A stretch of DNA of 62,142 bases, the filler included. It is 7 parts of 7 records of this genome, joined end to end, with 100 filler letters (N's around TTAATTAATTAA, not from the genome) between each part and the next. Parts side by side here need not be neighbours in the genome. Positions count along the whole stretch, not along the records: positions 1 to 10,565 come from SRR20825010_5219; 6 more parts are not named here. One strand, written 5' to 3'. Both the position numbers and the translations under genes were made by a program. Positions 1-62,142 of this stretch are shown piece after piece (within the stretch, counting starts at the first letter, position 1; every line of letters starts with the position of its first letter). Below the pieces are notes generated by a model, which was not told the origin of the DNA, did not search any database, and was given only the letters and a program-made list of their open reading frames with translations.

Positions 1-3
1 ATC

Positions 4-99
4 GTGTCAGTCCGAGCGAAGTCGAGGACAATTATTTTACTTGCATTAAACGAGGCTTAGATTTCGAGATTCTCGTCTCTTAATTGCTCAGCCTGACAC
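4..99. repeat. REP/REPIN-like imperfect inverted repeat
   Basis: GTGTCAGTCCGAGCGAAGTCGAGG (4-27) and GCTCAGCCTGACAC (86-99). The reverse complement of the latter matches 4-17 at 12/14. Resembles the GAGCG-AGTCGA extragenic repeats recalled from Bacteroidota. Confidence 0.55.
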
Positions 100-355
100 C
101 ATCATCACTCTTTTGTAAATTCTAATTTTTTCTTACTGAGGATGACAGACAGCAAGTGTTCTTGTTTATCTGCTAAATCAAATTTAAGCTTTTTACTCTT
201 TTATACTTAGTTTATTACTCCGAAGATCAGGGTAATTTAGAAAATATCAGGGATAATTTATCCCTTGATTGAATTGAGTAGGAAAAGGGATTTCTTGATC
301 TTTCTCATAGCCTTGCATTAAGTCAAGGAATTGAAAGGTCTAATGGAATATCGCT

Positions 356-667
356 ATGAAAACATTCACTGATGAGGATTTTAAATTAGTGTTGGAGGAG
401 ATGATCTTAGCAGATCTCAAACATTCCCAATTGCTTTTTGGACTTACAAACATAGGCTTAGACCCAATGGATAATCATTATCTGGGAATTTGTGATCTAA
501 TAGCCAACTTCATAGGTATTGTGACGGATGAAGAAAAAGACCGGTTTATGGAAATCTATATGGAGTTTATGCATCGAAGTATCACTTTTCCTGTCTGCCC
601 CAGAAGTGAAGAGTTAAGGGGCGTAAGCAAGAAGTGTTTAGACGATCTATTAAAGGTTTTTGATTAG
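356..667 (+). CDS. hypothetical protein (103 aa)
   Basis: Clean ORF with plausible composition; no recognisable motif. Confidence 0.65.
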   Translation: MKTFTDEDFKLVLEEMILADLKHSQLLFGLTNIGLDPMDNHYLGICDLIANFIGIVTDEEKDRFMEIYMEFMHRSITFPVCPRSEELRGVSKKCLDDLLKVFD

Positions 668-719
668 TTTGGCTTTTTGTTAATCAAAAAATATTTTGCG
701 CTGAGTTCAGCTACTTATT

Positions 720-3104
720 ATGAGATCTATTGTAATTAAACCCTCTTTATTAACCTTTTTCATTTTTGCATTTCAATTTTTTAGTTCTGCCCAAACCCAG
801 TTCTATGTATCTCCGCTTGGGGATGATAAGAATGTCGGGAGTCAAGAGTCACCGTTTCTCACTCTCGGACATGCTAAAGAAGTAGTCAAAGCTTATAAAG
901 TAGAAAAGCCAAAAGAAAAGGTGACGCTGATTCTCAGAGATGGGACATATTATCTCAGTGAGTCACTTGTCTTTGATTCGAAGGAATCTGGCACTACTGA
1001 GAAGCCTTATACAATTCGTGCGGCTGAGGGGGAGAAAGTGATACTAAGTGGAGGGAAGTCATTGGAATTGAAATGGAAACGCTTTAAAGGTGATCTTTTG
1101 GCGGCAAAAGTTCCAGCGGGAGTGGACTTTTCCTCACTTTATATAAATGGTGAGAAGCAGATCCGAGCTCGATATCCAAATTACCAAGCGGATGTTTATC
1201 CCTTCAATGGCTTTTCCGAAGATGCAATTTCAAAGGAAAAAATCGCGAGTTGGAAGAATCCGGAAGGAGGCTACATTCATGCCCTTCATAAGAGTAAATG
1301 GGGCGGAATGCATTATTTGATCACGGGAAAATTTGCGAGCGATAGTTTGATGTATGAAGGAGGCTGGCAAAATAACAGGTCCAGTGGGTTGCATGCGAAA
1401 TATAGGTTTGTGGAGAATGTTTTCGAAGAACTGGATAGCCCAAAAGAATGGTTTCTAGACACGAAAAAAGGGGTGCTTTATTTTTATCCTGAAGTAGGAT
1501 TAGCAATCGAAAACATCCAAAAAGTAGAAGTGGGGATGTTAGAAAACCTAATTTCTTTCGAAGGAGATAAGGATCATCCTGTCCATGATATCGTGTTACA
1601 GAATTTGATTTTTCAACAAAGCACCCCAACCTTCATGAAAACGGAAGAACGTCTGATGAGGAGTGATTGGACGGTGTATAGAAGCGGAGCGATTCTGTTG
1701 GATGGCACGGAGAACATTCTGATTGAAGACAATGTTTTTCAGGATTTGGGAGGCAATGCGATTTTCGTGAGTAACTATAATCGAAACACGACCATTAAAG
1801 GCAATTTGATTGAAGAAATAGGAGGTAGTGCAATCAGTTTTGTAGGGAATCCGGATGCCGTTCGTTCTCCATCTTTCAATTATCATGAGTTTGTTCCAGA
1901 GGAAGATATTGATACTATTCCGGGTCCTAAGACTGAGAATTACCCTGCTAATTCACGCGTTGTGGATAATCTGATACGCAATATTGGTACGATTGAAAAG
2001 CAAGTTGCGGGTGTTCAGATAGAAATGGCGATGGATCTGCATATCGTTCACAATACCATTTATAATGTACCAAGAGCAGGAATCAATATAGGTGATGGAG
2101 CCTGGGGAGGGCATATTATTGAGTACAATGATGTGTTCAATACCGTGATGGAAACTGGCGATCATGGTGCGTTTAACTCGTGGGGAAGAGATCGATATTG
2201 GCATCCGAATAGGCAAACTATGGATGAGCTGACGGCGAAGCATCCGGAATGGATAAAACTTGATGCCATCAAAACCACCATTATTCGAAATAATCGTTTT
2301 CACTGCGACCATGGCTGGGATATAGATTTGGATGACGGATCGAGCAATTATGAGATTTATAATAATCTGGCTTTAAGTGGAGGGATCAAATTGCGTGAGG
2401 GTTTTTATAGAACTGTTTACAATAACATTATGGTGAACAATGGCTACCATCCGCATGTGTGGTTTAAGGAAAGTCATGATGTTTTCACTCGAAATATTGT
2501 GATGACATCACATAAGCAAATCCGTGTCAACGATTGGGGAGATCAGGTGGATGAGAACTTTTTTACTTCGCAGGGAGATCTTGATCAAAGTAGATCTTTT
2601 GGTGTGGAGGCAAGCGGTGAGTTTGGCGATCCTATGTTTGTGAATCCTGAGGCAGGAGATTTTAGCCTGGAGGAAGATTCTCCGGCGATCCAAGCTGTGG
2701 GATTTGTGAACTTCGATATGGATAAATTCGGGGTGACTTCTCCAGCATTGAAAAAATTGGCTGACTCTCCTAAAATCCCATTTCTATTATTAGAAACTCA
2801 TGAGGATAAAGCAGAAATCCGTGAATGGCATGGATTCAAGGTGAAGAATATGGAGACGCTGGGCGAGCAATCTGCAGCTGGATTAAATGAAATTACCGGA
2901 GTAATCGTTCTTGAAGTTCCAAGTCAGTATGACACGAGCGCTTCCAATTCATTAAGAGTTGGTGATGTGATTTTGGCATGCTGGGATGAGGAAGTGAGTG
3001 ATTTTATCTCGCTTAGCAAAGTAGAAAAGGGCAACAACTGGAAAGGTCATACCGAGTTAAAAGTTTGGAGAAATCAAGGGTTGACCTCAGCAGTGATTCA
3101 ATAG
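720..3104 (+). CDS. secreted right-handed beta-helix protein (GH141-like) with C-terminal PDZ-like domain
   Basis: Signal peptide, N-terminal YVSPLGDD..GS..SPF motif, RARYPN motif, parallel beta-helix repeats, C-terminal GVIVLEV...LRVGDVI. Confidence 0.75.
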   Translation: MRSIVIKPSLLTFFIFAFQFFSSAQTQFYVSPLGDDKNVGSQESPFLTLGHAKEVVKAYKVEKPKEKVTLILRDGTYYLSESLVFDSKESGTTEKPYTIRAAEGEKVILSGGKSLELKWKRFKGDLLAAKVPAGVDFSSLYINGEKQIRARYPNYQADVYPFNGFSEDAISKEKIASWKNPEGGYIHALHKSKWGGMHYLITGKFASDSLMYEGGWQNNRSSGLHAKYRFVENVFEELDSPKEWFLDTKKGVLYFYPEVGLAIENIQKVEVGMLENLISFEGDKDHPVHDIVLQNLIFQQSTPTFMKTEERLMRSDWTVYRSGAILLDGTENILIEDNVFQDLGGNAIFVSNYNRNTTIKGNLIEEIGGSAISFVGNPDAVRSPSFNYHEFVPEEDIDTIPGPKTENYPANSRVVDNLIRNIGTIEKQVAGVQIEMAMDLHIVHNTIYNVPRAGINIGDGAWGGHIIEYNDVFNTVMETGDHGAFNSWGRDRYWHPNRQTMDELTAKHPEWIKLDAIKTTIIRNNRFHCDHGWDIDLDDGSSNYEIYNNLALSGGIKLREGFYRTVYNNIMVNNGYHPHVWFKESHDVFTRNIVMTSHKQIRVNDWGDQVDENFFTSQGDLDQSRSFGVEASGEFGDPMFVNPEAGDFSLEEDSPAIQAVGFVNFDMDKFGVTSPALKKLADSPKIPFLLLETHEDKAEIREWHGFKVKNMETLGEQSAAGLNEITGVIVLEVPSQYDTSASNSLRVGDVILACWDEEVSDFISLSKVEKGNNWKGHTELKVWRNQGLTSAVIQ

Positions 3105-3138
3105 GATAATTCGTTTTACAAAATGAAATTGTTGAAAA

Positions 3139-3166
3139 TCCCCCTAGCCCCCTTTAAAAAGGGGGA
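3139..3166. repeat. C/G-rich hairpin repeat between convergent genes (possible terminator or REP-like unit)
   Basis: TCCCCCTAGCCCCCTTTAAAAAGGGGGA; CCCCCTTT/AAAGGGGG stem. Confidence 0.5.
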
Positions 3167-3261
3167 GTTGGCTCAATTTGATCATTAAACCCAAATTTCC
3201 TCAAGGAAGGTGGATAGTTGTGGATTCTCAAAATTCTCTTACCTAAGAAGGAATTCAACTA

Positions 3262-4422
3262 TCACTTTTCCCATTCCATCCACTTAAAGACAATTTCCTT
3301 ATAATCGTCTCGCTCGTATAGGACGCCAATGGTTTTTGAATCAAGTAAAACCAAATCACTGTAAGCTGTCCATATTTTGCCTTTAGGGACATCTTTATGG
3401 TCAATTACAGTAGTCTTTGGCCAAGTTTTACCTTGATTCCTGCTGATTTTCAGGCTAAGGTTATTTCTTTCATTAGCGTCATCGTTGTTGGAATGAGCTA
3501 GATTAGTATTTCCAGCTTCATCTTTGAAAGACAGAATTGATCCTTGACAAACTGGATCTGGCAGACTTTCTTCAAAATATTGCTCAGACCAAGTAGCTCC
3601 TCCATCTTCTGAATAGGCTAAAATACGACTACGGATATCTCCTCGTTGATTTCGGGTACTCATGATCATTCGGCCATCTGGAAGTTCAGCGGCAATGGAT
3701 TCATTGGACCCAGGAAATTTGACTGATTCGGAGACTTTGAAAGTTTTTCCATGGTCGTCAGAATAGAATCCATGGGCCTGATAATCTTTGAATTCTTCTT
3801 GCGGAGGGCCCTGAGAATGATTTGCCGCTATGTAGATTCTTCCCTTGTAATCTCCGTTTTGAAACTGAAATGCATGTCCGGGAGTATTCGCATAGTGCCT
3901 CCAGTCAGCAGGGTTCGTGTAAGTAGCGTTGAATTCGGGGTTGTTTGGTTTGTGAACTTGGCTGGTGATGTTTACCGGCTGTTCCCAGGAATGCCCTAAA
4001 TCAAGCGATCGAATCATCCAAATTTCCCGCACGCCTTTATTCATTCGGATATCATATTCATGGTTGTTTCCCGTGTTGTAAAACAAGTAAACCACTCCAT
4101 TTGGATGAGCTGGATCAAATAGATCTACGACAGGTGCTGGATTGCCAGCTTGCAAATTGTCATAATCGACAATCGTCTGAAGCGCTGACCAAGTTTTACC
4201 TTTATCCGCACTTCTCTTGAGCACTAAGTTGATATCCCCATAGTCATTTGATCCATTTACTCTGCCTTCGGCAAAAGCCAGAAGTTCGCCATCTGGCAAA
4301 TCTATGATCGCTGGGATTCTGTAAGTAGCATGTCCTTCTTGGCCGCCTTGATATACAAGAGACTCCTGAGCAAAGACCGTGAGGAATTGAAAAATAAGGA
4401 ATAGGGATAGGAGAATTCTCAT
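3262..4422 (-). CDS. exo-alpha-sialidase (GH33)
   Basis: YRIP motif, five Asp-boxes (SADKGKTW, SLDLGHSW, SDDHGKTF, SEDGGATW, SRNQGKTW), signal peptide. ATG at 4422 preferred over TTG at 4446. Confidence 0.92.
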   Translation of the reverse strand: MRILLSLFLIFQFLTVFAQESLVYQGGQEGHATYRIPAIIDLPDGELLAFAEGRVNGSNDYGDINLVLKRSADKGKTWSALQTIVDYDNLQAGNPAPVVDLFDPAHPNGVVYLFYNTGNNHEYDIRMNKGVREIWMIRSLDLGHSWEQPVNITSQVHKPNNPEFNATYTNPADWRHYANTPGHAFQFQNGDYKGRIYIAANHSQGPPQEEFKDYQAHGFYSDDHGKTFKVSESVKFPGSNESIAAELPDGRMIMSTRNQRGDIRSRILAYSEDGGATWSEQYFEESLPDPVCQGSILSFKDEAGNTNLAHSNNDDANERNNLSLKISRNQGKTWPKTTVIDHKDVPKGKIWTAYSDLVLLDSKTIGVLYERDDYKEIVFKWMEWEK

Positions 4423-4452
4423 GGTTTTGGGTTTTTGAATTTTCAAAAATGA

Positions 4453-6726
4453 TTAATTAATCACCAACTCGTCCACAAAGAGAAATCCTTTCTGAACATT
4501 TGGCGCAAAAACCTTGACGTATCTGGCTTGTTTTCCTTCCAGTGATCCTTTGAAGTCTTTAAGTACTTTCTCCTTTTCGGTGGCTGCAACATCATTATCG
4601 ATTCGAAGTACAGTTTCAAAGGTTTCCCCATCAATAGAAATAGAAACTTCCAGAAAGCCCGGCATGAATACTCCTGGGCCGGCCACTTGCATAAAGGTTG
4701 CCGAGAATGAATTCAAGGCAGTTTCCTTTTCCATATCCACCGTCACATCAAAATCAGAAGTAAAACCTTGCCACCTGCCATCGTTATAGGATTCGCCTCC
4801 TCGATAGCCATCGGTCATGCTTCCTGCATCTCCCGCGGGATAGGATTTGTTCCAAGATTTTCTATACTCTACAGGTTTGCCGATAGCCAAGTGATAATCC
4901 ACTTGCTTAGTCAATATTGGATCGGTGATTTTACCTTCCAGAAAAACTGCCGCCACGATAGTCGCACTTCCAGTTACAAAAAACTCTCCTTTATAGAGGT
5001 TCGATTCCGAAGTTGGCTGGGTGCCGTCTGTGGTATAATAAATAGTAGGCTGACTGATTTCACTTTCTAAGGTGATGCCGATTCGCTGCCCATCCGTATC
5101 GACATTCATAAATGGGATAAGCTTCGTGGTAGGGTTATACTCGTACTTTACACCTAATTGATCCAGACGAGGCAATTGGTTTTTAAGTCGGGTTTTAAAA
5201 GAATTCCAATCCTGAGCAGACTCACTAGTCCAAGCTCTTTCTGCCAAAGCCAAGACATTGGGGAAAAGCATCGCGTCAGCTAATGCTTCAGAAGGGATAG
5301 TTTCAGTCCAGAGACAAGCCTGCAGCCCTTTAATCTTATGTCTCAATTCTTCAGGGAATTTTGAGCCGAGCAAAGGCTTATTGTAAATATCAAACAACTT
5401 GGAATTGGGAGTGGAGAAATAGAATGGATCTCCAGGAGCTAATATCACCTCATTGCCATTTTGAACGGCTTTATCAGGTACGCCCGCAACCCAATTTCTC
5501 CAATACATTACCTTCAAATTGGAGTCAATTCCACCCGCCATAGCATCGTCCCAGACCACTACCTCTTTGCCGTTTTTTTGAAGAAAAGCAGAAACTCTAT
5601 TTACAAAGTATGATTGCAGTTCATCGGCGCTTTGCATGCCGTTTTCTTTCATAAACTTATTGGCAGCTACTGATTCTTCCCATGTCTTTTTCTCCACCTC
5701 ATCAGCTCCGATATGGATGTATTTTGATGGGAAAATATCCATCACTTCAGTTAATACATTTTCTACAAACGTGTAAACTTCCTCATTCACGGGACAGAGA
5801 GGAGTGGAAAAAAGATCGCCCCATGCAGCTTCACCATTGCAGGCAAGTTCTGGGTAAATCGCGATAGCAGCCATCATGTGACCTGGCATATCAATTTCTG
5901 GAATAATCTCTACGTGCTTGGTTTGTGCATAACTGACAAATTCCCGAAGCTCGTCCTGCGTATAGAAACCGCCATAATAAGGCGTGCCATCTCGCATTTC
6001 AATGTGCTTAGGCTCCAAAGCGAATCGTGGGTCTTCCTTAGATTTATCTATACAGATAGAATCCTGGCTGTTAAACGTTCGCCATGCGCCTTGCTCAGTG
6101 AGCTCTGGGTATTTTTTGATTTCTATTCTCCAGCCTTGATCATCGGTCAGGTGGAGATGCAGCTTGTTTAGCTTGTACAAAGACAATAAATCCACGTAGC
6201 GGCGAAGGTAATCCATAGAGAAAAAATGCCTGGAGACATCCAGATGCATCGCGCGCCATTCGTACTGCGGCTGATCTTTGATTTCTAGCTCAGGCAAAGT
6301 TATCTCGTCACTGACCTCGCCAGACTCCATGCTTGAAGGAAGAAGTTGGCGTAAAGTGATCAAACCATAAAATACACCTTCTGCATCTCCTGCTTCCAGG
6401 GTCACTTTATCAGGGGTGATTTTCAGATGATAAGATTCAGGATTCTCAGAAGCTTCTATTTTTCGGATCTCAATGACGTTTTTTCCATCTGCTTCCGAGA
6501 GATTTTGGCCAATAGCCTGTGTCATCATGGATTGAAAAAATGCGACTTCTTCTGAAAAAGCACCTTGATCCTCTACGATAAGCTGTGTACTGGAATTCAG
6601 GTTGAAGTTTCCATTTCCAGTTTCCATTTGGGCTGGATAAGGAACTATAGAAATTTCTACTGGTTTTGGAGTGGAGCAAGAAGCAAGTAGAAAAAGAGCA
6701 GTAGTAAAAAGAATAAGGTACCTCAA
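4453..6726 (-). CDS. beta-N-acetylhexosaminidase (GH20) lipoprotein with Fn3-like/F5-8-like C-terminal domains
   Basis: Lipobox LASC, HLDVSRHF, HLTDDQGWR, PEIDMPGH, catalytic HIGADE, IYYTTDGTQP. Confidence 0.92.
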   Translation of the reverse strand: MRYLILFTTALFLLASCSTPKPVEISIVPYPAQMETGNGNFNLNSSTQLIVEDQGAFSEEVAFFQSMMTQAIGQNLSEADGKNVIEIRKIEASENPESYHLKITPDKVTLEAGDAEGVFYGLITLRQLLPSSMESGEVSDEITLPELEIKDQPQYEWRAMHLDVSRHFFSMDYLRRYVDLLSLYKLNKLHLHLTDDQGWRIEIKKYPELTEQGAWRTFNSQDSICIDKSKEDPRFALEPKHIEMRDGTPYYGGFYTQDELREFVSYAQTKHVEIIPEIDMPGHMMAAIAIYPELACNGEAAWGDLFSTPLCPVNEEVYTFVENVLTEVMDIFPSKYIHIGADEVEKKTWEESVAANKFMKENGMQSADELQSYFVNRVSAFLQKNGKEVVVWDDAMAGGIDSNLKVMYWRNWVAGVPDKAVQNGNEVILAPGDPFYFSTPNSKLFDIYNKPLLGSKFPEELRHKIKGLQACLWTETIPSEALADAMLFPNVLALAERAWTSESAQDWNSFKTRLKNQLPRLDQLGVKYEYNPTTKLIPFMNVDTDGQRIGITLESEISQPTIYYTTDGTQPTSESNLYKGEFFVTGSATIVAAVFLEGKITDPILTKQVDYHLAIGKPVEYRKSWNKSYPAGDAGSMTDGYRGGESYNDGRWQGFTSDFDVTVDMEKETALNSFSATFMQVAGPGVFMPGFLEVSISIDGETFETVLRIDNDVAATEKEKVLKDFKGSLEGKQARYVKVFAPNVQKGFLFVDELVIN

Positions 6727-7006
6727 GGTGAATCAATATAGGTGAGGTTCAAAGGTAGAGTTGAATTGCCAGATGGTGAAATTGGTGGAGGAAAAATCAG
6801 TCCGCTTTTCGATCGAGAAACTGCTCTAATTCTTCTATCGGTGCTATTCATTTCGAGTTCATCAGCATGGTTTTTATCTAAATTACCCATTTGTATTTTT
6901 TCTCACTAGGTACATTTGCCAAAATAATTGCTAAAATCAGCAGTTGATTTGTCACTGGAACGGCTATCATTGGATTTCTAGATTCTCATTTCTGCTAGTT
7001 ATTTAC

Positions 7007-7014
7007 TACTTTTG
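7007..7014 (+). promoter_or_regulatory. Bacteroidota -7 promoter element (TAnnTTTG) for lepA
   Basis: TACTTTTG 8 nt upstream of the lepA ORF. Confidence 0.6.
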
Positions 7015-7022
7015 CGCCAATA

Positions 7023-8816
7023 ATGGATATGCAAAAAATAAGGAATTTCTGTATCATCGCCCATATTGATCATGGGAAGAGTACACTGGCGGATAGATTA
7101 CTACAGCAAACTGATACTGTCGCAGATCGCGATATGCAGGCTCAGTTGTTGGATAATATGGATTTGGAGCGTGAGCGTGGTATCACGATCAAATCTCATG
7201 CGATCCAGATGAAATATACTCACGAAGGTGAGGAATATACCCTCAATCTGATTGATACCCCAGGTCACGTGGATTTTTCATACGAGGTTTCCCGGTCGAT
7301 TGCCGCCTGTGAAGGCGCTTTGCTGATCGTGGATGCATCTCAGGGTGTAGAAGCGCAGACTATTTCCAATTTATACTTGGCACTTGGCCACGATCTGGAA
7401 ATTATTCCAGTTTTGAATAAAATTGACCTTCCTGGAGCCGATCCAGAAGCAGTTGCCGATGAGGTGATTGATCTGATCGGTTGCGATAGAGAAGATATTA
7501 TTTTGGCCTCCGGCAAAACAGGAATCGGTATTGATGATATCCTGAAAGCGGTGATCAATAGAATCCCAGCTCCTAAAGGAGATCCGGATGCACCGCTTCA
7601 AGCGATGATTTTTGATTCGGTTTATAATCCATTCCGTGGAGTTGAGGTTATTTTTAGGATTTTCAACGGAACGTTCAGTAAAGGTGACAAGATCAAATTT
7701 GTCAACACTGGAAAAGAATACGAGGCGGATGAAATCGGAATTTTGGGCTTGAACCAAATTCCTCAGCAAACCATGAGCGCCGGTAACGTAGGTTACCTGA
7801 TCTCTGGGGTGAAAGTCGCCAAGGAAATCAAAGTGGGTGATACGATCACGCACATCAAGAGACCTTGTGATAAAGCAATTCAGGGTTTTGAAAACGTAAA
7901 GCCAATGGTTTTTGCGGGTATTTATCCTGTAGAAACTACGGACTATGAGGAACTTCGTTATTCTATGGAGAAACTCCAATTGAACGATGCTTCGCTAGTT
8001 TGGGAACCTGAAACTTCCATGGCTTTGGGCTTTGGATTCCGTTGCGGATTCTTGGGAATGCTTCACATGGAGATTATCCAGGAGCGTTTAGAGCGTGAAT
8101 TTGACATGACTGTGATCACTACAGTTCCGTCAGTTCAGTTCAAAGCTTTGATGACCAACGATACCTATCAGATTATCAATGCGCCATCCGATATGCCAGA
8201 TCCTACGCGGATGAAGCACATCGAGGAGCCCTATGTGAAAGCTTCTATTATCACTGCCTCAGAATATGTGGGTGCGGTAATTACGCTTTGTATGGACAAA
8301 CGTGGTCAGATCAAAAACCAGGTTTACCTGACTGCAGAACGAGTTGAATTGACTTTCGACATGCCTTTGGCTGAGATTGTTTTTGACTTCTTTGATAAGC
8401 TGAAAACCATTTCCAGAGGCTATGCTTCTTTGGATTATGAATTGAAAGGATACGAAATCTCGCACATGGTGAGACTGGATGTGATGCTAAACGGAGAGCC
8501 AGTTGATGCGCTTTCTGCTGTAGTTCACAGAGATAAAGCTTATGATTGGGGCAGAAGACTTTGCGAGAAACTGAAGGAATTGGTTCCACGTCAAATGTTT
8601 GAAATTGCTATCCAGGCAGCTATTGGGCAGAAAATTATCGCTAGAGAAACAGTTAAAGCAATGCGTAAAAACGTGTTAGCGAAGTGTTATGGTGGTGATA
8701 TTTCCCGTAAGCGTAAACTCCTAGAAAAGCAGAAAAAAGGCAAGAAACGTATGAGACAAGTCGGAAACGTCGAGGTTCCTCAGGAGGCGTTTATGGCAGT
8801 GCTCAAACTTGATTAA
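7023..8816 (+). CDS. lepA: elongation factor 4 (LepA)
   Basis: [33 protein letters not shown]-terminal [18 protein letters not shown]. Confidence 0.98.
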
Positions 8817-8830
8817 TTCGTATTCCTTAA

Positions 8831-8871
8831 ACTTCGACATTCAACATTCGACGTTCTTCATTTATCATTTA
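8831..8871 (-). repeat. 41-bp heptamer-built repeat unit A (left terminal inverted repeat)
   Basis: ACTTCGA CATTCAA CATTCGA CGTTCTT CATTTAT CATTTA; 36/41 identical to the reverse complement of 9452-9492. Confidence 0.85.
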
Positions 8872-8902
8872 AGGGCTATCGTTGGGGAATAGGGGGTCCA
8901 TA

Positions 8903-8943
8903 ACTTCAATATTCATCATTCAACATTGCAGATCCATCATTAA
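8903..8943 (-). repeat. 41-bp heptamer-built repeat unit B
   Basis: ACTTCAA TATTCAT CATTCAA CATTGCA GATCCAT CATTAA; same orientation and phase as unit A. Confidence 0.75.
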
Positions 8944-8947
8944 AAAA

Positions 8948-8988
8948 TTAATATCGAATGAAGAATGCTGAAGTCCGAATGATGAAGT
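8948..8988 (+). repeat. 41-bp heptamer-built repeat unit C
   Basis: TTAATA TCGAATG AAGAATG CTGAAGT CCGAATG ATGAAGT; inverted relative to A/B. Confidence 0.85.
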
Positions 8989-9021
8989 GAGCGTCAATAG
9001 GAACTTAAAACTTTGCAAGTT

Positions 9022-9062
9022 TTAATATCGAATGTAGAATGATGAATTTCAAATAATGAAGT
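9022..9062 (+). repeat. 41-bp heptamer-built repeat unit D
   Basis: TTAATA TCGAATG TAGAATG ATGAATT TCAAATA ATGAAGT; 35/41 identical to unit C. Confidence 0.85.
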
Positions 9063-9091
9063 AATAGAATTCAACACTATATCTGAGTACC

Positions 9092-9454
9092 ATGGAGAGA
9101 AAGTATGATCTAGAGGCACGGTTAATCGAATTCGCTGCAGCTATTATTTCTTTTACGGATTCCATGGTAAGTTCTAAGGCCGGAAACCATATGGCAAATC
9201 AGCTTCTCAGAAGCGGAACTTCACCAGCTTTGAATTATGGCGAAGCGCAGTCTGGAGAATCTCGAAGGGATTTTATTCATAAGATGAAAATTGTCTTGAA
9301 AGAATTGCGGGAAAGTGGAGTAGCCATCAAGATTATTGAAAAAGCTAAACTTCATCTTGATAGGGAGGCAATAGTAAGTCTACAAAATGAATGCAACCAG
9401 TTGATTTCAATCTTTGTCAAAAGTGTTGGTACAGCTGAACGAAATAGTAATTGA
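9092..9454 (+). CDS. four-helix-bundle protein (23S rRNA-intervening-sequence protein / TIGR02436-like)
   Basis: QLLRSGTSPALNYGEAQSGESRRDFIHKMKIVLKELRE signature; 120 aa. Confidence 0.92.
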   Translation: MERKYDLEARLIEFAAAIISFTDSMVSSKAGNHMANQLLRSGTSPALNYGEAQSGESRRDFIHKMKIVLKELRESGVAIKIIEKAKLHLDREAIVSLQNECNQLISIFVKSVGTAERNSN

Positions 9455-9492
9455 ATAATAAATGAAGAACTTCGAATGATGAATTTCGAAGT
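9452..9492 (+). repeat. 41-bp heptamer-built repeat unit E (right terminal inverted repeat)
   Basis: TGAATA ATAAATG AAGAACT TCGAATG ATGAATT TCGAAGT; begins with the TGA stop codon of the four-helix-bundle gene. Confidence 0.85.
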
Positions 9493-9514
9493 TTGATACC
9501 GTAAATAACAAAAC

Positions 9515-10399
9515 ATGGCAATTCTCATCGACGGAAAACTCACCTCATCGCAAATCAAATCTGAAATCGCTATTCGCGTAGCGGAAATAAAAGCTGAGGG
9601 AGGCAAAACTCCTCATTTGGCAGCTATTCTCGTGGGAAGTGATGGCGCAAGCCAAACCTATGTAAATGCAAAGGTGAAGGCATGTGGAGAATGTGGTTTT
9701 GAATCTACTTTGGTGAGACTGGAAGACGATGTCTCTGAAGAAGAATTGTTGAAAGTAGTCGCTGAAATCAATGAGAATCCGGATATAGATGGATTGATCG
9801 TACAACTTCCTTTGCCTAAGCATATCTCTGTGGAGAAAGTAACCGATAAGATCAAGCCTGAGAAGGACGTGGATGGATTCACTCCAGCTAACGTGGGTCG
9901 CATGGCTCTGAACTGGCCAGCGTACGTGGCAGCTACTCCTTACGGGATTATAGAATTGCTGAAGAGATATGATATCCAGACCTCAGGCAAGCATTGCGTG
10001 GTGATCGGTAGATCTCATATCGTGGGAAGTCCGATGAGTATCCTGATGGCTAGAAATGGCTATCCAGGAAATGCAACTGTGACATTGACACATAGCCGAA
10101 CTGCTAATCTTCCGGAAATCGCCAAAACTGCTGATATTCTGATCGTAGCTTTGGGCAAACCACATTTTGTAACAGCCGATATGGTGAAGCCAGGCGCTGT
10201 GGTAATCGATGTGGGTATTCATAGAATCGAAGACGCTAGTAAGAAATCAGGATTCAAGTTGGTAGGAGATGTGAAGTTTGACGAGGTATCTGAAATCGCT
10301 TCTGCAATCACGCCAGTACCGGGTGGAGTAGGACCGATGACGATTGCTTCTTTGCTCTATAACACGCTGTTATCCGCAGAAAAGAAAGTTTACGGGTAA
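9515..10399 (+). CDS. folD: bifunctional methylenetetrahydrofolate dehydrogenase/cyclohydrolase
   Basis: [37 protein letters not shown]. Confidence 0.97.
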
Positions 10400-10435
10400 T
10401 TCCCAAGAAAATAATCGTAAAAGGTTTACATCGGG

Positions 10436-10467
10436 TTTGCTTGGAATAGGCAAGTCTGATACTTTTG
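10436..10467 (+). promoter_or_regulatory. Bacteroidota sigma70 promoter for tRNA-Leu
   Basis: TTTG (10436-10439) N20 TACTTTTG (10460-10467). Confidence 0.7.
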
Positions 10468-10480
10468 CAGACTGTTAACC

Positions 10481-10564
10481 GCGCACGTGGTGAAACTGGT
10501 AGACACGCCAGCTTGAGGGGCTGGTGCTTTAAGTAGTGTGGAAGTTCGAATCTTCTCGTGCGCA
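10481..10564 (+). tRNA. tRNA-Leu(GAG)
   Basis: Acceptor stem GCGCACG/CGTGCGC, anticodon arm CCAGC-TTGAGGG-GCTGG, long variable arm, GTTCGAATC T-loop; ends at the contig edge. Confidence 0.95.
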
Positions 10565-10565
10565 C

Positions 10566-10665
10566 NNNNNNNNNNNNNNNNNNNNNNNNNNNNNNNNNNN
10601 NNNNNNNNNTTAATTAATTAANNNNNNNNNNNNNNNNNNNNNNNNNNNNNNNNNNNNNNNNNNNN
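10566..10665. other. artificial contig spacer
   Basis: N44-TTAATTAATTAA-N44; stop codons in all six frames. Confidence 0.98.
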
Positions 10666-10695
10666 CGACGCTCTAACCATCTGAGCTACCTCGCC
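10666..10695 (-). tRNA. tRNA 5' fragment (probably tRNA-Met; anticodon cut off by the gap)
   Basis: Reverse complement GGCGAGGTAGCTCAGATGGTTAGAGCGTCG = acceptor 5' strand plus D-arm; TACATTTG promoter on the minus strand at 10723-10730. Confidence 0.8.
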
Positions 10696-10808
10696 TTGGG
10701 TGGGCTCCTTTTTAAAGGAGTGCAAATGTAGAAATTTTTCTTTTTTATCATAGCAGCTTGCTGTCGATTTGAATTTTTTTTTTACCTTATCTCTAAATTA
10801 AGAGTCTT

Positions 10809-11195
10809 ATGCCGAAGGAATTATTTGTTGGGGAGTATCCTATTAACGCATCCAAAAAGATGCTTTATCCTTATATAAGTTCAGCATCTGGCCTTTCTCA
10901 GTGGTTTGCTGATGACGTAAATATTAATGAGGATAAGGAATATACTTTTTTATGGGACGGAGAGGAAAACAAGGCGAAAATTGTAGCCATTCGAGCGAAT
11001 TCATTAGTGAAATTCGAATTTACTGACGAGGAAAACCCTGATGATCCGAGCTATGTCGAGTTTAAGTTGGAAATGAACGAACTCACACAGGAAGTGTTTA
11101 TTCGAGTCACAGATTATTCTGAGATTGATGCCGAAGAGAGTCAGGAGCTTTATGAAAGCCTTATTCATGAGCTGAAGGAAATTGTAGGCGGTTAA
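10809..11195 (+). CDS. START-like/SRPBCC domain protein
   Basis: LYPYISSASGLSQWFADDV, FLWDGEE pattern typical of Bacteroidota START-like proteins. Confidence 0.8.
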   Translation: MPKELFVGEYPINASKKMLYPYISSASGLSQWFADDVNINEDKEYTFLWDGEENKAKIVAIRANSLVKFEFTDEENPDDPSYVEFKLEMNELTQEVFIRVTDYSEIDAEESQELYESLIHELKEIVGG

Positions 11196-11253
11196 TAGAA
11201 TAGTTCCTCAATTACCGCGTTAACACTGCTACATTGTCCATCTTTGCGCCTTC

Positions 11254-12954
11254 ATGCGGAAGCTAGATAAATTCATTATAAACTCTTTTATAGGCCCCTT
11301 CCTTTTGACAACCGGGTTGGCCACATTTATACTGTTAATTCAGTATATGCTGAAGTATTTCGATGATTTTGTGGGCAAGAATTTAGGAATGGAAGTTTTC
11401 TCCAAGCTTCTCTTTTATTTCAGCCTGAATATGCTTCAGGTGGCACTTCCACTTGGAGTCTTGGTTTCGTCCCTCATGACATTTGGAAACCTCGGGGAAA
11501 AATTTGAGCTGACAGCCATTAAAAGTGCAGGCATTTCTTTGATTCGGGCTTTGAGACCTATTTTCTTTTTTGTGGTCTTATTGGCATATGCTGCGTTCAA
11601 TTTTAATAACTACATCGTGCCGGCGGCCAATTTGGAAGCGTATAGTTTACTCTACGATATCAAGCATAAAAAAGCAGCCCTCAACATAACCGCAGGAGTT
11701 TTTTATGATGAAATTCCCGACTACAGCATCTACGTAAAAGAAAAATATAGCGATAATAAAACCCTAAAAGACATACTTATTTATGACCATACCGAAGGGA
11801 ATGGGAACAAGCGGATCATTATCGCGGATTCCAGTTTGATGTATACCATTTTCAACGATAAGTATCTTAAGTTGGAACTTTACAACGGTAACTATTACAT
11901 CGAAGAAGAGGAAAAAAACAAACCGGTAGATCAGCTTTTCCGAACCAAATTCGGACGAATGGACATGGTATTCAGCCTGTCGTCATTTGACCTTCAGGAA
12001 ACTAAAAAGGAGCTATTTGAAAATAACCGCCAGATGAAAAATCTGGAGCAATTAAATAAGGACATTGATTCTCTGAAAGAGGCAGTGACTGAGGCGCAAC
12101 ATTCATTACTGGTTAATATCACACCATCTTATAAGTTCTTTTTGAACGAAAGGGGCAAGGTGCTAAATGAAAAATTTGCGAAGAAGGTCAAGCCGACACC
12201 CGATCAAAGAGAGGATGATAAAAAGGAATTTAGAGAAGAGGAGAACCTGGATACAACGCAGACAGTAGTTATGGCCTCTATGTTTGCAGGGTTTGCTGGC
12301 CAAAGCCCAAAACAAACCCCTAAATTCGTAAAACCGAATATGAGTCCGGATTCTTTAAAGCTTCGGGCCAATGAAATTAGGGAATTACCCGAACTTTTGG
12401 ATAGTACTGAGAAAGGAAGAATGGTTAAAATTAAACCGCAGAAGAAAGGTGCAAGTCTGGACACGCTGGGGTGGAAACACATTCTAAATATTCCGAGGGT
12501 TCAGGAGGGAGAGGTGATGCTTTTTGCCAAGAACAATGCCCAAAACGTAAAAGTAAATCTGGGAAGTACCTATTCACGGATTTATAACTTGAATCGGGAT
12601 GTGAGCAAATACACAATTGAAAAGCATAAGAAATACAGTCAAGCTGTCGCTTGTATTGTAATGTTTTTGATCGGAGCGCCCCTTGGCGCGATCATTAAAA
12701 AAGGGGGGTTGGGTGTGCCGGTTATCATTTCGATTTTCTTTTTTCTCACGTATTACGTCATTACCATTATGTGCGCCAAGTGGTCCAACGAAGGACTAAT
12801 GAATCCAATAGTGGCGGCATGGCTAAGTGATTTTCTGTTGCTTCCATTCGGACTTTTCTTTTTACGTCAGGCGAGAATCGATGCTAGATTGTTTGAAGTC
12901 GATTTCTACAGCATTTGGCTGGATCGATTGAAAACCAAAATTTTAAAAAGATAA
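11254..12954 (+). CDS. LptF/LptG (YjgP/YjgQ) family LPS export permease
   Basis: N-terminal TM segments, GEKFELTAIKSAGISL, C-terminal IGAPLGAIIKKGG. Confidence 0.9.
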   Translation: MRKLDKFIINSFIGPFLLTTGLATFILLIQYMLKYFDDFVGKNLGMEVFSKLLFYFSLNMLQVALPLGVLVSSLMTFGNLGEKFELTAIKSAGISLIRALRPIFFFVVLLAYAAFNFNNYIVPAANLEAYSLLYDIKHKKAALNITAGVFYDEIPDYSIYVKEKYSDNKTLKDILIYDHTEGNGNKRIIIADSSLMYTIFNDKYLKLELYNGNYYIEEEEKNKPVDQLFRTKFGRMDMVFSLSSFDLQETKKELFENNRQMKNLEQLNKDIDSLKEAVTEAQHSLLVNITPSYKFFLNERGKVLNEKFAKKVKPTPDQREDDKKEFREEENLDTTQTVVMASMFAGFAGQSPKQTPKFVKPNMSPDSLKLRANEIRELPELLDSTEKGRMVKIKPQKKGASLDTLGWKHILNIPRVQEGEVMLFAKNNAQNVKVNLGSTYSRIYNLNRDVSKYTIEKHKKYSQAVACIVMFLIGAPLGAIIKKGGLGVPVIISIFFFLTYYVITIMCAKWSNEGLMNPIVAAWLSDFLLLPFGLFFLRQARIDARLFEVDFYSIWLDRLKTKILKR

Positions 12955-12987
12955 TTTGTATTTATTGCTTTTGAAATGTTCTTCTAG

Positions 12988-12995
12988 TACATTTG
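12988..12995 (+). promoter_or_regulatory. Bacteroidota -7 promoter element for rpsO
   Basis: TACATTTG with TTG 20 nt upstream (12965-12967). Confidence 0.6.
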
Positions 12996-13032
12996 CGCCT
13001 TGAATTAAGCGGAAATAAATAGTTAATATAGG

Positions 13033-13302
13033 ATGTATTTAACAAAAGAAGTAAAGGAAGAATTCTTTACAATACACGGAAACGGAGCAACAGATACAGG
13101 TTCTTCAGAAGGTCAGGTAGCTCTATTTACCTTCAGGATCAATCATTTGACTGAGCATTTGAAGACAAATAAAAAAGACCACTCCTCCAGACTGGGTCTT
13201 TTGAAGTTGGTGGGAAAAAGAAGAAGGATTCTTGATCACCTTCACAAAAGCGATATTGAAAAATACAGAAGTATTATCGCTAAATTAGGAATACGTAAGT
13301 AA
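13033..13302 (+). CDS. rpsO: 30S ribosomal protein S15
   Basis: DTGSSEGQVAL, KKDHSSRLGLLKLVGKRRR. Confidence 0.98.
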   Translation: MYLTKEVKEEFFTIHGNGATDTGSSEGQVALFTFRINHLTEHLKTNKKDHSSRLGLLKLVGKRRRILDHLHKSDIEKYRSIIAKLGIRK

Positions 13303-13319
13303 TCCATTTAAAGCATTTT

Positions 13320-13350
13320 GGGAATCAACTACGGATTCCCTTTTTTATTT
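13320..13350 (+). terminator. intrinsic terminator after rpsO
   Basis: GGGAATC-loop-GATTCCC followed by TTTTTTATTT. Confidence 0.8.
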
Positions 13351-13399
13351 TCAGGCGCCTGAGAGATAGAGGCTCCTGTCATTTCTAAAAAGAAAAATT

Positions 13400-15544
13400 A
13401 TGAAGCCTCAAGGTATTACCAAAGTAATTCCATCGTCTGATGGAAGAGAAATCTCCATCGAAACTGGCCGCCTGGCCAAACAAGCAGATGGTTCAGTTGT
13501 TGTAAGAATGGGAAAAGCGGTTTTGCTCGCTACTGTTGTTTCTAAAAAAGAAGCAGGAGAAGGAGTAGACTTCTTACCTCTTTCAGTTGATTATCAAGAG
13601 AAATTTGCGTCAGCAGGAAAAATCCCTGGAGGATTCTTGAAAAGAGAAGGACGACTATCGGATTATGAAATCCTTATCTGTCGTTTGGTAGATAGAGCAC
13701 TACGGCCTTTATTTCCTGAAGATTATCATGCAGATACTCAGGTAGCCATTTCACTTCTTTCTTCAGATCCGGATGTAATGCCTGATGCTTTGGCTGCCTT
13801 AGCCGCATCCTCGGCTTTAGCAGTGTCCGACATTCCTTTCAACGGTCCGATTTCTGAAGTTCGTGTGATTAAGTTAGATGGACAATTCAAAGTAAGCCCT
13901 TCTCCTGCAGAAATGGCGTTGGCTGATTTAGACCTGATCGTTGCGGGATCTGCTGAAAACATCATGATGGTGGAAGGTGAGTCTAAGGAAGTGAGCGAAG
14001 CAGATATGCTTGAAGCGATCAAAAAGGCACACGAAGAAATTAAAAGACATTGCGCAGCGCAAGTTGAATTGGCAAATGAAGTAGGCTCAACAGTAAAAAG
14101 AGAATACGATCACGAGCCTAAGGATGAAGCGCTAAAAGCAGTCATCGCTGAAAAATGCTACGATGGATGCTATGCAATTGCTAAAGAAGGTATTGCTGAC
14201 AAAAAAATCAGAGCCGAGAAATTTGCCGCAGTTAAGGAGGCTTTCCTTGAAGGATATAGCGAAGAAGAAAAAGCCGAGTTGAACGGATTTTTGGTAAAAA
14301 AATATTTCCACGACGTGGAAAAGGATGCGGTGAGAAACTGTGTACTTGATACCAGACTTAGACTTGATTCACGAAAATTGGATGAAGTAAGACCTATCTG
14401 GTCTGAAGTGGATTATTTGCCATCTGCGCATGGTTCTGCTGTGTTCACTAGAGGGGAAACGCAATCGCTTACCACAGTTACTTTGGGATCCAAAATGGAT
14501 GAACAAATGATCGACGGGGCGATGTTCTCAGGATACAATAAATTCATTCTTCATTACAATTTCCCGGCATTTTCTACAGGTGAAGCTAGACCAAACAGAG
14601 GTCCTGGAAGAAGAGAAGTAGGGCACGGCAATCTTGCAATGAGAGCCTTGAAACCAATGCTTCCGACAGAGGATAATCCATATACAATTCGTATCGTGTC
14701 GGATATCCTTGAATCGAACGGTTCTTCCTCTATGGCTACCGTTTGCGCAGGTACACTTGCACTTTTGGATGCTGGGGTGAAAATCAAAAACTCGGTTTCA
14801 GGTATTGCAATGGGAATGATCTCCGATAGCAAGACTGGACGTTACGCTATTCTTTCGGATATCCTTGGGGATGAAGATCACCTTGGAGATATGGACTTTA
14901 AAGTTACCGGAACCAAAGACGGTGTGACTGCCTGCCAGATGGATATCAAGGTAGATGGTCTGTCTTATGAAGTATTGGCTGAAGCATTGAATCAGGCAAA
15001 ACAGGGAAGACTTCATATTCTTGGAGAAATGAATAAAACCCTTACTGCGCCTCGTGAAGAACTTAAGCCAAACGCTCCACGATTGGTGCAAATCCACATA
15101 GACAGAGAGATGATCGGTGCAGTGATCGGACCTGGTGGTAAAGTAGTTCAGGAAATTCAAAGAGAATCTGGAGCTACAGTTACCATTGAAGAGATCGATA
15201 AAGGTGGTGTTGTAACTGTTTTTGCGTCTGACAAGTCGAAACTTGATGATGCAGTTGGAAGAATCAAGGCAATCGTTCAGGTTCCTGAAGTGGGAGAAAT
15301 TTATAACGGTAAGGTAAAAGCGATCATGCCGTTTGGTGCATTTGTTGAAGTTTTGCCGGGTAAAGATGGATTACTTCATATTTCGGAAATCATGTGGGAT
15401 AGACTTGAGAAGATGGACGGTGTGCTTGAAGTTGGTGAAGAAATTCAGGTGAAGCTGGTAGATATCGACAAAAAAACAGGCAAATACAGATTGTCAAGAA
15501 AAGTTTTGTTGCCTAAGCCTGAAAAGGAAGCCAAAGCTGATTAA
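13400..15544 (+). CDS. pnp: polyribonucleotide nucleotidyltransferase
   Basis: [31 protein letters not shown] and S1 domains; follows rpsO. Confidence 0.98.
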
Positions 15545-15601
15545 ATTTAGTGGTGATAGGAATGCCCGAAGGTAGTTTCGGATCAAATCTAATCACCGCA
15601 A

Positions 15602-16468
15602 ATGAGACAACTTAAAATAAGTAAACAGATAACTAACAGGGAAAATGCCTCCCTAGATAAGTATCTACAGGAAATAGGAAAAGTTGAGCTAATTACACCC
15701 GAAGAAGAGGTGGAATTAGCTCAACGTATTAAAGGGGGTGACCATTTAGCTCTTGAGCGACTCACTAAAGCAAATCTTCGTTTCGTGGTGTCTGTCGCGA
15801 AACAATACCAAAACCAGGGACTCACCCTTGGAGACCTCATCAACGAAGGAAATTTAGGTCTCATTAAAGCCGCTCAGCGATTTGATGAAACCCGTGGATT
15901 CAAGTTTATTTCTTATGCCGTTTGGTGGATTCGTCAATCCATTCTTCAGTCGCTAGCCGAGCAATCCAGAATTGTTCGTCTTCCACTCAATAGGGTTGGG
16001 GCCTTAAACAAAATTTCAAAAACCTTCTCGGATCTCGAACAAAAGTTTGAGCGCGAACCTACTCCTGCCGAAATGGCAGAAGTTTTGGATATGTCTATTT
16101 CTGATGTTTTGGACACCATACGCATATCTGGAAGACAGGTGTCCATTGATTCTCCATTCGCTTCTGGTGAGGAAAGCAGCCTACTCGATGTGCTCGAAGA
16201 TGAGTCCGAGGCTACACCTGATGATGGTCTGTTGATTGATTCCCTGAAGAAGGAAGTGAGACGCGCGTTAGCCACTTTGACTCAAAGAGAGGAGGATATT
16301 GTTACTTATTACTACGGTCTGAATAACGGGGGTGACCCCATGACGTTGGAAGAAATAGGGATGAAACTTGGCCTCACCAGAGAGCGGGTTCGGCAAATCA
16401 AAGAAAAAGCTATACGAAGACTCAGACACAATACCAGAAGTAAATCCTTAAAACCATATTTAGGGTAG
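15602..16468 (+). CDS. rpoD: RNA polymerase sigma70 (Bacteroidota primary-type, lacking region 1.1)
   Basis: [11 protein letters not shown] start, [37 protein letters not shown]. Confidence 0.9.
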
Positions 16469-16551
16469 CCAATATGACAGATTAAGAGCTTTTGGGCTTA
16501 ATTTTGTTTCCTCCTCAGGGAATTTGCGTTTCAAAGAATAAAAAGTTTATC

Positions 16552-17508
16552 ATGGCGAGTGAAAAAGTAAAAGTACTCATAATCGGATCTGGGCCGGCTG
16601 GTTATACAGCAGCAATTTATGCGGCGCGTGCGGGACTGAACCCCGTGCTCTATCAAGGTGGTCAGCCTGGAGGTCAATTGACTATTACAAATGATGTGGA
16701 GAACTATCCGGGTTATCCGGATGGTGTGATGGGACCACAAATGATGGTTGATTTCCAAACACAGGCGCAACGATTCGGGGCAGACATTCGATATGGAATG
16801 GTTACATCAGTTGATTTTTCCGGATGGCCTCATAAAGTAGTGGTGGATGAAAAGCAGGAAATTGAAGCTGAGGCAGTAATTATTTCTACTGGCGCATCAG
16901 CCAAATGGTTAGGTCTTGAAAGCGAACAACGATTGAACGGAAACGGTGTGTCGGCTTGTGCTGTTTGTGACGGATTCTTTTTCAGAGGTCAGGATGTGGC
17001 TATTGTTGGTGGAGGCGATACGGCAGCTGAAGAGGCGACCTATCTGTCGAAGTTGGTCAACAAAGTATACATGCTGGTAAGAAGGGATGAGCTAAGAGCA
17101 TCCAAAATCATGCAGCAGCGGGTTAAAAACACTCCAAATATTGAACTCCTTTGGAATAGTGAAACAGACGAAGTTCTTGGTGAAAAGGAAGTAGAGGCAA
17201 TTAGAATAAAAGATACTGTAACCGGTGAAAAACGTGAAATTCCTGTTCAGGGATTCTTTGTAGCCATCGGGCATAAGCCGAATACGGAAATATTCAAAGA
17301 CTTTTTAGATTTGGATGAGAGCGGATACATTAAAACTACCCCTGGTTCATCGAAAACCAAAATAGAGGGAGTCTTTGTGACAGGCGATGCTCAGGATAAA
17401 ATTTACAGACAAGCAGTTACGGCGGCAGGTTCCGGATGTATGGGAGCCTTGGATGCGGAGCGTTTTCTTGCAATGAAGGAAATGGAGCTTGCTGAGGAAT
17501 CGGCGTAA
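16552..17508 (+). CDS. trxB: thioredoxin-disulfide reductase
   Basis: IIGSGPAGYTAA, CAVC redox motif, GGGDTAAEEA; ATG at 16552. Confidence 0.97.
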   Translation: MASEKVKVLIIGSGPAGYTAAIYAARAGLNPVLYQGGQPGGQLTITNDVENYPGYPDGVMGPQMMVDFQTQAQRFGADIRYGMVTSVDFSGWPHKVVVDEKQEIEAEAVIISTGASAKWLGLESEQRLNGNGVSACAVCDGFFFRGQDVAIVGGGDTAAEEATYLSKLVNKVYMLVRRDELRASKIMQQRVKNTPNIELLWNSETDEVLGEKEVEAIRIKDTVTGEKREIPVQGFFVAIGHKPNTEIFKDFLDLDESGYIKTTPGSSKTKIEGVFVTGDAQDKIYRQAVTAAGSGCMGALDAERFLAMKEMELAEESA

Positions 17509-17520
17509 TTGGACATAAAC

Positions 17521-17572
17521 AAAGAGCCATTCCCAATATTGGATAAAGTTCAATGTTGAGAATGGCTCTTTT
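17521..17572. terminator. long imperfect hairpin between trxB and hslV
   Basis: AAAGAGCCATTC..CAATATTG pairs with CAATGTTG..GAATGGCTCTTT. Confidence 0.6.
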
Positions 17573-17589
17573 ATTTCAATAAAAGATAA

Positions 17590-18132
17590 ATGGGTAAACT
17601 GAAAATACAATCAACAACTGTGCTGGCCGTAAAGCACAACGGACAAATAGCGATTGGTGCAGATGGTCAGGCGACCATGGGTGCTACGGTGGCGAAGAGT
17701 CACGTGAAGAAAATCCGAAAATTGGCCGATGGGAAAGTGATATCAGGATTTGCTGGATCCACCGCGGATGCCTTTACACTCCTGGATCGCTTTGAAGAAA
17801 AGCTGAGTGCCTATTCCGGAAACTTGAAACGTGCAGCAGTAGAGCTAGCTAAAGAATGGCGTAAAGATAAATACTTGCGTCAGCTCGAGGCAATGATGAT
17901 CGTGGTGGATAAAAATGAAATATTGGTGATATCAGGCACAGGAGATGTGCTTGAGCCGGATGATGATGTCGCCAGCATCGGAAGCGGAAGTATGTATGCC
18001 AAATCCGCTGCAATGGCGTTAAAGAAGCACGCCCCACACCTGACTGCTGAAGAAATGGTGAAGGAAGGACTCACGATAGCCGCAGATATCTGTATTTATA
18101 CCAATCAAAACCACATGATTGAAGTCGTTTGA
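17590..18132 (+). CDS. hslV: ATP-dependent protease subunit HslV
   Basis: TTVLAV N-terminal Thr, GFAGSTADA, IGSG, DICIYTN. Confidence 0.96.
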   Translation: MGKLKIQSTTVLAVKHNGQIAIGADGQATMGATVAKSHVKKIRKLADGKVISGFAGSTADAFTLLDRFEEKLSAYSGNLKRAAVELAKEWRKDKYLRQLEAMMIVVDKNEILVISGTGDVLEPDDDVASIGSGSMYAKSAAMALKKHAPHLTAEEMVKEGLTIAADICIYTNQNHMIEVV

Positions 18133-18148
18133 AAGGAGTATAGCCAGA

Positions 18149-18192
18149 TAAAACAAAGCAGCACATGGGGTTCCAAGTGCTGCTTTGTTTTA
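18149..18192. terminator. bidirectional terminator
   Basis: 16-bp perfect stem TAAAACAAAGCAGCAC/GTGCTGCTTTGTTTTA between convergent genes. Confidence 0.8.
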
Positions 18193-18225
18193 AGAATACC
18201 TTTCTAAGGAGGCTATTCGATGTTT

Positions 18226-18939
18226 TTATGGCAGTGTTAACAGTCTATTCGAGCGCACGTATCCTTCCGTGTCTTCCGATTCGATTTTAGACCACACAGG
18301 GGCCTGACTGATGATTCTAACTTTATTGCCTTTGGTGATGTAATCAACCGGCTCAGCGCCCGCTGACGGCCCGGTCATTAGAATTGTTTGGTTCTGAGCA
18401 ATAATGGCTTCTTTCGTATCAAAATAATTATTGGTGATTAATACCACCGGAACGATTAAAAGAAGCTGTAGAGCGAGCCACGGTAGGGCGCGCAATCCAT
18501 TTGGTTGCTTATAATAAACCAAGGCGAGCGTGAAGGCTGACAGAGCGAGGAGTGTCAAGATAATCGACCCATCATATTTATTTATGCTGTTCACAATGAA
18601 TTTATAATCCGAATATTCATAACCTGACAAATGATTTTCGTTGGCCAGATCAGTCATTTTTTGAAGCACTTTTCGGTTGCCGGTGATTTTGTAATAATGA
18701 TCCAAATAGTAAAGCGCCTCGGTATGGTTGCCTAGACCCTCCTTAATAAACCCCATTTTCACAAGCATGGCAGGAGAAATCTCACCCTGCTTATAAATTT
18801 CTTCATAAAGCGTAAATGCTTCTGTATATTTCTTGGATTTAAAGAGACTATCTGCTATAGTGATGGGGGTTTCTTGAGCCCAAAGTTGGTCGAAATTGAG
18901 TAATGCACCGAAGGTGAAAATTATTATCCTAAAAAACAT
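18226..18939 (-). CDS. TPR + TM + SH3-domain protein (BatE-like)
   Basis: Signal peptide, N-terminal TPR-like helices, two TM segments, C-terminal GPS..GNKVRI..WSKI..GYV SH3b. Confidence 0.7.
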   Translation of the reverse strand: MFFRIIIFTFGALLNFDQLWAQETPITIADSLFKSKKYTEAFTLYEEIYKQGEISPAMLVKMGFIKEGLGNHTEALYYLDHYYKITGNRKVLQKMTDLANENHLSGYEYSDYKFIVNSINKYDGSIILTLLALSAFTLALVYYKQPNGLRALPWLALQLLLIVPVVLITNNYFDTKEAIIAQNQTILMTGPSAGAEPVDYITKGNKVRIISQAPVWSKIESEDTEGYVRSNRLLTLP

Positions 18940-19039
18940 TTACTATGGTTGTATTTTGAGTTTAAGCTTTCTATTTTTGCAACCGCAATTTAAAGGAAGG
19001 GTGGTCAAAAAGCCCAATTTTAATTGCCAAATATAACCA

Positions 19040-19085
19040 GATCTGGTAGCTCAGCTGGTAGAGCATCTCCCTTTTAAGGAGAGGG
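19040..19085 (+). tRNA. tRNA-Lys(TTT), 3'-truncated
   Basis: GATCTGGTAGCTCAGCTGGTAGAGCA TCTCC-CTTTTAA-GGAGA; cut by the gap; TATTTTTG promoter at 18972-18979. Confidence 0.9.
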
Positions 19086-19185
19086 NNNNNNNNNNNNNNN
19101 NNNNNNNNNNNNNNNNNNNNNNNNNNNNNTTAATTAATTAANNNNNNNNNNNNNNNNNNNNNNNNNNNNNNNNNNNNNNNNNNNN
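19086..19185. other. artificial contig spacer
   Basis: N44-TTAATTAATTAA-N44. Confidence 0.98.
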
Positions 19186-19186
19186 G

Positions 19187-19516
19187 CTGGTCGATGTCGC
19201 CATCGATCAGGGCGGCTGCTTCGCGACATCCCGGGCGACCACGCATCGTGAGCCGACCTATATGGTCCATGACGTGGTGCATTATTGCGTCGCCAATATG
19301 CCGGGCGGTGTGGCGCGAACCTCCACCTTTGCGTTGAACAACGCGACATTGCCCTTTGTGCTCGCACTGGCGGACAAAGGCTATCGGCGCGCTTTGGCCG
19401 AGGACCGGCACCTGATGGAAGGGCTGAACGTCCATTGCGGCGACGTTACCTATAAGGCGGTCGCGGATGCGCACGGGCTGGATTTCAGGGTGCCTCAGGA
19501 AGCTCTCGGTCTCTGA
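19187..19516 (+). CDS. ald: alanine dehydrogenase, C-terminal part (5' truncated)
   Basis: [27 protein letters not shown]. Confidence 0.93.
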
Positions 19517-19723
19517 GGCCGGATGGCTGCAGTGGGCGGGAGCGGCGTGCCCGGCGCTCTCCCGCTCTACTGGAGTGGGGATAATGTATTTAATTTGTAT
19601 TTTAATAATATCTGTTTGGAAATTTCCCGAGAATTATGAAATTCAACAAGCAGTTTCGGTCTGTTAAGATTAACAATCTCTCAGAAGGAGAGGTGTGACG
19701 AACATCCAGAACGGATGGGGGAT

Positions 19724-20554
19724 ATGACTGTTCAGAACTCGGTCCTGACCCATACGAGCGCCGTGCTTGCGCTCCGGACCTTGAAATCAATCAACACCGA
19801 GAGCGACGCAATTCAGAAGCATCTGTCGACCGGACTTCGTATATCCGGCGCAACGGACAGTGCCTCGAATTACGCGATCGCGCAGGGGCTGCGCAGCGAA
19901 CTTGCCGCCTTCGATGCCGTCAATCAGGGGCTGCACGCGGTAATCGGTCTGACCAAAGTCTCCATGGCGGCGGCGACGGCGGTTTCCAATACACTCAAGG
20001 ATATGCGGGCAAAAGCCGTCGAGGGGCGGAACGAAGGGTTGACGGACCAGCAGCGCATCATCGTTGCGGCGGACTTTATCGGCATGCGGGACCAGCTTGA
20101 CGACATGGTCGTCAACCAGGCCTCCTTCAACGGGCGCAACATCCTGCAAGACGGATCATCATCGGTGAATGTGCTGATCAATCTGCAGGGCGACAGCTAC
20201 ACCATCGACAATTACGAAATTCAGGCCATCAATCTTCAACTCGGCCTGCCGGACGCCAATCTGGACAATGTGGCGAACGCGACGGCGGCGGAGACATATG
20301 TTGTCGAGGCCATGGGCACTGTCAGCGATGCCTTGGCCGAACTGGGGGCGTCGACGCGCTTTCTGGAGCAACAGATCAGCTTCAATGAAAGCCTGACCGA
20401 TGCGACAGCCGAGGGTCTGGGCAATATTGTCGATGCGGATCTGGCACGGGATTCAGCACGGTTCAACGCTTTGAAGGTGCGTAACGAGCTTTCAATCCAG
20501 GTGGTGAATATCGCCAACCAGCGTCCGAATGTATTGCTGGAGCTGTTGCGCTGA
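19724..20554 (+). CDS. flagellin (short alphaproteobacterial type)
   Basis: LSTGLRISGATD, ASFNGRNIL, C-terminal GNIVDADLARDSA..L..IANQRP..LLEL; RBS GGGGGA before ATG 19724. Confidence 0.9.
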   Translation: MTVQNSVLTHTSAVLALRTLKSINTESDAIQKHLSTGLRISGATDSASNYAIAQGLRSELAAFDAVNQGLHAVIGLTKVSMAAATAVSNTLKDMRAKAVEGRNEGLTDQQRIIVAADFIGMRDQLDDMVVNQASFNGRNILQDGSSSVNVLINLQGDSYTIDNYEIQAINLQLGLPDANLDNVANATAAETYVVEAMGTVSDALAELGASTRFLEQQISFNESLTDATAEGLGNIVDADLARDSARFNALKVRNELSIQVVNIANQRPNVLLELLR

Positions 20555-20573
20555 TCCGGCCGTTCCCGACTGT

Positions 20574-21851
20574 TTATTTCGAAAGCCCGAGCAGGTCCCG
20601 CATCTTGAACCAGGCCATGCCAAGGGCAAGAACGGCCGTGCGGGCGGGGCCGCCGGGAAAACGCAGGTTGGGCAGGCGGGCGAACATGTCGAGCCGCTCG
20701 GCGTCCCCGGCCACGGCTTCGGCTATGATCTTGCCGGCAAAGCCGGTCAGGGCGAGCCCGTGTCCGGAGAAACCCTGCGCATAATAGATATTGCTGCCGA
20801 TCCGCCCGAAATCAGGCATCCGGCTGGTGGTGATGGCGATTTTCCCGGACCAGGCATAGTCGATCGCAACATCGCTCAGTTCCGGATAGACCTTGGCCAT
20901 CCGCCGCCGCAGGGCGTCCGCCGCATTCGTGATCGGCCGGCCGGAATAACTGGCGAGGCCGCCGAACAGCAGGCGGTTGTCCACGGTCCTGCGGAAATAG
21001 TTGAGGGCGGTGTTCGAGTCCGCGACGGCCTCTTCTCCGGGCAGAATGCGGGAGACCTGATCAGCACTCAGCGGGGCCGTGGCGGCAACGGCGCTGAGCA
21101 CGGGGGCGACGCGGTAACGGATTTCCGGCACGAGTTCGTCGAGATATGCATTACCGGCCAGGACCAGCATCCGTGCCTTGAGGCGGCCGGTCGCGGTTTC
21201 GATCATGACCGCCGAACCCTTCCGGATGGAGATGGCCCGGCTTTCCTCGAAGATTTTGGCGCCGGCATCCTGGGCGGCTTGTGCCAGACCGTAGAGATAA
21301 CCGAGCGGGTTCATATGTCCGCTGCCATGCTCCAGCAGCGACGCTGTATATAGCTGCGAGCCGGTTGCTGCTTCCGTCTCGGCGCGATTCAGCATTTTGA
21401 GGTCGGTGAAGCCATAGGTTTTCGACCAGGACTCGGCCATCTCCTCCAGCCCGCGCTCCTGCCTGCGGTTGAGGGCGGCGTGGATGTAGCCGCGCCGGTA
21501 ATCCGCCTTGATGGCGTGGCGGGCAATACGGGTCTGGATGTCCTCGATGGCTTCGTTGGCCATGGCCCAGAACCGTTGAGCCGCTTCTAGTCCGGCGGCG
21601 CGTTCAAACGCTTCCATGCCGCTGCTGTAGCCCAGGCAGATCTGACCGCCATTGCGGCCCGAGGCACCGTCGCCGATCCGTCCGGCTTCGAGCAGAACCG
21701 TATCGTATCCGCGCTCCGCCAGATGCAGGGCTGCCGAGACACCGGTCAGGCCGCCGCCGATGATGCAAATATCTGCGTCGATTTCGCCGGTCAGCTGCTG
21801 ACGCTGCTCGTGCTCGGATGTGAATGCATGGTAATAGGTTGCGGTAGTCAT
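20574..21851 (-). CDS. FAD-dependent oxidoreductase (PuuB/OrdL-like gamma-glutamylputrescine oxidase)
   Basis: IIGGGLTG, GASGRNGG, YAQGFSGHG. Confidence 0.85.
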   Translation of the reverse strand: MTTATYYHAFTSEHEQRQQLTGEIDADICIIGGGLTGVSAALHLAERGYDTVLLEAGRIGDGASGRNGGQICLGYSSGMEAFERAAGLEAAQRFWAMANEAIEDIQTRIARHAIKADYRRGYIHAALNRRQERGLEEMAESWSKTYGFTDLKMLNRAETEAATGSQLYTASLLEHGSGHMNPLGYLYGLAQAAQDAGAKIFEESRAISIRKGSAVMIETATGRLKARMLVLAGNAYLDELVPEIRYRVAPVLSAVAATAPLSADQVSRILPGEEAVADSNTALNYFRRTVDNRLLFGGLASYSGRPITNAADALRRRMAKVYPELSDVAIDYAWSGKIAITTSRMPDFGRIGSNIYYAQGFSGHGLALTGFAGKIIAEAVAGDAERLDMFARLPNLRFPGGPARTAVLALGMAWFKMRDLLGLSK

Positions 21852-21944
21852 CGCGCTTATCCGTTTTCAGATATCGGAGCCCTATCACGCTTGTCGTCCC
21901 TGGGCGAGGCGCATGATCATAGTGAAACGGCTCGCGGAGCATTT

Positions 21945-23288
21945 ATGTCGGTCGATCTTAAATCCTGGATCAGTGAAAGACGGATAACGGAAGTCGAATG
22001 CATGGTTTCCGACCATGCCGGCATCCCCCGCGGCAAGATCCTGCCCGCGGCGAAGTTTCTGGATGGGATTGGGGAACGCGGTCTGCGTCTGCCGGAGGCT
22101 ATCTTCGGTCAGGATGTGACTGGCAGCTATATCGAGGAAAAAGATCTCGATCCGCGGCGCAGCGACATTTTTCTGGCGCCGCAGGCGGATACGATACGGA
22201 TGGTGCCCTGGTACAAGGAACCGACGGCCCAGATTATCAATGACGCCTATTATCAGGATGGCCGTCCGGTCGATATATCGCCGCGCATGGTGCTGAAAAA
22301 GATCTTGCAGCTCTATGCGGACAAGGGTTGGCGTCCGGTCGTCGCGCCGGAGCTGGAGTTCTTCCTCGTCAAGGTGAACCCTGATCCTGATTACCCGCTG
22401 GTGCCTCCTATTGGCCGGTCTGGCCGTCCGGAGACCGCGCGTCAGGCTTTCGGTATCGATGCGGTGAACGAGTTCGATCCGCTGTTCGAGGATATCTACG
22501 ACTATTGCGAGGCGCAGGAGATCGATATCGATACGCTGAGCCATGAGTCCGGCGCCGCGCAGATGGAGATCAACTTCAACCACGGCGATGCGCTGGACCT
22601 TGCGGATCAGACTTTCCTGTTCAAACGGACCGTCCGGCAGGCGGCGCTGGATCACGGCGTCTACGCCACCTTCATGGCAAAACCCATGCAGGATGAGCCA
22701 GGCAGTGCGATGCATGTGCATCAGAGTCTCTACGATGTGACCAGCGGCCGGAATCTCTTTGCGAACGCGGATGGCAGCCATTCCGAGGATTTCCTGCATT
22801 TCATTGGCGGATTGCAGAAATATCTGCCGGCGGCCCTGCCGTTTCTTGCACCCTATGTGAATTCATACCGGCGCCTGATCCCGGACAGCGACGCGCCAAT
22901 CAACATGCACTGGGGTGTCGATAACAGGACCACGGGTCTCCGGGTGCCGATTTCGAAACCAAACGAACGGCGCGTGGAGAACCGGGTCGCTGGCGCGGAC
23001 GTCAATCCCTACCTGGCAATGGCGGCATCGCTTGCATGCGGTTATCTCGGCCTGGTCGAGGAAATCGAGCCCTCGGCGCCGATCGAGACCAGTGCCTATG
23101 CGCTGGCCGCGAAACTGCCGCGCCATCTGGAAGACGCCTTGTTGAGGCTGAACCGGGCCAAGCCGCTGAAGGAGATCATGGGGCAGCGTTTTGTCGACGT
23201 CTTCACTTCCGTGAAACTGGCGGAATCGGCGGCCTATCAGAAGGTTATCAGTGCCTGGGAGCGGGAGTATTTGCTCCTCAATGTCTGA
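21945..23288 (+). CDS. glutamine synthetase family protein (PuuA-like gamma-glutamylamide ligase)
   Basis: APELEFFL, HESGAAQMEIN, FMAKP..PGSAMHVH, RVENRVAGADVNPY; ATG at 21945. Confidence 0.88.
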   Translation: MSVDLKSWISERRITEVECMVSDHAGIPRGKILPAAKFLDGIGERGLRLPEAIFGQDVTGSYIEEKDLDPRRSDIFLAPQADTIRMVPWYKEPTAQIINDAYYQDGRPVDISPRMVLKKILQLYADKGWRPVVAPELEFFLVKVNPDPDYPLVPPIGRSGRPETARQAFGIDAVNEFDPLFEDIYDYCEAQEIDIDTLSHESGAAQMEINFNHGDALDLADQTFLFKRTVRQAALDHGVYATFMAKPMQDEPGSAMHVHQSLYDVTSGRNLFANADGSHSEDFLHFIGGLQKYLPAALPFLAPYVNSYRRLIPDSDAPINMHWGVDNRTTGLRVPISKPNERRVENRVAGADVNPYLAMAASLACGYLGLVEEIEPSAPIETSAYALAAKLPRHLEDALLRLNRAKPLKEIMGQRFVDVFTSVKLAESAAYQKVISAWEREYLLLNV

Positions 23289-24240
23289 TGTGAGTGATCT
23301 GGGGCCGATCCCGACCATCGAAAGCACCGGCGGCACCGTCGAGTTTCCCAAAATGGCGGACGGGGTCCGGATCCGCATTGCCACCTTTCCCGCTCCGGCG
23401 GGAGGGACGGCAGGTACTATTCTGATGCTGACGGGCTTCACGGAGTTCATTGAGAAGGGGCTGGAGAGCATTGCTGCTCTCCGTGCGCGCGGATACGGCG
23501 TCGTCACGTTCGACTGGCGCGGGCAGGGGCTTTCCGACCGGTTGCTGCCGCATCGCCGCAAGGGCCATATTTCCGACATGCAGCATTTCCTCAACGATCT
23601 GGAGGAGGTGTTGCGGGTAACGCGGTTCGCGGAGCTGCCGGGGCCGCGCGTCATCATGGGGCATTCCATGGGCGGGCATCTGGCCCTGCGGGCGGTCCAC
23701 GATCATCCGGATCTCTTCGAGCGCGCGGTCCTGTGCGCGCCGATGGCTGACATTCTTACGGGAACCTGGCCACGGATGCTTGCCTATGGTCTGGCGAAAA
23801 CGGCGGTGCGTCTTGGTCTGGGAGATTGTTTCATTCCCGGAGCGGGTCCTTATGTATCGGGCCAGATGCGATACGAGAACAATCCGCTGACAACGGACAA
23901 AGCCCGCTTTGACCGGATTCATGAGCAGATCGCGCTTAACCCGAATGTTGCCCTTGGCGGGCCGACCTTCGCCTGGGTCTATTCGGCGTTCCGGTCTATC
24001 CGGCTGGTCAAACGTCCATCCTATCTTTCGCAAATCCGTATACCGGTATTGATCCTGAGCGCGGGGCTGGAGAAGATCGTGAGCAATGCGGGGCAACGGG
24101 AAGTCGCGGCGATGCTGCCGGATGCGCGGCTTGTCGAGTTCGCGGAGGGTGCACACGAGCTTCTGCTTGAATGCGACAGGGTCCGGCATGGTGTGTGGGC
24201 CGAGATAGACCGGTTCCTTATGAAATCAGCCACAGCCTGA
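23281..24240 (+). CDS. alpha/beta hydrolase (lysophospholipase L2-like)
   Basis: FDWRGQGLS, GHSMGG nucleophile elbow, AHELLLE. Confidence 0.87.
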   Translation: MSDVSDLGPIPTIESTGGTVEFPKMADGVRIRIATFPAPAGGTAGTILMLTGFTEFIEKGLESIAALRARGYGVVTFDWRGQGLSDRLLPHRRKGHISDMQHFLNDLEEVLRVTRFAELPGPRVIMGHSMGGHLALRAVHDHPDLFERAVLCAPMADILTGTWPRMLAYGLAKTAVRLGLGDCFIPGAGPYVSGQMRYENNPLTTDKARFDRIHEQIALNPNVALGGPTFAWVYSAFRSIRLVKRPSYLSQIRIPVLILSAGLEKIVSNAGQREVAAMLPDARLVEFAEGAHELLLECDRVRHGVWAEIDRFLMKSATA

Positions 24241-24315
24241 ATTCCTCCGCTATAGCCGGGGTGTTCACTGTCCGTGGGGCATGATTAGATAGCCTGAAAT
24301 ATAACAAGATTTAAT

Positions 24316-24513
24316 ATGGAGGAAAAACCGGTGCTCCTGATCGAGCGTTTGTTTGCCAGTTTGACGAGCTGGCTCTGCAACCTGTGCGATGTGACGCAGG
24401 TGGATATCGACATGCACAAGGAGCGGGAATTCGGCATCAAGGCCGTCCCGCATCATGCCGAGAGTATGGAAGCTGCTAGCCGGGCTCAGCTCGTGGTGCG
24501 CTTCGGGCGATAA
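24316..24513 (+). CDS. possible small hypothetical protein
   Basis: 65-aa ORF in an otherwise empty interval after an AT-rich stretch; no motif. Confidence 0.35.
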   Translation: MEEKPVLLIERLFASLTSWLCNLCDVTQVDIDMHKEREFGIKAVPHHAESMEAASRAQLVVRFGR

Positions 24514-24611
24514 ACTTGAACTCTTTTTATCGGGAAGGGCATGCTTGGTTTTTCGGCATGGGCAGGAGAGTCTGAATTTTAAGAGGTCGGGGTTTTTAGG
24601 AAAGCACGCTG

Positions 24612-25055
24612 ATGGCGCTGCCTCCACATGGTGAGCGGGAAATCTGGACGGAAGGACGCATTTTTTTCTCAAGAAATGCCGGTCCGTTCAATTTGGAGCT
24701 GCTTCAGAATGCGACCGAAGAATCGCGCGCGGAGCGGATACGGCTGACGAATTCCGGCCCATGGGGAACCATTGCGATCATTCGTAACAGTGTGATGTTC
24801 ACGCCAGAAGCGCTCGATATGGTCCGCAGCAATATGTCTGATCCGGTGCGAAACGGAAAACTCGTGGCCACGGCCTTTGTTGTCCCGCTCGGGACCGAGG
24901 GACGAATTTTCTGTAAGGATATTTTCCCCCCGATCTACGCTCTGGCCGGGGCGGCGTTTAGCATGTTCGAGACGCTGGAACCGGCGAAGGCCTGGATTAC
25001 GGAGATGATCGAAAAGGCGGCCGAGAGCCGGCCGCCTGGGCCCGGAACGTTATAG
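24612..25055 (+). CDS. hypothetical protein (possible STAS/SpoIIAA-like fold)
   Basis: HG..EIWTEG..GPFN start and C-terminal FETLEPAKAWI pattern; RBS AGGA. Confidence 0.6.
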   Translation: MALPPHGEREIWTEGRIFFSRNAGPFNLELLQNATEESRAERIRLTNSGPWGTIAIIRNSVMFTPEALDMVRSNMSDPVRNGKLVATAFVVPLGTEGRIFCKDIFPPIYALAGAAFSMFETLEPAKAWITEMIEKAAESRPPGPGTL

Positions 25056-25090
25056 TCCGCGCGCTATTTTAGCTGGCGGTTTCAGCCGGA

Positions 25091-26263
25091 TCAGAACCAG
25101 CGCCGGATCAGCCGGAAGGCGAGTGGTGCCAGGATGACGATGAAGGCGATACGGAACAGGTGGTGAGTGGCAACGAAAGCCACATCCTGACCGATGCCGA
25201 GCGCAACCATGCTCATCTCCGCGAGACCGCCGGGAGCATAAGCCAGCACCAGCACGTACCAGGGCAGACCGGTGATGTCCTGCAGCAGGAAGCCCGCGCC
25301 GACGGCGGTGACCAGCAGAATGACCGACGCACCGAAAGACGTGCGGATAATCTTCAATACCTCACTGACGGCCGTGCCGGCGAAGCGGCAACCGACACCG
25401 GTGCCGAGCACGACCTGTGCCGCGGCTATCAGCATGCTTGGCGGCGCGCTTTTGCTCAGGCCGGTGAGATGAACGGCCATGCTTAGCACCATGGCGCCGA
25501 GCAGGGGCGCGGCAGGCAGCTTCAGGCGCATGGCGATGACCGGCCCGATGACCGCGCAGCCCACCATAAGAGCCCATTCATGGGCCGGCAGATCGAAACC
25601 TGAACCGGCCGGCAGCATGCCGGGTTGCGGGTGGTATCCGCCGAACATCCGGAACATGAAGGGGATGATCATGACCACGATGAGGATGCGCGAGGCATGG
25701 GTCAGGGCGATGATTCTTTCATCGCCGCCCATCGCCTTGCCGACGATCACCATCTCGTTGAGACCGCCGGGCGAGGAGGAGAAATAAGCCGTGACCGGAT
25801 CATACCGCGCATAGCGTCTGAGAAAGAGCAGCACCAGAAAGAGCGCGACGATGCCGTAGACCAGCAGGCCGGTCACCGAAATGGCCCATTTGCCAATATG
25901 GTCCAGCAGAGAGGGGGAGAAGGCGCTGCCGAGCATCACTCCCAGGATGGCCACCATGGCCATGCGTACCTTGGAGGGCAGGCCAATATTGACGCCGGCA
26001 ATTGAGCATATCGTGGTCGCGATCATCGCTCCCATCATCCAGGGCAGGGGGAGGCGCAGATACGCAAAGAGGAAACCGCCAGCGCTCCCTATGGCGAGAG
26101 CCAGAAGCGCGCGTGGCAGGCCGTTGGGCTCTTTCTTTTCCGGGAGGGGATCGGTCGCTGAATCAGATTCGGATGCGTTGGACGCCTGGATGTCGCTCAA
26201 TTCATGATTCGCTTCGGCGGGTGCCGAACGCTTTCTTGCATGTCGGGGTAGGACCCCCAGCAT
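25091..26263 (-). CDS. AbrB family membrane protein (start uncertain)
   Basis: PLPWMMGAM; duplicated SPGGLNEM / APGGLAEM motifs. Confidence 0.88.
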   Translation of the reverse strand: MLGVLPRHARKRSAPAEANHELSDIQASNASESDSATDPLPEKKEPNGLPRALLALAIGSAGGFLFAYLRLPLPWMMGAMIATTICSIAGVNIGLPSKVRMAMVAILGVMLGSAFSPSLLDHIGKWAISVTGLLVYGIVALFLVLLFLRRYARYDPVTAYFSSSPGGLNEMVIVGKAMGGDERIIALTHASRILIVVMIIPFMFRMFGGYHPQPGMLPAGSGFDLPAHEWALMVGCAVIGPVIAMRLKLPAAPLLGAMVLSMAVHLTGLSKSAPPSMLIAAAQVVLGTGVGCRFAGTAVSEVLKIIRTSFGASVILLVTAVGAGFLLQDITGLPWYVLVLAYAPGGLAEMSMVALGIGQDVAFVATHHLFRIAFIVILAPLAFRLIRRWF

Positions 26264-26280
26264 AGAGCAATTGATTGTCT

Positions 26281-27255
26281 CTATTCAACAAATCGGCCAA
26301 GCCTGACGGCGGTCAGGCCGCGGCTCAATCGCCGCGAAGGCATGATCAGGACGCAATTGTCATGTGGCGTTCTTATGGAGATATCCCCGTCGCGGCCGAT
26401 TTCCGTCCCTGCCCGGGGGATAATCTCCATGCCGATATATTCTTCGTGGAAATGGAAATAGTCAGAAGTGACAGTAATCACGTCCGTGATCTCGATAACG
26501 GTTTGTGCGGCCGTGTCGGGCGCGGTCACATGCTGCTCCATGGTGTCGTCATCAATCATGTCCATGGCGCGCAGGAAGCGATAGGTCACGTCCACGGCGA
26601 CATTCGCTGCGGAGCGGGACCAGTGTTGGCCGCATTCGACCAGCAGGGCGCTGCGCGGATCTTCCGGATCGTCGAAAAAATCATAGTCGCGCATCCTGCG
26701 GCCGGAAGCGTGACCCGCATCAAGAACGACAAGACCTGGGGCTCCGACGCTCTCGGCAAGGAGCCGGCCTTTCCTGTGACGCCCGGCCAGGACAAGCGGT
26801 TCAGTCGCATTTTGCATGGAATGAATGTCGAGCAGGAAATCCGCTTCATCGACGATCGGACGAATCTCGCGTGCCCGGTCCCGTTCGATGCTGCGGGTAT
26901 CGCTTTCCAGGATATCGACATCCCAGACCCGGTTGAAATCCTCGTCGACAAACCTCGAGAAAGCCGGGTAATCGGGCCGGAATTGGGCGTTGGCTGCAAC
27001 GTTACAGAAACCGAGCGTGAGGGTTCCGGCACGTGGGCGGATATTGCTCCGGAACAGATGGTCGAGTGCAATTGCGCCACAAAGCTCGTTGCCATGGACG
27101 AGGGCGGTGATCAGCACTTTCGGGCCGGCACGGCCGGATTCGAAAGTGGTAAAATAAGGAATATCCCTGTTTCCGACGCGATAGGCGAAAATATCCGGAG
27201 CTTCTACCTCCACGTCATAGTGGTTCAGGATAGGCGCGGGAGCTACGTCGGACAT
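26281..27255 (-). CDS. succinylglutamate desuccinylase/aspartoacylase (M14-like) protein
   Basis: HGNELCG, DFNRVW, LLDIHS, VECGQH. Confidence 0.88.
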   Translation of the reverse strand: MSDVAPAPILNHYDVEVEAPDIFAYRVGNRDIPYFTTFESGRAGPKVLITALVHGNELCGAIALDHLFRSNIRPRAGTLTLGFCNVAANAQFRPDYPAFSRFVDEDFNRVWDVDILESDTRSIERDRAREIRPIVDEADFLLDIHSMQNATEPLVLAGRHRKGRLLAESVGAPGLVVLDAGHASGRRMRDYDFFDDPEDPRSALLVECGQHWSRSAANVAVDVTYRFLRAMDMIDDDTMEQHVTAPDTAAQTVIEITDVITVTSDYFHFHEEYIGMEIIPRAGTEIGRDGDISIRTPHDNCVLIMPSRRLSRGLTAVRLGRFVE

Positions 27256-27475
27256 ACGCAAATTCCTTGGATCGGTGCGCTCTGAACGCTCACCCGGATT
27301 ACCTATGATGGTAAACTGAAGGCTTTCCCGGCGGCAAGCTGCCTCGAGTCTGGTTATTATGTCGACCACTCTTGCCGCATCTCCCTTTATGAGCCATTCT
27401 CCCCCGTATCAAATGGCACCGGACGTGACTTAAACCGGAGCAAAATCAAACTGTGATTATTGACAGGAGGCAGGG

Positions 27476-29086
27476 ATGAAGGCACTGCGCAAGCTAGGTC
27501 TTGCGGCCGTGGCGTTGTCCGCGATGACCGCGAATGTGATGGCGGCCGATATCGTTATTGGTATCCGGTCCGAACCGTCCTCAATGGACCCGTACTTCCA
27601 TAACCTGACGCCGAATAACGGCATGATCGGGCATGTTTTTACGCGTCTTGTAGGCTTTGACGAAAATCAGCAGCTGTTCCCGAGCATCGCTGAATCGTGG
27701 AAAACGATCAACGACACGACCTGGGAAATCAAGCTGCGTAAAGGTTTGAAATTCCACGACGGTTCCGACGTGACGGTCGACGATGTGATCTTCTCGTTCG
27801 AGCGTGCTGACGGCTATGAAGGCGGCAACTCCAGCTTCCGGACCTATACCAAGGGCAAGAAGCTGGTGAAGGTCGACGACCTCACGCTGCACATTGTGAC
27901 CGAGAAGCCATATCCCTTGATGCCGAATGATCTGACCACGGTCATGATCATGTCCTCGGAAGCCAAGGGCACGGACAGCTCCGGCAAGAACAAGGGCATT
28001 TCCGCCAAGGACTTCAATGACGGCACAGCGGCTATTGGTGCTGGCCCGTACAAGTTCGTTGAATGGAAAAAGGGCGAAGAGCTCGTTCTTGAGAAGTTCG
28101 ACGGCTATGTCGGCCCGATGGCCCAGACCTGGGACAAGGTAACCTTCAAGTTCATCAAGTCCGAGCCGGCCCGTGTTGCAGCTCTGCTCGCCGGCGATGT
28201 CGATGCGATCGACAACGTCCCGACGATCGATGTGGAGCGGCTGAAGAAGGATCCGCGGATCACTCTCAGCTCCGGTATTTCAAATCGGATCATCTATCTT
28301 CACATGGATCAGTTCCGTGAGAAGTCCCCGTTCGTGACGGCCAAGGACGGTAGCGCGCTGGACAAAAACCCGCTGCTGGACCCGCGCGTCCGCAAGGCCC
28401 TGTCCAAGATGATCAACCGCGAAGCCATCGTTAAGCGGGTGATGGAAGGCGTTGCCATTCCTGCCGGTCAGTTGCTGCCGGAAGGTTTCTTCGGCGTGTC
28501 TCCGAACCTCAAGGTCGAAGCCTATGATCCGGCTGGTGCGAAAAAGCTGCTGGCGGAAGCCGGTTATCCGGACGGCTTCGCTCTGACCGTTCATGGTCCG
28601 AACGACCGTTACATCAACGACGCCAAGATCCTGGAAGCGATCGGTCAGCTGTTTACCGGTAACGGTATCCCGACCAAAGTTGTGACCATGACCAAGAACG
28701 TCTTCTTCAAGCGGGCCTCCTCGGGCGCCGACGGTGAGCCGGAATTCAGCCTCGTGCTGGTCGGCTGGGGCTCGGGCACCGGTGAAGCTTCCTCTCCGCT
28801 GAAGTCACTTCTGGCGACGCATGACAAGTCGAAGGGCATGGGCGCGTCCAACCGTGGTCGCCACTCCAACCCGAAGATGGACGAGATGCTGCTTGAAGCA
28901 CTGGCAACAGTGGACGATGCGAAGCGCGGTGAACTCCTTGCCAAGGCAACCGATATTGCCATCGGTGAAGATCAGGGCATCATCCCGCTGCATTACCAGG
29001 TCAATACCTGGGCTTCGAAGAAGGGCATCAAGTACACTCCTCGTACAGATGAGCGTACGTTGGCGACTGATTTCGTTGCTGAATAA
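27476..29086 (+). CDS. peptide/nickel ABC transporter substrate-binding protein (SBP family 5)
   Basis: Signal peptide, KLRKGLKFHDG, GAGPYKF, DPRVRKALS. Confidence 0.93.
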   Translation: MKALRKLGLAAVALSAMTANVMAADIVIGIRSEPSSMDPYFHNLTPNNGMIGHVFTRLVGFDENQQLFPSIAESWKTINDTTWEIKLRKGLKFHDGSDVTVDDVIFSFERADGYEGGNSSFRTYTKGKKLVKVDDLTLHIVTEKPYPLMPNDLTTVMIMSSEAKGTDSSGKNKGISAKDFNDGTAAIGAGPYKFVEWKKGEELVLEKFDGYVGPMAQTWDKVTFKFIKSEPARVAALLAGDVDAIDNVPTIDVERLKKDPRITLSSGISNRIIYLHMDQFREKSPFVTAKDGSALDKNPLLDPRVRKALSKMINREAIVKRVMEGVAIPAGQLLPEGFFGVSPNLKVEAYDPAGAKKLLAEAGYPDGFALTVHGPNDRYINDAKILEAIGQLFTGNGIPTKVVTMTKNVFFKRASSGADGEPEFSLVLVGWGSGTGEASSPLKSLLATHDKSKGMGASNRGRHSNPKMDEMLLEALATVDDAKRGELLAKATDIAIGEDQGIIPLHYQVNTWASKKGIKYTPRTDERTLATDFVAE

Positions 29087-29110
29087 GAATAATAAATAAA
29101 CTTTCGGATT

Positions 29111-29143
29111 ACAGCCGGGCCAGGCGGCCCGGCTGTGTTCTTC
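29111..29143 (+). terminator. stem-loop after the SBP gene (attenuator or mRNA stabiliser)
   Basis: ACAGCCGGGC-loop-GCCCGGCTGT then GTTCTTC. Confidence 0.6.
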
Positions 29144-29167
29144 AACATGCTGGTGTCGGGATAAAGA

Positions 29168-30145
29168 ATGACCGTCTTCGTCATTCGCCGCCTTATGCAG
29201 GCGGCTCTTGTTGTGCTCATCATGTCGCTGCTTGTGTTCGGCGGCGTCTTTCTCGTCGGTGATCCCGTCGAGATGCTGGTCGCGGATGACGCGGATCAGG
29301 CTGAGCGAGAGGCAATCATCAAGTCCATGGGACTCGATTTGCCATTTTATATGCAGTACCTGCGCTTTATCGGGCACGCGCTGCAGGGGGACATGGGGAA
29401 TTCCTTCGTGTTCCAGGAATCCGCGATGCACTTGATCGCAGAGCGCATGCCAGCCACGTTCGAGCTGGCTTTCGCCGCGCTGTTCATCGCTGTGGTTTTG
29501 GGAATTCCGCTCGGCATCTATGCCGGTCTGAATGCCAATTCCTGGATTTCTAAAACCATTATGACGAGCTCGATCCTCGGCTTCAGCCTGCCGACCTTCT
29601 GGGTGGGCATCATGATGATTCTATTCTTTGCCGTGATCATGGGCTGGCTGCCCTCGACTGGCCGGGGCGAAACAGTCGACGTGTTTGGTGTCCCCTTGAG
29701 TTTTCTGACCCTTGACGGGTTGCAACACCTGATCTTACCGGCGGTGAACCTTGCGCTATTCAAGCTGTCCATGGTGATCCGTCTGGCCCGTGCGGGAACC
29801 CGCGAGGTTGTCCATCAGGACTACATCAAGTTCGCCCGGGCCAAGGGGCTGAGCGACACCCGCATCATCGGTGTGCATCTGTTCAAGAACATCATGATCC
29901 CGGTGGTGACCGTTCTCGGACTTGAGTTCGGCGGCCTGGTCGCGTTCTCGGTCGTAACCGAGTCCGTGTTCGCCTGGCCGGGTATGGGCAAGTTGCTGAT
30001 CGACTCGATCAACTTCCTCGACCGTCCCGTAATCGTGGCCTATCTGATGTTCGTCGTGGTGCTGTTCGTCTTCATCAATCTTATCGTCGACGTACTCTAT
30101 TCGGTGCTTGATCCGAGAGTTCGCCTTCAGGAGATGAAGTCATGA
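29168..30145 (+). CDS. peptide ABC transporter permease (DppB-like)
   Basis: PATFEL, YIKFARAKGL, ESVFAWPGMG, LDPRV. Confidence 0.93.
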   Translation: MTVFVIRRLMQAALVVLIMSLLVFGGVFLVGDPVEMLVADDADQAEREAIIKSMGLDLPFYMQYLRFIGHALQGDMGNSFVFQESAMHLIAERMPATFELAFAALFIAVVLGIPLGIYAGLNANSWISKTIMTSSILGFSLPTFWVGIMMILFFAVIMGWLPSTGRGETVDVFGVPLSFLTLDGLQHLILPAVNLALFKLSMVIRLARAGTREVVHQDYIKFARAKGLSDTRIIGVHLFKNIMIPVVTVLGLEFGGLVAFSVVTESVFAWPGMGKLLIDSINFLDRPVIVAYLMFVVVLFVFINLIVDVLYSVLDPRVRLQEMKS

Positions 30146-31062
30146 GTGCCGTTCAGGACACCTCCGTTCAGAAGACACCGGATGCTGAGGTGGAATCACC
30201 CTTTCGCCGGTTTGTCGCCGACTATGCCGAGAACAAGATCGCCGTCTTTGGTGCAGTCAGCGTTCTGCTTGTGGTGCTGATTGCATTGCTGGGCCCGCTG
30301 ATCTCGCCGACCGATCCATACGATCTGGCATCCGTCACCTTCATGGACAATCTGCTGTTGCCGGGCGAGCAAATGGGCAGTGGCGTTACTGCCATGCTCG
30401 GGACGGATGGTCTCGGCCGCGACATGGTCAGCGCAATGATTTACGGTCTGCGGATCAGCCTCGGTGTTGGTATCGGTAGTGGTGTCATCGCCCTGATTAT
30501 CGGCGTGAGCTTTGGCCTGTGCGCTGCTTATTTCGGCGGCAAGGTTGACACCGTTATCATGCGTATTGTGGATATCCAGCTCAGCTTTCCGGCGATCCTT
30601 GTGGCGCTGGTGTTGCTGGCGACCCTCGGTAAGGGCGTGGACAAGATCATTGCTGCGCTGGTTGTCGTGCAATGGGCCTATTACGCGCGGACAGTGCGCG
30701 GCTCGGCCCTGGTGGAGCGCCGGCGGGAATATATCGAGGCGGCTACCTGTCTCGGGCTGTCCAAGCCGCGGGTTATCTTCCGGCATATGCTGCCGAACTG
30801 CCTGCCGCCGCTGATCGTCGTCGCCACTATGCAGGTGGCACATGCGATCTCTCTGGAAGCGACCCTGTCCTTCCTCGGCCTCGGCCTCCCCGTGACGGAA
30901 CCGTCTCTCGGCCTGCTGATCGCAAACGGTTTTGAATATATCATGAGCGGGAAATACTGGATCAGTGTCTATCCGGGACTAGCCCTGCTGTTCACGATCG
31001 TGACGATCAATCTCGTTGGCGACCGTCTGCGCGACGTTCTCAATCCCCGTCTTCAGAAGTAG
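30142..31062 (+). CDS. peptide ABC transporter permease (DppC-like)
   Basis: LGTDGLGRD, EYIEAA, EATLSFLGLG, GDRLRDVLNPR. Confidence 0.93.
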   Translation: MSAVQDTSVQKTPDAEVESPFRRFVADYAENKIAVFGAVSVLLVVLIALLGPLISPTDPYDLASVTFMDNLLLPGEQMGSGVTAMLGTDGLGRDMVSAMIYGLRISLGVGIGSGVIALIIGVSFGLCAAYFGGKVDTVIMRIVDIQLSFPAILVALVLLATLGKGVDKIIAALVVVQWAYYARTVRGSALVERRREYIEAATCLGLSKPRVIFRHMLPNCLPPLIVVATMQVAHAISLEATLSFLGLGLPVTEPSLGLLIANGFEYIMSGKYWISVYPGLALLFTIVTINLVGDRLRDVLNPRLQK

Positions 31063-31073
31063 GTCCAGGTCAG

Positions 31074-31564
31074 ATGAGCGATCAAGCGACCCTCGAGGTC
31101 CGTAATCTCCAGACCCATTTCTTCACCAAAGCCGGTGTGGTTAAAGCGGTCGACGATGTTAGTTTTTCCGTTGGCAAAGGCCAGATTCTCGGGCTCGTGG
31201 GTGAGTCCGGTTCCGGCAAGACTGTAACGGGATTCTCAATTCTTGGGCTGGTCGACGAGCCGGGCCGCGTGGCTGGAGGTGAAATCCTCTATCGCGGGGA
31301 AAATCTCGTCGGTGCCAGCCAAGAGCGGATGCGGCAGTTGCGTGGCAACAACATTGCCATGATCTTCCAGGATCCGATGATGACCCTGAACCCGGTCCTG
31401 CGCATCGACACGCAGATGATCGAGGCCATCAAGGCGCATCATAAGGTCAGCGACGACGAAGCCCGTCAGCGTTCCCGCGATGCGCTCGGTCAGGTCGGTA
31501 TCCCGGCCCCGGACGAGCGTCTGAAGAGCTATCCGCACCAGTTCTCCGGCGGCATGCGCCAGCG
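31074..31564 (+). CDS. peptide ABC transporter ATP-binding protein (DppD-like), 3' truncated
   Basis: GESGSGKT Walker A, IFQDPM, YPHQFSGGMRQ. Confidence 0.93.
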
Positions 31565-31664
31565 NNNNNNNNNNNNNNNNNNNNNNNNNNNNNNNNNNNN
31601 NNNNNNNNTTAATTAATTAANNNNNNNNNNNNNNNNNNNNNNNNNNNNNNNNNNNNNNNNNNNN
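31565..31664. other. artificial contig spacer
   Basis: N44-TTAATTAATTAA-N44. Confidence 0.98.
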
Positions 31665-32033
31665 GCCGTCGCGCAGGACGATGGCGTCCTTGCCAACAAG
31701 ATCGATACGTGAAATATGGCTGTCGAGATTAACCCGAACACAGGGCCAGTTGAGGCGCGCGGCGACCTGCTCGATATGGGTGGATTTGCCGGTACCGTGA
31801 TACCCCTGCACCATAACCCGGCGGTTAAAGGCAAAACCGGCCAAAATCGCGAGTGTTGTATCATGATCGAAGACATAGGCCGGATCGAGGTCCGGCACGC
31901 GATCGGTCGATACGCTGAAGGCAGGGACTTCAAGATCACTGTCAATTTTAAAAACTTCCCGGACGGAAACCTTCGTATCGGGCAAATCAATTTTCATTTC
32001 CGGCGTTTCGCCGGCAATTTCTAAGGACGTCAT
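31665..32033 (-). CDS. cobS: aerobic cobaltochelatase subunit CobS, 3' truncated
   Basis: VQGYHGTGKSTHIEQVAARLNWPCVRVNLDSH. Confidence 0.93.
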
Positions 32034-32082
32034 AAATAGTAGTTCCGTGTCACAATTTGTGGTGTTTCTTTTACGGGCAAGC

Positions 32083-32673
32083 TTACGAGTTAGCGCAAGA
32101 TCGCAAATGTGTATAGGCCTGATTGATGTTTTTTAGTATTTCTTCGGCCTTTTTATCTCCACCACGGATATCAGGGTGGTATTTTTTTGCAAGTTCCTTA
32201 TGGCGCCGCTTGATCTGCTCAAGGCTGCTGCCGGGCTGTAAATTCAGGACGGCGAGGGCCTCCCGCTCCTTCGGATCCACTTCCGGGTGACCGTTTGCAC
32301 GGGATTTCTCAGACGTCTTATCCGAAGTTCCCATATCGTCGCGAAAATCGAACGGATCATGATACCGGTATTCGTCGCGCGGGCTTGCTGTGCGGCTTCC
32401 CAGTTTCCACGTCGGGCGGTGGCCTGTGATATCCTCGTCCTTATAACGGAGGACTTCTTCATCCGACATGCCATCAAAGAAATTCCACGATTTATTGAAC
32501 TCGCGGATATGCGCGAGGCAGAACCACTGGTAATCGGCCGGATTTCCCCGATCAAGCAGCCGGGCTTTCGGCGCCCGAAATTCCCCCACCTCGAAACAAT
32601 CCACATGATCGCATTGCCTGTGGAGTGGTTCGGGTGTGTCATCGCCAAGCGGTATTTCTCTGTTCTTCGACAT
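32083..32673 (-). CDS. J-domain protein (C-terminal HPD)
   Basis: FRAPK..WFCLAHIREFNKSWNFF, GHRPTW, KYHPD; the usual cobS neighbour. Confidence 0.88.
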   Translation of the reverse strand: MSKNREIPLGDDTPEPLHRQCDHVDCFEVGEFRAPKARLLDRGNPADYQWFCLAHIREFNKSWNFFDGMSDEEVLRYKDEDITGHRPTWKLGSRTASPRDEYRYHDPFDFRDDMGTSDKTSEKSRANGHPEVDPKEREALAVLNLQPGSSLEQIKRRHKELAKKYHPDIRGGDKKAEEILKNINQAYTHLRSCANS

Positions 32674-32896
32674 TAAATTATTATGGGCGCTGCCCGCTCC
32701 CATAGCAAGGCTGGGGCAGAAAAAGAGGTGTTTTTTAAACTCACGACGACGGTAATTGGGCAACATCTATCTACAGTGTTGGCATGACGCTAAGGACTCA
32801 GAAAAATTGTGATATTCAGTCGATGCGCAATGGAAATATCTGCTATAAACCTATCCGTAAGACAGGTGAGCAAGATAGGTAAGGAAAGCAGGCATA

Positions 32897-33154
32897 ATGT
32901 CAGTCGCAGCAACCATAGAGAATAAGCTCAACAAAGCGTTTTCCCCAACCCGCCTTGTCGTTGTCGACGAATCGCATATGCATGCAGGTCATGCAGGCGC
33001 CCGTCCCGAAGGGGAAAGCCATTTTCGGGTGGAAATAACTGCGGAGAAGTTCAAAGGAATGTCCCGCGTTGCTAGCCAACGGGCCGTGTATGAGGTTCTC
33101 TCGGAGGAGCTTAGCTCGGATATCCACGCGCTCGCGCTCAACGTGCGATCGTAA
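32897..33154 (+). CDS. bolA: BolA family protein
   Basis: DESHMHAGH, ESHF, F.GMSRV.SQR.VY, IHAL. Confidence 0.92.
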   Translation: MSVAATIENKLNKAFSPTRLVVVDESHMHAGHAGARPEGESHFRVEITAEKFKGMSRVASQRAVYEVLSEELSSDIHALALNVRS

Positions 33155-33285
33155 CTTCGCTGTTCTTGATCCGATAAAAACATCAGAAAAAACTGTTGAA
33201 CGAATTTATCACGCGCCTATATGCTCCTTTTGAGAGTTTAGTAAAAAATATGGCAACTTATAAGAGCAGCAACAGGAGCCCTAAC

Positions 33286-33552
33286 ATGACCCAGGTAAGC
33301 CAATCCCTCGTTAACCGCAATATTTCAGTCATAGATCCAAACTCAGGCCAGCCCCATCGGACCAGCATCCGGCTGGAGGAAATCGAATGGGAGGCCCTGC
33401 GCGACATTTGCGCGCGGGAAAATATGTCGATCAATGATTTCTGCTGTAGGGCGGACAGTGATGAGAGGCGCCAAGAGCATTCCCGCACTTCCCGCATACG
33501 GTCTGCCATCCTTGATCACTATCGCAACCAGAACAGAAACCTTGATTCCTGA
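33286..33552 (+). CDS. ribbon-helix-helix (RHH_4-type) DNA-binding protein
   Basis: HRTSIRLE..EWEAL.DIC, TSRIR; RBS CAGGAG. Confidence 0.78.
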   Translation: MTQVSQSLVNRNISVIDPNSGQPHRTSIRLEEIEWEALRDICARENMSINDFCCRADSDERRQEHSRTSRIRSAILDHYRNQNRNLDS

Positions 33553-33557
33553 CCGCC

Positions 33558-34433
33558 TTAAAGTAGATAGAAGAGCAATGCGGGGAGGGTGATGAAGGAG
33601 AGCAGTGTTGATATGAGCACCATCCCTGCAACATGGCTATGGGCGCGGTCATAGCGAAGCGAGAACAGATAGTTGAATACGGCGACGGGCATGCTGCATT
33701 CAAGGATCAGAACTCCGCGCTCGACCCCTTCCAGTCCGAACAGGGCGGCAAGGCCGTATCCGACGGCAAATCCCATGGCAAGCCGAAGAACTGACAGACC
33801 GGTTGCAAGACGGATGTGATTTACAGAAAGGCTCGCAAGGCTGACACCCAGGGCAAGGATCATCAAGGGAATGGTCAGGCTGCCGATAAGCTCGGTCGTA
33901 TTTATGATCCAAAGCGGGACGGGAAAAGCAAGTGCCTTCAACCCAAGTCCGATAATCACGGCATAGATAAGGGGCGTGCGAAGCAGTTGACCGGGAGAAC
34001 TAGCGCCGGAAGAAAGCCAAATGCCGAAGGTGAACTGTAAGGTGGAAAAGACGGTAAAGACGGCGATGGCAAGCGCGAGACCGGCTTCCCCGAAAGCGAA
34101 GAAACAAAGCGGCAGGCCCATATTTCCCGTATTCGGAAACATCAGGCCGGGCAGGTAATTGCGGATATTGAGGCTACTGAGCTTCAATGCCGTGACGCCA
34201 ATCAAGCAAAAGGCCAAGGCGGAAACTGCGGCGAACATTGCAAACTCAAGGAAGGCGCCTAGTTCCATATCGAGTTTGACAAGCGTCGAGAAAATCAGCA
34301 TTGGGGAGCCAACATTCGTTACCAACCCGGTTACTGTTTCCGTATGAAAGGCGCGGCCTGTCTTGGCCCAGAAAAAACCAATCCCGGCGGTGATAACGAC
34401 CGGCGCAATAATGTTGAGGAGAATTTCAAACAT
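33558..34433 (-). CDS. AEC family transporter
   Basis: FPNTGNMGLP, SMPVAV, multiple TM segments. Confidence 0.88.
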   Translation of the reverse strand: MFEILLNIIAPVVITAGIGFFWAKTGRAFHTETVTGLVTNVGSPMLIFSTLVKLDMELGAFLEFAMFAAVSALAFCLIGVTALKLSSLNIRNYLPGLMFPNTGNMGLPLCFFAFGEAGLALAIAVFTVFSTLQFTFGIWLSSGASSPGQLLRTPLIYAVIIGLGLKALAFPVPLWIINTTELIGSLTIPLMILALGVSLASLSVNHIRLATGLSVLRLAMGFAVGYGLAALFGLEGVERGVLILECSMPVAVFNYLFSLRYDRAHSHVAGMVLISTLLSFITLPALLFYLL

Positions 34434-34471
34434 ATGGGCGGAGTTTCCAGTTGGCTTGTCCGGTTGAAATT

Positions 34472-35764
34472 CTATAGCTCAAGCGAGGTGATACGAAGTT
34501 CCGTAATCTGGTTAAGATCTTTTTTGAGAATGTCAAATTTATACCCATGAAATATAAAGGCTTGCCCAATGTCCGGGATAATCTGGGCTTCATGGATGAC
34601 CAATCCGGCAACCGTCGCGGCCTCTTCATCAGGAAGCGCCCAATTGAACTGCCGGTTCAGGTCACGGATGGTAACATCGCCTTTTGTGACAATGCTGCCA
34701 TCCTTCATCAACCGGACATCGCTTACGGCAAGGTCATGTTCGTCCGCGATATCGCCGACGATTTCCTCAAGAATATCTTCGAGCGTGACCAACCCCATGA
34801 GTGCACCATATTCATCGACGACAAGGGCGAAGTGGCTCTTTCGTTCCAGAAATGCGTTGAGCTGGCTGCGCAGGGTGGTAGTTTCCGGCACGAACCATGC
34901 TTCGAGAGCGATTGATTCGATATCCAGATTCTCATAATCGCCGCCCAAGGGGATCAGGGCACGGAGCATATCCTTCGCGTGGATGATGCCAATAATATTC
35001 TCGGGGTTTTTCTTCCAGAGAGGCAATCTTGTATAGGGGCTACCAAGTACCTGATCGATAATTTCGCGGACTGGTTTTTCCGCATCGACCATTTCCACAT
35101 TCTTGCGATGAACCATGATCTCTTCAAGGTCCACCTCGTCCATATCGAGGATCGTGTCCAGCATGTAGCGTTCATGCATGATAACGCCGGCATCTTCCGA
35201 ATGCAGCTCGATCGCTCCGCGCAATTCATCCTGCGCGGCATCCGTTAATGTATCACTGTCGCCGTCGCCCCCCTTAATGCCCATCAGGCTTAGGGTTACA
35301 TCGACGATATAGTTAATACCCATAACCACGGGCGAGAGGAGGAAGACTGCCGGTCGCAGTACGGGCGCGACGAAGAGTGCGACGGGGATCGTCCGCCGGA
35401 GTGCAATGGTTTTTGGCAGAACCTCCGCAAAGACCAGCACAAGAACGGTCATGATAAGGGTCGCATAGGCAACGCCAATATCTCCGAACAGGGAAATGAA
35501 AATGCTGGTCGCAAGGGCGGAAGCCAGGATATTGACCAGGTTATTGCCAAGCAGAATGGCGCTGATAAGTTTCGTGTGCTTGTCGCGGAGCCGGTTTACA
35601 AGCCCGGCTCTGTGATTGCCGGATTGCTCCATCTGATGCAGGCGGGCGCGGGACGCCCCCGTCAGCGCAGTTTCCGAGCCCGAAAAGAAAGCGGAAAGCA
35701 CTAAAAGCAGAAAAATTGCGAGCGGGAGGAGGAACAATTCCAAATTTATTTCACCCGTGTCCAT
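34472..35764 (-). CDS. HlyC/CorC (CNNM-CBS) Mg2+/Co2+ transporter
   Basis: SAFFSGSETAL, FAEVLPK, CBS pair, ALVVDEYG, VTLEDILEEIVGDI. Confidence 0.93.
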   Translation of the reverse strand: MDTGEINLELFLLPLAIFLLLVLSAFFSGSETALTGASRARLHQMEQSGNHRAGLVNRLRDKHTKLISAILLGNNLVNILASALATSIFISLFGDIGVAYATLIMTVLVLVFAEVLPKTIALRRTIPVALFVAPVLRPAVFLLSPVVMGINYIVDVTLSLMGIKGGDGDSDTLTDAAQDELRGAIELHSEDAGVIMHERYMLDTILDMDEVDLEEIMVHRKNVEMVDAEKPVREIIDQVLGSPYTRLPLWKKNPENIIGIIHAKDMLRALIPLGGDYENLDIESIALEAWFVPETTTLRSQLNAFLERKSHFALVVDEYGALMGLVTLEDILEEIVGDIADEHDLAVSDVRLMKDGSIVTKGDVTIRDLNRQFNWALPDEEAATVAGLVIHEAQIIPDIGQAFIFHGYKFDILKKDLNQITELRITSLEL

Positions 35765-35773
35765 TTCCTTGTT

Positions 35774-36913
35774 CTATTCCTGTAGTTCCTGTCGAAGGAG
35801 CGACAGGATATCCGATTCATCGATTGTTTTTGTGCTGAAAGCGTCGCCAATGGCGTTCATGAGGATAAGTGTGATTTTGCCGCCACTGATTTTCTTATCC
35901 TGCCGCATATGAGCGAGCAGTTTTTCTGCCGTCCAGGTAACGCCATCAATTTTCGGGACTGCAACAGGCAGCCCGATAGAAATAAAATGCGCACGAATTC
36001 GTCCGCAGTCCTGACGATTGAGCAGCCCGAGGCTCACGGATAGTTCCGCCGCCATGATCATGCCAATTGCGACGGCCTCCCCATGATTGAGGTGCGGGCC
36101 ATAGCCGGTTTCCGCCTCTAACGCATGCCCGAATGTATGGCCAAGGTTTAGGAGTGCCCTTACACCGCCTTCACGTTCGTCCAAAGCCACGATGCGGGCC
36201 TTGGCTTTCACGCTTTGCTCTACGGCATAAATGCGCGCGGCGGTATCGCCCTCAATCACCTTCCGACCATTCGCTTCGAGCCATTCGAAAAATGCATAGT
36301 CGCCGAGCAGGCCATATTTCACGACCTCGGCATAACCCGCCAAAACCTCGCGATGTGGCAGGCTGTCCAATGTTGAGATATCAGCGAGCACCAGACGCGG
36401 TTGGTAAAAGGCACCGATGAGGTTCTTGCCCTGAGGTGCGTTAATACCGGTCTTGCCTCCGACTGAGCTGTCAACCTGGGACAGCAAGGTCGTTGGTATC
36501 TGGATAAAATCCACACCCCGGCGTAAAGTGGCCGCAGCAAAACCCGTGAGGTCGCCGATGACGCCGCCGCCAAGAGCGATCAAAGCCTCGTCCCTTTGAA
36601 TGCGGCTATCCAGAAGGCGGCTCATTAAATCGCTATAGGTCGCGATACTCTTGCTCCCTTCACCGGCTGGAAAGACAAGAGCGCTATGCTCGATCCCGGT
36701 ATCGGTCAAGGAAGTTTGCAGGCTTTCCAGGTGAACCGCTGCGACATTTTCATCCGTGACAACGGCGACGCGTGGATTTTTCAGGATATTCCGCAACGTC
36801 GCGCCAGCGCCGCCAATCAGATCAGTGCCGATGAGAATGTTATAGGAGCGCGCGCCCAGTGCAACCTGTACTTCTGCGAATGTCGAGGCGGATTCTGCGG
36901 GTAAGGATGTCAT
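35774..36913 (-). CDS. aroB: 3-dehydroquinate synthase
   Basis: GGGVIGDLTGF, QVDSSVGGKTGIN, LNLGHTFGHA, HGEAVAIG. Confidence 0.97.
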   Translation of the reverse strand: MTSLPAESASTFAEVQVALGARSYNILIGTDLIGGAGATLRNILKNPRVAVVTDENVAAVHLESLQTSLTDTGIEHSALVFPAGEGSKSIATYSDLMSRLLDSRIQRDEALIALGGGVIGDLTGFAAATLRRGVDFIQIPTTLLSQVDSSVGGKTGINAPQGKNLIGAFYQPRLVLADISTLDSLPHREVLAGYAEVVKYGLLGDYAFFEWLEANGRKVIEGDTAARIYAVEQSVKAKARIVALDEREGGVRALLNLGHTFGHALEAETGYGPHLNHGEAVAIGMIMAAELSVSLGLLNRQDCGRIRAHFISIGLPVAVPKIDGVTWTAEKLLAHMRQDKKISGGKITLILMNAIGDAFSTKTIDESDILSLLRQELQE

Positions 36914-37503
36914 TTGCTACCTGAAGTGTCTTGGACCGATGATAGGTTTTTCAGCGCAGCGATGATCTTGTCGACCACAATTTCATGCGGGCCATCGCCA
37001 CTGTCGACCGTGATATCCGCCTCGGCATAGACCGGATACCGCGTGTCCATCAGGTCCTTTAAAATAGTTTTTGGATCGCCTGTTTTTAAAAGTGGGCGAT
37101 TGTTGCGTTTCATGCAGCGTTTATAAATGACATCAAGCTCCGCACGCAACCAGATTGAACAGCCCTTTTGGGCAATAAGGGCGCGCGTCTTCGGGTCCAT
37201 GAACGCCCCGCCGCCGGTTGCCAGAACATGCCGGGGCTCTTTAAGCAGGCGAGCGATGACCTTCCGTTCGCCTTCACGAAAAGACGCCTCCCCATGAATA
37301 TCGAAGAATTCTGGCACGGAGAGATTGGACGCGGTTTCAATCTCCGTATCCGCGTCTTTAAACGGTAAGCCGAGTTGGGTCGCGAGACGCCGCCCGACAG
37401 AACTCTTCCCGGCACCCATCAGGCCGACCAACACGATGGGCCTGGTTTCAAAATCATCAACCGGAGCGGCAGAACCGGCTTCGGCAACTTGTATCTTATT
37501 CAT
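36910..37503 (-). CDS. aroK: shikimate kinase
   Basis: GLMGAGKSSVG, FREGE, ATGGG, RPLL. Confidence 0.96.
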   Translation of the reverse strand: MNKIQVAEAGSAAPVDDFETRPIVLVGLMGAGKSSVGRRLATQLGLPFKDADTEIETASNLSVPEFFDIHGEASFREGERKVIARLLKEPRHVLATGGGAFMDPKTRALIAQKGCSIWLRAELDVIYKRCMKRNNRPLLKTGDPKTILKDLMDTRYPVYAEADITVDSGDGPHEIVVDKIIAALKNLSSVQDTSGSK

Positions 37504-37712
37504 CCTATCACTTTTTTTCAGCGGTCAGGCGATCCCTCCGCTTAATCCCAGCGGCACAATATCTTTGCTAAGGTTATTGATGTAATTCGCCGAACCGTGC
37601 TAATCAATAAAGCCAATTTTTACCATAATCGCAGCTTAGTGCTTTAAATAGCAACAGTTTGCCTAACATGCACTCATTTTTGGTGCTCTGATTTCGGAAA
37701 TAGTGATCGAAT

Positions 37713-37853
37713 ATGTCTAAGTTTTCCCTTTTCCTGCTATTTTTGGTGGCTGCTGCGGTTATTGGCGGCGGTGTGTTCCTCTCCGCCTGGGATATTCCTG
37801 CGCCGACGGTAAAAGTTGAGAAGGTTATTCCGAATGACCAGTTCCCGAAATAG
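37713..37853 (+). CDS. 46-aa single-TM small protein (not in the ORF track)
   Basis: MSKFSLFLLFLVAAAVIGGGVFLSAWDIPAPTVKVEKVIPNDQFPK*; overlaps the start of the next gene. Confidence 0.75.
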   Translation: MSKFSLFLLFLVAAAVIGGGVFLSAWDIPAPTVKVEKVIPNDQFPK

Positions 37854-39636
37854 ATTCAGGCTTTTATTCGGCACTGGCCTGTTAATTGCGGGCCTGACGG
37901 CTATGGCGCCGATAGCAGCGGCGCAGGATAAGCCGCTTAATCTGGTGCCGTCGCTTGGAAAAGCTACACCGGCAACGAATACTGACAAGGCTCCTGTGAG
38001 TTCTGCCCCAATAACGTCGGCGCCACAAAAAAATGTGCTGGAGGGGAACCGTATCAAGGGGGCTGTTGTTGTGCAGTCACTCGGCGGGTTGAACCCTGCC
38101 TCCATTGGCACTTTGAGCGCGACAAATGGCGGGTTGGGATCGGATATGTGGCAGGGATCATCCCAGGGCCGCATCCAGACCTTGCTTGAGTATTTGCCGG
38201 TTCCGCATGAATCTCCTGAATTACAGAAACTCTATCGCCGCTTGCTGCTTACGTCAGCCGCAATTCCACAGGGGCAGGGCCAGCCGACGGAACTGATTAG
38301 ATTGCGGCTTGAAAAACTGCTGGCTGCCGGTCTGGTGACGGATGCGTCGGATCTGGTGAGCCGGGTCCCTGCCTCCAGCATGACGCCCGAGCTTAACCGT
38401 ATTGCAACCGAAGTTCTGCTGCTTCAGGGGCAGAATGAACAGGCCTGCAAAGTCGTTGATCGCACCAAAGCTGCAACTGCCGATAATTTTTGGACCAAGG
38501 CGGATGTTTTCTGCAATATCGTTGCGGGCAATATGCCTCGGGCGGAGATTGGCATCACGCTGCTGGACGAAACAGCGGGCGAAGATGCGCTGTTCTTTGC
38601 GCTCTATGACCGGCTGGCCGGCGGCAATGCCGACCTCCCTGAAACGGACCAACCTCTCACCGCGCTGCATTTCGCGATGATAAGCCTTGCCAAGGCTGCA
38701 CCGTCTGTCGCGGTGCTTGAGAGGGCGGGAAATGCGTTCCTCTGGGCGCTCGCGATGGATAAGACGGCGGATGTCAACGCGAGATTTACCGCAGCCTATA
38801 AATCGCTTTCCATCGGAAGTATCCCGGCTCTCCTGTCCCGGCGCCTTATCAATGAAGGCGCCTTTCTGTTAGAGACGGAAGAAAACCCCAGCCTCGGCCA
38901 GATTGCGGCGCTCTATCGGGACGCATTAGGGGCCTCTGCCGATGCTGAAAAAACTCGCCTGCTTGGGGACCTTTGGGCAGCTGGTGAGCGGGATGGCTCT
39001 TATCTGGCGGCCGCTGATCTGTCCATGCCACTCCTGTCCGGGATGACGGCTGCGGAATATGGCGATGTGTTCGAACTGGACGCCTTGCGTCTCTCTCTCG
39101 TCGGAAAGGAAGAGGCGACCGCAGCACTATGGGAGCGTGCCGTTCGCCGCGGCGCGCTTCGGGGTGATTTCGCGGAGCGGGAAACAGCGCGGAAATTTAT
39201 CGCCCGCGCGGACGCCTATATGCTCATCTCCGGTACGACAGGCATTGCACGCTGGAACGCCGTCAATTTCGACGCTGAGGATTTTGATCATAGTGGCGCT
39301 GCCGCGCCCGGTGATAATGCCGGGCTGTATCTTGCTATTCTCGATGTGATGGGTGAGCCGGTTCCGGATGATCTCTGGGCCATTGCACTTGACGCAGGCC
39401 AAGCCTCAAGGCCGGGTTTTTCCAACATTGTGATCGAGCGGAACCTCCATTCTGCCGCCGAGGCGGGGCTGATCGGGGAAACCGTGGCCCTCTCTATTGC
39501 GGCAATTGGATCGGAAGGGCCCGGCAAGACGTCAAGTGAGACTTTGGTTGCGGTTATCCGCGCGCTGAAGGCTATCGGGCTCGAAGCCGAGGCTCGTCAA
39601 CTCGCATTAGAGGCCGCCGTTTCGCGGAACCTTTAA
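37834..39636 (+). CDS. secreted alpha-helical hypothetical protein upstream of xerD
   Basis: Signal peptide, GLGSDMWQGS motif, RRLLLT; ATG at 37834. Confidence 0.75.
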   Translation: MTSSRNRFRLLFGTGLLIAGLTAMAPIAAAQDKPLNLVPSLGKATPATNTDKAPVSSAPITSAPQKNVLEGNRIKGAVVVQSLGGLNPASIGTLSATNGGLGSDMWQGSSQGRIQTLLEYLPVPHESPELQKLYRRLLLTSAAIPQGQGQPTELIRLRLEKLLAAGLVTDASDLVSRVPASSMTPELNRIATEVLLLQGQNEQACKVVDRTKAATADNFWTKADVFCNIVAGNMPRAEIGITLLDETAGEDALFFALYDRLAGGNADLPETDQPLTALHFAMISLAKAAPSVAVLERAGNAFLWALAMDKTADVNARFTAAYKSLSIGSIPALLSRRLINEGAFLLETEENPSLGQIAALYRDALGASADAEKTRLLGDLWAAGERDGSYLAAADLSMPLLSGMTAAEYGDVFELDALRLSLVGKEEATAALWERAVRRGALRGDFAERETARKFIARADAYMLISGTTGIARWNAVNFDAEDFDHSGAAAPGDNAGLYLAILDVMGEPVPDDLWAIALDAGQASRPGFSNIVIERNLHSAAEAGLIGETVALSIAAIGSEGPGKTSSETLVAVIRALKAIGLEAEARQLALEAAVSRNL

Positions 39637-39637
39637 G

Positions 39638-40531
39638 GTGACCCGCCATTATATCGAGGGTTTCCTTGAAATGCTCCTCACCGAGCGGGGAGCCGCGGAA
39701 AACACCCTGTCCGGATATCGTCGGGACCTCAATGATTTCGAGAGCTTCGCCCTTCGGTGCGGAAAGAACCTCTCGGTCGTATCATCAAAGGATATTCAGG
39801 CCTATCTCAAGCTTCTGGATGACAGCGGTCTGAAAGCATCCACCCAGGCACGACGCTTGAGTGCGATACGTCAGCTTTTCTCTTATCTATTGGGGGAGGA
39901 TATTCGCCATGATGATCCCGCGCTGAACATTGATAGCCCGCGCGCGGGACGTCGTTTGCCGAAGTATCTGACGGAAGCTGAGGTGGACGGCCTGCTGGCG
40001 GCGGCAGAAGGGGATACGCCGGAAAAAAGGCGGCTCCTGTCTCTGCTTCATCTGTTGTATGCGACCGGCCTCCGCGTGACGGAGCTTGTATCCCTGCCGT
40101 TTCCGGCGCTGCGGGAGCAGGATCGGTTTCTCATTGTCCGAGGTAAGGGCAATAAGGAACGGCTGGTGCCGGTGAATGATACCTCCAAACAGGCGCTGGG
40201 TCGATATCTTGAAGTGCGGGACGTTTTCTGCCCGGATGGCGCTCATTCAAAATGGCTCTATCCGTCACGGGGCGGGCAGGGGTTTCTCACGCGCCAACGA
40301 CTGGGCCAGCTTCTAAAAGAATTGGCGATTGAGGCAAATATTGATTCCGCCAAAGTTTCCCCGCATGTTTTGCGGCACGCTTTTGCGAGCCATTTGCTCG
40401 CCCATGGGGCCGATCTTCGAAGCCTTCAGAAGATGCTGGGGCATTCCGATATTTCGACGACCCAGATCTACACCCATGTTCTGCAGGAACGGCTGAAGGA
40501 AATTGTTACAACCCACCACCCCCTTGCATGA
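39638..40531 (+). CDS. xerD: tyrosine recombinase XerD
   Basis: YATGLRVTEL, GKGNKER, SPHVLRHAFASH, LGHSDISTTQIYTH; lies beside aroK/aroB. Confidence 0.92.
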   Translation: MTRHYIEGFLEMLLTERGAAENTLSGYRRDLNDFESFALRCGKNLSVVSSKDIQAYLKLLDDSGLKASTQARRLSAIRQLFSYLLGEDIRHDDPALNIDSPRAGRRLPKYLTEAEVDGLLAAAEGDTPEKRRLLSLLHLLYATGLRVTELVSLPFPALREQDRFLIVRGKGNKERLVPVNDTSKQALGRYLEVRDVFCPDGAHSKWLYPSRGGQGFLTRQRLGQLLKELAIEANIDSAKVSPHVLRHAFASHLLAHGADLRSLQKMLGHSDISTTQIYTHVLQERLKEIVTTHHPLA

Positions 40532-40629
40532 TGAAAATTTATTTGGGGGAAAACTTGACTCTGTCTTCCGGCTAACGCAATTTCCTCCCAACTAATTCAC
40601 AAACTCATATTGAAGAAAGTGTAAAACTC

Positions 40630-40837
40630 ATGAGCTTTACTGTTCCGGAACCTTGCGTCTCGCGCCTGAACCGTTGTGAACTTGCCGTTCCCGGTTCCAG
40701 CCCGCATATGTTTGAAAAGGCCGCTAAGTCCGATGCGGATGCTATTTTCCTCGATCTGGAGGATGCGGTTGCGCCGAATGATAAGGCGCAGGCGCGCAAG
40801 AATATCATCGAAGCCCTGCATGATATCGATTGGGGCG
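40630..40837 (+). CDS. CoA ester lyase (malyl-CoA/citrate lyase beta family), 3' truncated
   Basis: RLNRCELAVPGS, FLDLEDAVAP. Confidence 0.88.
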
Positions 40838-40937
40838 NNNNNNNNNNNNNNNNNNNNNNNNNNNNNNNNNNNNNNNNNNNNTTAATTAATTAANNNNNNN
40901 NNNNNNNNNNNNNNNNNNNNNNNNNNNNNNNNNNNNN
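40838..40937. other. artificial contig spacer
   Basis: N44-TTAATTAATTAA-N44. Confidence 0.98.
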
Positions 40938-41438
40938 GATCATGTCGGCTGGAACACCATGCTGGTGGATGGCGAATGGGTGCCGACCTTCCCCAATGCG
41001 CGCTATCTCATCGGCGCACGCGAATGGGCGCATTGGCAGACCGAAGGCGACGCCGGTAGTGAACATGTTCTGGGCGACAGCGTGCAGCCGATTTTCGACG
41101 CCGGTCTTGCCGATCTCGTCAACGACACACATCGCATCACACCGGAAGTCTATATCCGCCCCACACCCGGCCACACACCGGGCCATATCTCTGTGGTCAT
41201 TTCATCAAAAGGCGAAACCGCCGTCATCACCGGCGACCTCATGCACCACCCCTCCCAGATCGCCAATCCCGATTGGTCGTCGGGCTTTGATCACAATCAG
41301 GCACAAGCCAATGTGACACGCGCTGCTTTCATCGCGGAAATGGCAGGCTCAGGCATGCTGGTCATCGGCACCCATTTCGCCACCCCCGCCGCCGGCCATG
41401 TGGTCAAAGACGGCGCAGGCTACAAATTGAAAGTTTAA
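40938..41438 (+). CDS. MBL-fold metallo-hydrolase, 5' truncated
   Basis: DHVGWNT..VPTFPNARY, TPGHTPGH, TGDLMH, GTHF. Confidence 0.88.
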   Translation, partial: DHVGWNTMLVDGEWVPTFPNARYLIGAREWAHWQTEGDAGSEHVLGDSVQPIFDAGLADLVNDTHRITPEVYIRPTPGHTPGHISVVISSKGETAVITGDLMHHPSQIANPDWSSGFDHNQAQANVTRAAFIAEMAGSGMLVIGTHFATPAAGHVVKDGAGYKLKV

Positions 41439-41453
41439 CGCACAGGCACTCGT

Positions 41454-42236
41454 TCACTTGCACACAGACCAGATCGACATGTCGAAATGGAAATGGTCCT
41501 TGTGCAATGCGTTATATTCCGGCCCCAGCACTACATTGAAAACACGGCATGCATCATCATGCACTTTGGCCAGAAACCGCCCTTCCGGCGTCTCTTTGCC
41601 CCAGTCTTTCAGTACACTGATTTTTCGTCCGTCTTCCAGATCAAACCCGGCAATATCAATGGCACGCGCCGCCGCATGGGCGCTGCGACGCCCCTCCTTG
41701 GCATTGTTCATATTGCGGCAGGCATAAGTGCCATAGTGGCGGACCCGCGTTACGGGCGAGCCGAGCATCGCTTCCGATTGCGGCACCAGCACCTGCCGCT
41801 CCCAGATCAGCAAGGCAGCAGCCATCCCGCAACTCATATCCAGCGGCGCACCGTGGATCAGGCGCGCCTTTTTCAGCTTCACGCCTTTCTCCATGCCGCA
41901 ATCTTCGCTCTTCGATGTGATGCTGGAGCGCTCCACTTCCACCCCGCGCCGCTTCAGTGTCGCCAGACAAGCTTCATAGCGCGGTTGCAAAAGCCGCAGC
42001 TTCACATTGCTCAGCGGCCCCACAGGGTCGGTCAGTTCGATCGGCGAAAAAGGATTGATTGAATCCGGCAGCGCATGAAGCCCCCACCATGCGACCCCTG
42101 CCAGCGATCCCAATATGGCAATCCGCCCGACCAGCGATGCCAGAAGCCGCAGCCGGACCCGATAGGGTATCCAGAACCTCTCAGCGACCCTTCGGCGGAG
42201 CTTCTCTGAAATTTCGTGAATATTGAAACGCGTCAA
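41454..42236 (-). CDS. extensin-like C-terminal domain protein
   Basis: GTYACR, SAHAAARAIDI, LGPEYNALHKDHFHFD. Confidence 0.85.
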   Translation of the reverse strand: MTRFNIHEISEKLRRRVAERFWIPYRVRLRLLASLVGRIAILGSLAGVAWWGLHALPDSINPFSPIELTDPVGPLSNVKLRLLQPRYEACLATLKRRGVEVERSSITSKSEDCGMEKGVKLKKARLIHGAPLDMSCGMAAALLIWERQVLVPQSEAMLGSPVTRVRHYGTYACRNMNNAKEGRRSAHAAARAIDIAGFDLEDGRKISVLKDWGKETPEGRFLAKVHDDACRVFNVVLGPEYNALHKDHFHFDMSIWSVCK

Positions 42237-42286
42237 ATTCTCTCCGATGGCCCCAAGCCCGATATCCCCGCTTTCAGGCGGCCGGA

Positions 42287-42532
42287 TCAGAAGTCGGAAA
42301 TAATCCCCTTGTTTTCCCAGTCACCATAACGCGTCGGATCGGCATCGATCTTCCGTCCGTCAATCTCGCGCGGGCGGGGATTATTTTTTGCAGCCTCGTC
42401 AGCGAGCTTGCGACGCTCCTCCGCCTCCGCCAGAGCGCGCTTTGCAGCATCGCTCAGCACCTTGCTCGGATTTTGCTCGATCTCTAGCTGGATTCGCTCG
42501 TTCTCGTGAAGGAAACGCTCGTCTTTTGACAT
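42287..42532 (-). CDS. DUF1674 / SdhAF4-like protein
   Basis: AKRALAEAEERR, DPTRYGDWENKG..SDF. Confidence 0.9.
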   Translation of the reverse strand: MSKDERFLHENERIQLEIEQNPSKVLSDAAKRALAEAEERRKLADEAAKNNPRPREIDGRKIDADPTRYGDWENKGIISDF

Positions 42533-42642
42533 GGTTTTGATCAGATTTCATTGCTTGAAGGAGAGGCTCACGCCTCACATATAAGCAACTCTATCCCCGC
42601 TTGACCACCCGTCACGCCACCCGAGGTTCCAGACACAAGACC

Positions 42643-43506
42643 ATGAACACGATCAAGACCGCCTCACTTCTCGCAGCCCTCACCGCGCTTTTCATGGGGA
42701 TCGGCTATCTCATCGGCGGTCCCGGCGGTGCCATGATCGCGCTTATGGTTGCAGGCGGCATGAACCTCTTTGCCTATTGGCAGTCCGACAAAATGGTCCT
42801 GCGCATGCACGGCGCAACCCTCGTCGACGAACGCTCAGCCCCCCATTATGTGCGCCTCGTCCGCCAGCTCGCCCAGAACGCGCAGCTGCCCATGCCCGCC
42901 ACATACATCATGGACCAGCCCCAGCCCAATGCTTTCGCCACAGGTCGAAATCCTGAAAACGCAGCGGTCGCCGTGACAACGGGACTGCTAAATACTCTGT
43001 CATCAGAGGAATTGGCGGGCGTCCTCGCCCATGAGCTTGCCCATATCAAAAACCGCGACACGCTCACCATGACGATCACCGCGACCATCGCCGGTGCTAT
43101 TTCCATGCTGGCCAATTTCGCGCTTTTCTTTGGCGGCTCGCGCGAACGCGGCGGGCTTATCGGCTCTATCGCCCTTGCCATTCTCGCCCCCATGGCAGCA
43201 GGTCTGGTGCAAATGGCGATAAGCCGAACACGCGAATATGAGGCCGATGCCATGGGTGCCGCCATTTCCGGTCGCCCGCTCTGGCTTGCCTCCGCACTCG
43301 ACAAGATCGAAAGTGCTGCCCACCGCATAGACAATGATGCGGCTGAAGCCAATCCCGCCACCGCCCATATGTTCATCATCAATCCATTGCATGGCGGCAA
43401 GCGCGACAGCCTTTTCTCCACTCATCCGGCCACAGCCAACCGGATTGCAAAGTTGCGCGAGATAGCCGCAAATGCCGGTCGTGACGCCGGTCGGCCTTGG
43501 GGCTGA
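42643..43506 (+). CDS. htpX: zinc metalloprotease HtpX
   Basis: [27 protein letters not shown]. Confidence 0.96.
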
Positions 43507-43585
43507 ATATAATCAGCCCACTGACTAATAAAGCATCAAAATACCGCACTTCCCTGCAAGGCAGGCTTGTGCTTTAACCTCCCCC

Positions 43586-44920
43586 ATGAGCGACACAGAC
43601 ACACACGATCGGGATGCCGGCCTCGCCGCCCGTCAGGGCGCGCACCGGCTGATTACCGCCGTTTTGAAGCAAAAACGCGCGCTGGACGAGGCCTTTGCCG
43701 ACGAAGCCACTAAGGGCGCATTGGCAGGGCTCGCACCCGCAGACCGTGGCTTTGCGCGCGCCATCGCCACAACCGCATTGCGCCATATCGGCGAAATCGA
43801 TCTCGTCATCAAACGCCTTCTCGACAAGAAACTGCCACCCCGCGCCGGCCTCACCCAAACCATTCTTCGTGCCGCCATTGCCGAGATCCTGTTTCTCGAC
43901 GTCAAGCACCACGCCGCAGTTGACCTAGCCGTGGAAGCGGCGTCGCGAGATGATGATGCAATGCATTTCAAATCTCTGGTCAATGCCGTCTTGCGTCGTC
44001 TGCTGCGCGAGACAGATGCCATCCGCACCGGCATTGATGGCGAGCGCGCCGCCCTACCGCAATGGCTCTGGCGCAGCTGGATCGGCATTTATGGCGAGAT
44101 CAAAACCCGCGAAATCATCCGAGCCCAGTTCAACGAGCCGCCGCTTGATCTGACCGTTAAAGACGAAACACAGCTTGCCCATTGGGCCGAAAAGCTCAAC
44201 GCGAGGATCCTGCCCAGCGGCTCTTTGCGTCTCAACGCATCAGGTCGCGTCGAACTTCTCGAAGGTTTCGACGAGGGTGCTTGGTGGGTGCAGGACGCGG
44301 CCGCCGCATTACCAACAAAACTATTGGGCAATGTGAAGGACCGCGACGTACTTGATCTGTGTGCGGCACCCGGCGGCAAAACACTCTGGCTCGCCTCGCG
44401 CGGCGCCAATGTGACAGCACTTGATCGCTCCGCTCCACGACTGGAACGCCTCACACAAAATCTTGAACGCTTGTCACTCAAGGCCGAAATCATTGTTGAG
44501 GACGCAACCAAATTCGCGCCCGAACGGCAATGGGATGCAATCCTGCTTGATGCGCCATGCACGGCCACCGGCACCGCACGCCGTCACCCCGATGTGCTGC
44601 AACTCAAATCAGCCGCTGACCGCGACCGCCTCGCACAATTGCAATCACGCCTTCTTGCACATTGCGCCACATTGCTTTCAGTTGGCGGCACGCTTGTCTA
44701 TTGCACCTGTTCGCTGGAACCAGAAGAAGGTCCGAAACAGATCAGCACCTTTCTGGAAAGCCATCCCGACTTTGCGCGCGCAATCATTGACGCATCGGAG
44801 ATCGGCGACATGGCGGAAGCCATCACAAAGGATGGCGACCTGCGCACTCTGCCCTGTCATTTGCCTGAGCTAGGCGGTCTCGACGGCTTCTACGCCGCCC
44901 GCCTGATCCGCATCACATGA
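43586..44920 (+). CDS. rsmB: RsmB/NOP family RNA cytosine-C5 methyltransferase with NusB-like N-terminus
   Basis: WVQD, DLCAAPGGKT, LLDAPC, YCTCSLEPEEG. Confidence 0.88.
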   Translation: MSDTDTHDRDAGLAARQGAHRLITAVLKQKRALDEAFADEATKGALAGLAPADRGFARAIATTALRHIGEIDLVIKRLLDKKLPPRAGLTQTILRAAIAEILFLDVKHHAAVDLAVEAASRDDDAMHFKSLVNAVLRRLLRETDAIRTGIDGERAALPQWLWRSWIGIYGEIKTREIIRAQFNEPPLDLTVKDETQLAHWAEKLNARILPSGSLRLNASGRVELLEGFDEGAWWVQDAAAALPTKLLGNVKDRDVLDLCAAPGGKTLWLASRGANVTALDRSAPRLERLTQNLERLSLKAEIIVEDATKFAPERQWDAILLDAPCTATGTARRHPDVLQLKSAADRDRLAQLQSRLLAHCATLLSVGGTLVYCTCSLEPEEGPKQISTFLESHPDFARAIIDASEIGDMAEAITKDGDLRTLPCHLPELGGLDGFYAARLIRIT

Positions 44921-44935
44921 TTCCGCACGTTGCAT

Positions 44936-45715
44936 CTATTCGGCTTGAACGAGATGCATTTTTTCGCGCGGCACAAACAGATAATCCGAGTTATTGCCAA
45001 ACTGTGTCACGGCGATCATGCGGTAGTCGATCTGCTCTCTGGTTTCAAAAGCAGCGTAATCTAGAGGCAGGATGAGATCGAATATGTCCTGAGGCGTTGC
45101 GCCGGCGCGTAGGAGTGTTGGCTCGGTAATTTCAAGTTGCAGGATCGGCCGGTATTTCTGAATGACCCCGATCGCACCTTTGAGAAAATTAAACTCCCAG
45201 CCCTCGATATCGACCTTGATGAAATCGACGCGCTGAAGGTCTTGCTCGCCAGCATATTTGTCCAGTGTCGTGATGGAAATGCTCTCGCTGGCATGTTTGC
45301 GGCCATCCGCAACCGGCCCGATATGCGAAAGACCATAACCCATGGTCCCGCTCCGCTTCAGCGGCACATTCAGCGTTTCGACGGTCTCGGCATCGGAGAG
45401 GCCATAAGGCACCACGACCACATTCTTGAACCCGCGCCAGGCCACCACTTTGCTCAAAATGGATCGCGCATAGCCGCCCGGCTCGAATGCATAAACCCGC
45501 CCCTGCGGCACAAGCCGCGCAAAAATCTTCGTATGCTGTCCCGAATGGGCGCCGACATCGATGATGACACCATTATCGGGCACCAGGGGCCTTATCTGAT
45601 CGCTGAGTTCCGCATGATACTGATAGGCCAGCGCTTTATAGAGATGTGCAGCCCATGTGAGCCTCTGGCGGAAGCTCAGCTTCGGGCCCCGCGTCATCAC
45701 ATTCCCCTGTCCCAT
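44936..45715 (-). CDS. FkbM family methyltransferase
   Basis: IDVGAHSG, YAFEP, FIKVDIEGWE. Confidence 0.9.
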   Translation of the reverse strand: MGQGNVMTRGPKLSFRQRLTWAAHLYKALAYQYHAELSDQIRPLVPDNGVIIDVGAHSGQHTKIFARLVPQGRVYAFEPGGYARSILSKVVAWRGFKNVVVVPYGLSDAETVETLNVPLKRSGTMGYGLSHIGPVADGRKHASESISITTLDKYAGEQDLQRVDFIKVDIEGWEFNFLKGAIGVIQKYRPILQLEITEPTLLRAGATPQDIFDLILPLDYAAFETREQIDYRMIAVTQFGNNSDYLFVPREKMHLVQAE

Positions 45716-45893
45716 TTTTGCCCCTTGATTATGACGCAGCCGCCGCTATCACTCTGGCAACGCTCTGTCCTTGCACCCGAAGTTTCTAGCTGTTAAGCAC
45801 TGAAATTAGCAAGATATAGTGGTTTCGACCGGCGAGTACCGCCAGTATCAGGTGCCGGAGACTTCCACCAAGGTGTGCCGAGCGAGGGTCCAT

Positions 45894-46565
45894 ATGAGCG
45901 CGCAAACTCCCGTCAAAATCGCACCGTCCATTCTGGCGTCCGATTTTTCCAAACTGGGCGAAGAGGTTCGGGCCATCGACAAGGCCGGAGCAGACTACAT
46001 CCATATCGACGTAATGGATGGCCATTTCGTACCCAACATCACGATCGGTCCCGACGTCGTAAAGGCGCTACGCCCGCATACGGCTAAGACCTTCGACGTG
46101 CATCTGATGATTTCGCCTGTCGATCTCTATATCGACGCTTTCGCAAATGCCGGTGCTAATATTATTTCATTCCATCCAGAAGCCGGTCACCATCCCCATC
46201 GCACCGTACAGGCGATCCGTGCGGCAGGCGCGAAGCCCGGTCTGGTACTCAATCCTGCAACACCCCTTGAAGTGCTCTGGCCGCTGCTAAACGATATCGA
46301 CCTCGTTCTGGTGATGAGTGTCAATCCGGGTTTTGGTGGACAGAGCTTCATCGAAAGCCAGCTTGCCCGCATCGCGACGATCCGCAAGGCCATTGACGCG
46401 TCAGGACGCAGCATCGAACTGGAAGTCGATGGTGGCATCAATTTCGGCACGGCACCGCGCGCTATTGCAGCAGGTGCAGATGTGCTTGTGGCCGGTACAG
46501 CGACCTTCAAAGGCGGTGAAGCCGCCTATGCCGCCAACATTGCAAAACTTCGCGGGAGTGCTTGA
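45894..46565 (+). CDS. rpe: ribulose-phosphate 3-epimerase
   Basis: IAPSIL, HIDVMDGHFVPN, MSVNPGFGGQ, EVDGG. Confidence 0.97.
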   Translation: MSAQTPVKIAPSILASDFSKLGEEVRAIDKAGADYIHIDVMDGHFVPNITIGPDVVKALRPHTAKTFDVHLMISPVDLYIDAFANAGANIISFHPEAGHHPHRTVQAIRAAGAKPGLVLNPATPLEVLWPLLNDIDLVLVMSVNPGFGGQSFIESQLARIATIRKAIDASGRSIELEVDGGINFGTAPRAIAAGADVLVAGTATFKGGEAAYAANIAKLRGSA

Positions 46566-46623
46566 TCGGACCCTTTATGCCGAAATCCGCTCTTTAGCGG
46601 CATTTTCACAAGGCCAATGGCAG

Positions 46624-48543
46624 ATGAGACAAGCAGACACGGAGACAAAGGAGACTGACGCGCTGACACCGTCATCCATGACGGTGCCTCCAGCCGACGC
46701 CTATCCCATGCCCGCGCATCTGGCCATGCCACCCGGCAACCGAACAACTGATCTCATCAGTGCTGCATTGATACGCGGTCGCGACAGGCTGCTGGCACGC
46801 ACCTATGCCAGCTGGGCCTATGGCAAATCTCTGCGCGGGCCGATGCCCGACCACATGATCCACTATCCGCGCGATCTGCGACCCGGCCGCGCCGAAACAG
46901 CAGATACGCTATTCCAGGGGCGCTGGACACTTCCGGGCGGGCAGGTCCGGACCGATGGCAGCACACCGTTTGATGCAGACGCTCCGTCCGAAGTCTGGAG
47001 CGAAGAATTGCACGGATTTTCATGGCTCCGGCATTTCTCGGCAGCCGGTGGCGACGCAGCGCGCACCTATGCCCAAACCCTTGTCGCCCGCTGGATCGTG
47101 GAAGCCGGCCAATGGAATGACATTGCCTGGCGCCCGCATGTGGTCGGCCGACGCCTGACATCATGGGTGTCCAACGGCGCCCTGATCATTGACGGGTCTG
47201 ACCTCATCTACCGCTCGACACTCCTGCGCAACATGGCCCGTCAGGCCCGCCATCTGGCGCGCACGGCCTCACTGGCACCTGCTGGCGAGCCACGCTTTAC
47301 CGCTGCGCTCGGCCTTGCCTTCTCTGGTCTCTGCCTTTCAGAAGGCCAGAAGCGGCTCGACAAGGGGCTGATGCTGGTCTGTCGTGAGATCGACCGGCAG
47401 ATTTTAGCCGATGGCGGTCACGTCAGCCGCAATCCGGCCGCGATGCATTCGATACTGCTCGATCTGATTTCGTTGCGCGAAGCTCTGGTCCAGCGCCGCC
47501 TTGAAGTGCCAAAGACAATCCGGGACGCAATAGACCGCATGATGCCGATGTTGCGTTTCTTCCGGCATGGTGACGGACGCATGGCGCTCTTCAATGGCTC
47601 CAATGAGGGCATAGACGGCACGATCGATGCCGCACTTGCGCAAGATGATGCCAAAGGACGTCCCTTCGGCTTTGCACCCCATTCGGGCTATCAGCGCATG
47701 GTGGCGGGTCCAAGCTATGTCGTGGCCGATACCGGCCCGCCACCACCCGGCCGCTATAGCCACGCAGCCCATGCGGGCTGCCTGTCATTCGAGATGAGCG
47801 TCAAGTCAGGACGCCTTGTCGTGAATTGCGGCTCCACAAGGGTGCTGGGCCCTGACTGGGAAGCCGCAAGCCGCGCCACCGCTGCACAATCCACATTGGT
47901 TTTGGCAGATACATCTTCCGCCCGCATCTTGCGCGCCAAGATCGGCCGTGCCCTTCTCGGCACACGCCTGATGGAGGGTCCGCGCCGTGTGGAAAGCCGT
48001 CGCAGCGAAAACGATGACGGTATCTGGCTGGAAGCTGCACATAACGGCTATGAAAAGCGCTTCGGACTGGTCCATCGCCGCCGCCTTTTCCTCTATGCCA
48101 GCGGCGAAGAATTGCGTGGCGAGGATATGCTGCTCCCATCCAATGCCCCCAAAGGACTGATGGATCGCTGGCACCGGCGCCATACACCCGCAGACTTGCC
48201 CTACACAATTCGCTTTCACCTCCATCCCGATGCCCGCGCCTCGCTGGCCCATGACGGATCCAATGTGCTTGTGCTTTTGAGCAATGGTGATGGCTGGCAG
48301 TTCCGTGCCGCAAGCGCTGGTGGACCCGCCGCAATCTCACTGGAAGAAAGCGTCTACCTTGGCGCTGGCGAGCCGGCCCGTCGTTCCGAGCAAATCGTAG
48401 TGACCGGCGCAACATTTAGACAAGAAGCCAAAGTAAATTGGGCTTGGCGGCGACTTTCCAATCGCCATAGCGGTTCGACAAAGCCAAACCCTGAGGCAGA
48501 GCCAGTACCTGAATTGCCTGACCTAACGCCGGATACTGACTGA
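46624..48543 (+). CDS. heparinase II/III family protein (start uncertain)
   Basis: LHGFSWLRH, QILADGGHVSRNP, AHAGCLSFE, IRFHLHP; located between rpe and purH. Confidence 0.85.
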   Translation: MRQADTETKETDALTPSSMTVPPADAYPMPAHLAMPPGNRTTDLISAALIRGRDRLLARTYASWAYGKSLRGPMPDHMIHYPRDLRPGRAETADTLFQGRWTLPGGQVRTDGSTPFDADAPSEVWSEELHGFSWLRHFSAAGGDAARTYAQTLVARWIVEAGQWNDIAWRPHVVGRRLTSWVSNGALIIDGSDLIYRSTLLRNMARQARHLARTASLAPAGEPRFTAALGLAFSGLCLSEGQKRLDKGLMLVCREIDRQILADGGHVSRNPAAMHSILLDLISLREALVQRRLEVPKTIRDAIDRMMPMLRFFRHGDGRMALFNGSNEGIDGTIDAALAQDDAKGRPFGFAPHSGYQRMVAGPSYVVADTGPPPPGRYSHAAHAGCLSFEMSVKSGRLVVNCGSTRVLGPDWEAASRATAAQSTLVLADTSSARILRAKIGRALLGTRLMEGPRRVESRRSENDDGIWLEAAHNGYEKRFGLVHRRRLFLYASGEELRGEDMLLPSNAPKGLMDRWHRRHTPADLPYTIRFHLHPDARASLAHDGSNVLVLLSNGDGWQFRAASAGGPAAISLEESVYLGAGEPARRSEQIVVTGATFRQEAKVNWAWRRLSNRHSGSTKPNPEAEPVPELPDLTPDTD

Positions 48544-48684
48544 GCGGCGACCAAAATCGGCAGTAACCATTTGCCGCATCGCCCCTTTTGGACTGAATAC
48601 GCCGTTGAACTTGGCCCTCGGGGCGGAATTGTGCTATCGCCCTGCCATCCCGCGCCCAGCCCCGTTTCAGCAAAAGAGCCGCCC

Positions 48685-49003
48685 ATGTCCGTGTCCACCA
48701 AAACCCTTCCCGAAGCCGCCGATCTCCAGCCCGTTCGCCGCGCCCTATTGTCTGTTTCCGACAAAACCGGCCTGATCGAATTTGCCCGGGCGCTGCATGA
48801 AGAGGGTGTGGAACTGGTATCCACCGGCGGCACATCGAAGGCCATTGCCGATGCAGGTCTGCCGGTAAAGGATGTATCGGACCTGACCAATTTTCCCGAG
48901 ATGATGGATGGCCGTGTCAAGACCCTGCATCCCAAAGTACATGGCGGTCTGCTGGCTGTGCGCGACGATGCCGACCATAAAGCTGCAATGGAAGCGCACG
49001 GGA
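48685..49003 (+). CDS. purH: bifunctional AICAR transformylase/IMP cyclohydrolase, 3' truncated
   Basis: [24 protein letters not shown]. Confidence 0.96.
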
Positions 49004-49103
49004 NNNNNNNNNNNNNNNNNNNNNNNNNNNNNNNNNNNNNNNNNNNNTTAATTAATTAANNNNNNNNNNNNNNNNNNNNNNNNNNNNNNNNNNNNNNNNN
49101 NNN
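49004..49103. other. artificial contig spacer
   Basis: N44-TTAATTAATTAA-N44. Confidence 0.98.
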
Positions 49104-50498
49104 TTCACGCCGGGTGACGGTGCGCGTCTGCGGGAATTACTCGCGCCGCTTACACGTTTTTTCGGGCGCGCGGCAAACAAAGCAATGATTGCGAAATGGA
49201 ACGATCTCGGCGGGCGACTGGAAACCTATCGCGCGCAGTTGCGCCAGATCATTGTCTTCCTGGTCTGTATTATGGTCGCGGGGGGTATTCTTGCGGCAAC
49301 GCTGGCCGTCGCACTCCGCCAGTCGCGTCAACGCAACCTGATGCTGCAGCGTTCACGAGATTTTTCGACTCTACTCGTCTCGTCCAGCGGTGAAGGTATC
49401 CTTGCGGTGGATCGTGCCGGACGTTGCACGCTGTGGAATGACGCGATGGCGAGTCTCATGGGGAAATCGGCTGAACAGGCCGTGGGACGACCTCTGGCTG
49501 ACCTGGCGGGGTTCTTCGATATTGCTCCGCTACAGGAAAGAATCGCACGGGCACTTGACGGAGAAACTGCGCGTCTCGCCCTGCAACCACTGTTCCATCA
49601 GGATGACGCAGACCCGCGCTATGTGGATATGAGGTTCTTCCCGATGCGCCACGACGATGCTATCATCGGCGCGATCCTGTTCCTGCATGATGCGACGGAC
49701 CGTCACGCAGCGCAGCAACGAGACGCCGAGGACCGGGACCGCCTTGAAGAGTTGGTCGTCGAACGCACCCGCGATCTGGACAAAGCTCTGCAGCGGGAAC
49801 GCTCGGCCGTCGATCTCTACCGCAATTTCGCGGCGATGGTGTCTCATCAGTTCCGCACACCGCTGGCCGTGGCGGATTCGGCTTTGCAACGATTGATCCG
49901 CCGGGGGCCGCGCGCGGAGTCGGACGAAGTTGTAGAACGTGCCGGTCGCGCCCGCAACGCCATCGCCGGGTTGACGCGGTTGGTGGACAGCACCTTGGAT
50001 GCCGCACGATTGGACGCGGGGCAACTCGGGGCGCAGCGGGTGCGATGTTCGCTGGAAGAGATCGTCGGGACGGTTTGCACCCGCCAGCGCGAAGCCGAGC
50101 CGGAGCGTACGATCCATGTTCGGCAGGAGACGGAAGACGGCGCTGCTGTATTCTGCGACCCGGCCCATGCCGAGCAGATACTGGAAAACCTATTGTCGAA
50201 CGCGAGAAAATATGCTTGCCCGGAAACGCCGATTTCGATAAATTTACAAGGCGATGTGCAAAACATGTTCTGCGATGTTCACAGCGAAGGTGATCCGATC
50301 CCCAAAGACGAACGGGAGCGGGTATTCGACCGCAATTACCGTGGCACAAACAGCGCGGGAAGCGCGGGCACCGGAATTGGGTTGTTCATGGCGCGAACGC
50401 TGGCGCGGATGCAGGGCGGCGACGTTACCCTGCAGACGGAGAGTGAAGGCGTGACCTTTCGCATAACACTGCCCCGGTTCGAGGCGAGACCGGCATGA
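49104..50498 (+). CDS. PAS-domain sensor histidine kinase, probably 5' truncated
   Basis: Frame open from the contig edge; TM, PAS, H-box SHQFRTPL, N-box NLLSNARKY, G-box GTGIGL. Confidence 0.9.
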   Translation, partial: FTPGDGARLRELLAPLTRFFGRAANKAMIAKWNDLGGRLETYRAQLRQIIVFLVCIMVAGGILAATLAVALRQSRQRNLMLQRSRDFSTLLVSSSGEGILAVDRAGRCTLWNDAMASLMGKSAEQAVGRPLADLAGFFDIAPLQERIARALDGETARLALQPLFHQDDADPRYVDMRFFPMRHDDAIIGAILFLHDATDRHAAQQRDAEDRDRLEELVVERTRDLDKALQRERSAVDLYRNFAAMVSHQFRTPLAVADSALQRLIRRGPRAESDEVVERAGRARNAIAGLTRLVDSTLDAARLDAGQLGAQRVRCSLEEIVGTVCTRQREAEPERTIHVRQETEDGAAVFCDPAHAEQILENLLSNARKYACPETPISINLQGDVQNMFCDVHSEGDPIPKDERERVFDRNYRGTNSAGSAGTGIGLFMARTLARMQGGDVTLQTESEGVTFRITLPRFEARPA

Positions 50499-51547
50499 CG
50501 CGTTTGACCTCCTCCGCCCTGATTTTCGTTGTCGAAGACGAAGACGCTCTGCGCCGCGACATTGTCGAAGAGTTGCAGGAATCCGGCTATCGCACCATGG
50601 AAGCCGCGAATGGCGATGCTGCGCTGGCCCTGCTTGCAAGCTCCACCCCCGATCTTTTTCTATGCGATATCTCGATGCCGGGCCTGGACGGCTACGGGGT
50701 GCTTCAGTCTCTGCGCCAACAGCGTTCCGAGCTGGCTGCAACGCCTTTCGTCTTTCTGACCGCCTTGTCCGAGCCGCACGAGATCGTAGAGGGAAAACTG
50801 CTGGGCGCTGACGACTATCTGGTCAAGCCAGTCGATTACGACCTGATGCTGGCCACGATCGCGGCCCGTCTGCGTCAAGTCCAACGCATCCGCAAGTATC
50901 ATGATGGTGAACTGGCGGCGCTGCGGGACGCACTTCCCGGAATGACGGGTAAGGGGACCGAACAGGCGCTGGACCTTGTTACGGTGGGGGTCGTGCTTCT
51001 GGATGGCGTGGGGCGGGTACTCCATGCCAACAGTGCCGCTCATGAATTGGCTGCGTCGGACGACTGTATCCGCATCCAGACGGAGGGGGTGGTCGCCTTG
51101 AGTACGGTTTCAGGGAGGGCGTTCCGACGCTCCGTTTCCGAAACACTCGAGGCAGCAAAGGCTGGTGAAGAGAAGGTGGCCGGAATCATGCTGCATCGTG
51201 TGATGGGCGCGGGTACCGTATCGGCGCTGGCTTGCGCGTTGCCAACGCGGCAGACCGACCGACCCGGCGCGCCGGCTTTGGCATTGTTCCTTGCCGCCCC
51301 AGAACGCCTCGGGCACGTGCCGGAAACGCTGCTGATGGATCTGTTCGGATTGACCCCGACCGAGGCGCGTGTCGCGGGGGCGCTGGCCAACGGTGCTCGC
51401 AAGGTCGATGTCGCGGAGGAGCTAGGCGTGTCGCACACCACCATCGCGTTCCACATGCGCAACCTGTTTGAGAAAACCGGCACGAATCGTCAAGCCGATC
51501 TGGTCGCGCTGGTCCTCGCTGGCCCGATGATGATAAAGTCGGAATGA
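50495..51547 (+). CDS. response regulator, REC + PAS-like + LuxR HTH
   Basis: VVEDE, DISMPGLDG, KP, C-terminal LTPTEARV..H.RNLFEKTG; ATGA overlap with the kinase. Confidence 0.9.
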   Translation: MTRLTSSALIFVVEDEDALRRDIVEELQESGYRTMEAANGDAALALLASSTPDLFLCDISMPGLDGYGVLQSLRQQRSELAATPFVFLTALSEPHEIVEGKLLGADDYLVKPVDYDLMLATIAARLRQVQRIRKYHDGELAALRDALPGMTGKGTEQALDLVTVGVVLLDGVGRVLHANSAAHELAASDDCIRIQTEGVVALSTVSGRAFRRSVSETLEAAKAGEEKVAGIMLHRVMGAGTVSALACALPTRQTDRPGAPALALFLAAPERLGHVPETLLMDLFGLTPTEARVAGALANGARKVDVAEELGVSHTTIAFHMRNLFEKTGTNRQADLVALVLAGPMMIKSE

Positions 51548-51570
51548 AATGAAAGCCGATCCATCGTGGA

Positions 51571-52379
51571 GGTGTTGTCACGTTATCTTCCGACCCAAAA
51601 ATGTATCCTGATATTCGGTTGTCAAGCTGCTCGGCTGGCTGCATCCCAAACGTCAAATGCTTCGAGGCGGTGATATCGGATTGTGAGGGCTGAGCGACGG
51701 CTTACAGGAACACAAAAGCAATTCCGAATGGCTGAATGAATAGCCACGAACCGCTGCAAGCCTCCTGGAGATCGATATCCTTTCATCGGCCGTTCCCGCT
51801 TTCGGAATGGGAGATGGCTGTTTTCGGCACGGTTGTTCAGCCCTTTATGCGACCAATGATCCAGGCCCGGAGCAACCTCTCGCTTGGCCGCACCATACGA
51901 CCGCAGCTTGTCCGTGATGATCCGCTTGGGAATGAAACCAAGACGCTTTATCAGGCCGCGCAACAGCCGTTTTGCGGCCCGCTTGTCCCGTTTCCGTTGG
52001 AGTATTTCGTCCAGCACGACGCCATGCTGATCGACCGCGCGCCAAAGCCAATATTTGCGGCCGGAGATTTTCACAATAACTTCATCGAGATGCCAGACAT
52101 CACCTGGACGGTCCTGACTTAGCCGCAAGTCTCGAGCGATGACCGGCCCGAACTTGATGACCCAACGGCGGATAGTCTCGTAAGAAACGTCGATCCCACG
52201 AGCAAGCAGCATCTCTTCCACTTCGCGAAGGCTCAAATTGAATCGGACATACAGCCACACCGCGTGGGCAATGATTTGAGGAGAAAATCGGTGACGCTTG
52301 TAGCTGATGGACGATGAATTCATCCTTTGGGTGTAAGGCGAACAAATGCAGAACGATGGTGGCCTGAATTTACTCCGCC
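51571..52379 (-). mobile_element. IS6-family insertion sequence (about 809 bp)
   Basis: IS6 transposase, IR-like GGTGTTGTCACGTTA at 51571; candidate degenerate IR at 52365-52379 (8/15 match). Confidence 0.7.
51622..52323 (-). CDS. IS6 family DDE transposase
   Basis: YKRHRF..II.HAVWLY, WHLDE, LWRAVD, ITDKL, NNRAENSH. Confidence 0.95.
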   Translation of the reverse strand: MNSSSISYKRHRFSPQIIAHAVWLYVRFNLSLREVEEMLLARGIDVSYETIRRWVIKFGPVIARDLRLSQDRPGDVWHLDEVIVKISGRKYWLWRAVDQHGVVLDEILQRKRDKRAAKRLLRGLIKRLGFIPKRIITDKLRSYGAAKREVAPGLDHWSHKGLNNRAENSHLPFRKRERPMKGYRSPGGLQRFVAIHSAIRNCFCVPVSRRSALTIRYHRLEAFDVWDAASRAA

Positions 52380-52666
52380 GTTTATACCGCACCGTTCTTG
52401 GATCCGGCATGCTCGGCGTTAAAGGACGGGTCCAGCGAGAGGGCGAGGTCGTCCATATCGTGGCGCGTGACCTTATCGATCTGTCATTGGAGCTTGCAAG
52501 CGTCGGGAGCCGGGAGACGGCCTTTCCGCCTCCGCACTGGCGGGGCGACGAGTTTCATCATGGGCCGCCGGCGCCCGATCCGCGCGGAATGCCGAAGCCG
52601 CGCGATATGTTCGATCCCTATGGGCATATTGATGAGATCAAGGTGAAGACGCGGGACTTTCGATAA
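52380..52666 (+). pseudogene. dnaE2: C-terminal remnant of error-prone DNA polymerase DnaE2 (ImuC)
   Basis: GVKGRVQREGEVVHIVA..L.DLS, RGDEFHHG, terminal IKVKTRDFR (S/T-RDFR/H motif); about 95 codons only. Confidence 0.85.
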
Positions 52667-52959
52667 GTAGTCCTCCAATGAGCGAACGAACAGTCACTTT
52701 GGACCACTCTGCCATGGGCGCCCAAATCATTCAGTGAGACACCCGCGTTATAAGTTTTCTGCACAGTCCTTATAACCCCTTTGATAGAGGCCATGTCAGG
52801 AAGGAAGAAGATGTCTCACACAAGGACAGACCCGGGCTTTCACTGAGCCTGAAAGAATCAGTCCGCCGGTATGTTCAGGCTTCAATCATGCCTCGCATCA
52901 CGAATTCAGCTTCCTGCCCGGCCTCAACTTCCGACGGATAACCAAGCGAAACATTGCGG

Positions 52960-53059
52960 NNNNNNNNNNNNNNNNNNNNNNNNNNNNNNNNNNNNNNNNN
53001 NNNTTAATTAATTAANNNNNNNNNNNNNNNNNNNNNNNNNNNNNNNNNNNNNNNNNNNN
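52960..53059. other. artificial contig spacer
   Basis: N44-TTAATTAATTAA-N44. Confidence 0.98.
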
Positions 53060-53284
53060 CTTGATCCGGAAATGATCAAGGAAGTGCTGGATGTCATGGT
53101 CGAGCTGGCCAATGACGGCATGACAATGGTTTGCGTGACCCATGAAATGGGCTTTGCGCGGCAAGTGGCAAGCCGTGTCGTCTTTATGGATCAAGGCGAG
53201 ATTGTCGAAGAAGAAGAGCCTGAGGTTTTCTTCAATGCGCCCAAGAATGAACGCACAAAGGCTTTCCTCGCTCAGATTTTGTGA
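53060..53284 (+). CDS. polar amino-acid ABC transporter ATP-binding protein, 5' truncated
   Basis: [26 protein letters not shown]. Confidence 0.92.
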
Positions 53285-53303
53285 TGAGAGTAATATATAT
53301 TAC

Positions 53304-53789
53304 TCAGTCAGCAGATGGATTTTTGATCGATTTAATATAGTCAATTGCGTTGATGAATTTATGGGCTTTGGCTTCGCTATAGGTAACAACCTTGGTAATT
53401 TCGCGGCCTTCGGTGCTGGTTATTCGAATAATGTAATAGCTTCTCTTCGTAAAGAGATCGGCAGTTCCGATTGAGTTATAGTAAATCCGTAGGCTTTTTC
53501 CTCTTGTTGTAGTGCTTGAGGATCCTGAGACGATTGCTACTGAGCTCGTGACAGCAATCGCAGTGCCGAGACCGTTGCTGGTTGACTGCACACCATATCC
53601 GAGCCAAAGAAACTGATCGTTGAACTCAACTGCATCGGGTTTTCGCGCAGAGGGTTGCTCCATGAACACCTGCTCAATGATGTTCTTTGCGTCCTGCTCT
53701 GTAAGTGTGGAAGTTGGTTGAGCCGTATACGCGACAGGCTTTGCGCAGCCAAACATCAAAAGAATCAAGATGATGGAGTAAATCTTCAT
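53304..53789 (-). CDS. hypothetical lipoprotein
   Basis: MKIYSIILILLMFGC lipobox. Confidence 0.7.
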   Translation of the reverse strand: MKIYSIILILLMFGCAKPVAYTAQPTSTLTEQDAKNIIEQVFMEQPSARKPDAVEFNDQFLWLGYGVQSTSNGLGTAIAVTSSVAIVSGSSSTTTRGKSLRIYYNSIGTADLFTKRSYYIIRITSTEGREITKVVTYSEAKAHKFINAIDYIKSIKNPSAD

Positions 53790-53919
53790 GTTCTATCCAG
53801 TCGATAACTTGAAATTTTGACATAACGCAGTCGCAATATCATTGGTGTTATCGTTGAATAAAGCAACGCCGGTATTTGGTGGGTATCGTGTGGAACATTT
53901 GGAAGCCTATGAGCCTTCT

Positions 53920-54333
53920 ATGAAGAGACCTAAAATTATAGATAGTGCTGTTCGCGATGTATTTGACGCTTACGCGACCTTGCGGCGCAAACGGATCATG
54001 TATTTACGTGATCTAATTTTCGAAGTGGCAGCACAGACAGATGGTGTCGGTGAGATTGTCGAGACGCTGAAATGGGGGCAGCCGTCCTATCTCACCGCGA
54101 AGCCAAAGAGCGGTGCAACCATTCGCATAGGTGAGCATGGCGAAGGTTACGCCATGTTTGTTCATTGCAGCACATCACTTGTCGCTACTTATCGTGAGTT
54201 GTATGGCCGTGAGCTAAGATTTGAGGGCAAGCGGGCTGTCATATTCGCCCTGCAAGACAATTTGCCGACAGATATCGTTCGCCATTGCATAGCGCTGGCG
54301 TTGACCTATCACCAACGAAAGCGAGCCACATAG
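53920..54333 (+). CDS. DUF1801 domain protein
   Basis: ETLKWGQPSY, FVHCSTSL, FEGKRA, ALTYH. Confidence 0.85.
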   Translation: MKRPKIIDSAVRDVFDAYATLRRKRIMYLRDLIFEVAAQTDGVGEIVETLKWGQPSYLTAKPKSGATIRIGEHGEGYAMFVHCSTSLVATYRELYGRELRFEGKRAVIFALQDNLPTDIVRHCIALALTYHQRKRAT

Positions 54334-54346
54334 ACATATGCGAGTT

Positions 54347-54985
54347 TTACCGGCCGCTGTGATCGCTCGTCAGGCGCAGGAATTCTTCGCGTGTTTTGGG
54401 GTCATTGCGGACGGCCCCGATAAGGTGGCTTGTGGAAAGCACCGAACCGGGATTATTGACGCCGCGAATGGTCATGCAGGAATGTTCAGCCTGAATGACA
54501 ACACCGACGCCGCGCGGTTTCAGAACTTCGGCAATGGCTTTTGCAACGTCTGCTGTCAGCTTTTCCTGAATCTGGAGGCGGCGGGCATAGCCCTGGACCA
54601 CACGGGCGAGCTTTGAAATGCCCACGACGCGCTTTGACGGCAGATATCCGACATGGGCATAGCCCGTGACCGGCAGCATGTGATGCTCGCAGAAGCTGAC
54701 CACGCGAATATTGCGCAACACGATCAACTCGTCATAGCCACCAACTTCTTCAAACACACGTTCAAGATATTCGCGCGGATCGGTTTCATAGCCTTTGAAA
54801 AGCTCGCTATAGGAGCGGACAACACGCGCAGGCGTGTCGAGAAGGCCTTCGCGGTTCGGATCTTCACCGGCCCAACGGATCAGGGTGCGGACTGCCGCTT
54901 CGGCTTCGGTGCGCGAGGGTGGTGCCTCTTTGGGGGCGGTTTTGCGCGGAGCTTTTTTGGCTTTGGTGACTTTTTTTATGGCCAT
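54347..54985 (-). CDS. folE: GTP cyclohydrolase I
   Basis: [34 protein letters not shown]. Confidence 0.96.
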
Positions 54986-55108
54986 GGACGTGGCTCCTAG
55001 AGGCGAACGGGTCGCAAGTGAATATTTGTTGCGCAGTTTGGTCGGCAATGCGCGGTGATTCAACCATTGAAGGCAGGAAATCCGAACAGTTGACGTTTTT
55101 CAGACTGT

Positions 55109-55624
55109 CTACGCTTCGAAAACAGCTTCGGATTGCGCATAGGCGCTAAATCCATGCTGCTGATAGAGGCGTAAAGCATTTGGATGGTCGAGAGTGCAGG
55201 TTTGAATGGTTAGCCGCTCTGGGCCCCGCGACCACGCGATGCGAATGGCCTCGCATAGGAGGAACCTCCCGATGCCACGTCCAATATGTTCCGGCATGAT
55301 GCCCAAGAAGCAAAGATCTGCATCGGGCATGCTGCGATAGTCGATTTCGGTGAAACCGGCAGGTGAGCCATCGATCCAGAGGACATAAATTTCCACATCA
55401 TCATTGTGGATGATGCTCGTCAGAGCTTCATCGGAGAGTTTGCGGCGGCTGACCCACGCGTAATCGCGCCCGATTGTGTCGTAGAGATAGCGATAGAAAT
55501 GAACAGGTGGTTTGTCCGCTCGCATCAGAGCGAATTTTCCATGCGGCTTTGCAATTACCGGCAAGCGTGGCTCGGAATGCATGTCGAGATGGGTAATAAT
55601 TGTCTTGTGAACGGTGCCCATCAA
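55109..55624 (-). CDS. GNAT family N-acetyltransferase
   Basis: GRGIGR motif A, TCTLDHPNALRLYQ..GF. Confidence 0.9.
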   Translation of the reverse strand: MMGTVHKTIITHLDMHSEPRLPVIAKPHGKFALMRADKPPVHFYRYLYDTIGRDYAWVSRRKLSDEALTSIIHNDDVEIYVLWIDGSPAGFTEIDYRSMPDADLCFLGIMPEHIGRGIGRFLLCEAIRIAWSRGPERLTIQTCTLDHPNALRLYQQHGFSAYAQSEAVFEA

Positions 55625-55631
55625 TATGAAC

Positions 55632-56480
55632 TCACGTTTCTATCGGCAGGCCTTTGACGGCTCCCCATTCCGCCCAGGATCCATCATAGACGGCGGCCTG
55701 ATCATGGCCCAACACCGCCAAACCAAGCGCCAGAATGCACGCGCTGACCCCGGACCCGCAAGTGGTAACAATAGGACGTTTAATGTTGACGCCAGCCTCA
55801 TCGAAAAGTCGGGCGAGTTCGTCTCTGGACTTCAATGTGCCATCTGTATTGACAAGTTGGGAGGAGGGAAGGTTGGAACTGCCGGGAATATGACCTCCCT
55901 GAAGACCGGGACGCGGTTCGTCCTCTGTCGCCTTGAAGCGGCCATTGCTGCGTGCATCGAGGACCTGTTCGTCACAAGTATCGAGATTATGCAGGATTGC
56001 CGCGCGGTCCCGCACGAGAGGCATATTACGACGGGCCGTGAAATGTCGGGGCGAGGGGCGCGCGCGCTCGTCAGTGAGGGGTCGCCCTTCGGCTTTCCAT
56101 TTTTTCAATCCGCCATCCAGCACCACAACATCCATCAGACCCATGACACGGAACATCCACCAGACGCGGGGCGAACTGAAAAGGCCGGCACCGTCATAAA
56201 CCACCACGCGTGTGCCATCACCTATGCCGAGAGCCCGCACGCGCGAAGAGAATTTTTCTGGTGCGGGCAACATGTGAGGATATGGGCTCGACGTGTCCGC
56301 GATTTCGTCGATATCGAAGAACATTGCACCCGGAATATGCTCGCGTTCGAATTCAGCGCGCGGGTTGCGCTGCGCGGTCGGCAGATACCATGACGCATCG
56401 AGGATGCGGACATCTGGCGCATCGAGATGGGCGGCGAGCCATTCAGTGCTGACAAGCGGGCTATCGGGCGACATGGACAC
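55632..56480 (-). CDS. sseA: 3-mercaptopyruvate sulfurtransferase
   Basis: HIPGA.FFDID, CGSGVSA active loop, YDGSWAEW. Confidence 0.93.
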   Translation of the reverse strand: MSMSPDSPLVSTEWLAAHLDAPDVRILDASWYLPTAQRNPRAEFEREHIPGAMFFDIDEIADTSSPYPHMLPAPEKFSSRVRALGIGDGTRVVVYDGAGLFSSPRVWWMFRVMGLMDVVVLDGGLKKWKAEGRPLTDERARPSPRHFTARRNMPLVRDRAAILHNLDTCDEQVLDARSNGRFKATEDEPRPGLQGGHIPGSSNLPSSQLVNTDGTLKSRDELARLFDEAGVNIKRPIVTTCGSGVSACILALGLAVLGHDQAAVYDGSWAEWGAVKGLPIET

Positions 56481-56510
56481 GGTGGGGTTCTTTCTCGCGA
56501 ATGGAACTGA

Positions 56511-57509
56511 TTAGAGCCAGTCAGGTGTAGGAAGGTTTTTCTCTTTGAGAAACTCGGGATTGAACAGCTTGGTCTGGTAGCGTGTTCCGTAATCGCAAAG
56601 AATGGTGACGATGGTATGACCCGGACCGAGGTCTCGAGCGAGACGGATGGCGCCAGCGACATTGATGCCTGACGAACCGCCCAAGCACAGACCTTCTTCC
56701 TTCAACAGGTCAAAGACGATTGGCAATGCTTCTTCGTCGGCGATTTGATAGGCATCGTCGAGAGGCATGCCTTCCAGATTTGCGGTGATCCGACCCTGAC
56801 CGATACCTTCGGTAATGGATGAGCCTTCCGCTTTCAATTCGCCATGCTTGTAAAAATTGTACAACGCCGCGCCATGCGGATCAGACAACGCGATCTTGAT
56901 ATCCTTGTTGCGCTCTTTCAGCGCCATTGAAATACCTGCCAGTGTGCCACCTGTTCCCACAGCGCAGGTGAAACCGTCCACCTTACCATCTGTCTGAGAC
57001 CAGATTTCAGGTCCTGTGGTTTCGATATGGGCCTGACGATTGGCCACATTGTCAAACTGGTTGGCCCAGATTGCGCCAGCCGGTTCGCTTTCGGCCAGCT
57101 CGGCCGCAAGGCGTCCGGAATATTTGACGTAGTTGTTTTCATCCTTGTAAGGGACGGCGGGAACTTCAATCAGGCGCGCACCGCAAAGGCGCAGCATATC
57201 TTTCTTTTCCTGAGACTGGGTTTCGGGGATAACGATGACGCTTTTGAAGCCCATCGCATTGCCGACAAGCGCAAGGCCGATGCCTGTATTACCTGCCGTG
57301 CCTTCGACAATGGTGCCGCCGGGGCGCAATTGGCCTTTGGTAATGGCATCCTTGATGATGTAGAGCGCCGCGCGGTCCTTCACTGACTGGCCCGGATTGA
57401 GGAACTCCGCTTTGCCAAGGATGTTGCAGCCGGTTTCTTCCGAAGCGCGTTTGAGGCGGATCAGCGGTGTGTTGCCAATCGAATCCACCAGTCCCTGTTT
57501 GATATCCAT
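56511..57509 (-). CDS. cysK: cysteine synthase
   Basis: IGNTPLI, NPGQSVKDR, GTAGNTG, GTGGT, EGIG. Confidence 0.9.
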   Translation of the reverse strand: MDIKQGLVDSIGNTPLIRLKRASEETGCNILGKAEFLNPGQSVKDRAALYIIKDAITKGQLRPGGTIVEGTAGNTGIGLALVGNAMGFKSVIVIPETQSQEKKDMLRLCGARLIEVPAVPYKDENNYVKYSGRLAAELAESEPAGAIWANQFDNVANRQAHIETTGPEIWSQTDGKVDGFTCAVGTGGTLAGISMALKERNKDIKIALSDPHGAALYNFYKHGELKAEGSSITEGIGQGRITANLEGMPLDDAYQIADEEALPIVFDLLKEEGLCLGGSSGINVAGAIRLARDLGPGHTIVTILCDYGTRYQTKLFNPEFLKEKNLPTPDWL

Positions 57510-57587
57510 TATTGATTCCCGCTAGGCGATGAGTTTCATGGGAACATACGGAGCCAAGCCGTGTGGTTCAAGGCGAAGACTGCGGAA

Positions 57588-58199
57588 TCAGAGTTTTGCC
57601 TTGTTGGCTGTAAGCCATTGAATCATAAGGATTGTTTTTGCATCGCGAATGCGCCCGTCCATTGCGGCGGCATAGGCTTCCTCCAGAGGTACAGCGATGG
57701 CACGAATATCCTCGTGTTCATGGGCAAGACCATGGATGCCGCCAGCCTTAGATAGATCTGCTTTTCCGGCATACATATAGGTCCGTTCGCCATAGCCACC
57801 GGGTGAGGAGTAAACTGTGGCGATGTGGAACGGGGCGGCAATCTCGCAATCGCCTTCTTCGATAGCCTCACGTTGCGCGACTTGCATGGGTGTTTCGTCC
57901 GTATCCACCAAACCCGCAACAGTCTCGATCAGCCATGTCGGTTCATCCCAATAGAGGCCACAGGTGCGGAACTGTTCTATCAATAAAACAGCATCGAGTT
58001 CAGGGTCATAGGGAATGATCATGGCAACCTCACCGATTGTGTAGAGGTCTCGCGTAATCGCTTCCGACCACTTTCCATCGAACCGGCGGTGTCGCAGAAC
58101 AAACCTTTCGAGCTTTCCCCAACCCTGACCGATAGTTTCACGCGAATGAATATCAACATCGTCAAGGCTGCGTGGTGTGGGGAGAAGTTTATGTTCCAT
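57588..58199 (-). CDS. NUDIX hydrolase (ADP-ribose pyrophosphatase-like)
   Basis: Nudix box AG..D.....VAQREAIEEGD, SSPGG, EHEDI. Confidence 0.88.
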   Translation of the reverse strand: MEHKLLPTPRSLDDVDIHSRETIGQGWGKLERFVLRHRRFDGKWSEAITRDLYTIGEVAMIIPYDPELDAVLLIEQFRTCGLYWDEPTWLIETVAGLVDTDETPMQVAQREAIEEGDCEIAAPFHIATVYSSPGGYGERTYMYAGKADLSKAGGIHGLAHEHEDIRAIAVPLEEAYAAAMDGRIRDAKTILMIQWLTANKAKL

Positions 58200-58345
58200 G
58201 ACAGTTCCGTTTTGTGATGTGCTGTCTGTTTAAGCCGCACGTAAGCCTTAAGCATGCATTAGCTAAAGTATCGATCTTAAGTACAGCTATTGGCAATCTG
58301 GTGCTATCCTTTGGCCAGCTAGTGTTTTGGGGGGGCATTTGCGGT

Positions 58346-60097
58346 ATGGCGGATAAGCAAGTTAAACGGATTTTTAAGGACGATCGATTTCGTGCCGCTT
58401 TACGTATCGCGCTCACCTTTCTGCTTATCTCCTATGTCTATCTTTACGCATCGGACTGGATTGTCGGGCTGATTGTTCCCATTGAATGGCAATTTGTTGT
58501 CAATGTGTCTAAGGGCTTTCTCTATGTGACTATTGTCGCGATCGGGCTCGTCTACTTTATCAACCGCGCGCTGCATGAAGTTCAATCAGCAGAAGACCAG
58601 TTCCGGTTACTATTTGAAGCAAGTGATGATGGTATTCTTGTCATCAAGCCAGACGGCGAAATCGAGGCCGCCAATCAGGCGGTTTCTGTCGCAACAGGAT
58701 GGTCACGTGAAGAGCTTCTCGGCCCCCAAAATTTGGACAGACTTGCTTCAATTGCGCCTGAAATCATTGCTCGAAATATACAGCCGCAAGATCTTCCATT
58801 TCGGCAACGATTTGTGATTCATAAAAAGTCTGGCGAATTACTTCCAGCATATTTATCCGTGACCGAATTCTATTTACCTAATGGCGAGCGTCGCATCTGT
58901 TCAGTTTTACACGACCTGTCAGAAGCAGAAAAACGTGAAGAAAAATATCGTGAAGGTGAGCGTCTTCGTCTTGTCGGACACCTTTCTGGCGGTGTCGCGC
59001 ATGATTTCAATAATCTTCTGACTGTCATCAGCGGTAATACAGAGATACTCCTTGATCTTGCAGAACCGGAAACACCCCAAAAACGAGCAGCTAATATTAT
59101 CTGGATGGCCAGTCAGCAGGCTGCGCAACTTATTCGACACTTGCTTGCCTTTGCGCGGCGACAATCTCTTGAGCCAGCGGTCTTCTCGGTGCCTCAGCGA
59201 TTGCATGAGCTTATGCCGCTGCTTTCAAAAGCCGTAGGCTCCCATGTCGAGTTGGACCTTCGGTGCGAGGAAAATGTTTGGTCGGCTTATGCCGATGTCG
59301 CGCAATTTGAAAATGCTGTGCTCAATCTCGTGCTTAATGCAAAAGATGCATTGACCGACAATCCAAAAATCATTGTCGAAGCGATAAATGTCATGGTCGG
59401 AAACCGGTCGGAATTCGAAGATGCATTGGTGCCCGGCGATTATGTGGCATTGAGCGTTACGGACTATGGCACAGGTATGGATGAGGAGGTTCGCACACGT
59501 GCTGTGGAACCGTTTTTCTCAACAAAAGATGCTGGGCATGGGATTGGACTTGGTCTCAGCACAGTATTTGGTTTTGCCAAACAATCTGGTGGACATCTGG
59601 ATATTCGTAGTGACCGCGGTGTCGGTACGACGATGACTATTTTCCTGCCGCGTCCAGTTGGTGGCGGATTGGATAGCTCAGACAAACCTGATGCCCGAGA
59701 GATTGTGGGAGGGAACGAAAGCATACTGGTCGTGGAGGATGACCCGTTGGTAAGGGTATTCCTAGACAATGCGCTTTCTCAGCTTGGTTACAAGGTGGTT
59801 TCAGTCGGTGATGCTCACGAGGCGATGACGCTTCTAGGGAATAGTACTGCCATTGACTTGCTGCTTGCTGATGTGGTTTTGCCGCGAGGTATGAGCGGTC
59901 GCGAGCTTGCCCAGAAACTCAAGGAAACGCATCCGGACATGGGCGTGTTGTTTATTTCCGGATTTCCGGACGAGGAAGTACCAGGGCCAGATGGACAGCG
60001 GTCACCAGCCCTTAAAAAGCCATTTCAGGTGCAAGATCTGGCCAAGCGAATTCGGGAAACGATAGAAGAATGCCGCAATCGGCGGGCGAGCAGCTGA
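58346..60097 (+). CDS. hybrid sensor histidine kinase (TM-PAS-HK-REC)
   Basis: GGVAHDFNNLL, NLVLNA, D.GTGM, GLGLS, receiver VVEDD..D..KP. Confidence 0.92.
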   Translation: MADKQVKRIFKDDRFRAALRIALTFLLISYVYLYASDWIVGLIVPIEWQFVVNVSKGFLYVTIVAIGLVYFINRALHEVQSAEDQFRLLFEASDDGILVIKPDGEIEAANQAVSVATGWSREELLGPQNLDRLASIAPEIIARNIQPQDLPFRQRFVIHKKSGELLPAYLSVTEFYLPNGERRICSVLHDLSEAEKREEKYREGERLRLVGHLSGGVAHDFNNLLTVISGNTEILLDLAEPETPQKRAANIIWMASQQAAQLIRHLLAFARRQSLEPAVFSVPQRLHELMPLLSKAVGSHVELDLRCEENVWSAYADVAQFENAVLNLVLNAKDALTDNPKIIVEAINVMVGNRSEFEDALVPGDYVALSVTDYGTGMDEEVRTRAVEPFFSTKDAGHGIGLGLSTVFGFAKQSGGHLDIRSDRGVGTTMTIFLPRPVGGGLDSSDKPDAREIVGGNESILVVEDDPLVRVFLDNALSQLGYKVVSVGDAHEAMTLLGNSTAIDLLLADVVLPRGMSGRELAQKLKETHPDMGVLFISGFPDEEVPGPDGQRSPALKKPFQVQDLAKRIRETIEECRNRRASS

Positions 60098-60156
60098 CCC
60101 TGCCGAATTGAGTGCTTAAGTGATAGTGTCCCGGTATCGGAATCGGGGCGAATCAG

Positions 60157-61989
60157 GTGCAAGGCGAAGCGAGACCCATAAGTGTGACGCGCGAACCAGT
60201 AAAGGTGTTGCGCGATGTCTTCGGCTTGTCGTCCTTTCGTGGCCAGCAGGAAGATATAATTTCGCATGTTATAGAAGGGCGCGACGCGGTTGTTTTGTTG
60301 CCCACAGGGGCAGGTAAATCACTTTGTTTCCAGATACCAGCGCTCTGCCTTGACGGTGTTGCAATCGTTGTGTCACCGCTCATTGCTTTGATGCGTGATC
60401 AGGTGGAAGCTTTGCGACAGGCTGGCGTCCGCGCGGCGGCTCTAAATTCGACGCTTATCCCCGAAGAAATGGTCGACATCCGCAATGCGCTAGCGGCTGG
60501 TGAAATTGATCTTCTTTATGTAACACCCGAGCGTCTGGTGAGTGATGGATTTCTCGGACTCTTGGCGCGGCTTGATATCAGTCTGTTTGCTATCGATGAG
60601 GCACATTGTGTCAGCCAGTGGGGGCATGATTTCCGACCCGAATATATGCAACTGGCAGTTTTGGGTGAGCGTTTCCCCGGTGTGCCGCGCATTGCTCTGA
60701 CGGCGACGGCAAATCCCCAGACACGCGATGATCTTATCCATCGCTTGCAACTCGATAATGCGCGGGTTTTTTCTGCTAGTTTTGATCGGCCAAATATCCG
60801 CTACACAATTGTCCCGAAAAACAATGCTAAAGGCCAACTGGCGACATTTCTCCAAGACAAAAAGGGACAGAGCGGCATTGTTTATTGCCTAAGCCGCAAA
60901 AAGGTCGAGGACATTTCTGATTGGTTGAACGGGCAGGGCGTTCGCGCCTTGCCATATCATGCTGGACTTGACCGTTCGGTGCGGGATGCCAATCAGGATG
61001 CTTTTCTGAAGGAAGAAGGGCTTGTGCTTGTGGCCACTATTGCGTTCGGAATGGGGATCGACAAGCCTGACGTGCGCTTCGTGGCGCATCTCGATTTGCC
61101 ATCGAGCATCGAGGCTTACTATCAGGAAACAGGCAGGTCGGGCCGCGACGGACTACCTGCCGAAGGTTGGATGGCCTACGGCATGGGTGATCTCGTACAG
61201 CGGCGCCGTATGATTGATGATGGCGGTACTCCTGAAGATGTGAAGCGTGTGGAGCGTGCCGCCCTGGACGCATTGCTAGGGGTTTGCGAGACAACAGATT
61301 GCCGTCGTCGCGCATTGCTTGCGCATTTCGGCGAGCAACTGGCGGAAGATTGTGGCAATTGCGACAGTTGCCTCACGCCGGCACAGACATGGGACGGGAC
61401 CGAAGCTGCACGAAAGTTGTTGTCGGCTATCTATCGAAGCGGGCAGCGATATGGTGCGGGCCATGTGATTGATATTTTACGTGGCAACGTGACCGAGAAA
61501 ATTACTCGTGCCGGTCACGATAGGTTGCCGACATTCGGTGTGGGGGCCGACATAGATGCAAAGACCTGGCAATCTGTTGTGCGGCAGATGAGCGTGTTTG
61601 GTCATATTTCTGTTGATCATGAGGCCTATGGCGCTCTGATTTTGAATGACAGTGCGCGTGCGGTTTTGCAAGGGCATCAGCCTATAAAGTTCCGGCGTGA
61701 CAAAGTTAGTTCCGGGCGCAAGCGAAGCGCTAGTGGATCAGTTGAGACCTTTAGCTCTGATACGCCGGAAGACGAAATGCTGTTTCAGGCATTGCGTGCG
61801 GAAAGGTTGCGGTTGGCGCGCGAACAGGGTGTGCCGCCTTATGTCATCTTCCATGATGCAAGCTTGCGCGAAATGGCAAGGGTGCGGCCTGCATCTGTGA
61901 CAGAGATGGGTGAGATTGCCGGTGTTGGCTCTGCCAAATGCGCCCGATATGGCCGCGCCTTTCTAGGTGTAATTGGCGAACACGGCTAA
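60157..61989 (+). CDS. recQ: ATP-dependent DNA helicase RecQ
   Basis: [34 protein letters not shown], Zn cysteines, RQC, HRDC. Confidence 0.97.
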
Positions 61990-62040
61990 GTACCGCCATC
62001 GCGGCCAACTCTCCAGATAAACTCCAGCTTTCAGGCCTTG

Positions 62041-62076
62041 AAAAAGACTAGGGCGCGCATTGACTGCGCGCCCTAG
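62041..62076 (-). terminator. intrinsic terminator downstream of tRNA-Asn
   Basis: 12-bp stem CTAGGGCGCGCA/TGCGCGCCCTAG with an A-run on the left (U-tail on the minus strand). Confidence 0.8.
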
Positions 62077-62082
62077 CGAAAC

Positions 62083-62142
62083 TGGCTCCCCGGGCCGGAC
62101 TCGAACCAGCGACCAAGCGGTTAACAGCCGCTTGCTCTACCA
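62083..62142 (-). tRNA. tRNA-Asn(GTT), 5'-truncated by the window end
   Basis: Reverse complement ..GAGCAAGCGG-CTGTTAA-CCGCT..GGTTCGAGTCC..GGGGAGCCA with encoded CCA. Confidence 0.93.

Follow-up and report, generated by a model that had tools for sequence, protein, structure and literature searches.

A four-helix-bundle gene enclosed by inverted heptamer arrays in the lepA–folD spacer of Algoriphagus

The spacer between lepA and folD on an Algoriphagus contig is the site of a 120-aa gene of the TIGR02436/PF05635 family, flanked by inverted arrays of heptamers. The gene belongs to a family named after intervening sequences (IVSs) of 23S rRNA, but it does not lie in a 23S rRNA helix; it sits between two protein genes. 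The locus thus raises the question of what kind of unit the gene and its arrays form, and whether the arrays act as RNA or as DNA. The first-pass annotation of the window (the whole stretch of DNA that was analysed, 62,142 nt) had described a cassette at this junction and proposed that it may be a minimal selfish unit of protein and cognate repeats that might be looped out of the transcript. The observation is confirmed here. The two halves of the interpretation fare differently: the selfish-unit part is well supported, and the transcript-pairing part is consistent with the predicted fold.

Organisation of the cassette

The features of the locus are collected in Table 1. The upstream host protein, LepA, is 98% identical to LepA of Algoriphagus locisalis. 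The borders given for the 662-bp segment hold, with 14 nt between the lepA stop, which ends at 8816, and position 8831, and 22 nt between 9492 and the folD ATG at 9515. As annotated, the four-helix-bundle gene is the sole gene of the segment, being the only sizeable ORF there (9092–9454); the second ORF is a 41-aa antisense frame, and neither is a transposase, integrase or reverse transcriptase. No nuclease family appears among the Pfam and TIGR02436 profile matches at the locus, and comparison by eye of 8817–8830 with 9495–9514 reveals no target duplication, again as the annotation had it.

Table 1. Features of the lepA–folD junction, in coordinates of the window
Feature	Position	Strand	Remarks
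lepA (elongation factor 4), upstream host gene	7023..8816	+	597-aa ORF; Pfam GTP_EFTU and LepA_C
Arm A, left-type array (ACTTCGA CATTCAA CATTCGA CGTTCTT CATTTAT ...), outer partner of E	8829..8879	+	inverted repeat I1 with 9444–9494
Arms B (left type, 8901–8951) and C (right type, 8941–8991), nested unit	8901..8991	+	direct-repeat families D1, D2
Arm D, right-type array 5' of gene	9015..9065	+	D1 copy 9022–9062, 85% to C; inverted repeats I3, I5 with A, B
Four-helix-bundle gene (TIGR02436 / PF05635, '23S rRNA intervening sequence protein'), 120 aa, intact	9092..9454	+	
Arm E, right-type array	9444..9494	+	begins at gene stop codon; ends 20 nt before folD
Single CGTAAAT unit before folD	9500..9506	+	by-eye comparison with L107, L109, L116
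folD, downstream host gene	9515..10399	+	294-aa ORF; Pfam THF_DHG_CYH and THF_DHG_CYH_C

The unit of the arrays is a heptamer of the ATTCGAN type. Two 41-bp inverted repeats, A and E, had been reported, with pairing that extends outward. Both are real: a repeat search joins A and E over 51 nt with 84% complementarity, and local alignment of 8829–8869 with 9454–9494 gives 37 complementary positions out of 41. The cassette contains, however, five arrays where only two had been seen; A and B are of the left type, C, D and E of the right type, and B, C and D are located in the leader of the gene. The TGA stop codon (9452–9454) lies within arm E. With up to 2 mismatches allowed, a 13-nt arm motif is found at 8 positions in the window, where 3.1 ± 1.4 would be expected, and 7 of these fall in 8840–9483. 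The arm score of the cassette (62) lies above all 1,740 mismatched control pairs (maximum 40). The repeat at this locus exceeds chance.

Parts of this arrangement recur in relatives. In the closest of them (L107) a solo array homologous to arm A stands at the same place, and a metagenome contig lacks exactly 72 nt (8836→8909). The single CGTAAAT unit before folD appears to resemble the right arm of a rival 'type 2' cassette and also short 'empty' spacers.

The predicted fold of the cassette region has an energy of −181.8 kcal/mol (z −4.1), which none of 20 shuffled sequences equals. A and E are paired in both the minimum free energy (MFE) and the centroid structures, and D is paired with B in the MFE structure of the full region. 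This agrees with the proposal that A and E pair on the transcript and loop out the insert, and the proposal would also fit the way in which RNase III removes 23S rRNA IVSs that carry an ORF (PMC4990558). The arm mismatches, on the other hand, have no G:U excess: 36 are wobble-type on the sense strand and 32 on the antisense strand, beside 101 transversions (p = 0.72). Since G:U is not preferred on the sense strand, the complementarity need not be kept by RNA pairing, and there is room for a role at the DNA level. Across the leaders of 43 family loci the Bacteroidota −7 promoter motif was found once against 3.3 expected, and a scan for sigma-70-type promoters and terminators gave weak consensus matches, the one terminator-like match being the palindrome in arm E on the minus strand.

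The four-helix-bundle protein and the arms of its family

Assignment of the protein to TIGR02436, and to a four-helix-bundle fold, stands. Both profile cut-offs are exceeded, with 74.4 bits for TIGR02436 (E 7.6e-21, cut-off 24) and 41.9 bits for PF05635 (E 1.2e-10, cut-off 33.8), and the AlphaFold model (pLDDT 92.6) consists of four helices, at residues 7–23, 29–54, 58–84 and 91–117. The sequence matches that of 2RLD with an E value of 1.1e-12, and Foldseek superimposes the model on 2RLD (TM 0.81–0.90), 2GSC (0.82) and the Avd structure 4DWL (0.76). The structure 2RLD contains 5 chains, and PMC4990558 gives XCC0516 as a homopentamer. Conserved residues of the protein are Q37, R40, S44, N48, E51 and E74. 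Intact orthologues have median dN/dS values of 0.08 (type 1, 15 pairs) and 0.05 (type 2, 6 pairs). Because intact genes are thus under purifying selection, we conclude, on the evidence of these substitution rates, that the protein is made and matters.

Avd, the accessory protein of diversity-generating retroelements (DGRs), is a pentamer that binds nucleic acid and reverse transcriptase. The annotation had noted a structural kinship with it: Avd (4DWL, 8UBB) is likewise a four-helix bundle, with a query-normalised TM score of 0.76 to 4DWL_C. Identity with the cassette protein is 9%, and the Foldseek E value 0.097. The cassette gene has no adjoining reverse transcriptase and no apparent template/variable repeat, its neighbours being LepA and FolD. 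Retro-mobility through a reverse transcriptase, as for Avd, is not supported, RVT_1 having been found in 2 of the 5 carrier genomes searched and not in the other 3.

The family is present in 161 of 201 sampled Bacteroidota genomes, with about 1,000 matches, and its members generally have heptamer-built flanks, a point that the annotation had suggested checking. For 43 family loci, the local-alignment score between a gene's own two flanks was compared with the scores of 1,740 non-orthologous, mismatched partner pairs. The median was 29 for own flanks and 17 for mismatched ones (Mann-Whitney p = 7e-22); the own-flank score lay above the 95th percentile in 33 of the 43 loci and above the 99th in 25, and the own partner was the best of all in 26. 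An earlier measure, the RNA duplex energy of the flanks, was replaced by local alignment because its values were implausibly large for long inputs; it did not separate own from mismatched partners (median −68.6 against −60.2 kcal/mol, own best in 8 of 43).

Each lineage has its own 7-mer, or sometimes 8-mer. Of the 43 loci, 26 have upstream flanks and 25 have downstream flanks whose strongest lag is 7 nt, and for 8 and 10 respectively it is 8 nt; of 82 control stretches, 2 show a lag of 7 nt as the strongest. Among 29 loci, 20 have a right arm whose start lies 0–12 nt from the stop codon, counted from its first base, and the median arm length is 30 nt. Most of the genes (34 of 43) are co-directional with both neighbours, at median gaps of 61 and 45.5 nt, and beyond being spacers between co-directional genes the insertion sites have nothing in common. 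Outside the phylum the arm design can be seen by eye in 5 of 6 loci, which comprise cyanobacterial operons and a 23S rRNA gene on an Azospirillum plasmid (L192); the latter bears the same design. In two cyanobacterial plasmids, family genes lie within CRISPR-cas operons.

Turnover of cassettes and gene-less hairpins

The lepA–folD spacer is a cassette hotspot in Algoriphagus. A family gene or its remnant is found there in 59 of 77 genomes, in at least three divergent types. Among 28 junctions, 10 carry type 1, 9 type 2, 4 type 2b and 5 no gene, and 6 of the 23 genes are broken. The empty alleles expected of a mobile unit therefore exist in relatives, together with occupied, decayed and replaced ones, and some sites hold a gene-less hairpin; one empty spacer measures 35 nt. 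On a 29-tip tree of the flanks the cassette type requires 13 changes, against a shuffled mean of 15.6, and three well-supported sister pairs differ in type. The 100-nt ends of the flanking genes do not hitch-hike with cassette type (p = 0.29).

The cassette has recently passed as a block between two diverged species (L097 and L117), whose cassette genes are 98.9% identical and whose flanks are 82.5% identical; near-identity sets in within the left array, at about +58 after the lepA stop, and continues as far as the start of folD. In another strain, whose lepA shows 4 differences over 503 nt, 657 other letters replace 8803–9552. Type-1 genes adjoin lepA in 29 of 30 carrier genomes, the remaining one lying at a contig end. 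Orthologues differ in unit number, with unit indels and register shifts in the arms, and arm type tracks gene type across the junction alleles. Copying of the arms from the target site at insertion was considered and rejected: type-1 and type-2 arms differ at the same site, the arms travel with the gene, and type-1 arms are also found elsewhere. It is the lineage-specific arms, the turnover of alleles and the occurrence of one cassette in diverged species that support a minimal selfish unit of protein and cognate repeats.

Arms also occur away from any cassette gene. Five related genomes have type-1 arm matches at 7, 9, 10, 15 and 21 places, although none of them has more than one type-1 gene, and two genomes that have no type-1 gene retain 7 and 15 matches. 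Many are compact hairpins, roughly 85–90 nt long and with constant ends ACTTC...GAAGT, that stand between co-directional genes. The nested B|C unit is equal to these scattered hairpins, and positions 8900–8990 of the window match other intergenic sites in all five genomes; taken alone, the B|C hairpin is no stabler than its shuffles (z −1.2). No target duplication was seen by eye at the hairpin ends. Orthologous spacers carry a type-1 hairpin in some species and an other-armed hairpin or a different palindrome in others. Y1_Tnp genes are present in all five genomes (13, 6, 2, 5 and 6) in a rank order roughly like that of the arm counts, a lead only at n = 5. The comparison of the cassette with an mRNA intervening sequence, with which the A:E pairing of the predicted fold is consistent, had not taken in these gene-less copies of the same arms.

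Nature of the cassette

The closest precedent is the 23S rRNA IVS, as in Coxiella burnetii (S23p) and Leptospira, which shares with the cassette the PF05635/TIGR02436 protein family, an ORF enclosed by long-stem terminal inverted repeats, like the arms that pair in our predicted fold, and a reading as a selfish element. According to PMC4990558, the Coxiella IVS has a 28-bp terminal stem around the S23p ORF, is cut by RNase III inside that stem, and carries tandem GACAGAT heptamers of variable copy number beside the ORF, as the cassette does; the excised RNA is short-lived and S23p apparently not made. There are also differences. IVSs insert in rRNA helix 25 or 45, and the cassette in a spacer between two protein genes; unlike an IVS it comprises five arrays, two of which form a nested hairpin with no gene, and several cassette types replace one another at one site. 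The RNase III cut is observed in Coxiella (PMC4990558), whereas that of the cassette is putative.

With moderate confidence, we read the cassette as an IVS-type selfish gene cassette in an operon spacer, transcribed with the host operon. Its unit would be a left 7-nt array, a short leader, the 120-aa gene and then, from the stop codon on, a right array reverse-complementary to the left one. Having no usual promoter, it would be co-transcribed with lepA and folD, and the two arrays would pair in the transcript as a stem of 30–50 bp enclosing leader and ORF. By analogy with the stems of ORF-bearing 23S rRNA IVSs, this stem may be a substrate of RNase III, and the cut would free the cassette RNA and part the host messages; such cutting, where the cassette RNA would end, and indeed the joint transcription itself, are what we infer. 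The protein, we guess, may bind the repeat arrays. At the DNA level, related species swap the whole cassette at one common site, the breaks falling in the arrays and at the gene ends. Cassettes decay, are lost and are replaced, while gene-less copies of their arms survive as short hairpins between genes. Against this reading stand the arm mismatches with their lack of G:U preference, the B|C hairpin, which by itself folds no better than its shuffles, and the strong constraint on the gene, which contrasts with Coxiella S23p, an ORF reported to be decaying and not expressed.

Block exchange, gene-less hairpins at 7–21 places per genome and differing hairpins in orthologous spacers point instead to a process at the level of DNA. 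It is possible, though doubtful, that the cassette is a DNA-level mobile element, in which the arrays would be terminal inverted repeats with several binding sites, or single-stranded hairpin ends, and the hairpins MITE- or REP-like derivatives of the full-length cassette; the mover would be the four-helix-bundle protein binding its own 7-mers, or a host hairpin enzyme such as a Y1 (IS200/RAYT-type) transposase. Small dispersed intergenic palindromes that far outnumber the gene-bearing form, spacers whose content varies between orthologues, and the presence of Y1 transposase genes are features shared with REP/BIME elements and their RAYTs and with MITEs. The compact constant-ended hairpins between co-directional genes, at most one type-1 gene per genome, passage between species as a block, arm mismatches free of RNA-type bias, and the Y1_Tnp lead from five genomes fit this reading. 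Set against MITEs and DNA transposons, terminal inverted repeats and multiple dispersed copies are present, but no target-site duplication was seen by eye, the cassette holds no transposase, integrase or reverse transcriptase, and the protein has no known catalytic motif. Unlike REP/BIME and MITE sequences, the arms are lineage-specific arrays of 7-nt units and the cargo is not a transposase gene; since the arms differ among lineages, a single enzyme cannot read them all. Type-1 arms persist, moreover, in two genomes that have no type-1 gene, and type-1 genes are never found away from lepA–folD, a pattern that homologous exchange would explain as well as transposition would.

A further proposal, which we consider rather unlikely, is that the protein is the specificity factor of a class of mobile element not described before. 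It would act as an oligomer, recognising the 7-nt units of its arms with the conserved polar side of helix 2 (Q37, R40, S44, N48, E51), and would promote the exchange of cassettes or their insertion into spacers that are transcribed and into helices of rRNA. The gene-less hairpins would descend from it as non-autonomous elements, and the heptamer repeats that lie between genes in Bacteroidota and Cyanobacteria would be footprints of these hairpins. Homing endonuclease genes, with their cycle of invasion, decay and loss, likewise have a fixed site, intact, broken and empty alleles, interspecies transfer and purifying selection, but the cassette has no recognised nuclease fold or motif and no intron or intein context.

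That the locus is useful to the host, its alleles serving the cell in RNA-level operon control or in defence or immunity, its types kept by balancing selection and its arms acting as regulatory or recombination signals, seems improbable. Strong purifying selection on intact genes, retention of a gene or remnant at one site in most Algoriphagus genomes, divergent types scattered over the tree as at loci under diversifying or balancing selection, and the family genes inside CRISPR-cas operons would all suit such a locus. Genes are nevertheless broken (6 of 23 genes) or missing (5 of 28 junctions) with no visible effect on lepA or folD, a PADLOC search gave no match, the family's insertion sites share only their co-directional setting, and the flanks do not hitch-hike.

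Intergenic heptamer simple-sequence repeats include the cyanobacterial STRR. The TAACTGA-type repeats of Beggiatoaceae, Cyanobacteria and Bacteroidetes are 7-nt tandem units beside start and stop codons in short spacers of the same phyla, but they are direct repeats with a suggested role in translation, whereas the cassette arrays are inverted pairs around one gene family; PMC4679880, which describes them, makes no mention of S23, IVS, intervening sequence or four-helix. These heptamers without a link to a four-helix-bundle gene (PMC4679880), the perfect (ATCGAAT)x6 right arm of L003/L096, which shows slippage, and the varying unit number of orthologues could suggest ordinary slippage-made repeats inverted around the gene by accident, a view made very improbable by own-partner complementarity far above that of mismatched partners, arms that track and travel with their gene type, right arms anchored at the stop codon, and recurrence of the design in other phyla and in an rRNA IVS.

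The family-wide link between the protein and inverted heptamer arms appears to be new, the precedent being the Coxiella IVS; outside that IVS, a search of the main texts of openly available papers found none linking TIGR02436/PF05635 to flanking heptamer arrays. ORF-bearing rRNA intervening sequences have been known since the 1990s with their ORF unexplained. TIGR02436/PF05635 is a very common family, related to the DGR protein Avd, whose function has likewise had no explanation. These two puzzles and that of the intergenic heptamers of Bacteroidota and Cyanobacteria may be one. The lepA–folD junction of Algoriphagus is in this respect a natural experiment, with three cassette types, empty, hairpin-only and broken alleles and a recent interspecies transfer at one fixed site, and because some of the carriers are cultured type strains, among them Algoriphagus locisalis DSM 23445 (type 1), the role of the protein and the level, RNA or DNA, at which the arms act are directly testable.

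Anatomy of the lepA–folD cassette

The window opens with 19 kb of an Algoriphagus contig, whose LepA is 98% identical to that of A. locisalis DSM 23445 and 97% identical to that of A. resistens. The spacer between lepA and folD, 698 nt long, is A+T-rich (30–35% G+C compared with 41–45% in its surroundings) and contains a single real gene. The encoded protein matches TIGR02436 with an E-value of 7.6e-21 and PF05635 with 1.2e-10, and its sequence also matches 2RLD (E 1.1e-12). Its predicted structure comprises four helices (pLDDT 92.6) and is closest to 2RLD (TM 0.81–0.90) and 2GSC (0.82); the DGR protein Avd (4DWL) is a more distant match (TM 0.76).

The first-pass annotation had described an inverted repeat around this cassette, and this is borne out: positions 8829–8879 and 9444–9494 are 84% complementary over 51 nt. 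The pairing of these outer arms, A and E, stands, but the number of arrays has to be revised, as the spacer contains five (A–E). All are composed of ATTCGAN-like heptamers, with A and B running one way and C, D and E the other. Seven of the eight matches to the arm motif in the window fall inside the lepA–folD spacer, with 3.1 expected over the whole window, and the minimum free energy structure of the spacer RNA pairs A with E and B with D (−181.8 kcal/mol, z −4.1).

Alignment of 23 family members (A1), otherwise 14–23% identical to the window protein, shows that Gln37, Arg40, Ser44, Asn48, Glu51 and Glu74 (window numbering), all polar, are invariant. All but Glu74 lie 3–4 residues apart on one face of helix 2, a pattern that would suit a putative ligand- or nucleic-acid-binding surface. 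Strong purifying selection acts on the intact cassette genes: the median dN/dS is 0.08 over 15 pairs of type 1, the window's type, and 0.05 over 6 pairs of type 2.

A run of N at 19087–19186, with the six-frame stop linker TTAATTAATTAA at its middle, indicates that the window joins separate contigs. Since G+C is 39–46% before this run and 48–61% after it, the later contigs may derive from another organism through mis-binning. The first contig terminates within an apparent tRNA gene.

Features of the window locus, cassette types at the Algoriphagus junctions, and plasmid loci carrying family genes
Feature	Location	Extent or occurrence	Character
lepA	end at 8816		
Family gene	9092–9454	120 aa	TIGR02436 and PF05635 profile matches
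folD	start at 9515		
Type 1	lepA–folD	10/28 junctions	protein 79–96% identical to window's; ATTCGAN arms
Type 2	lepA–folD	9/28 junctions	protein ~32% identical; GATTTAC/GTAAATC arms
Type 2b	lepA–folD	4/28 junctions	AATACGA arms
Gene-less	lepA–folD	5/28 junctions	two 35–37-nt spacers, two 131-nt type-1 hairpins, one type-2 shell without ORF
L189	Pseudanabaena plasmid, cas6–cas4 interval		heptamer-armed four-helix-bundle cassette in CRISPR-cas operon
L193	Picosynechococcus plasmid, cas10–cmr3 interval		heptamer-armed four-helix-bundle cassette in CRISPR-cas operon
L192	Azospirillum lipoferum 4B plasmid AZO_p2, 13992–15136		family gene, inverted GGACAGA/GGACGGA arms, inside 23S rRNA gene

Turnover and transfer at a single-site hotspot

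Of the 80 best LepA loci in the genome collection only two have a family gene at lepA–folD, short spacers being usual in the other Cytophagales and Sphingobacteriales. We inspected 30 lepA junctions from Algoriphagus, 28 of which have folD within reach, and in this genus the site is a hotspot that holds three cassette types. The gene is broken in 6 of the 23 cases, and several genomes have arrays of differing types stacked; in L107, the closest relative of the window by its flanking genes, an array homologous to A is followed by a complete type-2 cassette. Across 81 Algoriphagus genomes (77 with a LepA match; coordinates matched by hand), a type-1 gene or remnant is found in 30, lying within 1 kb of lepA in 29 and at a contig end in the other, so type 1 shows strict site fidelity. 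In 30 further genomes a family member 30–38% identical adjoins lepA.

In Marivirga lumbricoides (L012) the lepA–folD spacer, ∼105 nt, consists of TACTTAA-like heptamers that all run in one direction, with neither a gene nor an inverted partner array. A contig of an 'uncultured Limnohabitans sp.' MAG (L003/L096) carries an Algoriphagus-like LepA (89%), FolD and a type-1 cassette, and the organism name therefore looks wrong for it; the right arm of this cassette is (ATCGAAT)x6 without a mismatch.

A tree of the lepA and folD sequence flanking the cassette (2.2 kb, 29 tips) requires 13 changes of cassette type, compared with a shuffled mean of 15.6 (6 of 200 shuffles as low), and three sister pairs of unlike type have full support, one of them being the window and L107. 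Cassette type does not co-vary with the flanking 100 nt of coding sequence on both sides (p = 0.29). The junctions L097 and L117 represent an inter-species cassette transfer with its break point in an array: their cassette genes are 98.9% identical compared with 82.5% for the flanks, and the near-identical tract extends from ∼58 nt past the lepA stop, within the left array, to the folD start. Among public contigs, a marine population matches the window's entire arrangement with 98% identity; in an isolate whose lepA is nearly identical, 657 other letters replace 8803–9552; and one contig is missing precisely the 72 nt that separate A from B.

Generality of the arms and gene-less hairpins

In two related genomes every TIGR02436 match lies between inverted arrays made of short tandem units, and the unit differs gene by gene (GACCGAA, GTATCAA, ATTTGAG, GTTATTN, GGAGGTN and others). 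The family is present in 161 of 201 sampled Bacteroidota genomes, and the best family locus from each of 30 genomes shows the same pattern. These were pooled into 43 loci, window included, with 4 of the 16 from the two related genomes left out (two fragments, a copy truncated at its 5' end and a duplicate). For these loci, which are partly orthologous and not all independent, the median complementarity score of a gene's own flanks is 29, compared with 17 for 1,740 pairings with flanks of non-orthologous genes. It exceeds the 95th percentile in 33 loci and the 99th in 25, the own flank is the top-scoring partner in 26 (p = 7e-22), and the window has the highest score of all. Seven is the best repeat period for 26 upstream and 25 downstream flanks, and eight for 8 and 10, respectively; period 7 is best in only 2 of 82 nearby control stretches.

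The genes are co-directional with both neighbours at 34 of the 43 loci; the gaps to the neighbours have medians of 61 and 45.5 nt. Where arms are clear their median length is 30 nt; at 20 of 29 such loci the right arm begins no more than 12 nt from the stop codon, and the median distance from the end of the left arm to the start codon is 32 nt. Bacteroidota promoters have a −7 motif, and the form of it used in our scan is not enriched in the leaders of the 43 loci (1 compared with 3.3 expected).

Outside the phylum, inverted 7-mer arms occur at five of six plasmid loci examined, four cyanobacterial (two within cas operons) and one from Azospirillum; at the sixth, from Nostoc, the arrays are in direct orientation. 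The Pseudanabaena arrays are very long, (AAAAGCT)x14 upstream of the gene and (AAAAGCC)x9 downstream, and follow the order left-right-gene-right, as in the window. The Azospirillum gene, absent from the record's annotation, belongs to a true rRNA intervening sequence (IVS) with the design of the window cassette.

Arms also occur without a gene. The window's arm region has 7 to 21 further match sites per genome in five close genomes, two of which lack the type-1 gene, and 0 to 4 in five more distant ones. Many of these matches are compact hairpins of 85–90 nt with constant ends, ACTTC...GAAGT, located in short spacers between co-directional genes, and the B/C unit of the window is one of them. 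Two such spacers, each traced through five further genomes, hold a type-1 hairpin in some species and a hairpin with other 7-mer arms, or an unrelated palindrome, elsewhere.

Other small palindromic repeats, such as GTCACTGCGAGCG...CGCTCGCAATGAC and CAGTCTGAGCGAAGTCGAAGAC, are seen in the orthologous heptamer-hairpin spacers L198, L199, L203 and L204, and these Algoriphagus genomes seem to hold several intergenic hairpin families. Matches to Y1 (IS200/RAYT-type) transposases, mostly open frames of about 150 aa, number 2–13 per genome in the five close genomes (G001, G059, G051, G077 and G037); their counts follow roughly the rank order of the type-1 arm matches (n = 5), a lead but not evidence.

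Relation to rRNA intervening sequences

The closest described systems are the ORF-bearing IVSs of 23S rRNA. As described in one report (PMC4990558), the Coxiella IVS contains the S23p ORF, has terminal inverted repeats that form a 28-bp stem within which RNase III cleaves, and carries tandem GACAGAT heptamers in variable number. The window cassette has the same parts as this account gives, but housed in an operon spacer, and for this reason it is most likely a selfish cassette of the IVS type. The comparisons establish the cassette's anatomy, how general it is, its turnover and transfer, and selection on its protein. Such an element would ride on the host transcript, its arms would form a long double-stranded stem in the cell, and RNase III could cut that stem; the four-helix-bundle protein may contribute some activity. 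Three features fit this reading: the right arm is anchored at the stop codon, a promoter motif is lacking, and the gene runs in the same direction as its neighbours.

The main alternative is an additional, perhaps primary, process at the DNA level. It is favoured by the block exchange of cassettes, by the dispersal of gene-less hairpins in genomes and by the changing contents of orthologous spacers. Mismatches between arms show no enrichment of sense-strand G:U pairs (36 compared with 32, plus 101 transversions), which makes it less likely that the arms are kept for RNA pairing only.

The relevant literature found comprises work on rRNA IVSs, appearances of the family name in genome lists, and a study of TAACTGA heptamers located between genes in Beggiatoaceae, Cyanobacteria and Bacteroidetes (PMC4679880), which makes no mention of the TIGR02436/PF05635 family. 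In the main texts of openly accessible journals we found no account of inverted heptamer arms as typical of the family, nor of such cassettes in protein-coding operons. New here are the lepA–folD hotspot and its three cassette types, the strict fidelity of type 1 to that site, a dated cassette transfer between species with its break point in an array, a family of gene-less hairpins, the estimates of selection and the negative G:U test. We conclude that the window cassette is genuine and far from trivial, and is best read as a variant of the IVS elements.
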